From Oikopleura dioica (Eukaryota; Animalia; Chordata): a stretch of DNA of 64,000 nt. Shown here piece after piece: positions 1 to 64,000 of this stretch (positions are counted from its first letter, which is position 1; each line of letters begins with the position of its first letter). Both the position numbers and the translations under genes were made by a program. The stretch lies in contig OU015567.1 in the NCBI GenBank assembly GCA_907165135.1, positions 1,550,001-1,614,000 of the forward strand. The letters are read 5' to 3'. The notes under the pieces are model-generated. The model was not told where the DNA came from. It did not search any database and saw only the letters and a program-made list of their open reading frames with translations.

Positions 1-131
1 GATAAAGATCGTTTTTTACATGTCACGAAATCTTGCCTGCCTTACTTGCCTGAAGATTTTATCGATTTTTATCGCTCCAGTTACAGTCTATCCTCCCGAA
101 TATATTTCATGTAATTTATCGTTCTCTCTAG

Positions 132-566
132 CAATATATTCAACTCTCTGGCCGACTTCTGATGGTCTTGATGTTCATGACTCTCATCAAATTCAACTGG
201 GACACGCAAAACGTAAGCCTTCCCCCTCCCGTCTCTCGCCTACCCTTTTTCTCAGGTTATCGCCATCATTTTCGGTCTTCCACTGGTGCTCATGGTCGCT
301 GCTGGCTACAAAACGAAACTCGTCTCTGTTGCTCTTATCTTCTTGCTCTTCGTCCACAACATGAGATATAACAACTTCTGGAGACACAGGTACGTTTATA
401 GACGAAAAAAGCTGTTTTCAAGCCATATTTTAGCGTGAAAACGTACATTTTCGACTTCAAAAAGTTCGATTTCTTCCAAGGACTCTCCGTTATTGGCGGA
501 ATTATTCAATTGATCGTCTACGGCCCTGGAGGACTCTCAGTCGATGATAGACTAAAGGCCGAATAA
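132..566 (+). CDS. SURF4: Surfeit locus protein 4 (ER cargo receptor), 3' exons; 5' part not resolved
   Basis: Spliced translation QYIQLSGRLLMVLMFMTLIKF / VIAIIFGLPLVLMVAAGYKTKLVSVALIFLL / FDFFQGLSVIGGIIQLIVYGPGGLSVDDRLKAE* matches the SURF4 C-terminal half. GT-AG introns; stop at 564-566. Confidence 0.85.
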
Positions 567-1075
567 ACGAAAACAGATCAACGCTCTTTGAGTAAACCTA
601 CAAATCTGCCCAATTCCCCCCTTTTTCGCAAGATCCCAGAGAAGCCAAGCTACTGTAGAAATTACCTAATTCTCGACGGTTCAAATTCAATTTCACAAAT
701 ATCGATCTCGCTTATTTACAAGCACTTTTAGCCGAATTCTGTTACATCCCTTTCAAAGTAGTTAAAATATTCTTTAGTCAACTCAAAGTCTACACTTTTC
801 TGTTGCAAAAGTTTCTCAAACTGTTCCCAATTTCCACATTCTGTTTGAATTTCTGAATGTTTTCAGACGTTTCTTATCACTTTTAGACCAACTTATCAAA
901 AAAAAACAATTTGTGCAATTTCAAAAACTCCGTTCATTATTGTAAAAATAATACATTTCGAATATATATTTCAATCATTTCGACGATTCTTTTTGCAGGC
1001 TGAGAATTTCGATAGCCTTATTTGCATGATTTGTTGGAAAAGGTCAATAAGCATCTTTTTCTTTGAAGAAATGAT

Positions 1076-4000
1076 ATGGGTGACGAAGTCAAAATCGTGA
1101 TCCTTGGGGATCGAGGCGTCGGAAAAACAACTCTCATTCTAACTCTCGTTACTGAGGAGTTCTGTAGCAAGCCGCCAAAGACTCTCAATCGAATCGGCAT
1201 CACTAGTGAAGTTTCGAACCATTCTAGCGCTGGATTGACTTATCTCGTTGATTATTCGTAAGAAGATCATCCTAGAAGGGTTCTTGACGGATATTTCTAG
1301 GGAAGCGAATTCCGAAGAAATCTTGGAAGATGCCGATGTTGTCTGCTTGTGCCACAACGTCCTCGACATCGATTCGCTCTTTGAGTCAGCAGAAAAGTGG
1401 CTTTCGATCGTCAGACTTCAGGCGTACAAAAGTCCGCCTGTGATCATTGTAGGAACGAAGTCTGATGAAATTAAACAGTCAAGGAATGGTTTTCTTAAAA
1501 TTTTAATAATGGAAATGATATGGAATTCTCAAGTGAGGAACCAGACAAAGAAATGCTTTTAACAGTTCTTGGAACGAAAAATGCAAGGCGCTCATGTCCA
1601 GATATCCAGAAGTCGCAAGTAAGAAAAGCAACAAACTTTCGCCAAAGTACTTAGAATTCTAAGTTAGAAAATTGAATATTATTCAAAATGTGATAGAAAG
1701 TTTCTAAAAGAGACCATAAGAGTATACTGAATAGTGATAAGTCATGAATTAAATTGCTCACGAAGTTGATAAAATAAATCACTAGATTTGAATTTAAAAT
1801 ACATAGCATCGTCATAACTTATAAGTTATAACGGCTCTATATAACGTTCTTAATATCTATAGACGTGCTTTTTTTAAGGTTATGCAATTTATTTCACCCA
1901 CTTCCTCATTTTTAGACCCAGAACACCATACATATTTGGAATCAGTGGAGAAAATCTAAAAACTTGACCGTTTTAGTTTTCCGAAATTCACTTCCGGTAA
2001 CGATTCTAGAGCCGGAAGTAGGCGAAATTTTGGAGTCATGGTAAAGTGTGACCTATCAAATTGATGCGCAGATGATTCTCAGTCATCTCATCATCAACTT
2101 ATTTGAAGAAACAGTCTTAAACGCGGTTAAACTGACCGGTAAAACTATGAAAAAAGCATGATTTAATGAGAGATTTTCCAATTTTTACCGGTCGTTTACC
2201 GGCGTTTTTTGACCGCGGTTGGACTCGGTTCCGGTCATAAATGACTGGATTTGTTGTAAGCTTTAATTTGATAGGTCATATGTATGTATTTCTTATAAAT
2301 TTCGTGGACTTCCGGCTCTAGAATCGTTACCGGAAGTGAATTTCGAAAAACTAAAACGGTCAAGTTTTTAGGTTTTCTCCACTGATTCCAAATATGTATG
2401 GTGTTCTGGGTCTAAAAATGAGGAAGTGGGTGAAATAAATTGCATAACCTTAAAAAAGCACGTCATAGTAGTCTATTAGACACGAAACATAGTTCTGAAT
2501 CAGATACTGATCTTGATAGATAGAACAACTTCAGGCGCAATGGAATGCTCTTCAAAACTCAACCTCGGCGTGCTAAATGTCTTCGTCGACGCCCAGAAAT
2601 GTGCACTCTACCCACTTTGCCCAGTTTTCAATGCCCGTTCGGGTAAATTAACGCTTGAAGCTTCAAGCGCTCTTCGTCGCGTTTTCCACATTGCAGATAT
2701 TAACTACGACGGAGTTCTTGATTTTGGAGAACTTGGCGAGCTCCAGAGAAAGGCTTTCAACACGCATCTTGGAGATCAAGGTTAGTAAACTCTTTATTAA
2801 TTGTCCTGACATTCCATCTTTCCCTTGAAGGCTATGAAGATATCCGACATCTGATTCATTCTTCAATCCAAAACGGAGTCGTGAAACAAGGAATCACCAT
2901 CGAAGGCTTTTTCGCATTACAAGCAGAGCTTTGTAAAAATCTCAAACAAGAAGTTGTCTGGACGCTTCTCAAAGCGTTTGGGTACACTTTGAAATGCGGG
3001 GAAGTTCGATTGGAGCTACATCCTTTTCTGAGGTTTGGCAATCATCATTTTCATAGTTGAAAACAGTTTTAGTTCTCTGCGCTTGAACCCTGATCCAAAG
3101 AAAAACTCCCTCTCCGATTCTTCGATTGATTTCTTGAGAAACTGTTTCTCAAAAGTCGACGCTGAAAAAGAAGGAATAATTGACTCCGCAAAGATAAAGA
3201 AGATCTTCTCTGGTTGCGAGTGGATTCCTCGCGAATTCGACCTGTCTTTAGATTCAACGCCAGTTTATCTCGTCTCAGGAAGACAGGTGATAACGATGGA
3301 TAGCTGGATCGCCCGGTGGGAGCTTTTTATGCTCTTGGATTGTGAAAAATGCTTGACGACGATCATTCTTCTTGGCGTTGTTCACTCGTCTTTTGGGCTC
3401 AATGAAAAGGTTTTTTGGCGATACTGAGTGCTCTTTTCTTTATTTATTTTTCAGCTTACAACTTCTGCGGTTCAAAAAGTCGTGAAAATCGGCGCCCAAC
3501 TCCCTTCGAGACCCATCGTCGTCGCCGTCTGTGGAGATCGAATGACTGGCAAATCTTCAGTAGTCAACTGTCTCGTGAAAAATAACAAGTTCAAGCAATC
3601 AATCACTTCAAAACGAATCAACCTTGATGACCTCACAGTAAGTAAAAAACCATAAAAGCAGCTTTTGCTTGAAAATGTATTCTAAATGGATCACCATCGT
3701 GAACTGATAAAATGACCATCTCGTTCATAGGACGGATGATTACATAGGTAGCAAGGTAAAATTTAGATTTCAAATACATCGTTTAGTAAACCCAAAAATA
3801 CGTTTTAGATTACGCTAATTCTTCAAGAAGTTCCCCTCGACGAGCTCGACTCAATCTGCGCCGATGCCATTCTAGCAACTTACAGCACTAGCGCCGACTC
3901 TTCCCAGCAAACTCTTCTATCAAAACTCAAAGCACGGAAAAAACTACGAATCAACGTTCCTGAAATAATTCTATGCAAAACGCGAGCCGATTTGCGCTCT

Positions 4001-4279
4001 TCGTCGGCGTCTCTTTCTGATGAGGTGAAAAAGAAAGGTCTTTTTGTGGCTCATTTTCTGTTTTAGATTATAAGAGAGTTTTCGAAATTCAAAGGAGAAG
4101 TTCTCTTCTACGGCGAAAATACCTCGGAGGAATTTTACTCAAACCTTGTCGAAATTATTCTCAAGCAAAATGGAGTGTATTTCAATCGACCCTGGTCTCG
4201 CTTCATGCGAAAATCATGCCTTCTTCTTTCTCAGGTGCCATCTTTTTCGCTACTTGTTCTTTATGTTCTTCTAGCCTGA
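1076..4279 (+). CDS. RHOT1: Mitochondrial Rho GTPase (Miro), multi-exon
   Basis: N-terminal P-loop GDRGVGKT, G4-like IIVGTKSDE, EF-hand region RRVFHIADINYDGVLDFGEL, GITIEGF...WTLLKAFGY, second EF region FSKVDAEKEG, second P-loop GDRMTGKS, hydrophobic C-tail ending LLVLYVLLA* (stop 4277-4279). Confidence 0.9.
1863..2463. mobile_element. MITE-like foldback element in a Miro intron
   Basis: ~155-bp near-perfect terminal inverted repeats (acgtgctttttttaaggttatgc...agagccggaag / cttccggctct...ccttaaaaaagcacgt) around a non-coding core; ATAG occurs at both flanks with a 1-nt offset. Confidence 0.85.
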
Positions 4280-4475
4280 CTGGATGACGCTCTCAATATC
4301 ATTTGGCGTCGGAGTCGTCCTTCTCGCTGCTTATTCCAAGATCAAATCATGATGTTTAATGTTACAGTGTTCCTTCATTCTTGCTTTCAATTTGAAAATT
4401 TTTAACTGTTTGCCTATCCTGCCAAGACATTAACAACAATAATGCTACAATATACATCGTTCTTGTCTACATAGA

Positions 4476-5296
4476 ATGCTTGCAATGCGAGTACCATTTT
4501 TTGGGACTCAAAAGCGATTTCTGTCATTTTCAAAAGAAATTCGGGCAAAAGCTACGAGTCTCAGTCGAACAGATGTAGAAAGTGGCTCTTGGGTTTGTGT
4601 GACGAAAACTGCTCAACGGGAGCTCGCGAAAAGAGGGAAGAAGAGAGTGGGGAGACTGGAGCTGGAAAAGTTTCGGAATGAGATGATGTTCAATTCGGCA
4701 CTTGATTTCAGAAGGAGAACAATAGGTTCGTAGTCGAGGATGTGAAATTTTGCCCAAAGGTTTGACCAAAGAACTTATCAACTTCAATTTAATGCTTTCA
4801 TTTTTCCGATCCATGATAGACCTTATTACTGTTTTCACATCACATCTACATCGAGATTATGGTCTCTGTATCGAATCTTTCTGCTTCCGCAAATAAAATC
4901 ATTCTTAGGTCTTGTGGGCATGGGATGGTTTGCTCTTACTGCAGTCACTTTCCTTCACTTCAAAAACGCATCAGCAGAAGAATCACGCGAAATTATTCAA
5001 ATTTACATGGCTAGTTGTTTCATTTTTGGTATGAAAGATTCGGCATTGATTCTTTAATATCGATTCCACTATTTTCAGTCGTTTATCTTCTTCAACAATT
5101 ATGCCGAGGAAGAAGAGTTGGCTTCGTAAAAAATATTTACGTCAACAAAAATGGCGATCTGGCGCTTCTGACTCAATCTTTGACTACACGATTTCCGCAA
5201 GGAGCGGTTCACGAGGGAAAGTTCAGGGATGTAAAGATCTTCGTCAATATTTCTTCACAAGACGGCGATTTCACGGTGATTCCAGGAATGGGTTAA
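4476..5296 (+). CDS. Hypothetical protein, possibly mitochondrial membrane (TMEM70/186/223-like layout, tentative)
   Basis: Basic N-terminus MLAMRVPFFGTQKRFLSFSK resembles a transit peptide; hydrophobic segments near 4910-5100; C-terminal exon ...VKNIYVNKNGDLALLT...VIPGMG*. Family not established. Confidence 0.5.
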
Positions 5297-5589
5297 TCTC
5301 AAGTCATTTTTGATTGATTGGCTATAATTTATAGCCTATAAAGATAATTTAATTATTAACTTAGTTATTATAATAACTTGGTATATACCATGTCTATCAG
5401 TGACTTTATCATAATTACAATATAAATTACTTTGTCTTGATTTCATAGATTATTGTGGTCATTAGTAAATTTATAATTTATACTATTACATACAACTATC
5501 GGTGCAGACTCCGTGGAGCATCCGACATACTATGAATGTACATATTGTAGTGTTTATCATTCTATTAAAAAATTCAGTCTCCCACTGAC

Positions 5590-6959
5590 CCGGAGAGTCG
5601 TTTGCGGATTTCTTTTATGGTCTTTGCCATTTTAGCCTTATTCCAACCCATCATAAGCAAATGCCTCTATGCGTGATCAAGTGGAAAGCTTCAAAAAGTA
5701 GCGTAAGCACTACCACTCGTCCTCCTTCGAATCTGATCTTTTCAGCCAGTTGAGCTTGAATGGCGAGCCTTCCAATTTTCTTGACAAGATGGCGTTTTCG
5801 ATGATCTCGGACATGGAAGTTTTGAAAGAATCAAGAATTCCTCCAGAACCAAAACGAGGGGCGATCGTTGTTTTTCCTCCTGGACTTGAGTTGTCCGAGA
5901 ACTTGAGTAGATTTCACACATTTGCTCTTGTCATAAGCGATGAAGACTTGAAAGGAAACGGTTCAATAATTCAATATAGATAGTCAATCTCAAAACGCTC
6001 TTCTTGGAAATTTAAAGACGCTCAAGTTAAACCTGCCAAAAGATATTGTAACGTACGCAGCTGACAACCCTGAAGTGATGAGCCGCAGCTTATTTATTAA
6101 TCAGCTTTTAAACTGTCTCCAAAAATGAACAATGTTCAGTGAACAAATTTGACCTCAACTTGAGGTCCTCAAGTTTCTTTCAATAAAAATTTAAAATATA
6201 TTTTCAACATGAAAACATCTTGATCTTTAAAATTCTAAGTGATGTAGGCATCTATCAACTGCATTTCAGGGGTCAGAGCAGCTTTATTTTGGCAGATATT
6301 AAATATAGCAAACTTTAGGAAAAATATAATAAACCTCCTTATTAACGCCGAAAATCAAAGTTCCGCTTATCCGGCGAAAATGAGACAAAAGAAACTTTTT
6401 TGGTACTTGATCGATAAGTAAAATCTTGCCAAAGAATACATCTAGTGAAACTAATTCCTGGAAATGAGGTTTTCGCGAAAATCACTGTCCGTTATTAATG
6501 AGGAGCTTTAGATGGCGTTCTTTATTAGGTGTATAAGCAGTGGCGTGCTGCAATTGTAAATGAAAACGCGCAGAGCTTTCAGAAGCTTTTTCTGACCACA
6601 TAATGAAGATTTTATTGACCTTTTTGGAAATATATTTTGTGTTGGCTGATAGAAAATTAGAGGATGCTCACAAGTCGGCTCCGGAGATTCTAGCAGCAGG
6701 TTTTTCTTTATCAGTTTCTATATAGATATTCATTCAGTCTAGTCAGTTCTTACTTGAGTAAGAATAAGCCTAATCGTCATATATGTCCTAAGTACTTTTC
6801 ATAGCAATTATCAAATGTACTTTTGCCAAAAGTACAGACTGTTCATCATTAAAAGTCATTTATGGGTTTCAATTATTTACTTTTCTAGCGTACAAGCCGA
6901 TGATCACTGATGAAGGCCGTCTTGATCTTTCAAACCCTTATGCTCGCCTCTATCAGTAA
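5590..6959 (+). CDS. Hypothetical multi-exon protein
   Basis: Series of open segments bounded by GT/AG (e.g. intron gtaagc...ttcag ~5703-5746, ORF 5750-5983, last exon AYKPMITDEGRLDLSNPYARLYQ*). Start not resolved. Confidence 0.35.
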
Positions 6960-7245
6960 GTCTTTCAAAAAGGATTTCTATCATGCTCTTTCTAGTAAAT
7001 TTCATCTCCTCAACCACGGTCAAAATATGTTTTACCACGACTACTATCATTATTAATCTGCAATAAAAACACTCTTTTCTTTAATTTTTCTTATTGCTAA
7101 AATGCTTTTGTTTATTTTAACGAGTTTATAAAATATTATAATATGAAGAAAATGGTGATTTTGCACAGGTGTCTGACTTTCTTAAAGATACAAGGTTCAA
7201 ACAGATGGAAGACTTGAATATTTATACAGTTCTTGATTTTCGATT

Positions 7246-9330
7246 TCAATCATACGGCGAATACTCGTCAGGCTTAAATTTTTGATTAAATCTTTTTGTG
7301 TCGGAAAAAAGAAGCTTACCTTGTCAAGCCATTTGTCCGAGCTCCGTCGACGGGCATTCATAAAGAAGTTCGATACTGTACTTAACTCCAATCCAAGCTG
7401 CGCCGCGATTGTCAGCTGAATCTCCTTTGATGGGCGCTTATTCTCTTTAAAAATCTGGTGCAGCGTTCGACGCTGATGGTCCGTGAAGACTAAGCGCGGC
7501 TTTTTCGTTGTGGATTCTGAAAAAAATATTAATTGAATGAAAAGCTCTCCAGGATTTAAAAGGGAAATTACCATTTCGAGTTCGCTCTTCGTCTTTTCTT
7601 CGGCAAGCAGCGAGTCGGAGGGAGCTCATTCGCTGGAACTCGGGTTCTTGCAGCCAAGATTGCATCCGGCGGAAAGTCTCGCGGCCGGATTTAAGCTTCG
7701 ACCAAGGCTTTGGGTTGCGAAGCAGATCGGAGAGGGTACCCTTTGAAAAACCGTTGAATGAAAACAACAAGGACTCTCTCTCTCTACCTGGCTTCGGCAA
7801 AGAACTCGTTGTGCGAAAATTGCCTGTGGAATCGAATATCGCTTCAGCTCGGCGGTAATCTGTTGAGCTACCAGCTTTGTGTTTATTTCATCAATCCCTG
7901 TAATGGGCTCGGAGACCTTCGATGTTCTTTTGCTTTTGTTGCTTTGCTCCTCGACGATTTTTAGTTCCGGCTGAAGGCGATAGTATAACCGTTTTGATTC
8001 AAAACTTTTGAAAGTAAAGATTTGACTTACAGATGCCTTGAAAATGTCGTATTCGCAGTCGGTCTCGACAGGCTGCGCTTGAAGGACTGGGATGTGAATA
8101 TCCTGGCCTCTTTCTTGTTGGCATCTGACTACTGGTGCTACTCGAGTTGATGAGCTACGCTGCGGTTCGGTCCTGTATTCGGTCTTTATATTGCTCAGAA
8201 CAGGGCTCTAGAAATTGAATAAGCGCTATCTCGGTATATTCAAACTTACCAATAATGTGGAGTCATCATTTTGGTCCATGATCGTATCGAGTTCATCAGT
8301 CTGCTTTTGCTCTTGAGACGTTTCAATCGCACTTTGCGGAACGACTTCTAGAAACACCGCGTTTTCCGGCACCCCGTGAAAGGCTGTGGTGTTGATGATG
8401 TTGACTACCCCACAGTCGCGTTCCAATACTCCAGTTGTGTATCCAGTCGTCCAGTTTCCATTGACGGTCGTGATCGTCATTGGTTGGGAACCACTGGAGA
8501 CATTTATATCCGAAACTATAAAAATTATGTTTTTGAAGAACCTTAATACTTGAGTCTATGGGCTATCTATTAATTTTTCACGAACTAAAAAGCTGGATTA
8601 TCTCCTTCTTCTACAGCAAAAATTAAGCGCCTACCATTGAGCAGATTTTCATACCTGGAATCGCCTGAGTTTTGGCATCAAGAGGAACGACCATTGTCCC
8701 CGAAAGTGGAGGCAGAGCATGACCCATTCCATTGATTTTAGGAACTTCATATGTATCAATACTCGGACAATTAACAATCGAAAACGACCCTAAAAATGAG
8801 GTTAGCGTTGTTCTTATGCTTATGAATATTTAAAAGAGCTTATATAAGAGTACGATTGATTGTCAAAGAAGAGAAAGAAAAGTGAATCGAACGACGAGAA
8901 CGACAAGAGTTATCGATTATAGAGCAAAGACAACTTGATCGATAAGGTCCAATTGACCTGAGCCTCATCGGCACAGTCAGATCGCACTCAATACGAACGC
9001 TCTTGTCAGAGATCTGTCGCGCGCAGAAAGTGACTTTCAAAGAAAGAGAAGCTTGTTTTGTCTTTCATCGTAATAAAGAGGCATAAGGATAGCACCTGTA
9101 CCTGATACGCGGGATGAAGAAATAGTCTGGATTGGCGGGAGCTTTGTTGAGTCCGTCAGCGTAGTCGTTGTTGTTGTCAACGGAGTTAGGGTTGTATACT
9201 GACCCTGAAAGAAGAGATGTTTGATTGTGATCAAAGAAAATATTCCGAGAAATTAAAAAAAATTATCGTGAAAAACGAGGAGCTGTACCTGTTGATTTTC
9301 ATCGTCACCTTCTGTCTTTGTTATAAAAAA
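7246..9330 (-). CDS. ONECUT: ONECUT (CUT + homeodomain) transcription factor; 5' end not resolved
   Basis: CUT domain DEINTKLVAQQITAELKRYSIPQAIFAQRVLCRSQ/GTLSDLLRNPKPWSKLKSGRETFRRM; homeodomain KKPRLVFTDHQRRTL...VSNFFMNARRR; N-terminal YTTLTPL...LPPI box at ~9100-9200; predicted last exon PDEYSPYD*. Confidence 0.92.
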
Positions 9331-10516
9331 ATTCGTGTCTTTTGAAGAAATCAAAATAAGGATCTCCTTGGAAGATATTTTGATATCTAAAATAGGGCTT
9401 TATAGAATTTTTTTCAAAATGCCCGAACAAAAGCCCAAACCTGACTCTTTTGATTCCGCCATAAAAATATGTAGCAAATGAGCATTCTAGCGCAAAAGAG
9501 GTCGTTTTAATGTATACTTTTATTGATTTCGAAGCATTTCAAAAATTGTTATCATATTTTTTTTATAAAAATTTTGGTAAAAAAAAAATTAAAAATGATA
9601 ATTTGATAAGATTGTTGATTCCCGTTGCCTGATGTGTACTGAACATAAGATTCATGAGCTCGTGCCTCCATTCAGATTACGATAACCTGCAATTGATCAA
9701 TTATATTGATATTCTCTGTGTATTGATTTCGGTGTATGCGGGGCTCGCTCGGTTCAATAAAACGAGAAGTCGGGAGGAGAGAGCGTACGCCGATGGGACT
9801 TCGGTGCTCCTCGCGCTGCAACAGGGGATTCGAAAAATCGATCAATTCCAACGATCCGCCAATGCTGCACGGCGTTGAGACACGCACCCAAGCACACGTC
9901 CCTCGGGGCAGATGTAACTTGAGGCTGCATGAACCTTCTAGCCAGCACGAGTCTTCTCGTACTTTTTTTTCTCCATAAATCTGAAAACTCTCTAGAGTCT
10001 AGACTCTAGACCAAATCGAAAAACTAAAAATTTAAATCATGATTGAAATTTGAGATTTCATATCTAACATTTCGGTCTTGCTACTAGAAAATCCAAATCG
10101 CGGTATTTCTCAGTCACAAAATCCCTAGAAGGCGGTTCAGAATCTGAACTTCAGATTAGCGTGAGGGTTCGGGTTTGGGCCTAACCCTAACCGTTAGGGT
10201 AAGGATTCAGCGACTCATTAGCACATTGTTTCGTAGAGTTCAAATATAGAAAGAGAATATTTTCAAATATTGAATTCTACATCGGAAAATATGTCATTTT
10301 ATCCGATCCTCCGTGCCCGCAACTAGTGACAACTGCTGCGATTTGACAGACTGTCATTAAAAGAATTATTCCAATGAAAATTCAAGTACCTTGTCATCCA
10401 CAACATCGCGAACGCGCTTTTTTCTTATCAATATTGCATCTGGATTTTTAATAAGAAATAAGGCAGTGTTATTTATGCCGTTATCAATTTGATAATCACA
10501 GATTATTCGAGAAAAC

Positions 10517-13173
10517 ATGAGGATTCTTTTGGTACTTTTCTTTCTTCATCAGGCCATGAGCTTTTCTTCCCCTCAGCCAAGACGACTTAGGAACTTGTTT
10601 GCGAAACGATCTCCCTTGGTAAGAAAAAAAAGGATTGCCTGAACTAAATCGCTGATTTTTAGACCTTCAAAGTCACGAATCCTTGGCTAAGCGCCTTGAG
10701 TTTGCAAGACCCTCGACTTGAAGATGAAGAAGAAAATATGTCTTCAGCGAAAAAGACCTTTATTGAAGCTTTGAATTCCCTCGGATAATCGAATAAAATT
10801 GACCTTCTTTGTGCTCCTTCCCCTTTGCCGACGCGAATCGTAAAATAAATTATACGAAACAGATTTACGAACAAAAAATAAAAATAAAAACTTTACGGTT
10901 ATGTAGTCGAAAGCGAGAGCTGCTCTCTCGATCCGCGCTCCGCCAGAACCTATTTTTCACGGAGCCGTAAAATCTGAACGGATAAAGATTTTTTCAAAAT
11001 TCAAAAAGATTCTGAATAACCAAAGTAACATCTATAAACACAGCAAAAATCGTAATGATTGTCAAAGAGTAACTATCTGAAAATTGCCAGTTTCCTTCAA
11101 ATGACATTTTCTTCGACATTTCTCATCCAAAATTTGCAACAGAGTAAGTTCGCGGGAGGTCATTTTTGAAAAATCATCCTTCAAGGTTTGCGAAATTGAC
11201 GCCAGATGATTATATGTTCGACCCGGAAGATATCTGGGATAAATGGATCGTTCACTTGGAAGAATACTGGTCGGGCACTCCTCCGGGATTTGTAGCAGAC
11301 TTCCTTTTCTATTGTCGCAATCCGTTTAAAATGTTTAATGCATATTATTTCGACGATTATGATTACGATTTCACCGGTGTTAACATTCAAAAAGCTTGTA
11401 TTGAGTGGCTTCATTACATTTATTTTGAAATAGAGGACTACGAATACAATGGCGACTGTGAATTTGGCCAGATAGAGGAACCTTGGGATGAATTTTTGTT
11501 TCCCTTTTCTAGTACAACGCAAGAAACGACAACGACCAAACAAGCTTGGATGATATATTTTGCGGCCTTAGAATTTCTGATAAAGAAACCTTAAATTTCA
11601 GTCCTTAAATGATTCCATAACCAGCTTCTAACGATCTCAAACCCAACACGCGGCTTTCTGATATAGAGAACCTGGATGTTTTGGAAGATCTTCTCATGAT
11701 TATGACATCAGAGCCAATAAAAGTAGATGTTCAAGTGGAATTGGTGAGCTTGAATGAGATGAACTTGGCGGATAGTTACATGGATACAACGATTGTTCTT
11801 TACACTTCCTGTGAAGGTATCTCATTTGACAATTCAAGGTGCATAATCTTAAAATAAGATCCAAGACTGAAGTGGTATCGAGAAGAGTTCAACAACACGC
11901 AAAAAATCATCATTGATCCCAATCTCGTCTGGACGCCGCCGATTGAAATAGTTAATCTTGTTCAATGGGGAAATTACGGAATAGTAAGCTAAAGATGCTT
12001 CAATACCATTTTCATATTAATTCAAGGTAGAAGACTACAGTTGCCGTGTAAATTATCGAGGCAAAGTAAGCATGGCCCGTAAGCTTTCGATCGCCACTGC
12101 ATGTGATATGAGTCCGGCGCTCTATCCTTATGATATTCAAGAATGTCATATCATGATATCCACCCCTGGTTTTTCAATGGATTTATTTGAGATTTTCGTC
12201 AACAAGTGGATACGCAAAAATGGCAAAACTCTTACACAGGAATGGATAAGTGAAAAGAAACTGGGCTACAATGAGACGAAACTCGAAGCATTGCAAAATG
12301 TATTTTACGATGCGAATCCGGAGTGGACCTTTCTAGGATACCAATTCAATGATGCAGCGATTACTGGAATTAGCGGGAAGGAATATTCTAGAGTCGTAGG
12401 CACAGGCTCAATCCTTATTCAGGATGTCCCGTAAATGTATTTACTCAAAAAAAATATTGATTCGAGTCAATTAAAAGTCTCTTTCGCGATTGCCAGAAAT
12501 ACCGCTTTTTACCAGCTGACGTTATTTTTGCCTATTGTATGCATCAGCATCTTGGTCGTTCTTGGCATTTGGATGCCGGTTGGGGAGCAGATTGGCTTCC
12601 AAGTTACAATGTTGCTAACAATGGTTGTCTACCTCGATGTTCTAGCTAGGTACAATAATAAATAAAGCACCAGAACTCACGATGCTTTCAAAGTTCCGTC
12701 CCAATTTTCAAGGACATATCAATCGCGCCACGATTACTGGTCATGTTCGTCACAATAACTCTTGGAAGCGTCGTCGCTCATTTCATCACTAGTATGTTTT
12801 AATTAATTTCTTTTATAATTTCTTGATAAAATCAGCGATCAATCTTTGGTGCCACGAAAAATCATCTGACACTGTTTTCTCTTTCACCCAATTTCGGGCA
12901 AAATTTGCCTGCGGACTTGCGAAGTTCTTCGAAATCCTGAAACAACGAAAATACAGACTTCCGACCGTCGTAGCTAAACTGGCTAATGGCGACGAAGTTG
13001 ATGACAAAGAGAACGAAGAAGCGTTTCAAGAAGCTTGGGCGTTTTACGGGAAGATGTTTTCTCATTTGTGGGGCTTGATTCTTTCTGTTCTTATTATTTT
13101 TGCCATGGTAGTGATTATCATTGATCTGCATGTTGAAAGTGCTCAAGCAAAAGATAAATTTCTTTTTCAATAA
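10517..13173 (+). CDS. Cys-loop ligand-gated ion channel subunit, orphan cation-type
   Basis: DPRLKW...VWTPPIEIVN, Cys-loop CDMSPALYPYDIQEC (C-x13-C), M1 FYQLTLFLPIVCISILVVLGIWMP, M2 GEQIGFQVTMLLTMVVYL, M4 LWGLILSVLIIFAMVVIII. The core 11625-13173 is secure; linkage of the signal-peptide exon MRILLVLFFLHQAMS at 10517 is inferred. Confidence 0.85.
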
Positions 13174-13649
13174 ATTTTTACCTTTTTCTTCCTGCAAAAA
13201 TACTTGCAAATAAATTATGACGCCTGATCTTTTCTTGATGTTTTCAAAATTGTTGAGCGCATGATCGATTGAAGTAGCAAGTAAGCACTTTAGCAATACG
13301 AAGTGGGCTTGGACAAATGGTACTCCAAAATCTGACGCCTTCTTGGCGTGAGAAAAAGAAAGAACGCATAAAGAGAAAAAGAGCTCGACTCCTGAGTTTT
13401 TTCATTATTTTGTTATTTTAGCCGGCTTCTTTATTTCGATTCCAGCTTTTTCGACTTGAATAGAACTGAAAGTGCCAAAACAACTGATCTCCGAGTCGAA
13501 CAACTCTTAATGCTAAGCCATAGGCAAATAGAAAGACGCTGTTGCCCGAGGCGCGTGTAAGCCACAAATACCATACGCAGAACATACACGCGGAAGGACT
13601 CTGGCATTTACAAGTACACAGGAGGAGAGAAAAAAGAAAGAGATACCGG

Positions 13650-14632
13650 ATGGAGCAGTTTTTGAAGATCCTCAAAAGCCAAACAAAGAGAGTCAAAGGT
13701 ATTGAATATTTCTGTGATTCCGGCTTGATTTAAATTTATAACAAGATAAATCATATGGTCAAAATCAAGGTGAAGATTTCATTTAATTTTGTATTTAATT
13801 ATTTTTAGCCTAGTCGGTCTTTTTTTATCAAAAATCAACGAAGAGGCGAAAATTTAAAAAATAATTCTAGAGTCCGCGGAAGGAGTCACGCTCAGTGACT
13901 CCAAAGAAATCACAAAAGTCCACCAAAAGAACACCATTCAATCCGTCCCTAAAGGACTGAACTTGACGGTTCGGATCAAAAAATCAAGAGTCTTGGAGTC
14001 TTTCCAAAATTTTCTAAAGAAAAACTTATTCTTACATGCGATTATCTGATCCTTCAAAAACAGCTGACTCGAACAAAAACCCGCGAACGAAAGGAACGAC
14101 GCATTTTTGTCCCAAAGGAAAAAGCCCGAAATCCGTCTGTCGATGTAAGACTTCCAGAATTTTCCGTGTTAACATGTGGATAAGGATTTTTATAAGACCG
14201 TAGATTTGTACAAAACGAGAAAGATTCTTGCGAGCTCGACTATGAGGCTCCTGGGAGAGCAGATAAACGCGATTTTACTATATCTTGATAGGAATGGATT
14301 TTCGGATTTTTGAGAAGTGAAGACATGGAGGATAATTTTTTTTAACTTGAAAAAAACTTCAAAAAGCTGCTTCCCTTCTGGACATTTTTTGTCAAAACAG
14401 GCGCCAAGGGATTCCCAACGCCCTACTTGAAAATCCAATTTGCAGAGTCGAGCCCCAACTGTACTCTTCCTACTGGTTCAAAAAAGTACAAAACTCTCTT
14501 CTCAAGCCTTCAAACTCGACCCTGAAAGAAAGAACCAACACTCCGCTCGCCCAAATACAGTCAGAATTCGCAGCCGACGTAGCTGGATTAGACGAAGTCG
14601 AAAATGTCGAGGCAAAAATCAACAAGAGGTAT
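13650..14632 (+). CDS. Hypothetical multi-exon gene, possibly continuing after the MITE/LTR insertion (exon ~20790-20996)
   Basis: Exon-like segments MEQFLKILKSQTKRVK|gt and ...KERTNTPLAQIQSEFAADVAGLDEVENVEAKINK|gt; downstream ...LLNLECMLDLEAPMPYDADD...SFFDE*. No recognisable domain. Confidence 0.3.
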
Positions 14633-15429
14633 TTCAGCTGTCATGATAGTGAGCAAATTTTTGCTTATCACTAGGGGAAATCACTAATAATTGAGCTTTT
14701 TTTCTAGCTTAGTAGGGTGGGACTATTATACAGTTTTAGAATCCCCAGAAGCTGGGGATCATTTTGACTATTGATAGTCGGGGGTGATCTCGTACCCTGA
14801 GGGCATTTAGATACCTCCGAAGTCCCAAAATCTGGCCAACTTCGGAAATTGTAATTTTTGAAGCCCTAACTAAGCCTTTTAGAGGCTGCCCACTAGTCTA
14901 GATTGTAGCCCAGGCTCTTACGGTCATTTTGAGCTCAAGAAAAGTAGTGAGGGTGGGGTATCTGGGAGCTAGGAGCTCTTGAAGTTTGGGATCTCGACCA
15001 AAATTAGGTACTTTTTCACAAAAGTACACGATGTGTATCAAAAATGCCTCCCAAAGAATTTTTGAGGATGTTTCTTCATTAAAAAATGTGTCTGAAATCA
15101 TTTGAGGTCATCTGAGGTCATATCGGGTCACTTATCACAATTTTTCAATTTATCACAATTTTTGACCTCGAATGACCTCAGATGACCCCAAATGATTTCA
15201 GACACATTTTTTAATGAAGAAACATCCACAGAAAGTCTTTGGGAGGCATTTTTGATACACATCGTGTACTTTTTGTGAAAAAGTACCTAATTTTGGTCGA
15301 GATCCCAAGCTTCAAGAGCTCCTAGCTCCCCAGATACCCCACCCCCTCACTACTTTTCTTGAGCTCAAAATGACCGTAAGAGCCTGGGCTACAATCTAGA
15401 CTAGTGGGCAGCCTCTAAAAGGCTTAGTT

Positions 15430-15823
15430 TGTAGTGGTTTTCCTACTGTTTTCGCTTCGAAATATGGGATTCTAGCGCGCGTGGTCGACGTAATTATGCT
15501 CAGTGAGCCGTGACGCGCCCAACGCCAAGGCTTTCACTCCATCATACCTTGACAGCTCGCCCCTCTCTATTCCAGCGTTGGCGATATGGCCAACGCCGAG
15601 TTCATACGACCAAGTCTAAGTCCGTGCCACCGATGGGTGGTGTCCTACACTATAAAAACGACTGTACCTCTATAATTTTATCATTCTTTTCCCTGACTTC
15701 ACAGGTATAACATAAAATATAATATATATATTTTATTATTTTCTGCTCACACCTATCAGGGTTAATAAACTTATTCGAGATTGATTCCCGTGTTCCAATT
15801 ATATTCAGTATAAAACCACCATA
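15430..15823 (+). repeat. 5' LTR
   Basis: TGTAGTGG...CCACCATA; reads identical to 19911-20304; contains TATAAAA and AATAAA. Confidence 0.95.
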
Positions 15824-15828
15824 TATTT

Positions 15829-15846
15829 TGGTGACTGAATTAATCG
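15829..15846 (+). promoter_or_regulatory. Putative primer-binding site
   Basis: TGGTGACTGAATT 5 nt after the LTR; the first 7 nt match the tRNA-Trp-type PBS start TGGTGAC, the remainder does not. Confidence 0.55.
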
Positions 15847-17632
15847 GTACGCCCAACAAGAGAGATAAAAAAAAGATACAAGAGATAAAACATCCGTAAA
15901 TTTATCAATGACGATCCGTGAATACATACTTATTTATCATTTTTTATTCGATAAAACGGGCATTGTTTTGAATCCTTAGGCAATTTTACCCGATTTTCTC
16001 GATTAGTATGATAATAAGTTTTACTTCCGGAATAAAGTTGATATTTTTTTAATTCGAAAAACGGAATCTCATTGCTCTCAAATCCGAAAATCGAAAAAAA
16101 TCACCTCAACCGGAAATCAAACTGATGATCAAATCCCTGAAAACGACAACTTAAAATCAATGTGTTCTTCATGATAATTACCAATCAAATGATCGCTTAT
16201 CTCAGAAGAAATCATCAAGGTCGTCATGTTCCAAATCCTGAAAGAAGAAATTCAAAGTTCCTTGATTTTAATTATCATTCCGGGAAGACTTTAGATTCGA
16301 ATTCACATAGAAACTCATTCCAAAGAGGTGCCGAAATTCGTGTACGGTTCTGCTATGCAAATGAACCTCGGCCCATGGAACTGGTCAAACGGGAAATAAT
16401 ATTGCTCAATCTTCGAAATATTTCTCAGCGTGCTACAGAATGATCTATTCTCATTAACAGAATATAATAGGCGCTAATGATCAATCAAGAGTTTAAAGCT
16501 CAAAACATTCACAGCTCTGCTCGAAGCTCGAAAAATCGTCTTTATTGCATCTAATGATATAAAAAGAAGATATCAAAAATTATGAGACGAAGAATTAACC
16601 AAGAAATGATGAAGAAAAATGACGGACATTTCATCACAAGCGCAATACAAATTTGGTTTAAAACAATCTTGCTTAATGGACTCCGATATGCTGCTCATCA
16701 ATTTTGGTTGCAGTAGAACAAGCATCCGCTCAGATGTTCCCGCTCTTCTACTTGCACCTCTTATCAAGAACCGTCAAATGTGCCACAAAAGTGTGCAAAT
16801 TTCGACTCACTCATTGAGGCCACACTTCAATCTTCATCACCAAAGTAAAGCTGAACCTGCTCGTCGTTCAGAACCTCACATGTCCAATAATGTTAACAAT
16901 CCCTGCTCATCAGATGTAATCAGAACGGAAAAATTGAGACTCTGGTAGAAATTATTATCTTACGTATTAACGGAAAGATGATCTATGCTCCAAAAAAATG
17001 CCTTTCCAAATCTAAGATCTTTAGCTCTTTAAATAGGCAAATTAATAAGAGTTGATTTATAAGTGGATCAGAAAGAAGGCTATCTCAGCTCTAAGAAGCT
17101 CTTAGATAGAAACTGGACATACAAATTATGGCTACTGCTCGCAATGCCTGTCTACTCACGAGAAGTTTTTAACTCAAATATCACAAGCTATCTTTTCTCG
17201 TGATCAACTTGTTCTCCAATAATTGCACGTTGACGATTGAAAACGATACTTGCACATTGCTCACGCTAGAAATCATTAGCCAGTGCAACTGCTCAGAAGG
17301 TTTTTCGTCAATCATGGAAAGAGTCAGAACAATCACCTGCTCGTGTGATATACGCGTCTGATTACACCGCTCAAAGAACTTCGTCGCTCGCTCATAAGGA
17401 CAGAATATTCGCTCAATTACCCTTAGAAAAAGTCTTCATATATCAAGTCGATTATGCACAAACTGATTGCAATTAAATATCCATTCACGAAGAAAAATAT
17501 CGGCGTCATATCAGTCTGATTCGACCGCTCAAACGAAAGACTGCCTTAAGAACAGAATTTATCAAGGAAGATGACGTGGCCGAATCACAAGGGAAAGTCC
17601 TAAAAGACGAAGTTAAGAACAAGTCTAAAGTT

Positions 17633-17880
17633 AACTCTCATAAAGATCAACCGCTCCTTGTTGATAGAGATGAGATCATTCCTGCTCAGAAGAATGAAAA
17701 GTCAAAAATTAGCTCTCATAAAGATCAACTGCTCCTTGTTGATAGAGATGAGATCATTCCTGCTCAGAAGAATGAAAAGTCAAAAATTAGCTCTCATAAA
17801 GATCAATCGCTCCTTGTTGATAGAGATAAGATCATTCCTGCTCAGAAGAATGAAAAGATGTTAACGAGTCATAAAGATCA
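17633..17880 (+). repeat. 78-bp coding tandem repeat (about 3 copies) in a pol-tail-like remnant
   Basis: SHKDQxLLVDRDEIIPAQKNEKSKIS repeated; period 78 (17641 vs 17719); in frame with upstream KYRRHISLIRPLKRK. Confidence 0.9.
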
Positions 17881-19263
17881 TAAAGAGCCAAGTGATAGAG
17901 ATGACTCAGCTCACGACAACAATTGGAAAGATCGTCTCCGCTCATGACGATAGTGTTGTCCTGTGATTAGCTGCTCGACTAATCCTTATAATGGTCTAGA
18001 AGTTTCGCTCATAACTCGACCTGTTCACAGATAGCTGCTCGACTATCTCGCTCTCAAATCGTCACATTTTCACGACGTGGTGGTGCTCAGATATGCGTTC
18101 CCATTATCTAGCCACCGTTCACTCATATTTGGATTGCTCGCTCACTCTGTAGTCTAAAGACCTGCTCTCACGACATGCATGTCAAAGGTTTAATTGGTTC
18201 CTCACAACTTCGGCGGTTCAATGCACAACTGGAAATTGGCTCACTAGAATATTAACTCCCCCGATCAAGCTCAAATGGGAATCCAGCTTACTGGTAATGC
18301 TCAACCAGACCGTTATTACGAAGTTTACATGCAGGCCTCTGTGGATTTTTGTTCTCATGACCCAGCTAATGTACTTATTAATTGGCCACACGATAAGTAC
18401 CTCTTTTCTGAACTTTGGTCCAGCCTTCTGCAGATGTTTGGCAATGGGTGCAGTTGCCAAAATCACACACAGAAAGTCCATTTATGAATAATTAGGCATC
18501 TAACTCACAGGTTCCGCTCAAAGCTTTGCTCAATAGCTTTACATATTCTTAAGAATAGGGTTACTACTCTTTATCAATTCGTATTCACGCCCTGCTCGTA
18601 GGCCATATAAATCCCTATTACAATACTTTCACGAAGTTAACCTTGCTCAAGTAACCTATCGTTCTGTTCGCAGCAATTTTGCTCTATTGCTCTACTATTT
18701 TAATCACATGCCTAAAAGTTTATTGGAAGCAATATCGCTCACTTGCTTCAAAGTTTATCACAAGAGAGTATTTGTTATTCACATTTGCTTAAATATTCTA
18801 ATCACAAGCAAATTATTCACAATCTCACAGCTCTGTTCACAGCTTTATATCACTCATAATGTAACACTCTCTTCTTGTTGGAACTCGCTCTTAGTTCTAT
18901 ATATAGTCTGTTAAGTTCTACTAGATTACTGGTCCGATAACAGGTACAAATTAACGATCACCTGCTCGTGATGATCAAATGCTCAATAATTGGCGCTCAT
19001 TAACGATCTCCTGCTCGTGAAGATCATCCGCTCAAAAATAAAAAGGGGAAAGAAGTAAACAAAAAAATACCCATCACAATAGGCCCAATTCACGACTTTG
19101 ACTACTTATCACTGGTCACAAATGTTCACAAGAAAAGACATCGGAATGATCTCACAACGTCCGGAAGAAACACTCGATGGCGCATTCTAGCCTTAAAAAA
19201 AATGGTTCTGAACGGAGTACTGGTTGGTCCAATACTCATTTTTAAAAGAGAAAAAAATCAAAA

Positions 19264-19860
19264 ATGACCTCTCTTCAAAATGATTTCTTCGTGCTCAACG
19301 ACGCCCCTCCAAAGCGGCTCATTCAACGCTTTATCATTCCTGCTCTCTTTGATGTCACCATTCCAATCCACTTCTTACCGAACTCAATTTCAAAAGAAAA
19401 CTTGCAATCGCTGCTCGACTTTTTGCAAGAATTGAAAAACGAAGCTAAGTCCCTTAAAGATCACTTTCACTTTGATATCAACCACCTCCAGGAATTGCTT
19501 TTTGAAAATCATGACAGTTTGCTCAACTGGATAAGTGAGACAGCAATTCTCTATCAGCTTTTGGTCGATAAAAACACTCGCATCGAATTGATGAGACAAT
19601 TTCAAACAATCTATGAAAAACGATATTACACCTCAAGGATCGCTTTCAAATTTCTAGAAGCCGATTCAAAATCGTTTTCCGACCAGCTCGAATACGCGAG
19701 AACTCACATCAAAATTTTCACAAATGATCTTGCTCACAAATACTCGACTTACCGAATCAATCATGCAGAAACTTCACATTCGGAATCTCTACAAGTCGTA
19801 AACTCCATCCAGCACGACTCTCTACCAGAAAATGTTTTCGACTTCATCGAAAATCACTAA
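19264..19860 (+). CDS. Orphan 198-aa ORF at the 3' end of the LTR element
   Basis: Uninterrupted intronless ORF from ATG to TAA, ending ~30 bp before the PPT; no recognisable motif. Confidence 0.65.
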   Translation: MTSLQNDFFVLNDAPPKRLIQRFIIPALFDVTIPIHFLPNSISKENLQSLLDFLQELKNEAKSLKDHFHFDINHLQELLFENHDSLLNWISETAILYQLLVDKNTRIELMRQFQTIYEKRYYTSRIAFKFLEADSKSFSDQLEYARTHIKIFTNDLAHKYSTYRINHAETSHSESLQVVNSIQHDSLPENVFDFIENH

Positions 19861-19889
19861 ATTTCTACGCTCAACGGACGCTTCGCTTC

Positions 19890-19910
19890 AAAAATAAAAA
19901 GGGGAAAATA
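19890..19910 (+). promoter_or_regulatory. Polypurine tract
   Basis: AAAAATAAAAAGGGGAAAATA immediately before the 3' LTR. Confidence 0.85.
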
Positions 19911-20304
19911 TGTAGTGGTTTTCCTACTGTTTTCGCTTCGAAATATGGGATTCTAGCGCGCGTGGTCGACGTAATTATGCTCAGTGAGCCGTGACGCGCC
20001 CAACGCCAAGGCTTTCACTCCATCATACCTTGACAGCTCGCCCCTCTCTATTCCAGCGTTGGCGATATGGCCAACGCCGAGTTCATACGACCAAGTCTAA
20101 GTCCGTGCCACCGATGGGTGGTGTCCTACACTATAAAAACGACTGTACCTCTATAATTTTATCATTCTTTTCCCTGACTTCACAGGTATAACATAAAATA
20201 TAATATATATATTTTATTATTTTCTGCTCACACCTATCAGGGTTAATAAACTTATTCGAGATTGATTCCCGTGTTCCAATTATATTCAGTATAAAACCAC
20301 CATA
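19911..20304 (+). repeat. 3' LTR
   Basis: Direct repeat of 15430-15823, followed by TSD AGTT. Confidence 0.95.
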
Positions 20305-21719
20305 AGTTAGGGCTTCAAAAATTACAATTTCCGAAGTTGGCCAGATTTTGGGACTTCGGAGGTATCTAAATGCCCTCAGGGTACGAGATCACCCCCGACT
20401 ATCAATAGTCAAAATGATCCCCAGCTTCTGGGGATTCTAAAACTGTATTATAGTCCCACCCTACTAAGCTAGAAAAAAAGCTCAATTATTAGTGATTTCC
20501 CCTACTTATCACGAAGTTTCGATTGAACGGAAGTTGTGATGGTCGCGTTTTGTTTGCATAAAGGCACGGACTGGAATCTCTGCTTATTCTTTTGCTTTTG
20601 ATGTTGTTTCGAATGGGTGAAGTCTGTCTTGCAGTAATTTTAAATTTAGGGCGATTGAGATACAGTCGATTGTTCCAGACACTGTTCTTCATGATAAGCT
20701 ACAGTGGATTCGAGTCAGGTAATTATTTCTTATCAATAAAAATGAGCAAAAGAGAGCCTGAAATTTTTATTAATCTACTTTTTTTCAGTCTCCGACAAAG
20801 AATACTGAACACAAAAATGGCCCTGCTAAATCTTGAATGCATGCTGGATCTTGAAGCCCCGATGCCTTACGATGCTGACGATGTCAGTTTCGATCAGTCC
20901 CAACTGTCTTCCGAAGACTACACGATCTCTTTCGATATTCACTCCGAAGGAAAGCGTTCAAAAATCGACGTTGTCGACAGTTTTTTTGACGAATGATGAA
21001 ATAAAGAACGTCAAATACAGCTTTGATATCGTCGACAAGTGAGATGTGTATCGAATGATTGCGCTGCCAAACGCCGATCAAACTGATGATTGCTGAAATT
21101 TTGAAAACCATGCTCGTTCAAGAAAAGTACACCACTCCTAATAGCGCTTGTAAATAAAGATTAAAGTGACATGATTTGATAGTCGAAAATCAACAAGTTT
21201 GGCTGCAGAACATTGATTTCGTAAGCATACCAAGCTGTTCAAAGAAAACAGTTTTTAAACAAAACCAAGGGTAGATTTTTTGCATAAAAACCTGTCAATA
21301 AGCATCGACTACTGTAAAGAAAGCTTTAAAAAGTCCGAATACGTCCGGTTTTGTGGACTTTTTCTTTGATTTTTGGATTTCTCGGCGTTTATTTTCCGTT
21401 TGTGAACTGAGTTTTTTTCGGTTTTTGTCTTACAGTAGCAAAGATTCACAGTAAAAAAAGTCAGTCTGTTTGTAGTTTGTTCTATGTAAAGAATGATACA
21501 CGGTTGTTTGTATACATATTTAATATATAAAAAATTGTTCATACGAAATAGAAAAAACGATGCCGCCAATAATTGCGTCGAATGTTTCTTCATTTTTCAA
21601 TTTACAAAAAATAGCGGTTTCTTTGATAGCAAGAATTACGAACTTAAAGTTTCGGTTCAAGGAGTGTATGAATGTGTTTTAAGTAGCCTTTTTACCTTTC
21701 GGAAGGGGGATTTTGATTA

Positions 21720-22666
21720 ATTTTGGTCTTTTTGCGCGACTTTGCCTTTACTTTTGGGCGATCTTTGATCTCGTAGCTTGGCGAAAATTTCGGGTGCTTG
21801 AAAAGGTCCAAATCAGCGGTTTTGATTGGGATTTCGGCGTTGAGAGAGCTTTCGTAGCCGCGCAACTCGTCAATGCCGCAGCAGTCTATCAGTAAACTTC
21901 GATAGCCCTAAAAATTTCTGTTTAAAAAATTCTTCGGGTGATCCTTACTCTGATTTTATTGAACAAATCGTCGAGTTGTTCTCTGAAAAGGCGCCTGAGC
22001 TCCTGCCAGATCGTTATTTCCGGACGGCCGCGGTAGATTTCGATCATTTTCTTCAGACCAATGTCTATTTCTATCGTGCTTGTTTCTTCTTCTTCTTTGT
22101 AGACTAAAAGTGGAGCGCCTTCTTTGTACGCTAGCAGAGTTAAACACAAATCGTGCATGCCTAGAGAAGGGGAATTAGGCAGGAAGCGAAGGGACTACCT
22201 ACAGAATTCAACGGCTCGGCGAAACATGATGAGATTCGAAACGAAGAAATTCGTAGAAGGGAGGAGGATGCCGTCTTCGACTAAGCTCATTTGAAGCTTA
22301 AAATCGTTGTCGTTCTGCTTTTTCATTCGACGGATCTTTTACTAGGGCTAGACAAACTTTGCTTCTACGAGAAACCGAGAAAGCCGAGGCAGAAAGCCGC
22401 GCTGTCCCTGGAATCGAAGCCGCAAGCGGCTTCTGGATATGAGGGTGTTTTGAGAAAAATATGAGCCCGCTTTCCGGAATATTTGGTAGATTCTCGTGTT
22501 CATATCCATGAACGCTGGATATATGATCTATTACCAAAGGTATCGCTTCTTCAGCAGGTATTGTGTCGTGGATATGTCCGGGGATGTAGCGGCCCAGACT
22601 TTTGAGACAGTATCTCAAGTGTTCGGGATTTAGATTTGTGACATCATCTAAATCTTTTGCTTCCAT
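21720..22666 (-). CDS. Hypothetical multi-exon protein downstream of PUF60
   Basis: ORFs 22298-22666 and 21922-22158 plus an intermediate segment joined by plausible GT-AG introns; no recognisable domain; 3' end uncertain. Confidence 0.45.
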
Positions 22667-22872
22667 TTCGCTGAATGATAACGATTATTTTCAGAAGAAA
22701 AAGATGAAATAAGTTTTATTATTCTAAATTCAAATTTTGAATGAAATTAATACAGAATTACTACATCGGACAGTCTGTACAGTACAGTACACTTTGAAAA
22801 CAAAATTCAAGTGGGCAGTAGGGAGGTTATCAAAAATTCTAGCGTCAGTTTCTTGGGGGATTGTTTATTGAA

Positions 22873-24790
22873 TTATGCGGTGTAATCTTTCATTTCAAAA
22901 GCAGTTTCATCATAAGTCTGGGCGTTTATCTTTCTACCAGCAAAAAATCGACCGCCAAGTTCTTTTTTCGCCAATTCTGCGCCGTCGGGATCCGCGAATT
23001 GGACGAAAATTTTGACTATTGGTTCACAGCCTTTCAAAAGTTTGACTTTCTTTACTATTTTCCTAAATCTTTTACATACGAGTTACATAAAATGCCTTCA
23101 TCTAAAATCTGACCCTTTTCTTCTTAGTCACGTTAATTGGTATTAACTCCTTTACCTCTCTTTTATGTAGAAAACACTGTTTTTTGATATTTTCATGATG
23201 CCAAATTCTGAAATGATCGTTTTTAACGAATCCCAGGGTTGTACACAAAACTAAATCTAGAGACAATGCTCCAAAGTCAAACTCTTTCCTGGCGCAAATC
23301 TGTCAACTTCTTGATAGATCACCACTCTTTGAACACTGCCATATTGCGAGCATTCTTGCGTCACCTCGGATTCCACCTCTTCGTCGAGTTCGTCCGCCGT
23401 CAGCATATTCCTGAGGACGATGACATTCGATCGCCGCGTCATGAGCTTTCGCATGATCATGTTTCGTTGCGCTCCGCCGGCGATCTTCATTTGGCCGCTG
23501 TCGTCGTCGCAAGTTGGGTTTCGTGCTTTCTTGTTGAGCTAAAAACAGGGATTATATTCTGTTCTAGCATTTCTTGGATTATCGACTGCATGGGCCTTAA
23601 CAACCGAAGCTGCAAGCGGCTTCTCAATCAGAAAAATCTTAAAATTTATAAACCTCTTCTCTAATTGCAAGAACATCCGCCATCGAATCCTTCGGCGGGC
23701 TAGGTTCACCAGACTCTTTCTTCTTCTTTCTGAGCATTTCCTGCACAGCCTTAGCCCCACTGAGCGCGGTAGAAGCGTTTCCAGGAGCGACTGTGGGAAT
23801 ATTGTGCATAGAAGGAGGCACGACGCATGGGCCGACGCGAATGCACTGCCCTCCAAGATCGAATCCATTCATGGCGGAGATAGCTTCTTTCATAGATTGA
23901 GCGTTGTCGTACTCGACGAAGCCGTAGTGCTTGTGTCGCCCGGTATCGACATTTTTGACCAACTGACAGCTAAAAAAGAGAAATGAAGGCTTTGGGATCA
24001 AACTCGAAGTTACCTAAGAACGCGGCCAAAGGATTCAAAGACAGCCTTGATATCATCGTCGCAGATATTCGCGTGGATATTCGCGACGTAGACACGATGG
24101 TACTTCGCGGCTTCGTTTCCAAACTGAGCGATAAAGTGCTGCGCAGCGACTTGGCCAATGTTGCTCAAACGGCCGACCTAAACGGGAAAGGGAAATGAAG
24201 AAAGATAGACGGACAAGTTTACCTTGACCGCGCGCCCGCCAATAGTGATAGATTGCATGTGCTCCAGCGCGAGAAACGCAGCTTCTGGACATTCAAACTC
24301 GAGGAAGCAGAAGCCTTTGTGACGATTTGTTCCCTTTTCATGGCTGCTTACTTGTCCAAATTATATTATTAAGGACCTTGAAGGCCTTTCCTGATCATAG
24401 CTCATATCAATCGAGCGAACCGGTCCAAAAGTCTCGAAGCTCTGTCGAATCGTCGCTTCTCCGATTTCGTAGTAAATCGACCCGACGTAAATCTTGCACA
24501 TAATAGCCACAGCGCGCTGTCGCTGAAGCTGCTGTGCAGCCATCTTCGTGTTCTTTTCTTGCTGCTTTCGTTGCGCAAAACGCAGGGCGATGTCCATCGC
24601 GAACTTTCGCGCTCGTAGGACGTTTCGGTGCTCATCTGGAATAAAAATTAAGGAAGGGAAAGAATGGGGGGCTGATTTACCGCGGCTAATCTTCGAAATT
24701 GTGTCTGGGATCACATTGTCATAAGCAGCTCCTGGCCCAGAAAGCGGCTTACTCTGGTTTTTCACTAGAAACTCAGATACATTTCCCAGA
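22873..24790 (-). CDS. PUF60: Poly(U)-binding splicing factor 60 (half pint); start not resolved
   Basis: QRQRAVAIMCKIYVGSIYYEIGEATIRQSFETFGP (RRM1), HKGFCFLEFECPEAA, RRM2 HYGFVEYDN...GFDLGGQCIRVG, UHM SNVIVLRNM...IVKIFVQF...GGRFFAGRKINAQTYD; stop 22873-22875. Confidence 0.95.
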
Positions 24791-25915
24791 AGTGGTTTCC
24801 CTAAAATTATCGTTAGTTCATCCTTTGTTCGCTCTTTCTAGCTGAAGAAATAGCCAGAAAGAGCGCGTTTTTCGCCGCGACGATGCTTTTTGCCGGTGAT
24901 ATCCTTAATTAAGCGGTTACGCGATCAAACTTACTGTAGCACGATTTGTATTGTCACTGTTGACAACAAACGTTGATACAGTAATACAGTAATGCTCTCA
25001 GTAATGGTTGTGTTTGGCTTTTTTCTCAAATCTTAACTAGACGGTTTAAAAATCAAAAAATAGAGCGGTTTTTCGACTTTCAATCTTTCGAAATTCGGGA
25101 TGAAATTCAACTTGAAAGAGACAGTTGTAACTGAAATAGAAAAGATGATAATAGTAATGGCTGAGTAGAGTTTTCTTTGAGCTTACCTGTTGTGAAGGAA
25201 ATTGGAATGTTCGGGTCTTGGGAGACGGGGAAAGGAAGCATACCGGTCGACATGATTCTTTCTATAAAGATTTTTCACAAGCAAGAGAATTTAATAATTA
25301 TGACAAAATCTGAAAAATTGTTGGGGTTATCGTAAAACCAATAATGAATGGGCGAACGGGCAATTGACGGTTTCCTCTTTTTTCTCGTTCTGTGGTCGGA
25401 GGACCCCCTGGGAGCATATTGAGCGGAGGACCTTCGCTCCGCTGTTGATGGAAGACCTACCGCACTGGAAACTTGGAACTTTTACCCGTGAGCTTTGCGA
25501 GTGCTAAAGTTTAGTACTTTTGGTATCTTTTAGTCTACTTTGAGTAGCATTTACGAATTCAGGGATAAAAACAGGGCAAACTACTGTAGTACAAGAAATC
25601 AGAATCTGACACGAAGTAATTTAAAGTCATTTTCTTTCTGCGATGATAATTTTGAATAGCTGTCAATCTTAGAAAGAATTGAAACGACTTCTTTTATTTC
25701 GTTCTGATGAATCGTAAAGGAATGCCGTCTCTGGCCCGGCATCGCTCCGTCGCTCGTAACTTTTTTGCTCAAGTTGACATTTTACGATATTATATTATAC
25801 GACGAGAGTTCTCCTTTCTCAGAGCCAGGCCTCATTCAAATAAAGAAGTAGTTTTTAGCGTGAGACAGAGATTTTAAGTACCGCGGATTAGATCCATTCT
25901 TGAGAAAGCGAAAAA

Positions 25916-27795
25916 ATGGGAAACAAGTGCTGCAAGGTAAATTTCTTTGATTTCAAGATCGCCTAAAAATCATGGAAGAGAAGTTAGAAATTCATCTTTT
26001 ATGAGTCGAAGAAAAACAAGCCTCCTTGATTCGCCTAAGGGGGTTTTAGCCCCCTTGATTTGCCTAAGGGTTAGGGGCGGCGGGACCGATAAGTTATCGG
26101 CGATAACCCCCTACTACCATAATAGGTTCAACTAACAGTGAATACAAGGAACCTTTTTGAATTGAAAATAAATTTCAGAAGAAGACAGTTGTCGAGCCAG
26201 TCGCCGCCACGAAACCAGAGTCGTTAGTCGATAATTACAAGTCAGAAAGAAACTTCCCATCTTTAAACAACCATAAACCTTTTAACACTACCGGTAATGA
26301 CATCTTTTCATAGCCCCCTCCCAGAGCCAGTCCCACAGAAGAAATCGAGCTCTTCAAGTTCATCCAGCGATTCTAGCCGGGCTCCGTAAGTCAATCATTA
26401 GTAGAGTTGAACTAATGGAATGTCAAAGGTCGCCAGTTCCAGCGCCGGTTATTGAAGAAGAAAAGGGGCCAGAAGCGAGTCATGTTCAAACCGTTGAAAT
26501 GGTGAATGATGAGAAAGGAATTGGTCGTAAAATCGCATTAATGTACCTTTGGTCGAAGAATTTCGAGAAAAAAGACTCATTCCAAAACTCAATTCATCAT
26601 GATCCCTTTTTACGATTTAAACGGTCGATTCATAATCACGTTTGTTTTTTTGACCATAACATAAGCTCCTTCATCTTCATCGTCGTCCTCCTCTTCATCT
26701 TCAGAAAGGTGGGAAAGTTCTTAAATATGATTCTTAAAGTCCGTTTAAGTGAAGTAAAAATCTCGTCTGTAGCCGAGCCACCTTCTGAAGTCGTTGAAGA
26801 CAAGGTCTCGTCGGTAGCTGAGCCTCCAACTGAAGATCAAACTGATGTATCCTCTGTTGTTCCAGTTGCCGAAAAGAAACGAACGAGTTCTTCAAGTTCT
26901 TCAAGCTCATCTAGGTAAACTCACCATTTTGGCCTTTTCCTACGATCAAAATTAATTGAATAAATACAGTCGTATTCCTAGAGTAGGCATTTGAAGAACA
27001 TTTTTATGGTCATACGCCAAGGCTTAGTGTTGTTCCGGAACAAAAGACTTCAGACCCGGGACCTAAGGCGTTCAGAGCGGAGCCAACAGGCTCAAACGAG
27101 TCCTCGGATTCTTGAACTTTTGCCAAGGATCACATGAAACGTGACTTTCTTCTCTAGCGCAGGGACACCATTTTTGACTTTTACGACTTCAAATCTGATC
27201 TGATCATTTTAACCTCATTGAGAACAATCTCTAGCTACTAATTTATAGTAAGAAAACAGTCTCATTTGCCAAAACACCAAGTAAAGAAGAAAGTGTTTCT
27301 CTCACTTCTGGTTCAAGTTGTTCAATCTCTGGTGAAGAAGTATCTACCAGTAGTTCCAGTAGTGCCCTTTTTTCCAAAGATTCTGTAGGATCTGTGTCAG
27401 ACACAGAACTGTCGGAGTCAGACGGTCCTAAATCTTCTATTGCAGATCCCTCAAGGTTTCGTATGAAGCCAAATGTTGAACAATTCAAAATTGACAGAGT
27501 TTTGAATAGTTTCATTGATTGCTATTGAATCAAAAAATCAGAGAAAAGCGCAAGAAAAACTTGCTCTTTCAAAAATTTGAATTGATCTGAGGCAAAAAAT
27601 CCCATTTTTTTGAAAATATGGAAAGAAAAAAGACAAAATCTTGAGCTCCAACATTTCAGTTACAGACAACCCCTTTTAATTCATATTTTTAGCTCCAGTG
27701 AAGAAGAAGAAGTCGAGTCCGTAATCCCCAACGCGGCCGAAGCCATTTCTTCCGTCGGTGTCCCACCCAGCGACATCGACTCATCCACCGAATAA
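25916..27795 (+). CDS. Low-complexity Ser/Glu/Pro-rich protein with N-myristoylation/palmitoylation-type start MGNKCCK
   Basis: ATG GGA AAC AAG TGC TGC AAG|gtaaat, then small exons KKTVVEPVAATKPE, PLPEPVPQKKSSSSS, SSVAEPPSEVVEDK and a last exon ...VPPSDIDSSTE*. Confidence 0.7.
27243..27515 (-). CDS. Putative secreted prepropeptide nested antisense in an intron
   Basis: Intronless 90-aa ORF: signal-like MKLFKTLSILNCSTFG, acidic spacer, dibasic LEKR, then ALLELL...LLGVLANETVFLL*. Confidence 0.55.
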   Translation of the reverse strand: MKLFKTLSILNCSTFGFIRNLEGSAIEDLGPSDSDSSVSDTDPTESLEKRALLELLVDTSSPEIEQLEPEVRETLSSLLGVLANETVFLL

Positions 27796-28216
27796 CTTTA
27801 ACAAGACTCTTAGACTACCGAAAAAACATCGCGCCATCAATAACTTTTTTTAACTGCTGGCACGTAAAACAAATCATTTCCTCAAAATGATACTCTCAAA
27901 AATTTATTATGTTCTGCCTCAATTTCAAACAACAAAAAAAAAACGAATCTCAATCATCATCACTTGTCAATAAACAAAAAAAAATACAAGAGGGATTTCT
28001 ATATGCACAAATGATTATTTTTTATTTAAAGAAAGATGGTTTTTTATGTTTTGTAACAGTTTTAAGATGCATAAACGAGTCACATCGACGTCAATTATTT
28101 CTTTGCTCTTTATATCTTCAATTTTTCGCTTTTACTTTGATCCAGGTTCACCTTTTTCCGACTGCGAGTCTCGTTCAACTCAGAGTCGTTAAAAATTTGG
28201 CAAGAAAGGGGGAAAG

Positions 28217-28769
28217 TTACAAATGGTATTGAAACTTGGCGACCGATCCTGGGGAGCTGCCGATGAAATCGTAAATGACGTCTTCTGAAAAAAATGTTTA
28301 GATATAATGTCACATGTTTTATTTACCTTCAGGCTCAGGAACAGGCGGTGGTGGTCGAAATTTTGGGCGAGCGATTGTGTTGTTTGTTTGAGAGTTGTTG
28401 TTTGGAGGAGGGTTTTGGTTGGGGATTCTTTCGTAAATCGTCTCCGTTCGTTGAATGATTGCAGTGGCTTCGCAGGGGACCTGGTCGTAAATTGGCTCCT
28501 CGTTGATGGTCGTGGCTGGAGAGGATCGGTTGGTCATTGCGCTTGGTGGTGGTGTTGCTGGAGGAGTTGGCTAGAAAGGAGTTAGTGATGGAAAAACTGG
28601 GGAAAGCCCTTACCGATTTCTGGAAATCGAAGATTTCTTCTTCCTCATTTGGCGATTCTAGCTCCGGTTTTTCATCCTTCAACTGGTCCATCACCGCCAA
28701 GACGGATTCCAAAATGTCGACATTGCCAAATTCAAAGTTCATGTTCCAGCTCATCACCGACTGTCGCAT
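28217..28769 (-). CDS. Small disordered protein with three IY(D/E)x(I/V) motifs
   Basis: Three exons with GT-AG introns give MRQSVMSWNMNFEF...EEPIYDQV...ETIYERI...PKFRPPPPVPEPE|EDVIYDFIGSSPGSVAKFQYHL*. May have additional upstream exons. Confidence 0.65.
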
Positions 28770-28896
28770 TTTCGAAGTGAGATGAGAGTGAGCAGGTCTT
28801 GAAATCAACAATGAGAACCGGGTCAAAAAAGAACGAGGAAATACCTAAGGCGGACAGAATCGACATCGCTATTTGCTGAGTCGGAGTTGGTGTGAT

Positions 28897-30276
28897 TCAG
28901 GGTGGCCCCCTCGCAATCTGAATTTTTAAAGAGCGGTTAATGAGGTGATAAGAAAGAATCAAAAATGATACTAAGAGGGTGGGGCCAGATGAGTAGCAAA
29001 AGGAATTTAGCCCAATCGGTCGGTCATGGTTAGGTTGAAGTTTTGGTAACATACCTGAGAATTTCGCGCTATTTTCGGAAATAGCGATTTTTGTCATATC
29101 TGGAGAGATTTCCCCGAAACAGTCTCCGCCAGAGCCTTTTTCGTTTTCGACATGATTTCTCAAATGAACAATATTTTTATCAAAAGAAAACGATTCCTAT
29201 GTGTGCCATGTGACTGTAGCTCTCCAAAAGTGGTTTGCCTAAAATATCGTTATTTCCCGAATTCTACAAAGCAATCAATTTCGTTTCAAAATTCGCAAAT
29301 TTGAAAACGCCATGCGACGCTGTTTTAATTTATTTACCGATGTCATCCTTGCATAGCTTTCGCCGTTGTTTGGACTTGTTTCGCGTTCGTTTGTGTTTTT
29401 GCTTCCGTATTTGTTTCTCATCGGAAAAGCCTAAGAAGGTCAAATCAAAGTGAGTTTCAAGGCAAAGGCGGATTTTGGAAACAGACATGTTACAAGTTGA
29501 AATTTTGGCATGCGATGAGCAATTTTTGAAGCAGTTTTTGTTATGACTAGAAATTTTCAAGAGCGTTTTTTAGAAATTTTCTCTTTACAAATCAAATTTT
29601 CTTTTGCAAAAATATAAAAAAAAGACTCTTGAAAACTCGATATTTCAAATATCATATTTGGCTGTTTTTTGAGTATTTTTTTACCATAAGACTGTAATTG
29701 ATAGGAAATTGCTGAGACTAAAAATCACCAGGAAGAATTGTTGATTCTAGTTTTTTTTTCACCTAAGAAAAAACTTTTTCATACCTGAATCTAAGGACAT
29801 CCTGGACTCTCGAGTCGCCATGTTTGTTTCTGAAGAAAATATTATATTTTTTATTTTGATATTCTTGTTTGGAAACTGTATCACTCTGAGTAGTGACGTC
29901 TCACAGAGCGGAGGACCTGCTCATTGGGCTTGTATCGAAGCGATAAAAATCTGTGAGAATATGACGCTCCTGCAGCGACTTCTGATAGTAGAAAAAATGT
30001 TATGAGAGAGTAGCCGGACATGTTTCTGAGATCCTTAGTGTCATTCTTTTTGAAACTGTTAGCAGCCACGCTCATTGCTTCGAAAATCTCGTAACAATTC
30101 TTAGAACCCGTCGAAAGACAATATTTCTTTGTCATAAGGTGCCCAAGCGCGAAAAAAGCGAAGCGTTGTCGGAATCTGGGTTGATGCGCCGTTGTCACAT
30201 TGTTGGCAGATTTATGGCGATCCCATGAACTCGATTTGTGTCCATTCCTCCTTTTCGCTCTCACTCCCCACGTCAA
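28897..30276 (-). CDS. Hypothetical Cys-containing protein (exon-like ORFs 29881-30276, 29330-29560, 28897-29163)
   Basis: Three co-oriented open segments, the last with a hydrophobic stretch GPTLLVSFLILSYHLI; joins not verified. Confidence 0.25.
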
Positions 30277-30651
30277 CCCCTGGTTACCATCAATTCAAGT
30301 GCCCATTAATACAGTCTACAGAAAGGACAAAAGAAACGACTTCACCTACTTTGTAACCTTTGCGCTCAATTAAGCCGCTTCAAAAAAGGATTTAGCTCTG
30401 CTTGACACACATCAGCTCCTGTTCTTTTTTTTTGTTAAAAACTTTAACAATGGGGGAAGTTTTTTTCTTGGCCAAGATTGAAATTTCAATCTTGAGTTCA
30501 CAGATTGAAGTCATTCATTGTTGAGCTTGATCTTGAGCTTGGGATTGTTTTGTTCGGATTTTGAAAGCGGAAAGATTTAAGGTCACGTGATGCAGATTAA
30601 GGGGACCAAGGGCCTTTCAAACTTGATTGTTTCAAGGTAGGCGGAATTCGG

Positions 30652-31404
30652 CAACCTGTGTAAAAACCTGAGTCAGGATTTGATAATTCTTTATGAGAAC
30701 ACAGCGGCAAAAAACTGGCAAAGCCGCAGAGCGGCTTTGTTTTTCTTAAAGCCGCTGCGCGGCTTTTTTTATAGTTCATCTTCAAGTACTTATTTGACTT
30801 GAAATTTTACCTCCTTATTTGACTATTTCATCTTCATCTTCTTTTTTTTCGAAAATCTCTTGCCAGAAAAAAAATATAAAAAAAAAGTTCAAGAAGAATA
30901 TCAATTTCTTAGTTCAAAAACGCCTTGGAGGAAGTTTCAAAGACTTCGTTTTTGTTCCAAGACCCCTTTTTTGTTGTTGATAGTGCTGGGTGATTTTTAT
31001 TTTGAAAATTTTGGACCTTGCCCAAGAAAGGGACAAGGAGACCGCGTTGGGCGACAAGGGCGAGGCGGAAACGCGAATTTGCTCAAAAAGACAGAATTTT
31101 AATCTTGCGGCCAATATCTACAATCAAACTTCCAATGTTTTGACAAGGAGCAAAAACTGGCGTCGAAAATGGGACTCTCTCATGTTCGGTGGATTTCGAT
31201 AAGAAGATGAAGAAAAAGCCGCTTGCGGCTTAAATGAATTGAAGATTTTAAGCCGCCTGCGGCTCAAATCGGCACCCTGTGTAGAAAACCTGAGTCAGGT
31301 CTGAAAAGCTTCGCGGCTTCGTTTTTAAAAAGCCGCGATGCTTCTTAACCTGACTCAGGCTTTCTACCCTTTTCAAACCCTGAGTCAGGCCTCTACGAAG
31401 GTTG
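30652..31404. mobile_element. Remnants of a MITE family with TIR CAACCTGTGTAGAAAACCTGAGTCAGG
   Basis: TIR-like sequences at 30652 and ~31274, inverted end ...ctctacgaaggttg at 31404, internal AAGCCGC/GCGGCTT hairpins; same family as 57799-58008. Confidence 0.7.
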
Positions 31405-31824
31405 GCTCAAGTACAGATTTGCTCCTCAAAGCTATTATATTCCTTCAATTTGACTTACCAAATTGTTGAAATCAAAGAAAGCTGCTTCAAATTTCAGGCT
31501 ATTCTCTCAAGCTACAACAAAAATCTCAGGCAAAGAAGCGATGATTTTCCTTTTCGGAGAATGTTTTTTTATTGCTCGTTTTTTTCAGAGTTCTCTCAAT
31601 TTCTAAAAGCTTCCGCCGTCGTTACTTTTTTTCGAATTTTTTATTTCTCCGAAGTGGAAGGCTTCGCGAATTCCGCTTTGGCGCGTTTTCGCGCATCAGC
31701 GGCGGCGTGAAAGAGCGCCGTGATCGCGCCCTGTCCGACTTCTTTTTTTTTGTATTTCCGTTACGCTCCTTGAGTAAATAGAACTTGATTTTTTCATCTC
31801 AACGGGCGTTTTTACGCTGGGGAC

Positions 31825-32188
31825 CAGGGCTGCTGAATTCGGAGCGTTTGCGTTTGCCCGCGATTTTTTGGCGGAAGATCCGCTGATTTTCTCCGTTTCT
31901 CCGCGCTATTCTCCGATCGTCCGATCGTCCGATTTTATCCGCCGCGCGGATCGTCCGCGATTACCCGCTACCCTATTTCTCTAGCCAATCAAAAGGGAGG
32001 AACACCGTTTAAATTCGTCTTTTCAGCGGAAATTTCGGCGGATTATCCGCGATTCTCCGCTCCCTTTTCTCCGCTTGAAACCGGCGGATCTTCCGTGAAA
32101 AAAACTGCGGATTTTCCGTGAAACAGCTGCGGATTTTCCGCCAAAGAAATCGCGGGTAAACGCAAACGCTCCGAATTCAGCAGCCCTG
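31825..32188. mobile_element. hAT-type MITE (364 bp)
   Basis: TIR CAGGGCTGCTGAATTCGGAGCGTTTGCGTTT; 8-bp TSD CTGGGGAC (31817-31824 and 32189-32196). Confidence 0.92.
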
Positions 32189-32562
32189 CTGGGGACGACG
32201 ATTTGTTGGAAGTCTAGCTGGGGAGGACATTTGGGTTATTAGGACACATTGGCGGGGGATCATTGATTCGTAAATATGCATGTTTCGGTTTTAACGGGGT
32301 CAGATAGACTATCTGAGATAGTGATAAGGATCAGCATTTTTCTCATCGAGAAATCTGTTTTTTTTTGGTTTTTTTCTTAGGAGAATCCATGCTTTATCCT
32401 TCTTGAGGGTTAAATGAATAAATTCCAGAGCTTTTTCACCAAAATTAAAGATAAATATCTTCGTGAAAATATTTTTGAAACTTGAAATTTCAAATTTCGA
32501 AGGAAGAAAATAAACATTTGAATTTTCTTCTATCGAAATACAATGTTTGAGTTACTGAAAAC

Positions 32563-32825
32563 GGGGAGGTGTCTGGAATCGACAAAAAAATCCCGACAAA
32601 AATTTTCAATTTTTTCATGTTAATTTCAATCGCCCACCATTATCTGGTGCGCTAACAAAAATTTCTCGAAACTGCCTAGAAATGTCCATTATGGCCTGAA
32701 AAAGCCATTTCTGCATAGTTTTCAGAAAAAAATTTTCTCAAAAAATTTTAAGAGTATTTTTTCTGAAGTGTCATTTTTTTCAAAATTTTTGTCGGAATTT
32801 TTTTGTCGATTCCAGACACCACCCC
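32563..32825. mobile_element. MITE with GGGG termini and 8-bp TSD (Merlin/IS1016-like signature)
   Basis: TIR GGGG(A/T)GGTGTCTGGAATCGACAAAAAAAT; TSD CTGAAAAC (32555-32562 and 32826-32833). Confidence 0.85.
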
Positions 32826-33410
32826 CTGAAAACAACATAAAAAATCTTTTTATAAGGAAGATTCTTTATTTCAGCCCTTATTTTAACCCGAACCTTACCC
32901 CCTTTAACCCAAGCCCTAACCCTAGCCCAAATAATGTTGACGAGGAGTAAATACGCTTAAATATCACATTAAAATTATGCCAACGTGAAATTATTCGATA
33001 AGCAGCTGACTGATGTCATGCTCCTTAATCCCCTTCTCAAAGTCTTTTTCTAATGCCGATCCCAACATTTTCTTTTTGTGTTAAATCGACCCTATCTCAA
33101 AACAGGCAATATATTTATCTACATGTATTGAATAAGTTTTTCCACAGCCACGTGAGAAACTAAATCAGTGTTTGCGAATTTCGAATTGATGCAGATTTCA
33201 GCTGAAAACGATAATTCCTGTTGCCACATTACATAACTTCATTTGAAGCTGATTTCTGCATGGCGGATCAAGCGAGTCAAAATACGTAAGGATACACTTT
33301 CATCTTTCCCGGCACTTATCGAGTGAGCCACTTCAAATTTCAGTCGCTAATTTCAGTATTTTTCAATGTTGCGTTCAAGGAAATTTTCGCCTAAGCTCGG
33401 AAATCTACGC

Positions 33411-33680
33411 AGAAAACCTGACTCAGGATCCTGAAGGATTTTTACACAGGTTTTCTGACCCTGACTCAGGATTTCAACACAGGTTTTCTGACCCTGACTC
33501 AGGATTTCTACAGAGGTTTTAAGACTCTGAATCAGGACTTCTACACAGGTATTATTAGTAATAATTTATTAATAATTTATTACCCTGACTCAGGATTTCT
33601 ACACAGGTTTTCTTACTCTGACTCTCGATCCCTACACAGGTTTTCTTACCCTGACTCAGGATTTCAACACAGGTTTTCGA
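33411..33680. repeat. 33-bp minisatellite (about 7 units)
   Basis: Unit ACACAGGTTTTCTGACCCTGACTCAGGATTTC(A/T); period 33 (33444 vs 33477). Confidence 0.9.
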
Positions 33681-34621
33681 AAAAAATAATTTATTTTTAC
33701 TTTTAGTTCCATTCTAGTACCGCTAGAATAGCATTTTTCCTTCGAAAAAGAAGTGAGAGCGAAAGTCCCTTTTAGAAGAGAGGGTTTAAAAATAGATTCG
33801 CGTGAATCAAAAGATTTGTTCCAATCAATCTCCTAACCCCGGCTTTGATATTTTTAATGGCGACACGTTTCAGGCTTATCGCCAGAGACCGTAGATTATT
33901 GCTTTAAAAAACGCTTCAAATGAATATTTTTTCAGATTTTTTTTCATGAAAACTCATGTTAAGTAAATTGAATTTTTAAACGCACCTTCTTCTGAAATTC
34001 GATTCTCTTGATTCTGCGGCTCTTTTTCTTTTTCATCAACAGATTGACAGAGCGAAGTGAATGAAAGAAGCTGCATTACGAAAAGAGACTCTCGAGTCGA
34101 AAAATTAATTAACTTGCGAGTTCAACTCCTGTCTCTCTAAGTAGCTGCTCATGTCAGAGAGATCCTCTTGGCTGAGGAGAATTTCTCGTAAATGTCAACG
34201 CTTTTTTCCAAATCAGAAAAAGCATAAACACGTTGTTGTTTTTTCGGGGGTTTTTAGATGCTGAAAATGTCTATGCTAAAGTAAGGAATCAATGATGAAG
34301 GCTTCCTGCAAATGAACCGTACTGCTTTGGCTGCACAGTATTCAGTACTTGAGAACTTGAGAAACCGGGCCTGTTTTTGTATTAATTTATTAAGCTCAAC
34401 CATCTGCCGGAAGAAGGTGACGGTCTACTTGACCTAGCTGTCTATTTTTCGAAGCTGTATCCTCAGAATATATTATAGAGTATATTATATAATATTTTAA
34501 TAAAAATATCAAGATTTTCATCAAAGAGGTAGTGAGACTATTTCAAGTAGTGAATAACACCGGAAATAAATTTAATATAACATGGGCGTTTTCCGCTCAT
34601 TTTCAATCATCTTCGTAGAAA

Positions 34622-35058
34622 ATGACAAAAATCGTTGATTTGATGAATGCGATTATTGAGATCTTTAACGATCACGCTGGTGAAGACAAGATGCTTTCGA
34701 AAGAAGAGCTCATGAAGATGATGGACGAAGGTAACAAGCCAAAGAGGCAGCGTTTTCTTTAAATATCTGTTTAGAAAAGGATGAGATGTTTTCGTCGGAA
34801 GAGATTTCTACTGCGCTTATGGCTGAGTTGGACAAAAATCTCGACGGCAAAGTATCTTTCGACGAGTTCATCAAGTCCATGGCTTTCATCTGCGCACTCG
34901 TCAAAGAGGGACAAGATGATTCTACGGATATACCAAAGTTCAACTTCAACGGAGATCCTACTACATTTCCACAACAGATGGATATGCGAGCGAACATGAA
35001 CAGAGAGAAAAGCATTGGCCGGAAAAAATATAAATTTTCAGCCTTTGAACAGCCATAA
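34622..35058 (+). CDS. S100-like EF-hand calcium-binding protein with C-terminal extension
   Basis: MTKIVDLMNAIIEIFNDHAGEDKMLSKEELMKMMDE|EKDE...LMAELDKNLDGKVSFDEFIKSMAFI: pseudo-EF-hand-like N half plus canonical DKNLDGKVSFDEF loop, with an intron between the two hands. Confidence 0.8.
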
Positions 35059-35628
35059 CTCACGTGATACTCTTTGAAACCAGATGATCCAAGTATCAAT
35101 GGAAAGCTCAGATTCTGAGGATAGGAGGAAAGCAAAAATTTTTCCAAAAATCGGTTTTTGCTGATTGGCCAAAAATTAAAATATTAATTTTCGTCATACA
35201 GAATCGATTTTTTTCAAATTTCTTTTTTTTGCCCCAATCCCTAGAAGCTAAGCTTTCTAAAAATATATCAATCACGTGATTTCATCATCTGTCACGTGAG
35301 ATATGGCAGTTCGTAGAAAATTCATGAAAATGGCCTCAGAATCGCCCCAGGCTATGAAAAAAAGTTTTTTCCAGGTGGTTTCTAGAGTTTAGACGATGAC
35401 AAAAACGGTCAAGATAATGATTTATCCCCAATTTGAAATTTTTGTCAAAATTGAAAATTTATATTTTTTCCGACCATTGATATCGAAGCAATTATGAAGA
35501 AATTAGGAATTAGATTAAAGAAGTAATTCGGAAAGTGATTTTTGCGTTATTTTTACTCAATCATTATTTACTGTTTGACATTAATAAATACCCTCGAAAT
35601 ATTTTCTATTAGTTAGCAGTCTTCTTAG

Positions 35629-36009
35629 CCGTAGAGAGGGGTTATCATTCGAGCCTATGATACGAGCCATCCAATCTCTCTAGAATCTGGGCTATTGGTT
35701 AGGGCTAGGGAGTGGGAACTCTTAAGGGGGGTCCCGGGGGGCATTGCCCCCTGGGTTAGGGTTAGGGGCAGCTCGAATGATAACCCCATACTACCCTTCT
35801 TAGTCGTCTGAAAATGTCCTTAGAAATATCGATAAATTTTAAACGGTAGTAGGGGGTTATCATTCGAGCTTCCCCAAAACCTAAACTTTACCCGGGGGCT
35901 CCAGCCACCCCACCCCCGATAGCCCCCACCTAAGGCTTTAACCAGGGGGCTTCGCCCCCGGACCCTATTGGATGGCTGGAATCATAGGCTCGAAGGATAA
36001 CCCCTCTCT
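35629..36009. mobile_element. Two adjacent, oppositely oriented copies of a short MITE family (TIR GTAG..GGGGTTATCATTCGAGC)
   Basis: Copy 1 35629-35795 flanked by CTTCTTAG on both sides; copy 2 ~35845-36009; GC-rich hairpins and GGGTTAGGG-like motifs inside. Related copies at 38046-38223 and ~26000-26120. Confidence 0.75.
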
Positions 36010-37402
36010 TCGCCTTTAACTTTTTGTAGAAAGAATTTATGTTGATTTCTGTACCGGCTTCCTTAAATTCATTCGCAAATCTTCTAACTGTAAATTATTT
36101 ATTGCTATTCACAAATAAACAAAGCTAGGCAGAAATTTTTACATAGATGTCATCCGTTGAAACTTCATCGACATATTTTTGCGCCTCGCGTTGATTTCAG
36201 TTGAAATGTCAGGAATGTCCAAAATGCTCGCTCGCTCCGGCGGGAAGTCTTCAATACCCCTAAATAAATACTTTTTGGAAAAGGCGAATCTAAAATTGTT
36301 CATTTTAGAGCTCTCAACAAAGCGATTTCCTGAAAAATATATGCGCCGGACTAAGTAAAGGCAAAGTGAATACTGAAATTATTCAGTGGTCTGCTGACTA
36401 ATTTATCTATTACCGATGTCGAGTTAAAATTTGAAACAAGTCATGGATCGATTTCTTGCTTCCAAAAAATAACAAAGATAAGACAAAAGTGGAGATTTTG
36501 AGTCAAAAAACTCTTTTTTTTTTAAAGATTTTCAGAACATTTATGTAATGGACTAAAATTTATTTCTCACCGAACTCTCTCTCTAAAGTTTTTTAAGATT
36601 CATTTCAATTTTTCATTAATTTTTGAAGTTCAAATGCTTCAATTTTTAATCGCTGTGAAGGCAAAAGCTGTCATTTTATTTTTATAATTTTTTGCAAATA
36701 TGAAGTCGTTTTTATTTGATTATAAGGGCGCCACCGTGTGGTAATCAGCTGTTTTTGGGTAACAGGTGTTTAGTCAGCGTGTTGATTTTTATCAATTATC
36801 TACCTCTTTCTTTTTACCTTCTTGGTAGGATTCAAAGTTTTATGAAAATTTCGAGCCTCTTTTTTAAAAAACGACAAGAGGAAAATTTTCAATTTAGTAT
36901 ATCTAAGTCCTCCTTTATCGGCCAAGTTTTATGGAGACTTACATTAACGCCCTAACAATAATCGTCAGCAACCAACAAGCAATAATGAGCAGCCACCAGG
37001 CGGTAAAATAAAAGCAAAACCACAAGAACTGAAATTTTTAAACCCTCTCAAAATTTTGACTTTCCACCTCTGGCTCCGGCTCCTGTTTGCAGAGATCAAG
37101 GAAGACTTTTTGCGGGACGGCTAGTTTTTCCCAGTTGTATAGTCTCGGTGGCATCAATCAGCAAAATTCTCTCCAGCGAAAATCATAGAAGACAACGCTT
37201 TTTTGAATAGAAAAACGAAAAAGAAAAAGGAAAAATCAATGAAGAATAAGAAGCAGATTTATGAGCATGTTTTACCGACCGGGCAGGTGATGGCGCTAGT
37301 AATTCAACGACCAAGTTTGCAAGAGTTTGGAATAACAATGCGGTGAATATTTTAACAGACACTGATTTTCTCGAGATGATCAATTTTAAAGATACCGATT
37401 GT

Positions 37403-37923
37403 TAGGGTAAATCACTAATAATTCGCCTTTTTTCTGGGCTTAGTAAGGGGGACATATAATACATTTTTAGAAAGCCCAGGACCTGGGGATCATTTTGACT
37501 ATTGATACCAGGGGGTGATCTCGTACCCTGAGGGAATAAAGGTACCCCCGAAGTCAGAAAATCTGGCCACTTTCGGAAATTCGAATTTTCGGCCGCCCAG
37601 ACCGCCTTTTTAGAACCAGCGGCAATGCTAGAATTGTAGCTCAGGCTCTGACGGTCATTTTGTGGGGTCGAAAAATACTGATTACCCCCCCTTCCTGAGG
37701 CGCTAGAGACCCCCGAAGTTGGGGGTCTGGGCGGCCGAAAATTCGAATTTCCGAAAGTGGCCAAATTTTCTGACTTCGGAGGTACCTTTATGCCCTCAGG
37801 GTACGAGATCACCCCCTGGTATCAATAGTCAAAATGATCCCCAGGTCCTAGGCTTTCTAAAAATGTATTATATGTCCCCCTTACTAAGCCCAGAAAATGG
37901 CGATTTATTTGTGATTTACCCTA
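37403..37923. mobile_element. hAT-type MITE (521 bp), related to 14672-20504
   Basis: TIR TAGGGTAAATCAC...; 8-bp TSD CCGATTGT (37395-37402 and 37924-37931); shares GGGGATCATTTTGACTATTGATA and GGGGTGATCTCGTACCCTGAGGG blocks with the 14672 element. Confidence 0.93.
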
Positions 37924-38045
37924 CCGATTGTCAAGTATGTTTGTTGAAGAGAGGAGATTTTAATTGGCAATTTTAGCATAGATAAAATTATAGAGCCGAT
38001 TGGCGGAGGCCGTAGCTCCTGGATTACGCCTAGGGTAAATGGACA

Positions 38046-38223
38046 GTAGGGGGTTATCATTCGAGCTGCTCCTAACCCATAATTTAACCCAGGGCCCCCT
38101 TTAGGCCTTAATCAGGGGGCTTTCTCCCCGGACTCCTCCGCTAGGAGTTCCCAGTCCCTAACCCTAACCACTAGTCTAGATTCTAGACATATTGAATGGC
38201 TCAAAATGATGACCCCTCCCTAC
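38046..38223. mobile_element. Short MITE, same family as 35629-36009
   Basis: GTAGGGGGTTATCATTCGAGC ... GCTCAAAATGATGACCCCTCCCTAC inverted termini. Confidence 0.75.
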
Positions 38224-38694
38224 GGGCTGGTAGAAGCTCGAAGAAGAACCCTTTGCCATTTCCGAAAAAAATCTGATTACTGATATGACTATCGATAAAA
38301 GTCCGAAAAGAAGTGGACACTTTTGAGAGCGAAAATAAGTCTAGTCTCCTATTCGCAGCGATTTGTTCTGCGGTTTGTACCCAGTTCATAATAAATTTGT
38401 GAGACACTTTAAACTGCTCAACATACTCAATGATTGAAGCGATCCAGCTCATGTACAGAACAACGTGCTTGTACCGATCTTTTGCGGTCAGTTTAGATAT
38501 TCTCCTTTACGCACTCAGAAATTCATTGTGACCTCAAATCAACATGACAGTAAAAATAGATTAACCAGGTTTCTTTTTTCTTCGAAATATGCTTTAGTCA
38601 TCCGGAACGTAAATACTCTATTTAAACAAAAAGAGCGGCTTTCAAAGAGCCATTTTCCGTTCGAGTTGATCTATTTTCGAAAAGAAACTCAATA

Positions 38695-40980
38695 ATGGAA
38701 TCTGAATATATGATATCAGATCACCCAAAAGAGCTCGACAGGGCGACGATTCATAAATGGCTAGAGAAAATTTTACCTAAATTAAAGCGAACAACGACGA
38801 GAACATCTCAATGCAGACTCATCTCGAGCTTTGAAAGAATCAAGATTGACTGGAAAACTGCTGAACAAGATTGGAGATACTGCGAGGCGAGAAAATCTGA
38901 GGGGGGATGGACGAGTGGGATTGTTCTTGACGATGAAAAGGAATCGTTTGACATGCCATTTGAATTGAATGATTTGCAGAGGGAAATTTTAGCAGATGAT
39001 CCTTCTCTTTTTAACATAATAATTGATCGATGGAAAATCAAAGAAGAAAATGGAAAATGGATTCTGGATGATCTTCTTGAACAAAAAAAGCTTTCTGAAG
39101 GAGGAGAAGCGCTGATTTTTCAAGAAAAATTCGAGAATTTAGAGACTGCAGTTAGAGTTCAAGCCTTTGAACCTTTTCTCTTCACAGAATGCTTCAAAAA
39201 CGAATCGCTTACTTGGGAAATTCATCTCGCAGAAGACTTCGAAAAAGCAGAAGAAGGAGATGAGGGGGAAATTATCCCATTTCATGAAAACATTGTTCGA
39301 CATCATGTCAACGTGGAGTTTTACCATAAATCAGACTCTGATAAGACTGATTGTCTAGGTTGGCTTACAATTATGGAAAAATGTGATGCCGATCTTCGAA
39401 AATTTTTGCGGGAAGAAAGTTTGGATCTTGCAGAAAGAAAATCAATTGCTCATGGCATTCTCAGCGGGATCGAATATTTATCTGGAATTAACATAAGACA
39501 TTGGGATTTGAAGCCTGATAATATTTTACTTTTGAATGGAGTCCCGAAAATTTGCGGTTTCGGACTCGCGTCTGCAGGGAGATTAGGGACAGAAGGAACA
39601 ACAGGAGGAGAAAACTGCCTAGGTTTTGAAAAAATGGGGTACTCTCGTAGGGGAGAAAGATTTCATAATAATGCTCGTGTCTGTAAGTTTCGCCGTAGTT
39701 TCAGATTGCTTTAACTTCTTGTTAGTGGCTGGAACGCCGGGGTTTGCAATTCTTCAACAATTCTGCGTTTCGAGTGAGTATATTGTTGGGATGAACATTT
39801 TTTACTTTCTTTTCTGTGATTGGGTGTCATCATGGACACTTCTTTACAGGCCAATAACTTCTCAAACTGAGTTGGATATTGACGAAGAATTGAAGGTTTT
39901 AATTATTATTCAACGAATTGATTGAAATTTTTCTTTTAAGAAATGTAATGCCCTGTCTTTGAAGCAACTCATGACAACTACTGGCGACATTTCGAAAATT
40001 TTGAGAATATTACGGGAATAATTACCCTGGCCGACAATGAAAAATTCTATGATTTATACATGGACGAGGAAAATCAAAGCTACTATGACCTGTGGATTGA
40101 CGACGAAAATTTAACGACATCTTATCAGTTGTCCTCCATCAAGCAAAGAATGACCAGAAGTGTCAAATTTGAAATGGAAAACTTGGAAGAATACATTCTC
40201 GATCAAAAAATCAGCCAGTTGTGTGTTCCGATTTCGGTTACAACTCTCCTTCGATATGCAATGCGCAGTGACCTTGATTATTTTCCTGAGGGCAACAAAT
40301 ATACTTTTGAGATGATACTCACAACTCTGACAATGATTGTTTATCCAAGAAGCTTGGCTGGACTCAATTTGAATCCGAGAAAAAAGGAAGTCGATAGCCA
40401 ATTTTCTTCAGAAATTGGTCTTTTGCTTGATCGGCTTTGCCATAAAACTTATTTCATGAAGTCAGGTTGGGAAATCATAAAACAAATTGGTGATGACAAA
40501 GTTTTTCAAAAGCGTCCAATAGATTGCAAGTGGACTTTTGGTAATTAGCTAAATTTTCCGATGACATAATAAGAATAAGTTGAGCTGCATGAAAACTTCG
40601 AATTCAGCAGACCTTTGTCTGTAACAGCGGTCATCTTATTCGACACACAGCCGAAAATGCACCAAATGACCATTGATCGAGTTGAAAATGGCGAATACGT
40701 TCTTCAAAACACTGAATTCAAGTATTCAGTAGAAGAGGACGCATACGATACTCCAGTTGTGAGAATCGATATGAAAAAGCCTTACTATCATGGAGAAGGG
40801 AATTTTGTGGAAAATTTGATTTACCAAACTGGTCAGAATGTTCATGACCTCAATGGAATCAAGCGAAAGTATGTTAATGAAATGGCCGGAAACATGGACT
40901 TAAGAACTTGGTATCTACTTCCGACTGGTTTTACCATTCAACTCAGCGATCGAGATTTTATTATTGCAGATTTAGATTGA
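38695..40980 (+). CDS. Protein kinase-like domain plus papain-like cysteine peptidase-like domain; one apparent frameshift at ~40018
   Basis: Kinase motifs LSEGGEA, TAVRV, IRHWDLKPDNILL, ICGFGL, LAGTPGFA; downstream ILDQKISQLCVPIS and MHQMTIDRVENGEYVLQNT. The spliced frame stops at TAA 40019-40021 and continues in the -1 frame. Confidence 0.75.
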
Positions 40981-41115
40981 CCTTTCTGTGACTACGCTAT
41001 TAATCTGATTAGATTGATAAAAAAGACTTTTGTTCTGAAGATAAGAAGAGTATATTGCATCGAGTCCAGGTTAAAATAGGCAGATATGGTAGAATATTTT
41101 GCGAAAGAGTAGAAG

Positions 41116-43272
41116 TTACAGAAGGATCTGGTTCTGGAGGCCGAGCTTCATTCCATGAAGTTCTTTTCCAGGGAGAATGATCGCATTTCGAATGATGGTT
41201 TCGTCGGGCGTAATTGTATCTCGACCAAGAATTGTGATGGCTAGAAAAGTGGATAGAATTCGTTGTAAGAGGGAATACTACTTGGGAGAAGTTTTCCATT
41301 GTCATCGAAAAGATAGAAATTGTCAGTTGTGGCGTGAGGTCGATCGGGGTGAAGTTGCGTCGGGGTCCCTTCGACTCGGGTCCACGAGCCAACGGTGCTC
41401 TGCCATCCAACGATACTTAGAGAACGCTCGAGTGGATGCTATGTTTTCTAAAAATACCTGTTTAAAATGCAGGCGTGCTTTTTGATAATCGTTCCGTCCA
41501 AAATGATCGAGTTCTTTACTCGAGCACCCTCTTCAATCACGACGTTGGAGCCAATGGAGACATGAGGGCCGAGTTTTGCAGAGGGATGGACTTTTGCGCT
41601 AGGGTGGATGTAGACGTTTCCTTCGCAGTTGGAGTCGGTTGAGAGGCGGTTGGGGTGGTATTTTTTGTACATCTCCATCATTATTCTTAATAGAATATTT
41701 TTATCAATACTCAAAATCTTAGAGTCTACGTAGATGACATCCTGATTTACTCTACTTTCATATTTTCAAATAAAAAAATTCCTCAAAAACGGATGTCTTA
41801 ATTTTCTGAGGCCAGTTATGGTTTTAAGTGTTTCTCTCCGAATCCTACCTTGATGCATAAACAGCTGATCCAGCAGACTTGATCGACATCCAAAAGGCTT
41901 CATTCATGAAAGCAAAAACTTTTCCTTGCCCGGCTTGTTGGCTCAAAATATCCGACTCAAGCGAGATCGAGTCGTTTCCTTAAAAAATATGTTTTTGATT
42001 ACAACTTTCACGGGCGCCTACCAGTTCCAACTCGTTCGGCGAAAATCTTTGAGATGTCGTCAAAGACTTCGGTGGAGAGAAGATAGACTCCGCCGTTGAT
42101 GTGATTGGACACAAAGCTTGATGGTTTTTCGATGTAATGAACGACCTCGTTTGTCTGAGAGTTGACGCCCATGCATCCGTAGTTCATACTCTGCTCGTTT
42201 TCCACCTTGAAAGCAGTTTTAATTACAGGTGTTTTTGAAGTAACTGACCTGGACGCCCATAACAAGGTATTTCATCCACTTTTCTCTGAATGCGATCATG
42301 TTGGAAAGGACCCCGCGGAGGTCGCAGAAGATGTCGCAGAAGATCAAAAAGAAGGCTTCGGTGTTGGAGGTCAGGATCAGATCTCGGAAGAGGTAGATAC
42401 TTCCTGCTGTTCCGAGGAGCGAGTATTCCTTGAATTACAGTAAGGTTTTGTTTAAAAAAATATTTTCTATTGAAATAGATCTTGGTTCAAGAAACTGTGT
42501 ATAAACCTGATTCAGGCAATTTTAATAACTAAACAGGTTTTTCTCGATATATTCTAGATATCGAACTGCAAATTCAAAAGCAAAGGCAATAAAATAATAT
42601 ATTTTTCTAGCAACTCAAATTTATAATATTGATTGATAATATTGAATTATAAAATGAACGAAAACTAGTGCAAAATTTACCAATGTCGGAATAAGAAAAG
42701 ATTTATCACAGACTACTCAAGTCAAAAAAAGAACTTTAACAACCTGAGGTCAGGTAACCTGACTCAGATTTCAGTATCTACATATGGATTTGCGATTGAA
42801 TAGTACCTGAAGATATCTGATATTGAGTTTGTATTCATCCTTCATTTCTCGAATAAATCGATTGAGTTGCTCGGTCGGTTGAAAGTATCCGATGAGGATG
42901 ATCTCCTTGATAGTGTCAATCGAGGCACAGCTCTCAATATGATGCTGGACAAGCGGAAGGCCAGCAATGGGGAAGAGCGGCTTTGGAATATCCAGCGAAA
43001 GTGGTCGGAATCGAGTTCCCTGAAAAGAGCGATAACGAACTGATTAACCTTGGCATTTAAAATTGATAAATAAACTCGAAACACCATGTTTTTCTTAGAG
43101 CCAAAACTAAGTATAGCAATCAAGAAATAATTGATTATTTATTGAGTATTTGACTGAAAGACAAAAACAATTGCTGTTTACAAATAAAAGATGACAAAAA
43201 TTAAGATTTATCAATCAGAAACAAGCTTACCTTTCCAGGGCCTCCGACCAAAATGACAGCTTTGCTCACCAT
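41116..43272 (-). CDS. GMPPA: Mannose-1-phosphate guanylyltransferase regulatory subunit alpha
   Basis: [14 protein letters not shown]|[20 protein letters not shown]; [22 protein letters not shown]; NYGC...[19 protein letters not shown]; hexapeptide [24 protein letters not shown]; end [19 protein letters not shown]...ITILG...NQILL*. Confidence 0.95.
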
Positions 43273-43764
43273 CGTTTTTTCTCTTTGAAAATTTTGCCTG
43301 AAAAAAAGGAAACGGTCACGAGTCGGCTCCAAAATTAATTTGCGCCGGAGTCTTTTTTTACTGCTAAGCTCTTAAAATGTGCTGAGAGGATATTTGGTGC
43401 TCAGTTCAGAAAGTGCTCCAGGGTGGGGCATGTGCCGACTCCTCCATAAACTTTTTTTGATTTCTCGAGTTGAACATTTGCAAATGCGGTTTTGGGACGT
43501 TTAAAAATAAAGTTAAAACTAACCTTTGAGAATTATTAAATAAATTTTCAGTTCTCTCATTCATCATTGAAGAAAAAAAACCTATTACGGTTGTTTTTGA
43601 TATAAATTTGACAGGCGAAAGGAGTCGGGATCAACAGGATCACGAGTAGTATTTACGACCACAATAAAGATTTCTCTTTTGTTGCGCCAAAAATTGCCCC
43701 TCCGGTGCCGCATTTAGGCGTTGAAGATATTCAAGAGCTTGACAGATCTTTTTCAAGATTTTTT

Positions 43765-46360
43765 TTAGCATTTATTGAGGGATTTTTTTTTATACAGGGC
43801 GGCCAAGAAGTGTTTTTGCTTGCAAGATTTCATTCTCAACTTGAAGAAGCTCTTGTTTAAGATTAATGATTTCATTCTTTTCTTTCTTATTTCGCGCTGT
43901 TTTGACATCGTCGTTGAGGGAGTTGATTTCGTTGGACAAAATTGGCTCGAAGGAAAAGAGGTTCGCGATGATGTTTCCGTCGGGAAGGGTTTCGAGAAAT
44001 TTGTACTCCCCGAAATTTTCGATGATTTTTGATCCTCCGTCTGAATTTTCGTGTTCAAGAAGCTTTGGTTCGTCAGGGCAGGAGCGAGAAGTTTCCCACT
44101 TGCAATTTCGTCCGCGCTTATCACCGTACTCCGAGCATGAGCACGTGAGCTCAACGGAGATGGATGGGTCGGAGGAGCAGGTAGAAGTGAAGCAGCCGTA
44201 GTTTGGAGGATACTGGTTTTCTTCGCTTTCAGGACAGGTTGTTAGGTCGTAGGTGAGATGATCGGGGCGATTTTGACAGAACTAAAATATGATTGATTCT
44301 TGTCAAAACAAGAGCAGCTTACATCTTTGCCATGCCATTTTCCTCTTGAAGAAAGATCTGTCTCCTCATCAACAATTTCTGCTGCTGAAATGCTCAAGAA
44401 GTAAAAACTCGTAAATTTCATATTTTATTTTCTGTGGTCTCTTTCTTAATTTGATAACCGAGTCACTCACGATTTCATTTTAAAGTGAGCTTTTATAAAT
44501 AGATTGTGATATTTATGGCGTCAGCGCTAGAAATTGATCCTTATTTTGGGGTTTATTTTTACGCTAAAAGAGCAAAATCTGGGTTCCTCCGTAATAAATT
44601 GACATTCCAATGAAAAGTTTTTTCATGATTTTTTTGTAATTTATTTGTTAAATTTTTTGAATCATCTGTAAGTCAGCTTCGAACAGGTTCATTTTCTGGA
44701 AGAGCGCGCGCGGGGGAAGTTGTTATCATCTTTTAGAAAAATTATAAGTATACACAAAGGTCTTTAAGAATCCTAGAGCTAGAAGATGGTCAGTGAAGCA
44801 AGAAGTAAACATATGCTAAGGATTGTCTGGGAGCCGGAATTCCACGTTTCCTCCGTCGTCGTTTCTGGTTCCGCAGCTTTTGTTGCTTAGAAAATTTATT
44901 GAGTTGAGTAAATTTATAATAAGCTTACTTTCAGGTTCAGCAGTAGTTCCAAGAGAAACTGACTGGGTTGAGTCCGATACTGTCGTCGGCTCAGCTGTTG
45001 TTTCTGATTCGACAGTCGACGTTGATGTCGACGTTGATGTCGACGTTGATGTGGTGATTTGCTCTGCAGTTGTTGTTGTATTGTCATCATTTATCGGGAA
45101 ATCGCCGTTTGGTCCTTGATCCTCATAAATTGGGAAATCATCTTAAAACAATCAACTTCATTTTCCTAATATAAGTTACCGGGAAGCTCAAAAATCGTAG
45201 TAGTTGTTGATTTTGTTGTTGTGGTTTGTTCGGTTGTCGTTGTGTTTGGCGGTGTGGAGCTATCATCAGTTACAACCGGGAAGAGACCGTCCACGTCGAC
45301 AGTAATTGGTATCTCATCATCGTCGTAAATCGGAAATCCAGCTAAAGAAACACTGTTTAAAGAGTATAAAATAGATTTTTCTTCTGACTTGGAGGGGTGC
45401 CAAGATTCACTGTGGTTGTCTTCGTCGTTGTTGTTTTTGTGGTCGTTGTTGGGGCAGGAGTAGTTGTTGCAGGATCGGTTACGACTGGGAAGAGGCCGCT
45501 GTTGTCGGAATTGTCTTCTATGATTTCAATACTATCATCTTCGTAAATTGGGAAGTCTTGCGGCTGCGTTCCGCTAGGAGTTGCGACTGTAGTTGTTGTT
45601 GTTGCTGCTCTTGTTGTTGTTGCCGGCGCTGTGGTTGTTGTTGCGATTGGGAAATCGCCATCAGAAGTTTGGTCGCCATAAATCGGAAAATCTGAAATTT
45701 TGAAATTCGAAATTTAAAACGACGATTTCTTACCAGTCGGGACTTCAACAGAAGAGCTAGTAGGTGTGCCTGTTTGAACTGTTGCATTACGGACAAAAAC
45801 GCTGCCGGTACTTGCGCTGGCAACGACCGCATTCATTTCTTGTTCGACTTCTTGGACTGATGAAAGTTCAAATTGAGGCACGTCCGGGTTATTTTCGATG
45901 ATGTTCAATGTCGGGGTGATTTGAGTGTACACAGTTTGACTTGCTTGCCTAAAAATCATTCGATTCTTACTTTTAGCTTCATTGAAATCACCTTCTTCGA
46001 CGAGCGGAGAAACTAGAGCTGTCAGTGCTAAAGAGAACATCGATTGATATCAATGTTGCACTAACTCTCGCTGCTGCCGCCTCCAGTCCTGGTTGCGTCT
46101 CGTCAATAACTCGGTCTCGATTCGTTTGATATGTATTTGAAGTTTTGTCGAGCAAAAGAGGGTCGTAAGTGATTTTCGTTTCAGTGACTTTTTTGAGGTT
46201 TTGAAATGGCACTACTGCAGGTCTGCCAGTCAAAGAATTTTCAAAACCTTCCTATATCGAAACTCGTCGTTACATTTCGAATACCACTTGAAGAGCCATC
46301 GCCAGATTGTGCTCTAGAACTTCCGAAAAAGACCAAGATGCCAAAGAGCCAAGCTATCAT
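43765..46360 (-). CDS. Secreted mucin-like protein: signal peptide, SEA-like domain, Thr-rich FPIY(E/D)D repeats, Cys-rich/EGF-like segment; 3' end uncertain
   Basis: MIAWLFGILVFFGSSRA; KITYDPLLLDKTSNTYQ; repeated DFPIYED..D.GLFPVVTD + poly-Thr; CFTSTC...CSCSEYGDKRGRNC. Confidence 0.7.
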
Positions 46361-46874
46361 GACGATTGTTTGAGTATCTCTTCTTGTAAACTTGTTGTTT
46401 TCCGCTCTAGTTCTTACTCTGCTTCCAAACGTATCTCAGCATGAAAAGCTTACTTGGCTAATGCGAAATGATTTTCATGGCTGATGATTTTGCACCGCTG
46501 CCGAGGATAATTACGAGAGAGGAGGTTTACGACCCAGGAATTCATGCATGCCTCGCTTAGCGTTAAACACTAAGTAAAAGACGATTTGCCGACGCCGAAC
46601 CATCAAAACGACATCCGTTGCAAATTGCAATCAAAAAAGAGACAAAAGGCAAAAGAGCGTATAGCGCCGTGACAAGTTGCTCCGGCAGTTTGAACTCGCG
46701 GATTTTAGTGTCTTATTCATCAACAAACGCAATTCAAAACGCAGCGGTGACGTTTTACATTCTCTTTGATCATGCTCAAGTAATTTACTGTCTTTCGATA
46801 ATACGGCAAGATAATGCTGATAAAGTTTATTAAACTCTCGAAATTTAAAGAAAGGATATTTTAGTTCGTTATTT

Positions 46875-47415
46875 TTATTGATCAGGGGCAATGCAAGCGC
46901 TCCATCGTGGAGAAAAGCTCTCCAATCCAAAGGGCGGATTGATTGGGTAGCAAGTGCAGGTGCCGTTTGCCTCGTACTGGTCACAGAAGCAGGTCTCCAC
47001 ACAGTTGATCATATCGGCCGAGATTTTGTTGATGCAAATGACGTAGCCGATGGTGTCGAGCGCGCCGGAGTTGTAGAGCTCGTCACAGGTATAGTAGCCC
47101 TCCTTCCATGGTGGGATGCAAAGCTTGTCGCAGGCATCCTGGGGACAGTCCTCGGCGAAGCATCGCTCGAACTCGGTCTCCGCTCCGTCGTAGCATCTGA
47201 AATCGACGTCTATAAGAAAATTTTTAATAAAGGTACCTCCAGAAGTCATCAGTTCCATAGCCCCATTCCAAGGAGCAGCGGATGTAATGGTCGAAAAGCT
47301 TTCGCTGGCACTCTAGAAAGCATTTCGTACCATCTCCCGGTGCCGTTCCAAACTCTTGAAAATACGGCGTGAGAACCGCATAGCAAGAAGCAAAAAGAGC
47401 AGCTGAAAGTTTCAT
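46875..47415 (-). CDS. Small secreted cysteine-rich protein
   Basis: MKLSAALFASCYA signal, one GT-AG intron, more than 14 Cys (CFLECQR...CFAEDCPQDACDKLC...CVETCFCDQ...CTCY...CIAPDQ*). Confidence 0.75.
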
Positions 47416-47589
47416 CTTGTTCTTTTTTCGAAATAAGTTCGGGGAGGAGAAGTGCGCTTATATTAAGATCAGGTGGGGTCGTTCCCAGACAGACAAGGAG
47501 AAGAGGACAAAGTTTCATAGTGAAGCAAATGGTACGATGCATGATTTGACATTTGATTGATCTTAGATTTTATTGAAAGCGATGTTAAC

Positions 47590-49961
47590 AAATTACGCTG
47601 AACTTGACCCTACAAGGAACAGTAATTAACAGGAGATGCAAAAATAATCGGCTGAGTGACCTTCCATCTCTGATTTCCAACAATCTCAGTTCTTATTATT
47701 TCTTCGTCAGAGCCTGTTTTAAAGCTTTCAATTAAAATTTGTTTCGGATATGCGATTTAGTGACATTTTTTGTCCCGAAATCATCAAAAATCAGCGCTTA
47801 CAATAAAGTTCAGTTGAAACTCTGGCCTAATTCGATCCGTTGAATTAAGAATTGAAATGTACCGGATGTTCCAGGAAATACGTAAATATTGTCTCCAAAT
47901 AAAATTGCAGAGGATTTAGATAATCTCTTAATTGATAAACGTGTAAGTATAAGACTGTGAAATTCACAGTGTGAATGACAAAAATGCATTGAGAAAAATT
48001 TTTACCCTTGAAAGAGCGCCGATTAACAACCAATCGTTTTTATTGAGCTGCCAAATTTCATTGAGTTGCATCCAAGTGTTATCATCTCTTCCTCCAATTG
48101 TCAAAAGATTTCCTGAAGGCAGTCCGACAGCAGAAAAATCAATAATTGTTCTTAAATTCTCCTGAGAAAATTTACGTTTTTTTTGTTTACCTTGGATGCT
48201 CTGTTAAAATAATCCAACCATCTTCTGTCAACATCTCTGTTCAGGGCAGGGATGTCAATCAACAAAATTATTTTTTTCGAAGGTTGATTTTTTTAACCGC
48301 TGATCACCAAAAAATTTGGCTATGTCAGACGGAAAATTTTTTCGATTTACATCCCTGAATCCACGTGCTGAAAATCCCCCTATTATGGTAGGATGATTGT
48401 TGTAGAAACCTAACTCTCCTGCCTGATGGCCTTGATGAGTTTTAAAAGTTGTTTTTACTGAGAATCCATTGAATATCTGACATTCTTTCTCGAGATGGAA
48501 AGCAGAACAGATAAGAGCTTAAACAAACATTTAGCTTTTATCAGTATTTTTTCGACAGACAAAACCTTTGCTCCCTTTGTCGATCGATAAAGCTGAATGT
48601 TCTTTATAAAAGTCAAAAGAAAGTTTGACAGCAAGCTCTGTAAATTGACAGCCATCAAGTCGGGCTATCTACAAGTATATGAAAAAATTCAAGCTTTTTT
48701 TCATGTTGAATTACTTTGAAGAAGCCCGAGTCTCCTCCAAAAACATGCAGCTGATCATTAACAAGTGCGTGTCGCGAGTAGGTAAGATATTGAGAAATGT
48801 TGGCACTGAAGTAAAACGGAGGTGAAAATGATATTTTGTTTTGAATCGATCCGTCCGGTAATAAAGCATAAGGCTGATACGAATCAAAGCTTGGAAGCAT
48901 CACACTTATTTGAGAAGTGGTTTCGGAAGTGTAGAGAAAGTTTTTAATTGCAATTGTCCGATCTGACTTGAAAATTCGGATTTTGCTGTTCTCGACACTA
49001 TCAAGTCCGGTTAATGCGATTTTTGAGACATTTAGGCGCTTCTTTCGAGTTCTTTATGAGTTTTTAAAAGAAATCGAAAAAATATATTCTCGAGAGTAAT
49101 CGAACTATTCCTCATAAACTTCGATAAAATACGATTCTGCAGAGCTGTTCGATTTCAAGGAAAATCCGATTTCTGTCAATTCTGAGATATTTGAATTTAG
49201 CCAAAGCAGGTTATCAAAATAATCTGAATCCATCCAAATCGACCCATTTTCATTAATTCCCAAATTCAAAAATTTCGTTCCATCAAAAAAATCGAATTCC
49301 AGAATCTTAGCATTTTTGAAAGAGCTTGGCGCTTGCTGAAAATCTATTTCGAATTCAAATTTCTTTGTTCCGTTCAGTTCCAGCTCAACAGTCGAGATAT
49401 GATTTAACTCTTCCAATGTGTAGAAATGAGAATCAGGAATGATTGTTTTGTGATAAAAGCTTGGCCGCCGAAACCGAGGCTGGGCAACTGCATTTTTCGC
49501 AAACGCTGGAAAAACATCGTCGTGAAAAGAGAAATAGGGATTGCTTGTAACGAGCATTTTCTTCTTGTTTGTTCTTTGCACGAATTCGAGGTCAATTTTA
49601 TCTAGAAGGATACGATTGACTTCATCAAAATTAGCCGTAATAAAAGTTATTTCATATCCTTTCCGAAATGAAACTCGATCGAAAAAACAAAATCGAAAAC
49701 ATAATTTTGAATGATAATTTTTTCATCGTAAATGACTCCATTTCCAAAGTACTCGCATTCATCGTTTATCAACCCGCCCGTATTTGTATAAAAAGGATCG
49801 TCTTCTGCAAACAATTTTGAATAACAGAAAGATTTTTCTTCGTAATGAACAAGAGAACCGATCCACTCGGTTCCGAGGGTAATAAATTTTCCTTCGGCCT
49901 CAAATAAAACGGAGTACAGAGTGTTTGAGAGTGCAATGCTTCTGGAAACAAGAATCAGCAT
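47590..49961 (-). CDS. Kelch/beta-propeller-like repeat protein (lineage-expanded type)
   Basis: HALVNDQLHVFGGDSG, GFYNNHPTIIGG, VGLPSGNLLTIGGRDD...WLLIGAL, ILFGDNIYVFPG; exons 49105-49581 and 48650-49060 join in frame via a GT-AG intron. Confidence 0.6.
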
Positions 49962-50006
49962 TAGTCGGCCAACATCGATCTTTTGTTGAGTTCAAAATTT
50001 AAAAAT

Positions 50007-52900
50007 TTAAGCATTCTTCAATGGCTCATTGACAATGAGCACCCTGATTAGGGTTATTACAGTAAATACAGAACTCGTTCCAGTGGTACGACATGAACCG
50101 GGTCCAAGTCTCTTAATTCTGCCGGCAGCCCTAAGTCGCTTTTTCTCCAACCCTTTTCCAATTCTTCGCTCTTTCTGATACGATTTAGAGCAATTGTTGT
50201 TGAAAGTTTTATCCATTTTTCGCCCAATCGAACACTCATTAGGTAGAAACGTCCTTTGAAGCTGACAGATGATGTTTTTGCATTGAAATGATTGCTGGCA
50301 ATGTAGCCCTGCGCTTCTTCGAACCGGTTCAAATTGTAATTGAGAGCGTAATAAAAACATTTATCGGGCTTTCCAGTCGGAGAGCTGTACTGCGATCAAA
50401 AATCATAGTAAACTTTGATTTTTTTCTAAATATTTTGACCATTTCAGATGACGACGACTGGAAACACCTTTTTGTCTTTGTCTTTCAAGCGAATTTCAAT
50501 GTAATGGGTTCCGATTGAAGATCCAAAACAGAGTTCGAAATCTATGGGAGTAAAATTGGGAGCTCCCAGAATACATACAACGATGGTGTTGCTACTTAGA
50601 GTTTACTTAAGGGATCCCCCCCCCCGTTTTTGCCATTTTCAACGGCAAACTACTTTTTTTTGGGCTTACAATTTCAAGCGTGCAATAGCGCAAATGAAAG
50701 CTCGTTCATAGCGGGTAATTCTCTAGTACAGAAATAAAATTCCGTATACGCAAACCTACCACATGGGGGCGCTGAAGTTAGCGTATTTTGAAAAAACGCC
50801 GTTTTGGGCCATTTTCAACGGCAAACTACTTTTTTTTGGGCTTAGCTAGAATAAATCTGCGACTAGATTTAGAAAGAGTAGAGTTTAATCTCAAAACTCT
50901 AGTACAGAGAAGTCGTTTGGTCAAGTAAGAAAAAATTTTTCTTAGGAATAACTTTTTGATGCCATTTTGGCACATTTTTGACTTTTAATTGCTCTCTAGC
51001 GCCGATTTATGGCCAGAAATTCTAGTGCGGTTCTCATATTCTTATTCAGTGCATCCTAAGCTTTCGATAGACCCCTAATATGACTATTTTCGATCACTTT
51101 GAAAAGTCGAAAAAATTGCGATTTTTACGTTAAGTACAATTTACATGCATTTTTGCAATTTTTGAAGGCCGAAATTTCGGGGATAGATGTTCGTAAAGGG
51201 GTCATGTGACACATAAAAATGATCCTCAGAACGCGAAGAATCTAAAAATGTCAAATATAGACCCGTATCAAAGACTTACAAAAACAGGGGGGATCCCTTA
51301 ATAAATAAAAAACTTTCGAAAATTTTTGAAATTTGAAAAAAGGGAGCAAAATTGGGAGCTCCCAAAGGGAGCTCCCTTTTTTGGGAGCAGGGAGAGAGCA
51401 GGAGCACGGGTTTTTTACGAGGGAGCTCCCTTTTTTCAGGGTGAGGGAGCAGGGAGGGAGCGGGAGCACGGATTTTCTACCAGATTTCGAACTCTGATCC
51501 AAAATGAAAGACGAAGAGACCTCTTATAATAAGAAAAATATAATAAGAAAATAATTAATTATTATTGAGGGACTTACATATATTTAAGCCGATTCGGAAC
51601 ATAAGTCGGAGCATCACCGTTTTCCTTGACTCTCATTAAATTTCCTATTGCATCGACCAAGTAATGCTCCCCATTTAGAAAAGTTGCTCCTGTTGACTAA
51701 CGCGTTTTGAATGATTAATAAGCTATCAATTATATATGGTACATATGATATATAATATATCATATGAAATATCTGAGAAGATTCAAAAGTACAGAAAAAC
51801 TCTTCATCAAAACCGTTCATAAGAAAACAAAAAATCAGAAGCATTAATGTTCTGTGCTCGCGATTGGCGATTAAGATCGCCAAGAAAAATCGGAAAATCT
51901 TCTTTTTCAATCTCTCGGCCAATCCAGCGACCAGTTATCAATTCAATATCCCCGTTAAACTCTTTTTCGATTCTGTCTTCGGAATGACTTTTGGGAAGAG
52001 TCGAATTCGAGTCGCGATCTTCCGATTTCTGCAAATCAAATACAGGTACTAGTCTCTGACGGGACGTCAATTTCTCACATTCGTAAAAAGAACAAGGACA
52101 TCCACCTGGACAGTATTTTTGATAAGGACAATTCTCGCCGGCAGAATCGGAAGATCGAGTTAACTCAAAGCAAAATGATTCACAGGGTGAGATCGAGCTT
52201 CTCCTTGTTGATTTCAGTACGAGCGTATTTGAGCAAAGATGGCGACAGATTTTTTGGTCGTAAAACTTTTTCTTCTGGCATCGAACCAGATTTGCTTCGT
52301 TTTCATCTTTTGAAAAAATTAAGGGTGCGGGCTTGGCTTGATCGATTTTAGAAACTGGCTCAGGAAGGATGAACTCTTCAGTTTCATGGCATTGCTTCAT
52401 CAAATGCCCACAGTAATCCATCGTTGCAATTTGAACGCATTTTTTGTAGTTTCTGTGGCAGGTCGACGTCAGAAAAGTAGTTACTCCTCGAGACTTTTCA
52501 AGAGAATACCAGTTCGCTGAAAAATGTAAGTGTAGAAGAAGAAGAGCAAAACGCACTGATGAGGATGATGGTTATCCAGAATATCGAACCAGTTCCAAGA
52601 TAGAACTGCTGCTGAGAAGGCGTTGAAAAGCCATGTCCAATGGGATTTAATCTCCTCTTGATTAATTTCCATGTTGGTGGTTTTTTGTAGTCTTGTTTTT
52701 GCGTGCGTATACTTCTCGTCGTTAAAACACTTTCTGGGAACAAATAGACGGTATCACCTTTTTGCTTGAGAATACCAATACATTGGCAATCCAAGCACTT
52801 TAAAATTCGTCTCACTCATTATTTAATATTTTTCTGTTTTACCTGAATTTTAGGTTGCTCCAACGCACTTGCCTTAGCTTCTCTTTCCTCCTCAATAACC
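50007..52900 (-). CDS. Type II membrane-like protein with Cys-rich CPYQKYCPGGCPC module and degenerate propeller-like region
   Basis: Hydrophobic GSIFWITIILI joined via an intron to ORF 51807-52556; further exons at 50007-50520. Gene limits approximate. Confidence 0.5.
50611..51297. mobile_element. MITE with TTAA TSD and GG termini (Kolobok-like signature)
   Basis: TTAA|GGGATCCCCCC ... GGGGGGATCCC|TTAA; internal ~38-bp direct repeat GCCATTTTCAACGGCAAACTACTTTTTTTTGGGCTTA at ~50632 and ~50807. Confidence 0.85.
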
Positions 52901-53094
52901 ATGCCGAGTGATCTCTTCGGAAAAAAAACAAACTCTGACAAAAAAATGCCAATTCGTGAGAAGCGTCGTCCGACTGCTTGTCTGACACTTGGACAGTATG
53001 TCTCCGGTCTTATGTCAGTTTCTTTGCTTCACCTTTCCCAACGCTTATTTTTATTAGAGTAAATTGTTGTACTCATCGACTGGTTACGAAGCCG

Positions 53095-53400
53095 TCAAGC
53101 TAGAATTGTCTTCTATGATTTCAATACTATCATTTTTATAAATTGGGATGTCAGGTGTATTAATACCTCTTAGAGTTGCAAACGAGAACTACCTATATGA
53201 ACCCAGTTTCTGTAGTTAAGGGCTCAGCACTATTGGAACAGAGACTATATTTTTAAAACTTCAAAATTTCTTATAGTTTATTTTCGTTTTTGAAATTTGG
53301 GTCCTCCGATCGTGCGGAAACCTAGTTGTTGTTGTTACTTTTGTTGTTCTTGCCGGCGATGTGATGGTCGTTTAGATCGGGAAATCAATCCGAAGTTCTT
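53095..53400 (-). pseudogene. Degenerate fragments of the mucin-like gene's repeat exon
   Basis: AATTGTCTTCTATGATTTCAATACTATCAT at ~53103 matches ~45510; the Thr-rich stretch at ~53320-53395 resembles 45590-45670. Confidence 0.6.
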
Positions 53401-53750
53401 TCAGAGGTTGATTATTTTAACAAAAAAAAATAGGTCAAAAAACTCCTGATAAGGAAAAATTATTCTAGCTTTCGCGTAATAAAACAGAAAAATGACGGAA
53501 CATGGCACCCAGCATCACCGAAAGTAAAATAAACGAGTAGCTTTGTGATAGCGGCGGCAGCTTTTTTAAAATATCAAGCGTATTTTTGACACTTTCTCAT
53601 AATTTGACTCTGTCAGTTTTTACAGGATTTTATAATAAAGAAAAATCCTGCTCCTGAAATTAACTCAAAACAATAGAAGAGGAAGCAATTTTTGTTAAAA
53701 AGCATTTTATAAACAGGCACAAGCGTTAACTAAACAGAATAGAAAAAATA

Positions 53751-55274
53751 TTACAGTCCGAAAAGAAATTCCAGCGAGTCTTCAAAATCATCCATCGGGC
53801 ATGTTTCTAGGCAACTACTGGTTGGTTTTGGAGGTTTCGCAGAAACAGGCGGGCTTAATTCTGCAAGCTTCTTTTTCGCAAATTTCGGGCTGTTCTCGGG
53901 TGATGGCGGTAATGAGCAAATTGAACTGGTCGTTGAATGGCCGGCAGAGTCCAGTCCGGAATTGGAACCATTAGGAACCGGGGACGGGATATTGGAGAAA
54001 TACTCTGAAAACGAATCTTTCGTCTCCAAGGGTTGATATTTTGCCGGCGGCGAAATTGGTTTCTCGATGTATTGAATTTGAGGATCTTGATATACAGGTT
54101 GAGTGTGAACGAGTGGTGAAACTGGTTGAGCTGGATGGTTTATTGGAGCAATAGACGCTGGCTGAGCTGGAGGTGGCGCGACGAGCGGCTGCTTGAGGGG
54201 TTCTTTCGGTTGATTTGGTGTCCTGAAGTATTGTTGAGGTCACGTATTGATGAAAGTGCAGTTTTAGGAATAATAAAATTAGTTATTCTTGTTTAGCTAA
54301 AGCTTGAAATGAGAGCCGAGATGATATATATTTCTTTTCTAAATACCACAAAAACATGTACTAATGGCAGGGGTAGTAAGATAGACTTGCCCTAAATTCA
54401 CCAGTGATGTGAAATTCATAAATTATCCCTTTGCCCTGTAGCTATTCGCTTTAACCAAAGGTAGTCGCTGTCTATTTAACGCTATCTTTCATCAACAACA
54501 TTGTCACTGATTATTTTTATTGTCAATAAATCATGAATGATGAAAATTTTCAAACTCAAGAAAAAAAGTCAAACCTTGATGTGTATTTTTCAATCAGCGC
54601 CTTCAATCGCATATTGATCGTCCTCTGAATTTCATTTTCCAATTCAAGTTCCAAAAATCGCCTCTCCAAATCCGCTTCTTTTTGCTTTGCCCGTTTGCGT
54701 GCTTCTAGCGCTGAGGCACGATTCTTCATCTTTTTTTCGAGCTCTTTGGGCGACGCGGCTTGAATCGGTCGACCGCAGGGGACGACGAATAAATTACCAT
54801 CTTTTCGTTGCTGTTTGACGGGAGTGTACTGAAGTAAACCTGGTTATTTGCTCACGCAAAAGAATGCTCTAAATAATCAGGGAGAATTTGACCCAGAAAA
54901 TGGGCAAACGGAGATCAAAGGGGTTTTTTTCGAAGATTCATAGTGGGAATCGACTTTAATTTGAGGGGTTTCGGCTCGAATCGACATAAAATGTCCGAAA
55001 AATAAGTCAATTTTCGTGACAAAAAAGCGAAAAATTAATTTTCAAAATCGTGGCAATTTTTCAATCAATTCCCGCCTGCTCCTTATTTTTAATAATCCGT
55101 ATTAAAATTCTTGTAGTTTTCAAGTCTTCAAAATTCCATCAGAAATAAACCTGAGGTTATTAAAAAAGACCAGAGGCAGTTAATGATTACGTCAAGTCGC
55201 TATAATTGGTACAATAGTATTTGACCGATGGTTACCTGTTTCAGCTCGCCGGTATTTCTTTTCAAATATTTCAT
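53751..55274 (-). CDS. bZIP transcription factor with Pro/Gln/Ser-rich C-terminus
   Basis: Spliced: MKYLKRNTGELKQ|YTPVKQQRKD|AASPKELEKKMKNRASALEARKRAKQKEADLERRFLELELENE...; basic N-x7-R motif plus zipper; last exon ends MDDFEDSLEFLFGL*. Confidence 0.8.
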
Positions 55275-56503
55275 TTTTTTCGATTTTTTTACTTTTTTCG
55301 ATTTTATTCTCTGTCTTCTTCAAAGTGTCTTTGTGACTGTTAGAAAATGTAGGTCTATTGCTTTAATATCTATGTGCGTTCTATGTGTGTTCCGCGTTAT
55401 CATTGAACAAGCGCCACCATGCGCCGCGGCAGTGCTAGAATCGCTGAAAACGCACGCGCGGTTACGTGATACCAGCGTGCTACCACCAACTCCAAAGCTT
55501 TCTTCAAACTGTCGCAAGAAGGGGTCAAGTTTTGATATGCACTTATTATAGAAAGAAGATGGAGAAAAAAGTTTTTTCTTCATGTCTGTAACATTCATCC
55601 TGATTTGCAAAATAAGGGTTTCGCTTCAATAAGGTTAAGATAAGAGTAGAATTTTAAAAAAATAAAAAAAAAACAGAGCTGCACTATGCCGGCTTCACGC
55701 AGTAAACAGCGTGAATGTCTCTCATAAAATCTCGCTGAAGGCCCTTGAAAAAAACAGGGATCAAGTTGTTCAACACTCAAGTTGATTGTCTCGACATAAG
55801 GTGCCCTTTGCCGGTTTTCACGCTGTATGACATTCGATATTTCCATACTTGAATTTCGAAACTCTTCACTTTTTTTTTACCTACGTTAGTTCAAAATTTA
55901 CCTGTACGGCATCAATTATAGTAGCGATAGCGCCAATTTTTAACATTTTCGGGCATTTAGTTTCTTACAAGAACAATAATTGGTGTGGTGATTAACGATT
56001 AATAAAGACCTTTTAGAATATTATGAAGTGGTGAAAATCTATCACCAAGAGAGGATGCAAAAAGAAGGATTGAATTCGACACGGAAGCTCGTTTATCAAT
56101 CGCGCGTAATGAAGAAACATAGATTTATAATGGGATTTCAGCGTTTTCTAAAGGTCGAATCAGCGCGCTAGAATTTCACGACAACCGTACCACTTCAGTT
56201 ATCGTCGATTAACAAAGAGGTACAGCGCTTTTCTGTCGATAGTATCGCGCTAAAAACGAGTCAAAAGGGCAAAATTTATCGCGAGAAGAAACCATAACTA
56301 AGTTTATCATCTAATTTTTAAAGAATTTTTTTAACAGGACCATCTCGGACGAATCCTTTTTATTAAAGCATTACCATGGTAAAACGTACTGTAGATAGAG
56401 ACTTTTTCATTAATTTTTGACAAAAATAAAATGACGAACTCGGCTTTATAAAAACATGGAGTTTATTTCTATATGTACAAAAATCCAAACGTCGCCACGT
56501 TTT

Positions 56504-59500
56504 TCAAAGATTAAGGAATTCCTCGGAGCAGGGAGCAAGTCCATCAACAATTTCTCCATTTGCGCAGCAGCTTAAAGAATTATCTTATTTAAAAGTTTAA
56601 AGCCAAAACTTAAAAACTTTAAAAACGCAAAACGTAAACCGTCGAACATGCTAAAAATATTTGGCGTGTTTGTGAAACAAACAAGTTTACCGTTGTCCTT
56701 CGCGGTAGTATCTGAAATCGGGTGCTTCTCCGCAGCATCCAGCTATTTTACCGTAAACACTCAGTGCTTAGATGATGTTTTATGAAGTGTTTTCAATAAC
56801 AAATACGCTCGTCTAAGCAGATTATTTGCGGTTTTGCTTTTTTTTGAGAAACACGCTGTTATCTTCTCAAAATTCAAATTGGACCAATCAGATTGCCGCA
56901 TTTAGGCGTTAGGCCTATCAGATTTCAGAAAAATCTATGACAAATCAGATTTGTTTTTTGTCGCTTCTTGAAACCCTAATCCTAACCCTAACTAACTAGC
57001 AGCGAAACTAAAGTACTCGTTAAAACAGTTCCTGGCTGATTAATCCTCTGCGTCCTGCTCTGTATCATATTCGCCAAAGCAGGCGGCCCCCTCCGGCTCG
57101 CGAAGCTAGAGCCACTTGAGTGATTTGCATCTTCCTTAGGAGCTGCCAAGCACCGTTCTTCCCTGTCAAAGTCGCCAAAATTCCATTTGTGATGGTTTTC
57201 GACCGTCCACTCGTTTTCGTGCTCAGCAAGTTTTTCAGAAAGCGCTAAAAACAAAACTTTTCGCGAGAAACGTGGCGTACAGCCGATTTGTCTGCTAGAC
57301 AATTATTTTGACGATAAATATTTTGACTTTTCATGAATTTACCTTTGTCACATTCGCATCTGTTTCTAGCGCATGTTCCAATTGGATCGCGGCAGTAAAG
57401 AACCGTGCGACCGTTGATATCCTTTTCAAGTTGAAAACAAGCATTTTAAGGGCGTAAGCCGGTTTGTTCGCAAATTTGCCTTTTGAGTTCGTTCGAAGAG
57501 TTTTTTTTTTAATTTTTTTTTATCAATCGAGTTTACATCATTGTTCGGTTAACTTGTGCGAGACAAGATAAGATAGCGCGTAATCAAAACAGCGCTAGGT
57601 TCAACCGATCCTTGGAACCGCGAATGCTGTAACGTGTCTTGATCCCTTCTTCTTCGTCGCAACCCATTCCGCGAAACGGCGCTGGGTTGTATAAACCTGA
57701 ATGTGTGTTATCGCTCAAACTTTTTTTCAGTTTTACAAAAAGTTTTAAGTATTGATGTTTCAAGCTGATCTCAATGTTGATTTCATGAAAAAGGCCGCGC
57801 TCAGCAACCTGTGTAGAAAACCTGATTCAGGATCTGGAAGAGCTGAAATGAAAAGCCGCGCTGCGGCTTTTTTTTAAGAATGAAGCCGCAAAGCGGCTTC
57901 GCTAGAATTTTTTCGATGTTGTAATGGAAATATTCGCGAAGCCGCTAAGCGGCTTTCATTTCAGCTATTTCAGACCCTGACTCAGGTTTTCTACACAGGT
58001 TGTTGAGCTCAGCTCTCGGCTTAAGGAAATAAGTAGCTTCTCAATCTTGAAAAAAGTCGCTAAGGAATGAGAAAATTTACTTACAGTTGTAGCACTTGGT
58101 GTACTCCTTGCAAGAATTATCAATATTGTCCACCGGCTCTCCATAAGGAATCAACCCAGCTCCGGTTGGCAAACACCAGCACCCATAAAAACAGTATTTC
58201 CCGATTTGCTTTCTTTTCTGCAAGGCCATTATCGTGTACTTCAACTGTAAATACTACTTTCAAGCTCTAACACGAAGAAAACCATCCGGTCAACACAATT
58301 TACATTGTTCTTTTTGAGCTTTTCTTGAGCATGTGAAGCTTGTCGTCGGGGGACAAGGAGACGGCTCCAGTTCGGCGAGAGATTTTTGAGACCTTGTCTG
58401 GATGATCCCTTTTTTCAGGTAAGCAAAATTTTTTAATAATAAATCAATTAATAGATCGAACTCTCGTGCCACGATTAATTTCGGAAATGGCTTGTGTGTT
58501 TTATCATCAAAGTGAAAGTCACTAATGATTTTGACCATAAACGAACCTAAATTAGACGGCAGTTGTTCAAGCTCGTGTTTTCTCCCAAAGAACGTATGTT
58601 TTCCATTGGGTTAGAGCGGTCTAAGAGCCCCTTCCACTGAAATTCAAAAGCCGAATAATTTTATCTGCCCTAAATTATGGTGTCTAATTTGAACTGTCGT
58701 AATTCATGGTCTTGAATATTAAAATCCTCACAGGTCAGCATTTAGGCTAAATATCTTTTCGGCTTGTACTTTGGGTTCAAAAATATCTCAATTTTGAACT
58801 AACAAAATACTGAAAAATATAACAAGAAAAAAATCATGAGATTTCACGAAAACAAAAATGAGATCATTTTTCTCGACACAAATAAACTCGACCTTGCCGC
58901 GACCTTACACGTTAGTAATTTTACTATTGAAATATCTAAGCGATCAAACTCTAGAATTTCAGACTAATCGCGCGTATTTACTGGCAGAAATTCAGTAACA
59001 ACCGTTAGCAGCAAATTTTTAACACGAAAAGACTAAAAACTGTTTGGGATTCAGGTGGTTTCGTCTGCTAGACAAAATGCCAGGTATGTTTTTTTCAGCG
59101 CATATTTCGCGGCTCGCTAATTCTATTTAGTTTGTATGCAAATACGAATTCGTATTGGTAGCGGGAACTATTTTCTTTTTTTGAGAAAAAAATGAAAATA
59201 TCATTAGCACTCTTTTTTGTCAGTCTAAACAGGGCTCACTTGAAAAGGGGAAATAAACTACTAGCTAGACGGATTATGATTAGCCTCTCTCGCTATTGAG
59301 AAATAGCTCTCGCGAGCTGTCTGCACGGCAAATTTCATGTTTAGAAAATTCCCCGCTTTTTGATTCTTGCCGACCTGTGTTCCTTTGGTAAGCTTCGAGG
59401 ATTCCGTGAAAATGGTCTTCGGTGTTGAGGTCATCAAATTCCATGCTCTCCTGTTTTTGGGTTTTTGAAAGAGATAAGCACTTTTTAAATGGACGAGAAA

Positions 59501-59889
59501 TGATAAACCAAGGTTTAAGAGAAGACACTTGAATTATGTAAAAATGAGATAGAAGAGATAAGTCCCTTAAATTGTATGTTTATGCTTACAAAGCACTAGT
59601 TTTAGCACAAACTTCAGGCAAAAATAAAAGAATCAAAAGTGCTTGAAGATAAGATCAATTGCCCTAAAATTGAATAACCACGTTTTCCTATACATTCTAG
59701 CGCTCCTTATCTTTTGAATAATTCAGTCGAGATTCTAGCGATAGCGCTTATCAAAGAACAGACAAAATCTAAAACCCTTTGCTTGAGTCCTTCTTTGACC
59801 TCATTCTCAAAATTCTTCCAAAACTGCTGTCCTCCCAAAATCTCGTATTGTCCAAAAACGGACGTTAAAAAGAAAAGCTTCAATTTCAT
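56504..59889 (-). CDS. Secreted phospholipase A2-fold protein lacking the catalytic His-Asp
   Basis: FYGCWCLP...GEPVDNIDNSCKEYTKCYNC; YCRDPIGTCARNRCECDK; CCGEAPDFRYY; CCANGEIVDG...*. The signal-like first exon MKLKLFFLTSVFG at 59889 is an inferred link. Confidence 0.75.
57799..58008. mobile_element. Palindromic MITE in an intron of the PLA2-like gene
   Basis: GCTCAGCAACCTGTGTAGAAAACCTGATTCAGG ... CCTGACTCAGGTTTTCTACACAGGTTGTTGAGC. Confidence 0.85.
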
Positions 59890-61818
59890 TTTTTATCAAA
59901 ATCAATTTTGAATCAGAAAGTCAATGAGAAGAAAAAGAAACGTGCAAACGTATTTATAGCGAGACCCAAGCGATTTAGGTGTTTTGAAAGGGCGCGAAGC
60001 CAAAAAGAACTCTCACTCCCAGAGAAATTGATTTCCAGGGTGGAAAAGGCTAAGTAAAGATAAGGAACGTGTTCGGTTTTTACTCAATTGATTTTTACTG
60101 CCTTTTTAGAGGGCGAAAAAGTACAAATCAACGAGTTTTTCTAGCCAACATAGAATTATGTTTCATTTAAAAAAAATATTTTTATTAAAGAAAAATAATT
60201 TGTATTAAGATATTTTTATTTTAAAATTGTTTTAAATTTAAAAAAAATAATTCAAAAAATACTTTTTTGTTTAAAAAAATATTTTTATTGAAAAAATTTT
60301 TTATTTTCGATTATTTGTCTTTGTTGAAAAGATGAAGCTGCAGCATAAACAAAATTGGTAAAGCATGCGATGGGGTTTATTGTTCTGCAGGTTGAGAATG
60401 AGATTGGTAATTTAAAAATTTAAATTGTTAAATAAGGACTGCCGCGGAGACGGTCCACTGCCGGCGCGCGGAAATTTCAACGGGAAGAAAGTGCCTAGTG
60501 CAGCTTGAACCACGAATTTTGTAAGCTGGGCAGTTTTTTTCAACTTTGAATTCTTCGATACATTCTTTTGGATTTTTTCTTGAAATACTTTCTACTGTTA
60601 AAATAACAGAAGGAGTTTTGAAATTCTAGTTTTTGGAGAATCGTAACAGTCGAGAAATAACGCCGGTCACGTGCTTATCGTTACCTCACTGAAAAAAAAC
60701 GTAAATTTTTCTTTATCAATCGAGCCGGGCTACTTCATCCCACTTGAGAAAAAACAGTCTGGCAGCAAGAAAATGCAGCGCGACGCTAATGATTTCATTT
60801 ATCGTCGCGTTGTTATCTCCGCCTCGGTCATTATTTACGAAAGTGTGATACCGCGTAAGCCACAGTTCCACTTGTATCATTTGGGTTAGCGGCAAGAATT
60901 CTAGACAAAAGCGTTTTACAAGGCACTTTTTTTTTGACAGAGTTTGTGTCTGTTAATACAAAAAGCCTTTCCCCCGAAGAAAAAAAGCAGAGAAATAGTT
61001 TTGTTTTCTGCTCGGCGGATTAACGATTGTCCGATCTGCCGGTACTTTGCATTATTGACCGAATTAAACAAAGGAAGTAACGTTACTAATCATCAATTAT
61101 GAAAACTTATAATTATGAGAAAAAAACTTGCTGATCTTGCGAAACTCGAAACTCAAGATCACTTAGCAGAACAACGTGTCCGAACTTGGACTTTGAGTAA
61201 AGTCGTATCCTTAACTGCCGGTCCGTACGGAAATTCTTTGGCAGATTCTTTCACCCAAATCTGTAGTGCCCCCCTGACAGAACGTTTGAACAAAAGTTAA
61301 CTCCATTACTCATTCTGTTTGTTAAAAAACCAGCGAAAGTTTGAACGCGAAATTCTAGTGCAGGGGTGCACGAGAAGTTCGATGACATTAGGAAGGTGAT
61401 TTTTTCGGCGGAATTGAATGAAATCGGCAACTGGTCGGATGGACGAAGGAAATGTCAATTAGCGAAAAAACAGGGGCAACTGGAACAGACCTGAATCTGC
61501 ACTTTTGGAAGCTGAAAAATGCGGTTAAATCCGCCGGGCTGGATGCCATCGATTCTCCAGTTCACGATGCTTTTTGATTGAACGACTCAATCTTCGATTT
61601 TTCAACCACGAATGTTTTGAAACAAGTCATCAGCGCCTCAAATAAGTCCCTTTCACGTTTGCATTTGTTTGCTTTTTTGTAGGCCAAACCACGTTTGAGA
61701 TAAAAGTGGTCTTTTAATTTTTCAACGATAAGTTGAAGATTTTTCGTAAAAGTGGAAATTACTTGTATTCTTTGAGAGATAAGAAAAAAACGAAAAGAAC
61801 TGAAAGAAGAAAGTTATT

Positions 61819-63600
61819 ATGAAACTTGGACTTTTCTTTGCAGGTAGATTCAGAATTTCTTTGTCGTATCGTTTTTTGATTGGCTCATTCTACGAATACT
61901 GGCTTCTGATTGGCTTAAAACTATTTTCTTCGATCAGGGGTTAGGGTTTGAGATAAGTTCGATTTTCTTTCGGATATTTTGAAATACAGCCACTAGGGGG
62001 CGCTTTATTCGGTTTTTAGACCAATCAGATCAAAGTATTTTCTGTCCTGTCGAATTATCAGTCTTCTATTCGCCCCAAATAAACAGTAAAAAATTAAAAT
62101 ACATTCAGTTTCATCATCAATCAAGCAAGTACAAAGCCAAGCCGGAACCGACTACCAAACAGATTTCGATGATTTCGGCAATTACGGCGACGAGGAGCTT
62201 GGTTCTGGATTTTTACAAGATTCGATGATCAACAAGCGTCTCGCACCTGGCTCAAATGTCAACCCCTTTTTTAACCTTATCCAAGAATCGGACAAGGACA
62301 CGGGCAATATTATGGAAAGGGCTAGTTTCCGGGAGCTTCTTGAGGAACGGATTTATCAGAAAGAAAATTTAGATATCAAATCTTAAAAATTGATAAAACC
62401 AAAATCAGCAAAATAAAAATCTCTTCGCATCATCCCAAAATCGACTCCAAAATCGTCCAAAGAAAAACCGTCGTGAGAAGAAAGACAAAAGAAAGCGCAA
62501 AGAGAAAGTTATGGAACCCATCATTGTGAATGAATACGGAATTGCCACAAATTATGTAGAATCTCCCTCTGAAAAAATGTCAGGCAAGGCTTTTCGAAAG
62601 AAAAATTAAGAGCTCAGAAAGCGGGATTGTTGATAAGCCAGTCTATAGACTTCCAAGGGCGGCTAGAAGGATTCAACATCAATAAATATAGCGACTCGCC
62701 GATTGTTCAAAAAATTCGACAGGCGACCATTGCCAAAGAAGTGACGATTTCAGACAGGAATCGCGAGCCTGGCGCTGGACTCAGCTCGATTAACTCTGGA
62801 AAAACAGGTTTGATTTACCCCAAATTTTTTTTTCTTCAAAATATCCCTTTTTCTAGGAGAAATCGGCAGCGAAGAACAAGCGAATGCAAAGAAACTAGAA
62901 GTGATTATGAAAATGACGATGTTTCTCCAAGCGTAAATCGTTTTTGGACTTGCTTTTCGTTTAAATTGGTTATTCAGCGATCCGAACTTCGAGAAAGTGT
63001 ACAAATACGGCTGCTGGTGCTTCCGAAACGGTGAGAAATCTGTTTTAGGTGGAAGTGGCAACACTATCGATGGAGCAGATAGAGCTTGCAAGGCGTACCA
63101 GCAGTGCCACAAATGCATGGACAATGACTACAACGATTGCCCAGCTTGGGTGCCCTATCGCTTCGAAGGTATACAATAATCCACGTCAAACGAAAACCCC
63201 TACTTTTAGGTAAAATAAACGATGATGGAAGAAAGACGATCACATGCCTGAATCAAGAAGGAAGTTGCCGTCGAAATCACTGTGAGTGCGACAAAAAACT
63301 CGCCGAAGATCTCGCTCTTCATGAAATGACCTTGAATCCTTTGAACAGACGAGATTTTGGATTTGAGCCGGAGCAAGCTTGCAAAAAGTAAGGATCATAA
63401 CTTATGATTCATAAGCGCAAGAAATACTGATTGATCCAATTTTGTAGAGCTGATTCAAGAAGCATTTCCACCAGCCATGCGACGGAGACAAGTTGCTGTG
63501 GTGTTTATCCGAACAGATTTCCGTAAGTATCATAAATAACAGTCTTTAAATTGATTTTAACTTGAATTAAGGGTACTACCGTCGATTACCCCAATGACCG
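61819..63600 (+). CDS. Secreted phospholipase A2-fold protein lacking the catalytic His-Asp; 3' end may extend further
   Basis: MKLGLFFA signal exon; KYGCWCFR...GSGNTIDGADRACKAYQQCHKC; TCLNQEGSCRRNHCECDKKLAE; CCGVYPNRFP. Confidence 0.8.
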
Positions 63601-64000
63601 GTTATGTTAAATTTTTCATCGGAAATGAATTCCTCATAAAATTTTGACCAAAAAAGGTTCGAACGTTTCATTCATAAAGTCAACCGTTTTCATAATAATA
63701 AGAGTTTTAATTTATTTCTGTACTAGAAAGAATTTTTTCCGAAAAAAATTTTGGTGTCCGATACTTTCAAATAAGGGCTCGATTTGAAGCTTAGAACAAG
63801 ATGAGGATTATGGTAAGATCATTAATTCTTGAACTAAGATATTTTAGCTTCTAGAGACAAAAATGCGTCGCCAAATTTTGAAAAATGCTCAATTTTAGCA
63901 AAATCATAGAGACACAATTTTCAAAAAATTAATTTTGGTATTTTTCTTTTTTCAATCAAGAAAACCTTCTGTCATTTTTAAGATGAAGGTTCAATTTACA

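Follow-up and report, generated by a model that had tools for sequence, protein, structure and literature searches.

Why should a gene-poor LTR retrotransposon carry one tetranucleotide, GCTC, dozens of times on one strand and its complement almost never? The question arose in a 64,000-nucleotide stretch of Oikopleura dioica DNA (GCA_907165135.1, contig OU015567.1, positions 1,550,001 to 1,614,000), here called the window, in which the original prediction estimated about 65 GCTC on the plus strand of positions 16400-19880. That prediction offered two readings: a distributed RNA-level code (for packaging, protection from splicing or evasion of silencing) kept while the proteins decayed, or scars of a motif-directed rearrangement or mutation process. 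We asked first whether the excess is real, then whether relatives of the element share it, and finally what might read it.

A one-strand excess of GCTC

The observation is confirmed, with 66 GCTC and 1 GAGC on the plus strand of 16400-19880, and 67 against 1 in the whole interior between the LTRs (15824-19897). Expected GCTC is 9.1 from base composition, 17.1 +/- 4.1 from an order-1 Markov model (z = 12) and 41.1 +/- 6.1 from an order-2 model (z = 4.2), the last being conservative because it is trained on the motif-laden sequence itself. The strand-averaged rate in the rest of the window predicts 14.4. When two copies of a 78-bp repeat and one copy of a 49-bp repeat are dropped, 58 sites remain (z = 11.2 and 3.6). 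The context is YGCTC in 53 of 67 sites, usually followed by A or G, and the sites fall in all three phases (26/22/19). GAGC is itself depleted, with 1 found against 10.2 expected (P = 4e-4). Of the outcomes named beforehand as counting against the excess, namely its loss under a di- or trinucleotide background, its explanation by tandem repeats, or codon bias in one frame, none was found. Tandem Repeats Finder finds only the 78-bp x3 array and small two-copy units, and there is no periodic spacing, only a weak excess at 30-35 nt (z = 2.5) and an exclusion below 12 nt.

The element that carries the excess spans 15430-20304 and is a non-autonomous Ty3/gypsy copy of the Oikopleura Tor type. Its parts, described with reference to related elements that we label L001, L002 and so on, are as follows.

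15426..15429 (+), target-site duplication AGTT, 5' copy; the 3' copy is at 20305-20308, both read against the uninterrupted arm of a host foldback repeat
15430..15823 (+), 5' LTR of 394 bp with TG...ATA ends, identical to 19911-20304 (0 differences), with 3 GCTC and 1 GAGC
15824..16344 (+), leader plus N-terminal gag remnant, GCTC-poor (1 site in 521 nt, 1.9 per kb); a tblastn match to gag aa 8-64 of relatives lies at 15887-16030
16345..17497 (+), gag (16345-16440) and integrase (17128-17473) remnants with frame changes and large deletions, found by tblastn against gag and pol of L001, L002 and L003 and by blastn; 22 GCTC, 0 GAGC
16400..19880 (+), zone of strand-specific GCTC excess, consensus YGCTC(R)
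17498..17950 (+), pol C-terminal remnant, 89% identical in amino acids to the C-terminus of L001 pol, including the 78-bp x3 repeat (17621-17857)
18316..18481 (+), GCTC-free block of unknown function conserved across subfamilies
19032..19051 (+), internal copy of the polypurine-tract 20-mer, identical to 19888-19907; both copies are also present in L001
19264..19860 (+), intact ORF198, an accessory gene of unknown function, with 7 GCTC and 0 GAGC
19888..19910 (+), polypurine tract next to the 3' LTR
19911..20304 (+), 3' LTR

The empty insertion site is visible in the other arm of the foldback repeat. Though the copy is non-autonomous, its identical LTRs and intact target duplication show that it was mobilised in trans recently, and it must therefore carry the needed cis signals. 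Its genes are missing mainly through large deletions and not long decay, thus the idea that the motif was kept while the proteins decayed gains no evidence from this copy. No other copy of the element was found in the window, no Rfam family matched anywhere in the window, and a tRNA scan found no gene.

The conserved block at 18316-18481 is 77-78% identical to L002 and L009-L013 where the flanks do not align. It contains a small hairpin with one G-C to A-U compensatory change, and no frame is open in all copies. ORF198 has an 83% identical homologue on L001, and distant relatives lie at the same 3' position in other GCTC-rich Tor relatives, these similar 3' ORFs of related elements being its only relatives. 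It has no Pfam family above threshold, an exact look-up found no record of it, and its AlphaFold model has a pLDDT of 40, too poor for a fold search. A JGI metagenome scan with ORF198 peptides found nothing, though a DNA pattern from the conserved block did find loci. GCTC within ORF198 exceeds synonymous shuffles (P = 0.003).

A trait of one Tor lineage

The membership of the element in the Tor group (Henriet et al. 2015, PMC4402516) rests on its LTRs, its 4-bp target duplication, its polypurine tract and the gag-pol order with RT, RNase H and integrase. The window holds remnants of these genes, whereas the intact relative L001 has RT_RNaseH, Integrase_H2C2 and rve, and L002 has RVT_1, RNase H and rve. 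The best named hits are O. dioica proteins at 76-80% identity. A third ORF encoding Env, found in many but not all Tor elements, is absent: there is no long third ORF, and a roughly 200-aa ORF lies at the 3' end instead. The paper on Tor elements does not mention hairpins, secondary structure or packaging, and we found nothing in it on a GCTC motif.

The bias is shared by intact and non-autonomous relatives. The counts of GCTC and GAGC are 74/5 in L001, 68/10 in L002, 51/12 in L003, 74/13 in L008, 29/3 in L009, 20/3 in L014 and 18/3 in L016, and about 60/6 inside the copy in the O. dioica reference scaffold FN653022.1, against 24/31 in its flanks. More distant Tor lineages are balanced (L004 34/29, L005 20/23, L007 17/17), and none has a comparably enriched k-mer. 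Host DNA does not show the bias either. TTAT and TTATC top the lists of other Tor lineages, but these are also mildly enriched in host DNA and are not strand-specific, so the idea of a different private motif in those lineages was dropped. GAGC is depleted only in this clade, at 0.10-0.57 of expectation against 0.91-1.06 in controls.

Codon usage does not account for the excess. Though the codon usage of relatives favours CTC, GCT and TCA, GCTC lies in all frames of intact ORFs (13/11/5 and 10/8/11 in intact pol) and exceeds synonymous shuffles that keep codon usage: 29 against 12.7 +/- 2.7 in L001 pol, 19 against 11.4 in L002 gag, 29 against 17.5 in L002 pol and 32 against 15.5 in L003 pol, with the shuffles giving less than half the observed count in the pol of L001 and L003. 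Control lineages are not significant. The densest parts of the element are non-coding, at 25-30 per kb.

The sites are also conserved in position more than other 4-mers. From the window to L001, 33 of 36 are kept against 0.66 for other 4-mers, from L002 to L001 13 of 17 against 0.33, from L003 to L001 10 of 18 against 0.27 (0.12-0.35 for 4-mers of the same composition), and from subfamily D to B 10 of 16 against 0.41. Differences at homologous sites involve many different substitutions. Union-based substitution rates for motif, stem and loop are lower than in the rest but not significantly so (8.5%, 7.6% and 10.3% against 12.0%).

Display in hairpin loops

What is new here is that GCTC, mostly as YGCTC, sits in 7-10-nt loops of short hairpins predicted from the sequence. 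Of 50 short hairpins in the element 21 carry GCTC in the loop, against 12 of 928 in the rest of the window; the 21 calls are 20 distinct hairpins, or 16 after collapsing repeat copies. Stems of at least 5 bp enclose 21 of 67 sites, against 2.9 +/- 1.7 after flank shuffling (maximum 9 of 300). The corresponding figures are 20 against 3.6 in L001, 10 against 2.9 in L002 and 1 against 1.1 in the control L004. The hairpins are these.

16851..16871 (+), 6-bp stem, 9-nt loop with GCTC, -5.7 kcal/mol
17332..17349 (+), 5-bp stem, 8-nt loop with GCTC, -3.6 kcal/mol
17646, 17676, 17724, 17754, 17802 and 17832 (+), two GCTC-loop hairpins in each copy of the 78-bp repeat
17931..17951 (+), 6-bp stem, 9-nt loop with GCTC, -6.8 kcal/mol; stem identical in L001
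17965..17984 (+), 6-bp stem, loop CTGCTCGA
18029..18048 (+), 6-bp stem of different sequence, same loop CTGCTCGA
18291..18308 (+), 5-bp stem, 8-nt loop with GCTC, -5.8 kcal/mol
18520..18540 (+), 6-bp stem, 9-nt loop with GCTC; in L001 the loop bases around GCTC differ while the stem and motif are kept
18672..18691 (+), 6-bp stem, 8-nt loop with GCTC
18726..18749 (+), 7-bp stem, 10-nt loop with GCTC, -7.0 kcal/mol, z = -2.8
18881..18897 (+), 5-bp stem, 7-nt loop with GCTC
18956..19025 (+), two hairpins (18956-18976 and 19005-19025) with loop CCTGCTCGTGA, inside a 49-bp x2 repeat
19311..19332 (+), inside ORF198, 6-bp stem, GCTC at the 5' edge of the loop, -6.0 kcal/mol, z = -3.9
19515..19529 (+), inside ORF198, 5-bp stem, loop TGCTC

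All 16 hairpins folded put GCUC in the loop, and stems differ in sequence between hairpins while the loops share the motif. However, individual hairpins are weak (-3.3 to -7 kcal/mol, z of -0.7 to -3.9), only 30-45% of sites lie in simple hairpins, and the units are too short, with loops too variable in length, for a reliable MAFFT-based alignment. No clear compensatory changes were seen between the window and L001, where 84 of 90 pairs are identical, 2 are wobble and 4 are broken, all in 4-bp or weak stems; strong stems are simply identical. A test of G.U against A.C mismatches gave no plus-strand signal (8 against 21, expected about 11 against 18), so that the strand on which the hairpins act rests on loop asymmetry alone. 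The predicted probability of being unpaired is 0.405 for GCTC against 0.21 for composition-matched 4-mers (p = 5e-10); it declines along subfamilies A > B > C, and there is no effect in host DNA.

What might read the motif

The interpretation in the original prediction is partly supported. A distributed, strand-specific RNA-level code is supported and sharpened, though without distinguishing between packaging, splicing protection and silencing evasion. Scars of motif-directed rearrangement or mutation are not supported: the one deletion junction that can be mapped (about 17471-17473) has no GCTC within 50 nt, differences at homologous sites are of many kinds, and the motif also occurs inside intact ORFs.

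Our best explanation, held tentatively, is that the excess is a selected, lineage-specific cis-acting signal, read on the single-stranded plus strand, that is, the genomic and messenger RNA, of one env-less clade of Oikopleura Tor elements. In this view the unit is (Y)GCUC(R), with about a third to a half of the units held in 7-10-nt loops of weak 4-7-bp hairpins and the rest kept unpaired, helped by purging GAGC from the same RNA. Dozens of units spread over gag, pol, the 3' untranslated part and ORF198 would act as multivalent low-affinity binding sites for a protein, most likely the element's own Gag, marking the RNA for selective packaging and particle assembly and letting defective copies such as this one be mobilised in trans. 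The analysis itself establishes the enrichment, its restriction to the clade, the positional conservation, the hairpin-loop display and the depletion of the complement; that the signal works at the level of RNA, what binds it, and any role in packaging or assembly we infer from sequence alone.

The proposal of Gag rests on relatives, whose Gag ends in a single C-x8-C-x5-C-x3-H finger, the window's own copy lacking this part of gag and the gag of its own subfamily not having been recovered. The finger scores 26.4 bits in L002 and 22.2 bits in L003 against the Pfam gathering cut-off of 20.5 (PF00642, zf-CCCH), its four ligands are invariant in five Tor lineages, and its closest solved structures are TTP and TIS11d (PDB 1m9o, 1rgo; E = 3e-6 to 6e-6). 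One such finger contacts about four single-stranded bases. TTP-family proteins, however, have a tandem pair of fingers and bind UAUU half-sites, whereas here there is one finger and the proposed target is GCUC. The finger is also present in all Tor lineages examined, including those without the motif, and therefore does not alone explain the clade specificity. That the motif is private to a clade nevertheless argues, by inference, for a reader encoded by the element and not a host factor available to all Tor lineages.

A close parallel is with the dispersed packaging signals of ssRNA viruses (MS2, STNV, human parechovirus 1; PMC6281560, PMC4751978, PMC5431903), where many weak stem-loops, numbering in the tens and spread through coding and non-coding parts, share a short loop motif while their stems vary. 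Those signals are read by coat proteins of icosahedral RNA viruses with shown binding, whereas here the carrier is an LTR retrotransposon, the reader is putative and more than half of the motifs are not in simple hairpins. Retroviral and retrotransposon Psi signals similarly present exposed loop bases on the genomic RNA to a zinc finger at the C-terminal end of Gag, but Psi is a localised structure in the 5' leader read by CCHC knuckles, while here the leader is motif-poor, the signal is spread over about 3.5 kb and the finger is CCCH. By analogy only, Chi and KOPS of bacterial chromosomes are short oligomers over-represented on one strand with their complement avoided, and Smaug recognition elements are loop-motif hairpins found many times inside ORFs; the organisms, molecules and mechanisms are unrelated.

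The main rival, which we consider possible but less likely, is that a host RNA-binding protein reads the same code, for instance a Muscleblind-like CCCH protein, with the element using it for nuclear export of unspliced RNA, suppression of cis- or trans-splicing, or RNA stability or localisation towards the germline. All the evidence for a selected single-stranded motif applies equally. MBNL fingers bind YGCY (PMC3880588, PMC3103431), 53 of 67 sites (79%) are YGCU, GCTC is predicted to be unpaired more often than matched 4-mers, and CUGCUC resembles CUG-repeat RNA. The clade lacks env and so may need another route or regulation, and the Gag finger does not differ in any obvious way between motif-rich and motif-poor lineages. 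Against this, a host factor is equally available to other Tor lineages in the same genome, which show no bias, host sequence in the window shows no hairpin-GCTC association, and no Oikopleura reader has been identified. MBNL is moreover a host splicing regulator with four fingers of different spacing, and nothing here links it to retroelements.

Two further readings are unlikely. In the first, the functional strand is the minus-strand cDNA, with GAGC-loop hairpins in single-stranded DNA acting during reverse transcription, for example in pausing, strand transfer or protein binding to the cDNA. Perfect stems form equally on both strands and the mismatch test shows no preference for the plus strand, but minus-strand single-stranded DNA is short-lived compared with the genomic RNA, no process is known that needs about 60 dispersed sites, and the motif follows the mRNA-like features, being present in every transcribed coding part and absent from host flanks. 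In the second, there is no function, and the bias is a by-product of a lineage-specific mutation or editing bias, or of ancestry from short duplicated units, carried along by recent amplification. Some sites do come from duplications (78 bp x3 and 49 bp x2) and close copies share sites by descent, but against this stand the 58 sites left after deduplication, the excess over synonymous expectation in all frames, the many substitution types and the conservation above other 4-mers between subfamilies 18-28% diverged, and neither the link with flanking inverted repeats nor the depletion of the complement is expected from a mutation bias. Codon usage or amino-acid composition of one ancestral frame is rejected by the near-equal phases, the synonymous shuffles and the dense non-coding parts.

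A bolder form of the Gag reading, doubtful on present evidence though not excluded, is that the lineage has written a private assembly manual into its whole RNA, each of more than 60 GCUC units being read by the single TTP-like finger, so that packaging would be multivalent, lineage-specific and quick to evolve, with density rising from subfamily C to B to A while the complement is purged and non-autonomous copies parasitise the code. This would be the first case of packaging-signal-mediated assembly in an LTR retroelement, and a natural example of a tetranucleotide code overlaid on three reading frames.

How LTR retrotransposons choose their own RNA for packaging is poorly understood outside a few models, as is how defective copies hitch-hike on active ones. 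A clade-private motif present in the tens and displayed on hairpin loops gives a directly testable handle on both, in a chordate with a very compact genome and active Tor elements. The case also shows a nucleotide-level constraint strong enough to reshape codon choice, and even amino acids, in gag and pol, and it offers a simple sequence signature, the GCTC to GAGC ratio, for recognising this lineage and its non-autonomous derivatives in genomes and marine metagenomes.

GCTC excess and the element that carries it

The strand-specific excess of GCTC claimed in the original prediction is confirmed, as positions 16400-19880 contain 66 GCTC and 1 GAGC on the plus strand, and the whole interior between the LTRs (15824-19897) contains 67 and 1. 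We compared these counts with several backgrounds, including the Markov models set beforehand as a test of the claim, and the excess survived each of them. Though the order-2 model gives the smallest margin, it was trained on the same motif-laden sequence.

Expected numbers of GCTC under different backgrounds
Base composition: 9.1 expected, z not computed
Order-1 Markov: 17.1 +/- 4.1 expected, z = 12
Order-2 Markov, trained on the same motif-laden sequence: 41.1 +/- 6.1 expected, z = 4.2
Rate in the rest of the window: 14.4 expected, z not computed

When two copies of a 78-bp repeat and one copy of a 49-bp repeat are removed, 58 sites remain (z = 11.2 and 3.6). The sites read YGCTC in 53 of 67 cases, with CTGCTC occurring 19 times, TGCTCA 16 times and CGCTCA 13 times. 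They fall in all three phases (26/22/19) and show no periodic spacing, though there is a weak excess of 30-35-nt spacings across loci (z = 2.5), and four GCTC hairpins with unrelated stem sequences follow each other at 30-34-nt intervals at 17900-18060. GAGC is itself depleted, with 1 copy against 10.2 expected. A second strand-biased word within 15824-19897 is TCAC (mostly TCACA or TCACG; 50 against 9 GTGA), which lies mainly in the 3' non-coding part and is partly a variant of the same site, since several GCTCAC sites in the closest relative, L001, read as NNTCAC in the window.

The element consists of the following parts:
15430-15823 and 19911-20304: LTRs, 394 bp with no difference between them, flanked by an AGTT duplication
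15887-16030 and 16345-16440: fragments of gag
17128-17473: fragments of the integrase N-terminal part
17498-17950: pol C-terminus, with a 78-bp triplication
18316-18481: a 166-nt block without GCTC
19264-19860: ORF198, an intact ORF of 198 codons
19032-19051 and 19888-19907: two copies of the 20-nt polypurine-tract sequence; a polypurine tract abuts the 3' LTR

The element is inserted in one arm of a long host foldback (palindromic) repeat (14667-15429 and 20305-20509), in which arms of 205, 111, 91 and 60 nt are 93-99% complementary and the other arm preserves the empty target site. The closest named proteins are from Oikopleura dioica, at 76-80% identity, and the host is therefore Oikopleura, either O. 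dioica or a close lineage. The element is an env-less, internally deleted, non-autonomous Tor-type Ty3/gypsy copy that transposed very recently, necessarily with proteins supplied in trans. By comparison, a 339-codon host ORF with a partial protein-kinase domain (38695-39714) also finds O. dioica kinases first, but at only 43% identity; the host may be a diverged Oikopleura lineage, or this ORF may be a lineage-specific paralogue.

The two copies of the polypurine-tract sequence bracket the 856-nt ORF198 module and are also present in L001 (at about 3669 and 4522), which suggests either a central polypurine tract or an insertion of the module between the tract and the LTR with duplication of the tract. 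ORF198 belongs to a small, fast-evolving protein family (24-29% identity) with a conserved N-terminal block (consensus DFF-L--APPKR--QRF), members of which were found only at the 3' end of GCTC-rich Tor relatives, including the loci L014 and L016. It has no Pfam family and is predicted to be helical, though the AlphaFold model is poor (pLDDT 40). The GCTC-free block at 18316-18481 is conserved at 77-78% in subfamilies whose flanks no longer align, and contains an 8-bp hairpin with one G-C to A-U compensatory change. No frame of this block is open in all copies. It could be an internal promoter or a structured RNA.

Distribution and conservation of GCTC among Tor elements

Relatives of the element were collected through ORF198 and pol, and the bias proved to be a trait of one Tor clade. 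None of the lineages with balanced counts has any k-mer enriched to a comparable degree.

GCTC and GAGC counts in related loci
L001, same subfamily, 88-93% nt identity, intact RNase H-integrase part of pol: 74 / 5
L002, L008 and L012, full gag-pol elements: 68-74 / 10-13
L003, full gag-pol element: 51 / 12
L009, L011 and L013, short non-autonomous family: 29 / 3-4
L014, relative carrying a distant ORF198 homologue: 20 / 3
L016, relative carrying a distant ORF198 homologue: 18 / 3
L017, copy in O. dioica reference scaffold FN653022.1: about 60 / 6 inside, 24 / 31 in its flanks
L004, Tor lineage, 56% pol identity: 34 / 29
L005, Tor lineage, 42% pol identity: 20 / 23
L006, stretch of O. dioica reference scaffold FN653029.1 holding a Tor pol at 56% identity: 55 / 60 (whole 17.6-kb locus)
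L007, Tor lineage, 31% pol identity: 17 / 17

The short family of L009, L011 and L013 is a second, independent non-autonomous family of about 2.8 kb, derived from the L002-type subfamily, with a truncated 292-aa gag ORF and no pol, and it keeps the GCTC bias.

Codon usage does not account for the excess. In intact ORFs GCTC lies in all frames, and it exceeds shuffles that keep both the protein and the codon usage, with 29 against 12.7 +/- 2.7 in L001 pol, 19 against 11.4 in L002 gag, 29 against 17.5 in L002 pol, 32 against 15.5 in L003 pol, and 7-8 against 2.3-2.8 in ORF198, while control lineages are not significant. The highest densities, 25-30 per kb, are found in the non-coding stretch after pol.

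A GCTC in one copy is also retained in a relative more often than other 4-mers, and 4-mers of the same composition are retained at only 0.12-0.35.

Retention of GCTC and of all 4-mers between pairs of elements
Window to L001: GCTC 33/36, all 4-mers 0.66
L001 to window: GCTC 33/41, all 4-mers 0.65
L002 to L001: GCTC 13/17, all 4-mers 0.33
L003 to L001: GCTC 10/18, all 4-mers 0.27
L003 to L002: GCTC 29/45, all 4-mers 0.47
L009 to L002: GCTC 10/16, all 4-mers 0.41

Sites have been gained as well as kept. In the same pol segment the subfamily of the window element has 25 sites, compared to 17 and 18 in two other subfamilies, B and C, and some of these were created by amino-acid-changing substitutions that also built a stem. 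Where sites differ the substitutions are of many kinds, which argues against a single editing process.

GCTC in the loops of short hairpins

When the sequence around each GCTC is considered, the flanks are inverted repeats far more often than expected by chance. A perfect stem of at least 5 bp closing a loop of at most 12 nt encloses 21 of 67 sites, whereas flank shuffling gives 2.9 +/- 1.7, with a maximum of 9 in 300. A similar picture emerges for L001 (20 against 3.6) and L002 (10 against 2.9), though for L003 the margin (5 against 1.8) is not significant, and the control L004 has 1 against 1.1. Seen from the other side, 21 of the 50 short hairpins in the element carry GCTC in the loop and none carries GAGC, compared to 12 of 928 carrying GCTC in the rest of the window. 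The 21 represent 20 distinct hairpins, or 16 after collapsing repeat copies. The corresponding figures are 21/56 in L001, 10/87 in L002, 5/89 in L003, and 1 in each control lineage.

Loops are mostly 7-10 nt, with GCTC lying 1-3 nt after the 5' arm, and stems differ in sequence from hairpin to hairpin while loops such as CTGCTCGA recur. All 16 hairpins that we folded adopt the expected fold at -3.3 to -7.0 kcal/mol, though each one alone is weak. In local partition-function folding GCTC is twice as likely to be unpaired as other 4-mers with three G/C, with values of 0.405 against 0.21 in the window element (p = 5e-10), 0.37 against 0.19 in L001 and 0.31 against 0.17 in L002, and no effect in host DNA. 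Depletion of GAGC in exactly the motif-rich clade (0.10-0.57 of expectation, against 0.91-1.06 in controls) fits selection to keep GCUC unpaired.

However, more than half of the sites are not in simple hairpins, and the strong stems are simply identical between the window and L001, with no compensatory pairs. A conservative union-based comparison of substitution rates is not significant, and a test of G.U against A.C mismatches does not tell which strand folds. The step from a selected single-stranded motif to RNA therefore rests on the loop asymmetry and on the genomic RNA being the long-lived single strand.

A putative protein-binding code on the genomic RNA

The interpretation in the original prediction, which proposed a distributed RNA-level code or else scars of a recurrent rearrangement or mutation process, is partly supported. 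The enrichment, its restriction to one clade, the conservation of sites, their display in hairpin loops and the depletion of GAGC are seen directly in the sequences, whereas the RNA level, the binding of any protein, the identity of that protein and a role in packaging are inferred. Among the readings considered we favor, though tentatively, a multivalent protein-binding code on the genomic RNA, for which the most likely reader would be Gag. In all five Tor lineages examined (L002:236-1627, L003:1845-3203, L004:2053-3408, L005:4546-5955 and L007:667-2052) Gag ends in one C-x8-C-x5-C-x3-H (CCCH) finger of TTP/TIS11 type, which scores above the Pfam zf-CCCH cut-off in L002 and L003, and no CCHC zinc-knuckle family was among the Pfam hits to these Gag proteins. 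The closest solved structures are TTP and TIS11d, and one such finger grips about four single-stranded bases. A motif private to one clade points to a reader encoded by the element. Against this reading, the finger is shared with lineages that lack the motif.

The main rival is a host reader, as YGCU is a Muscleblind-type YGCY site (PMC3880588, PMC3103431), and such a reader could serve export, splice suppression, stability or localisation. A role of the minus-strand DNA and a neutral origin are less likely, and codon bias and tandem repeats are excluded.

The paper on Tor elements that we consulted (PMC4402516), which reports their expression in embryos and testis, has no occurrence of “hairpin”, “secondary structure” or “packaging”, and we found no mention in it of a GCTC motif. 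A text search of the literature for GCUC in stem-loops or in connection with Gag gave nothing relevant among its top results. Dispersed signals that share a loop motif are already known from ssRNA viruses (PMC6281560, PMC4751978, PMC5431903), and what differs here is the class of element, in which to our knowledge this has not been described. The code proposed for the Tor clade resembles these dispersed packaging signals more than a retroviral Psi, because the leader is motif-poor, and the presence of a deleted copy with identical LTRs shows that the sequence it retains is enough for mobilisation in trans.

Follow-up and report, generated by a model that had tools for sequence, protein, structure and literature searches.

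A large gene family of Oikopleura dioica that joins a divergent kinase-like domain to a predicted papain-fold domain

Papain, cathepsin B and the C39 peptidases share a characteristic spacing of their active-site residues, Gln-x5-Cys followed by His-x15-Asn. The clan CA fold also includes transferases, deamidases, and inactive domains, and its NAT, LRAT/NlpC-P60, transglutaminase, and Cif-like members carry out acyl or amino-acyl transfer, transglutamination, or deamidation. That the papain-like fold hosts enzymes of other chemistry has been reviewed, and the plant EDR1/CTR1-type Raf-like kinases, with an EDR1 domain (PF14381) and a kinase domain, are the only described eukaryotic fusion of a papain-like fold with a kinase that was found (PMC10318531). 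No earlier description of a kinase/papain-fold family was found in the literature searched. As far as that literature goes, no animal protein has been described in which one chain carries a kinase and, after it, a papain-type protease, which agrees with the sequence-only reading of this locus, where the architecture was not recognised from any animal.

The window analysed here is a stretch of 64,000 nucleotides of the Oikopleura dioica genome. The gene at 38695-40980 (Table 1) belongs to a family of no fewer than 130 genes whose members combine an odd, probably inactive kinase with a new type of predicted papain-fold domain, here called the C-domain. In the 64-Mb genome of O. dioica OKI2018_I69, the first half of the C-domain has at least 132 matches and the second half at least 114, and each of the 114 second-half matches sits just downstream of a first-half match. 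In 35 of the 36 fetched paralogues the kinase exons come first and the C-domain follows on the same strand, and tblastn places exon-2 matches in 32 of the 36, always between exon 1 and the C-domain. In the paralogues L013, L014, and L015 a single open reading frame spans the N-terminal region, the kinase, and the C-domain's first half, and both domains occur in about 30 annotated O. dioica proteins of about 700 amino acids. Distant metagenome homologues also have a Pkinase reading frame directly upstream of the C-domain frame. The proposal that the kinase exons and the C-domain make one protein therefore holds for the family (35/36 loci ordered, three in a single frame), but the join in the window copy is not simple. 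So far, Oikopleura and some unassigned marine contigs are the only places where the family has been seen, and database entries call its proteins no more than 'protein kinase domain-containing' or 'uncharacterized'. RNA runs labelled O. dioica contain at least one member or orthologue. Judged from dN/dS values of 0.11–0.38 between close paralogues, the C-domain is under purifying selection. The conservation counts given below rest on the 36 paralogues and on database proteins, with a family alignment (A3) that has more full-length anchors and was checked motif by motif. A mobile-element origin of the copy number was rejected because the similarity of paralogous loci stops at the gene borders.

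Table 1. Parts of the kinase/C-domain gene, in positions of the window
Feature	Position	Strand	Remarks
Exon 1	38695..39682	+	Open reading frame; N-terminal ~125 aa without family match, then kinase N-lobe through activation segment
Gly-rich loop SEGGEA	39094-39111	+	In exon 1
beta3 AVRVQ, Arg at beta3 position	39148-39162	+	In exon 1; read from sequence
Catalytic loop RHWDLKPDN	39496-39522	+	In exon 1; read from sequence
GFG (DFG position)	39556-39564	+	In exon 1; read from sequence
Intron 1	39683..39725	+	43 nt, GTAAGT..TTGTTAG, phase 1; read from sequence; restores family motif L-AGTPGF
Exon 2	39726..39895	+	Kinase C-lobe; family-specific FCDW..W.LLY.P; ends DIDEELK
GTPGF	39731-39745	+	In exon 2
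Intron 2, family-typical	39896..39940	+	45 nt, GTTTTA..TTTTAAG; yields ELK|KCNALS, then stop 40019-40021
Intron 2, alternative	39896..40005	+	110 nt, GT..TTTTGAG; kinase and C-domain in frame, ELK|NITGIITL; from enumerated donor/acceptor pairs
C-domain first half, open frame	39949..40540	+	Open only from 39949; carries linker, Gln, Cys
Linker motif DDENLTTS	40099-40122	+	In C-domain first half
DQKISQLC (Q-x5-C)	40201-40224	+	Oxyanion Gln 40204-06, nucleophile Cys 40222-24; start of main helix
YPRSLAGLNLNP	40342-40377	+	In C-domain first half
SGW	40462-40470	+	In C-domain first half
Intron 3	40541..40579	+	39 nt, GTAATT..GAATAAG (GT..AG), phase 1
Last exon	40580..40980	+	Beta-sheet half of C-domain; starts V-ELHENFEFSRPLSVTA; stop 40978-80
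HQMTIDRVENGEYVLQN (H-x15-N)	40660-40710	+	His 40660-62, Asn 40708-10; exon after the Q-x5-C exon
WYLLP	40909-40923	+	In last exon

The kinase-domain motifs, DQKISQLC, and HQMTIDRVENGEYVLQN are all present where the sequence-only reading had placed them. The last exon begins at 40580, not at 40615. With the GT..AG intron 40541-40579 removed, the sequence reads V-ELHENFEFSRPLSVT, the counterpart of VMLNENFVFSRPLSVTG in the annotated proteins P0001 and P0002, and on alignment with annotated proteins this intron replaced two other candidates, 40530-40607 and 40541-40627.

Exon 1 matches Pfam Pkinase (PF00069) over amino acids 225-295 (E 1.8e-12; 47.7 bits against a cut-off of 31.7). A full-length model (pTM 0.81) matches IRE1, IRAK4, GSK3, and CDK structures with E of about 1e-6 and probability 1.0. 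The region belongs to PF00069, with a profile hit above the gathering score and a kinase fold in the model. It retains HWDLKPDN, as the family retains HxDxKPxN, and lacks the complete residue set of an active kinase (beta3 Lys, HxD..N, and the Asp of DFG). Arg occupies the beta3 position in the window copy and in about 90% of the paralogues, while one distant homologue retains Lys. The Arg noticed in the single gene is a trait of the O. dioica family, whereas the GFG noticed beside it is real but peculiar to the window copy, DFG being present in 33 of 34 copies. The Arg stands in place of the Lys that anchors ATP, so the very divergent kinase domain of the O. dioica family is likely to be either a pseudokinase or only a very weak kinase. 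The N-terminal alpha/beta region of about 125 amino acids is without known relative. A cytosolic location had been suggested; it is plausible for the window copy, whose N-terminus MESEYMISDHPKELD is hydrophilic by eye, but the paralogues L002, P0170, P0171, and P0176 have a hydrophobic start.

In the window copy the splicing of intron 2 decides between two products. With the family-typical acceptor at 39940 the frame runs into a stop. Besides the 39896..40005 intron, the in-frame joins that use a GT donor are few, lie inside exon 2, and delete kinase residues; the enumeration of donors and acceptors shows that the remaining in-frame joins of kinase and C-domain need a non-GT donor. As the frames read, a fused product requires either the 110-nt intron, with its acceptor at 40005, or splicing from a non-GT donor, and otherwise the product is a truncated kinase-only protein. 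The copy may no longer make the fused protein, having recently become a pseudogene or having been split into separate genes, with a kinase-only product ending at 40019-40021 and a C-domain that is untranslated or started separately at the ATG at 40060; the chance of this falls only a little short of even. Several observations point that way. The junction ELK|KCNALS fits the exon starts of paralogues, resembling IQKCN (P0001), QRCNADL (L002), and KSCNAL (L005), and a frameshift follows ahead of THDNYW. Assembly and contigs of the source DNA run agree without a single difference, so the frame problem is not an obvious assembly error. GFG is confined to this copy, and no RNA reads lie fully on it in two oligo-dT runs, though these runs may represent a different lineage of O. 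dioica or a different life stage. Against a split or decayed gene, the GT..AG intron 39896-40005 uses the same donor and preserves the frame, and the exon then begins at the conserved ITxIISL motif. The exon structure of the linker differs between paralogues, the window copy departs from the family at 7 of 125 invariant positions, which is within the range of other copies, and its downstream frames are all open. Two data sets are uninformative here. About 100 reads per oligo-dT run matched, but only over the HQMT-motif stretch before continuing into different sequence; their source is a paralogue or the orthologue of another lineage. A second DNA sample (X3) differs from the window by single-base deletions only, which are read as long-read errors, and says nothing at the frameshift site. 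Loss of the fused product would affect the window copy alone and leaves room for the explanation preferred for the family.

The C-domain was modelled on L002, a natural single-frame paralogue that shares 57% identity with the window copy in the first half of the domain and 45% in the second. The AlphaFold2 model (pLDDT 81, pTM 0.82) was read as secondary structure and alignment ranges: Cys32 begins the helix 32-48, His181 lies in the strand 179-189, and Asn197 follows the strand 192-196. The predicted model has the alpha plus beta layout of clan CA, and the Cys opens its central helix. Of the 50 VIA-align matches listed, every one is a clan CA thiol peptidase, with Z up to 9.6. Among the matches listed, C1 peptidases reach Z 9.6-8, C39 peptidases 8.8-8.3, and ATG4 8.8; a Z of about 9 is moderate. 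The alignments begin at model residues 24-26. By their ranges, Gln26/Cys32 correspond to Gln29/Cys35 in Der f 1, to Gln23/Cys29 in cathepsin B, and to Gln11/Cys17 in ComA. Structural matches in the ESM Atlas belong to the C10 and C39 families. The prediction gives the C-domain a papain (clan CA) fold at good confidence, and Gln, Cys, His, and Asn follow one another in it as is canonical, each on the expected element of secondary structure. Together with the copy counts, the model and the all-clan-CA matches uphold both the papain fold that had been expected from AlphaFold and the suspected lineage expansion. The Foldseek comparison that had been proposed did not add to this: no PDB match lies below E 0.08, although the weak rows are enriched in clan CA.

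In sequence, the C-domain could not be linked to any known peptidase family. Pfam searches with the window exons, L002, L013, P0001, and distant homologues returned only noise for the C-domain, with no match to Peptidase C1 (PF00112) at E up to 10. Neither C39 (PF03412) nor C39_2 (PF13529) was matched, and the neighbour in the same protein is a kinase domain, not an ABC exporter. EDR1 (PF14381) was not matched either, and the domain order is reversed. Single-sequence and profile searches of PDB sequences gave only noise, and a language-model search for look-alikes gave weak leads only, Peptidase_C1/C39_2 at 0.89. On the model, the C-domain would add a new sequence family to the papain fold, with Q-x5-C at the start of the main helix and H-x15-N on a beta-hairpin, as in papain and C39.

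Such a fold could serve another chemistry, namely acyl or amino-acyl transfer, transglutamination, or deamidation. This appears unlikely, since the best and most numerous of the listed structural matches are true peptidases (C1, C39, C54, C47, and C10), and the Gln-x5-Cys/His-x15-Asn spacing, judged with the alignment ranges, is that of papain, cathepsin B, and C39. In its favour, phytochelatin synthase, Gsp amidase, and toxin domains are among the weak Foldseek rows, and the fold is a known host of such enzymes (PMC10318531).

Within the C-domain, the Gln is kept in 37 of 37 copies, the Cys in 35 of 37, the His in 36 of 36, and the Asn in 36 of 37. The clan CA order of Gln, Cys, His, and Asn/Asp is conserved in the window copy and in the family. 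A TBLASTN search for paralogues had been proposed as a check on the fusion and on these residues, and both came through it, the order of the parts in 35 of 36 loci and the residues as nearly invariant. Distant homologues keep all four and read HAV..KNS, and one subfamily swaps the Asn to Asp. This retention indicates that the motifs are not due to chance; because the C-domain is well conserved throughout, the retention of these four does not specifically prove catalysis. That the C-domain is an inert papain-fold module which only binds a partner, a pseudo-protease beside a pseudokinase, is very improbable: the nucleophile or the third residue is lost in the twin copies L014 and L015 (Ser at the Cys position), in P0007 (Ser), in P0065 (Met), and in the first domain of P0150 (His missing), and the kinase half already looks inactive, but Cys and His persist in nearly all copies over 25-60% identity, distant metagenome homologues included, and the C-domain is under purifying selection.

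The explanation preferred for the family, and held to be rather likely, is that its members consist of the N-terminal region, a divergent probable pseudokinase, and a papain-fold C-domain of about 290 amino acids that acts as a thiol hydrolase tied to the kinase-like domain. The C-domain would then be an active intracellular protease or isopeptidase, and its kinase-like partner in the same chain would serve to position, gate, or target it. The linker motif DDPNLTKS just before the protease is conserved yet disordered, and could be a site of self-cleavage or a phospho-switch. By analogy with NLR-caspase or RIPK-type switches, whose logic would be comparable, the kinase-like module might sense a ligand or a modification and release or aim the tethered protease, as part of a home-grown system of intracellular surveillance or cell death; this remains a doubtful proposal. 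The sequence-only reading had conjectured along similar lines, with a kinase sensor or switch, a deubiquitinase-like effector, and a role in immunity or cell death. O. dioica has lost much of the standard innate immune toolkit.

Kinases and papain-fold proteases are individually well known, and the protease half described here lies outside every Pfam family. More than 130 genes come, by estimate, close to 1% of the O. dioica gene count. A family so large for a 64-Mb genome, under purifying selection and with at least one member or orthologue in RNA runs, likely matters in the biology of O. dioica, which is a major marine grazer and a developmental model. For research on proteases and pseudokinases, it provides more than 100 natural variants of one regulatory design, including the Cys-to-Ser and DFG-to-GFG changes.

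Four known systems can be compared with this family. The clan CA proteases of ubiquitin-like modifiers (ATG4, UfSP1/2, and ZUFSP) are cytosolic, without propeptides, and among the structural matches. Their Z values, among the matches listed, are 8.8 for ATG4A, 6.7-5.8 for UfSP, and 6.2-5.7 for ZUFSP, below those of C1 and C39; the C-domain has no sequence similarity to them and no identified ubiquitin-binding element. The EDR1 kinases are the nearest described fusion, though distantly related; their papain-like domain is N-terminal, the reverse of the order in the Oikopleura family. That domain belongs to the transglutaminase-like branch, and the kinase is an active MAPKKK of plants, not animals. 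The papain family (MEROPS C1, with papain, cathepsins B and L, and Der p 1) gives the best structural matches, with Z 9.6-8 over 150-175 aligned residues. It shares the Gln-x5-Cys at the helix start, the His-x15-Asn on a beta-hairpin, and the two-lobed alpha plus beta layout. In contrast, the C-domain has zero sequence similarity to it (Pfam PF00112, PDB sequences), the window copy has no visible signal peptide, I29 propeptide, or disulfide pattern, and the C-domain has extra C-terminal strands and a helix in addition to the kinase fusion. The bacteriocin-processing C39 peptidase domains of PCAT1 and ComA and the C39-like proteins match with Z 8.8-8.3 and rmsd 3.0-3.6, and by Atlas TM of 0.6-0.68 by target. 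They differ from the Oikopleura family in that no double-glycine substrate is known for the latter, and the C-domain is eukaryotic and about twice their size. Like the C-domain, they have Gln-x5-Cys and His-x(about 15)-Asp/Asn and no propeptide; they are cytoplasmic, as the C-domain plausibly is, and are tethered to another machine, which is an ABC transporter in C39 and a kinase-like domain in Oikopleura.

In the window copy (38695-40980, plus strand), very short GT..AG introns split the coding sequence into four pieces. The Pfam Pkinase match in exon 1 scores 47.7 bits (cut-off 31.7) and covers only the hinge-to-DFG part. Exon 1 contains SEGGEA as the glycine-rich loop, RHWDLKPDN, GFG instead of DFG, and Arg at the position of the kinase beta3 Lys (AVRVQ). 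The motifs named in the sequence-only reading, namely the beta3 Arg, GFG, DQKISQLC and HQMTIDRVENGEYVLQN, were all found in the sequence. Its start for the last exon, 40615, was corrected to 40580; annotated relatives read VMLNENFVFSRPLSVTG across the junction in the alignment. Open reading frames on both strands of the upstream inverted repeat give the same peptide, and the repeat looks like a hairpin-forming, MITE-like element. The exons on the minus strand, read by eye, probably encode a GDP-mannose pyrophosphorylase, in a gene convergent with the kinase-protease gene and ending about 470 nt past its stop.

Coordinates of the window copy and of its neighbouring features
Feature	Position	Strand	Detail
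Exon 1	38695-39682	+	329 residues; Pfam Pkinase E 1.8e-12
Intron after exon 1			43 nt
Exon 2	39726-39895	+	Kinase C-lobe continued: AGTPGF, FCDW..W.LLY.P
Open frame, C-domain first half	39949-40540	+	DQKISQLC at 40201-40224
Last intron	40541-40579		39 nt
Last exon	40580-40980	+	HQMTIDRVENGEYVLQN (40660-40710) and stop codon
Inverted repeat	37430-37606 and 37721-37897		177-nt arms, 97% complementary, 114-nt spacer; about 800 nt 5' of the gene
Hexapeptide-repeat nucleotidyl-transferase-like exons	41448-42265	-	Read by eye

The closest database relatives of the window copy are Oikopleura dioica proteins. A six-frame search of the O. dioica Okinawa assembly (64.3 Mb, 19 contigs) gave 132 matches to the first half of the C-domain and 114 to the second half, and each of the latter sits a few hundred bases 3' of a match to the first half and shares its strand. 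The matches, many of them in clusters, lie on contigs C1, C2, C4, C5 (the window's contig) and two small contigs. Kinase exon matches occur 5' of the C-domain, in order and on one strand, in 35 of the 36 paralogous loci examined, and three loci (L013, L014 and L015) have an uninterrupted open reading frame of 574-669 codons from the N-terminus through the kinase to beyond the Cys motif of the C-domain. About 30 annotated proteins of the Norwegian O. dioica genome, many of 690-715 residues, hold both parts and are annotated only as 'protein kinase domain-containing protein'. The coupling proposed from the window is thus kept among the paralogues in this TBLASTN-type check; based on gene order, shared reading frames and annotated two-part proteins, the fusion is firmly established for the family.

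Similarity between paralogous loci ends at the gene borders, which rules out mobile-element cargo as the source of the copies and marks them as gene duplicates. Two pairs of copies, L020/L021 (C5:4609508 and C5:4651616, 42 kb apart) and L014/L015 (C4:3231078 and C4:3285894, 55 kb apart), are identical or nearly so, which points to recent segmental duplication. Short repeats within the kinase part of two other loci (L032:1300-2210 and L036:1390-2870; 55-140 nt, 76-94% identical, both orientations) point to insertions of small repeats in introns. In its size, clustering and divergence, the family would be compatible with a part in conflict or recognition, for instance in immunity, reproduction or selfish elements.

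The C-domain has no sequence relatives in Pfam, and none among PDB chains by single-sequence or profile search. The modelled sequence is from a natural paralogue (L002:1042-1890, minus strand) with a stop-free, in-frame intron of 42 nt; its single reading frame contains the whole C-domain plus 14 extra residues. AlphaFold2, given an alignment of 58 rows checked motif by motif (A3), reaches pLDDT 81 and pTM 0.82. In the model, a long helix (32-48) begins with the Cys, the His is in strand 179-189, and the Asn comes right after hairpin strand 192-196. Foldseek returned weak rows only (best E 0.08), yet these are rich in clan CA entries. An exhaustive VIA-align search found 60 chains with Z of at least 5, and clan CA thiol peptidases make up 50 of 50 among the matches listed. 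These include papain-family enzymes (Z 9.6-8, 150-175 residues aligned, rmsd 3.4-4.7), the C39 domains of PCAT1 and ComA (Z 8.8-8.3) and ATG4A (Z 8.8), where Z near 8 can reflect a common arrangement; lower rows among the matches listed are staphopain, streptopain, IdeS, UfSP and ZUFSP. As the list is uniform and residues 24-277 are covered, the model argues for a true shared fold with clan CA. The alignments begin at model residues 24-26. Assuming a start without gaps, Gln26 and Cys32 would fall on Gln29 and Cys35 of Der f 1, Gln23 and Cys29 of cathepsin B, and Gln11 and Cys17 of ComA, and Cys32 on Cys21 of PCAT1. A structure search of the ESM Atlas gave the C10 and C39 families. The papain-like fold suggested earlier from motifs therefore holds in prediction at the family level.

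Over 37 copies, the Gln is present in 37/37, the Cys in 35/37, the His in 36/36 and the Asn in 36/37, and the four residues first noted in the window recur among the paralogues. The two Cys exceptions are the near-identical twins L014 and L015, both with Ser, which is followed by Phe instead of Pro or Ile (LSVPFS). In the wider alignment, almost every row keeps Cys and His; at the third position most rows have Asn, one O. dioica subfamily has Asp (IIKDS), and a few rows have lost the residue. Distant homologues have HAVxL...KNS, still closer to the papain motif. Many other C-domain positions are invariant too (YPRS..G.N.NP, SGW, WYL.P), so the four residues fit catalysis without proving it; their conservation is consistent with a candidate catalytic set. 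In the first C-domain exon, closer paralogues have dN/dS of 0.11-0.38 at dS 0.2-1.4; purifying selection maintains the copies.

The kinase half of the paralogues has a glycine-rich loop SxGGEA, beta3 AVR in about 90% of copies, and HxDxKPxN and DFG in about 90% or more. The beta3 Lys-to-Arg replacement is a classic kinase-dead change, and on this ground we lean slightly towards reading the domain as a pseudokinase, or else as a kinase of very low activity. Comparison with the sequences of solved kinases gives weak, unspecific matches (CDK9, p38-gamma, DAPK1 and TTK; E 1e-4 to 1e-5, about 100 residues). The full-length model of family member P0170 (707 aa; pLDDT 79, pTM 0.81) matches protein kinases from a wide range of groups at E of about 1e-6, and its pTM points to domains fixed relative to one another. 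Roughly the first 125 residues make up a region of helices and sheet that matches no family. Some family members (L002:2671-3309, minus strand; residues 1-25 of P0170, P0171 and P0176) begin with 14-17 hydrophobic residues (MLEFSILAILATCIAGM..., MLEEIFFSAFFCVWLLKWLF...), modelled as a low-confidence helix, which could serve as a signal peptide or anchor the protein in a membrane. This stretch is absent from the window copy and from most Okinawa paralogues.

The C-domain would act as an intracellular thiol hydrolase of papain or C39 type, and the kinase-like domain, being permanently tethered to it in a compact protein, would position, gate or target it. Just 5' of the protease, the segment FCLDDPNLTKS...LKQ (window 40099-40122; C-domain alignment positions 49-65 and 78) is strongly conserved and modelled as disordered. 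This linker contains N-L-T, and a second N-L-T stands right before the Gln in most paralogues. Speculatively, the linker is a candidate site of self-cleavage, phosphorylation or docking, and its N-L-T sites could serve self-cleavage, phosphorylation or glycosylation.

Searched with a profile, 1.84 billion representative proteins yielded 201 matches at E <= 0.001. The clusters with a named source (5 of 10 looked up) are all from O. dioica, and the remainder are marine metagenome assemblies. The most distant relatives (P0124, P0141 and P0150) have 17-24% identity, and on their contigs a Pkinase reading frame lies directly 5' of the C-domain frame on the same strand. Their kinase shares the family-specific motif F(C/S)xWxxxWxxL(Y/F)xPI with the O. 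dioica proteins and retains the beta3 Lys (LRAVKIV). Because of this common layout and the retained Lys, the architecture is placed before the O. dioica expansion, and the beta3 Lys-to-Arg change is read as derived. A metagenome contig (L038:1395-3455; ERZ508537 NODE_12221) has a 686-codon reading frame with a C-domain, a kinase C-lobe and a second C-domain, and a Pkinase frame upstream; its first C-domain has neither the His nor the Asn. It is either a read-through tandem pair or a protein built of repeated modules.

The join between the two parts differs in the window copy. The GT donor at 39896 (after ELK) and the nearest acceptor AG (39939-40) give ELK/KCNALS, in agreement with the exon start in relatives (IQKCN in P0001, QRCNADL in L002, KSCNAL in L005). 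In this frame the window continues KCNALSLKQLMTTTGDISKILRILRE to a stop at 40019-40021, whereas the homologous continuation (THDNYW..., the ITxIISL motif, DDENLTTS and the protease) is in another frame, open only from 39949. Compared with the family, the window copy is frame-shifted within about 39950-39966. All G-started donors were combined with AG acceptors and the joined sequences tested for stops. The GT..AG intron that keeps the frame from the exon-2 donor spans 39896..40005 (110 nt) and yields ELK/NITGIITL; the few further in-frame GT joins have donors within exon 2 and would lose kinase residues. In-frame joins with non-GT donors occur too, e.g., GA 39924..39964. Non-canonical introns are common in O. 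dioica, and the exon structure of the linker differs between paralogues. An assembly error is unlikely, as DNA contigs of the sequencing run have zero differences from the assembly across the whole gene stretch, the run being its likely source and not independent of it. The window copy deviates at 7 of 125 positions of at least 90% conservation, which is within the range of other copies (0-8.8%); the notable deviation is Gly for the DFG Asp that 33 of 34 copies retain. No reads fall on the window copy in two RNA runs. It may be broken; the chance that it still makes the fused protein is about even. In each run labelled O. dioica (X9, X10), about 100 reads match window 40675-40761, solely over the HQMT..QN motif stretch, with flanks of a different copy (...FFHQMTLDR...). 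From these reads, at least one family member, or an orthologue of another lineage, is well represented in the runs.

Literature searches found no published account of this Oikopleura family. By predicted fold it resembles C1 and C39 peptidases, but by sequence it belongs to neither, with no match to the profile of either family. The plant EDR1/CTR1 group has a papain-like-fold domain fused to a protein kinase (PMC10318531); no other described fusion of this kind was found, and the EDR1 profile has no match in the Oikopleura family. The domain order in EDR1/CTR1 is the reverse of that in the Oikopleura family, and its papain-like part falls in the transglutaminase-like branch (PMC10318531). On its modelled fold, the C-domain is classed as a putative new sequence family of clan CA, set in an architecture that is likewise new.
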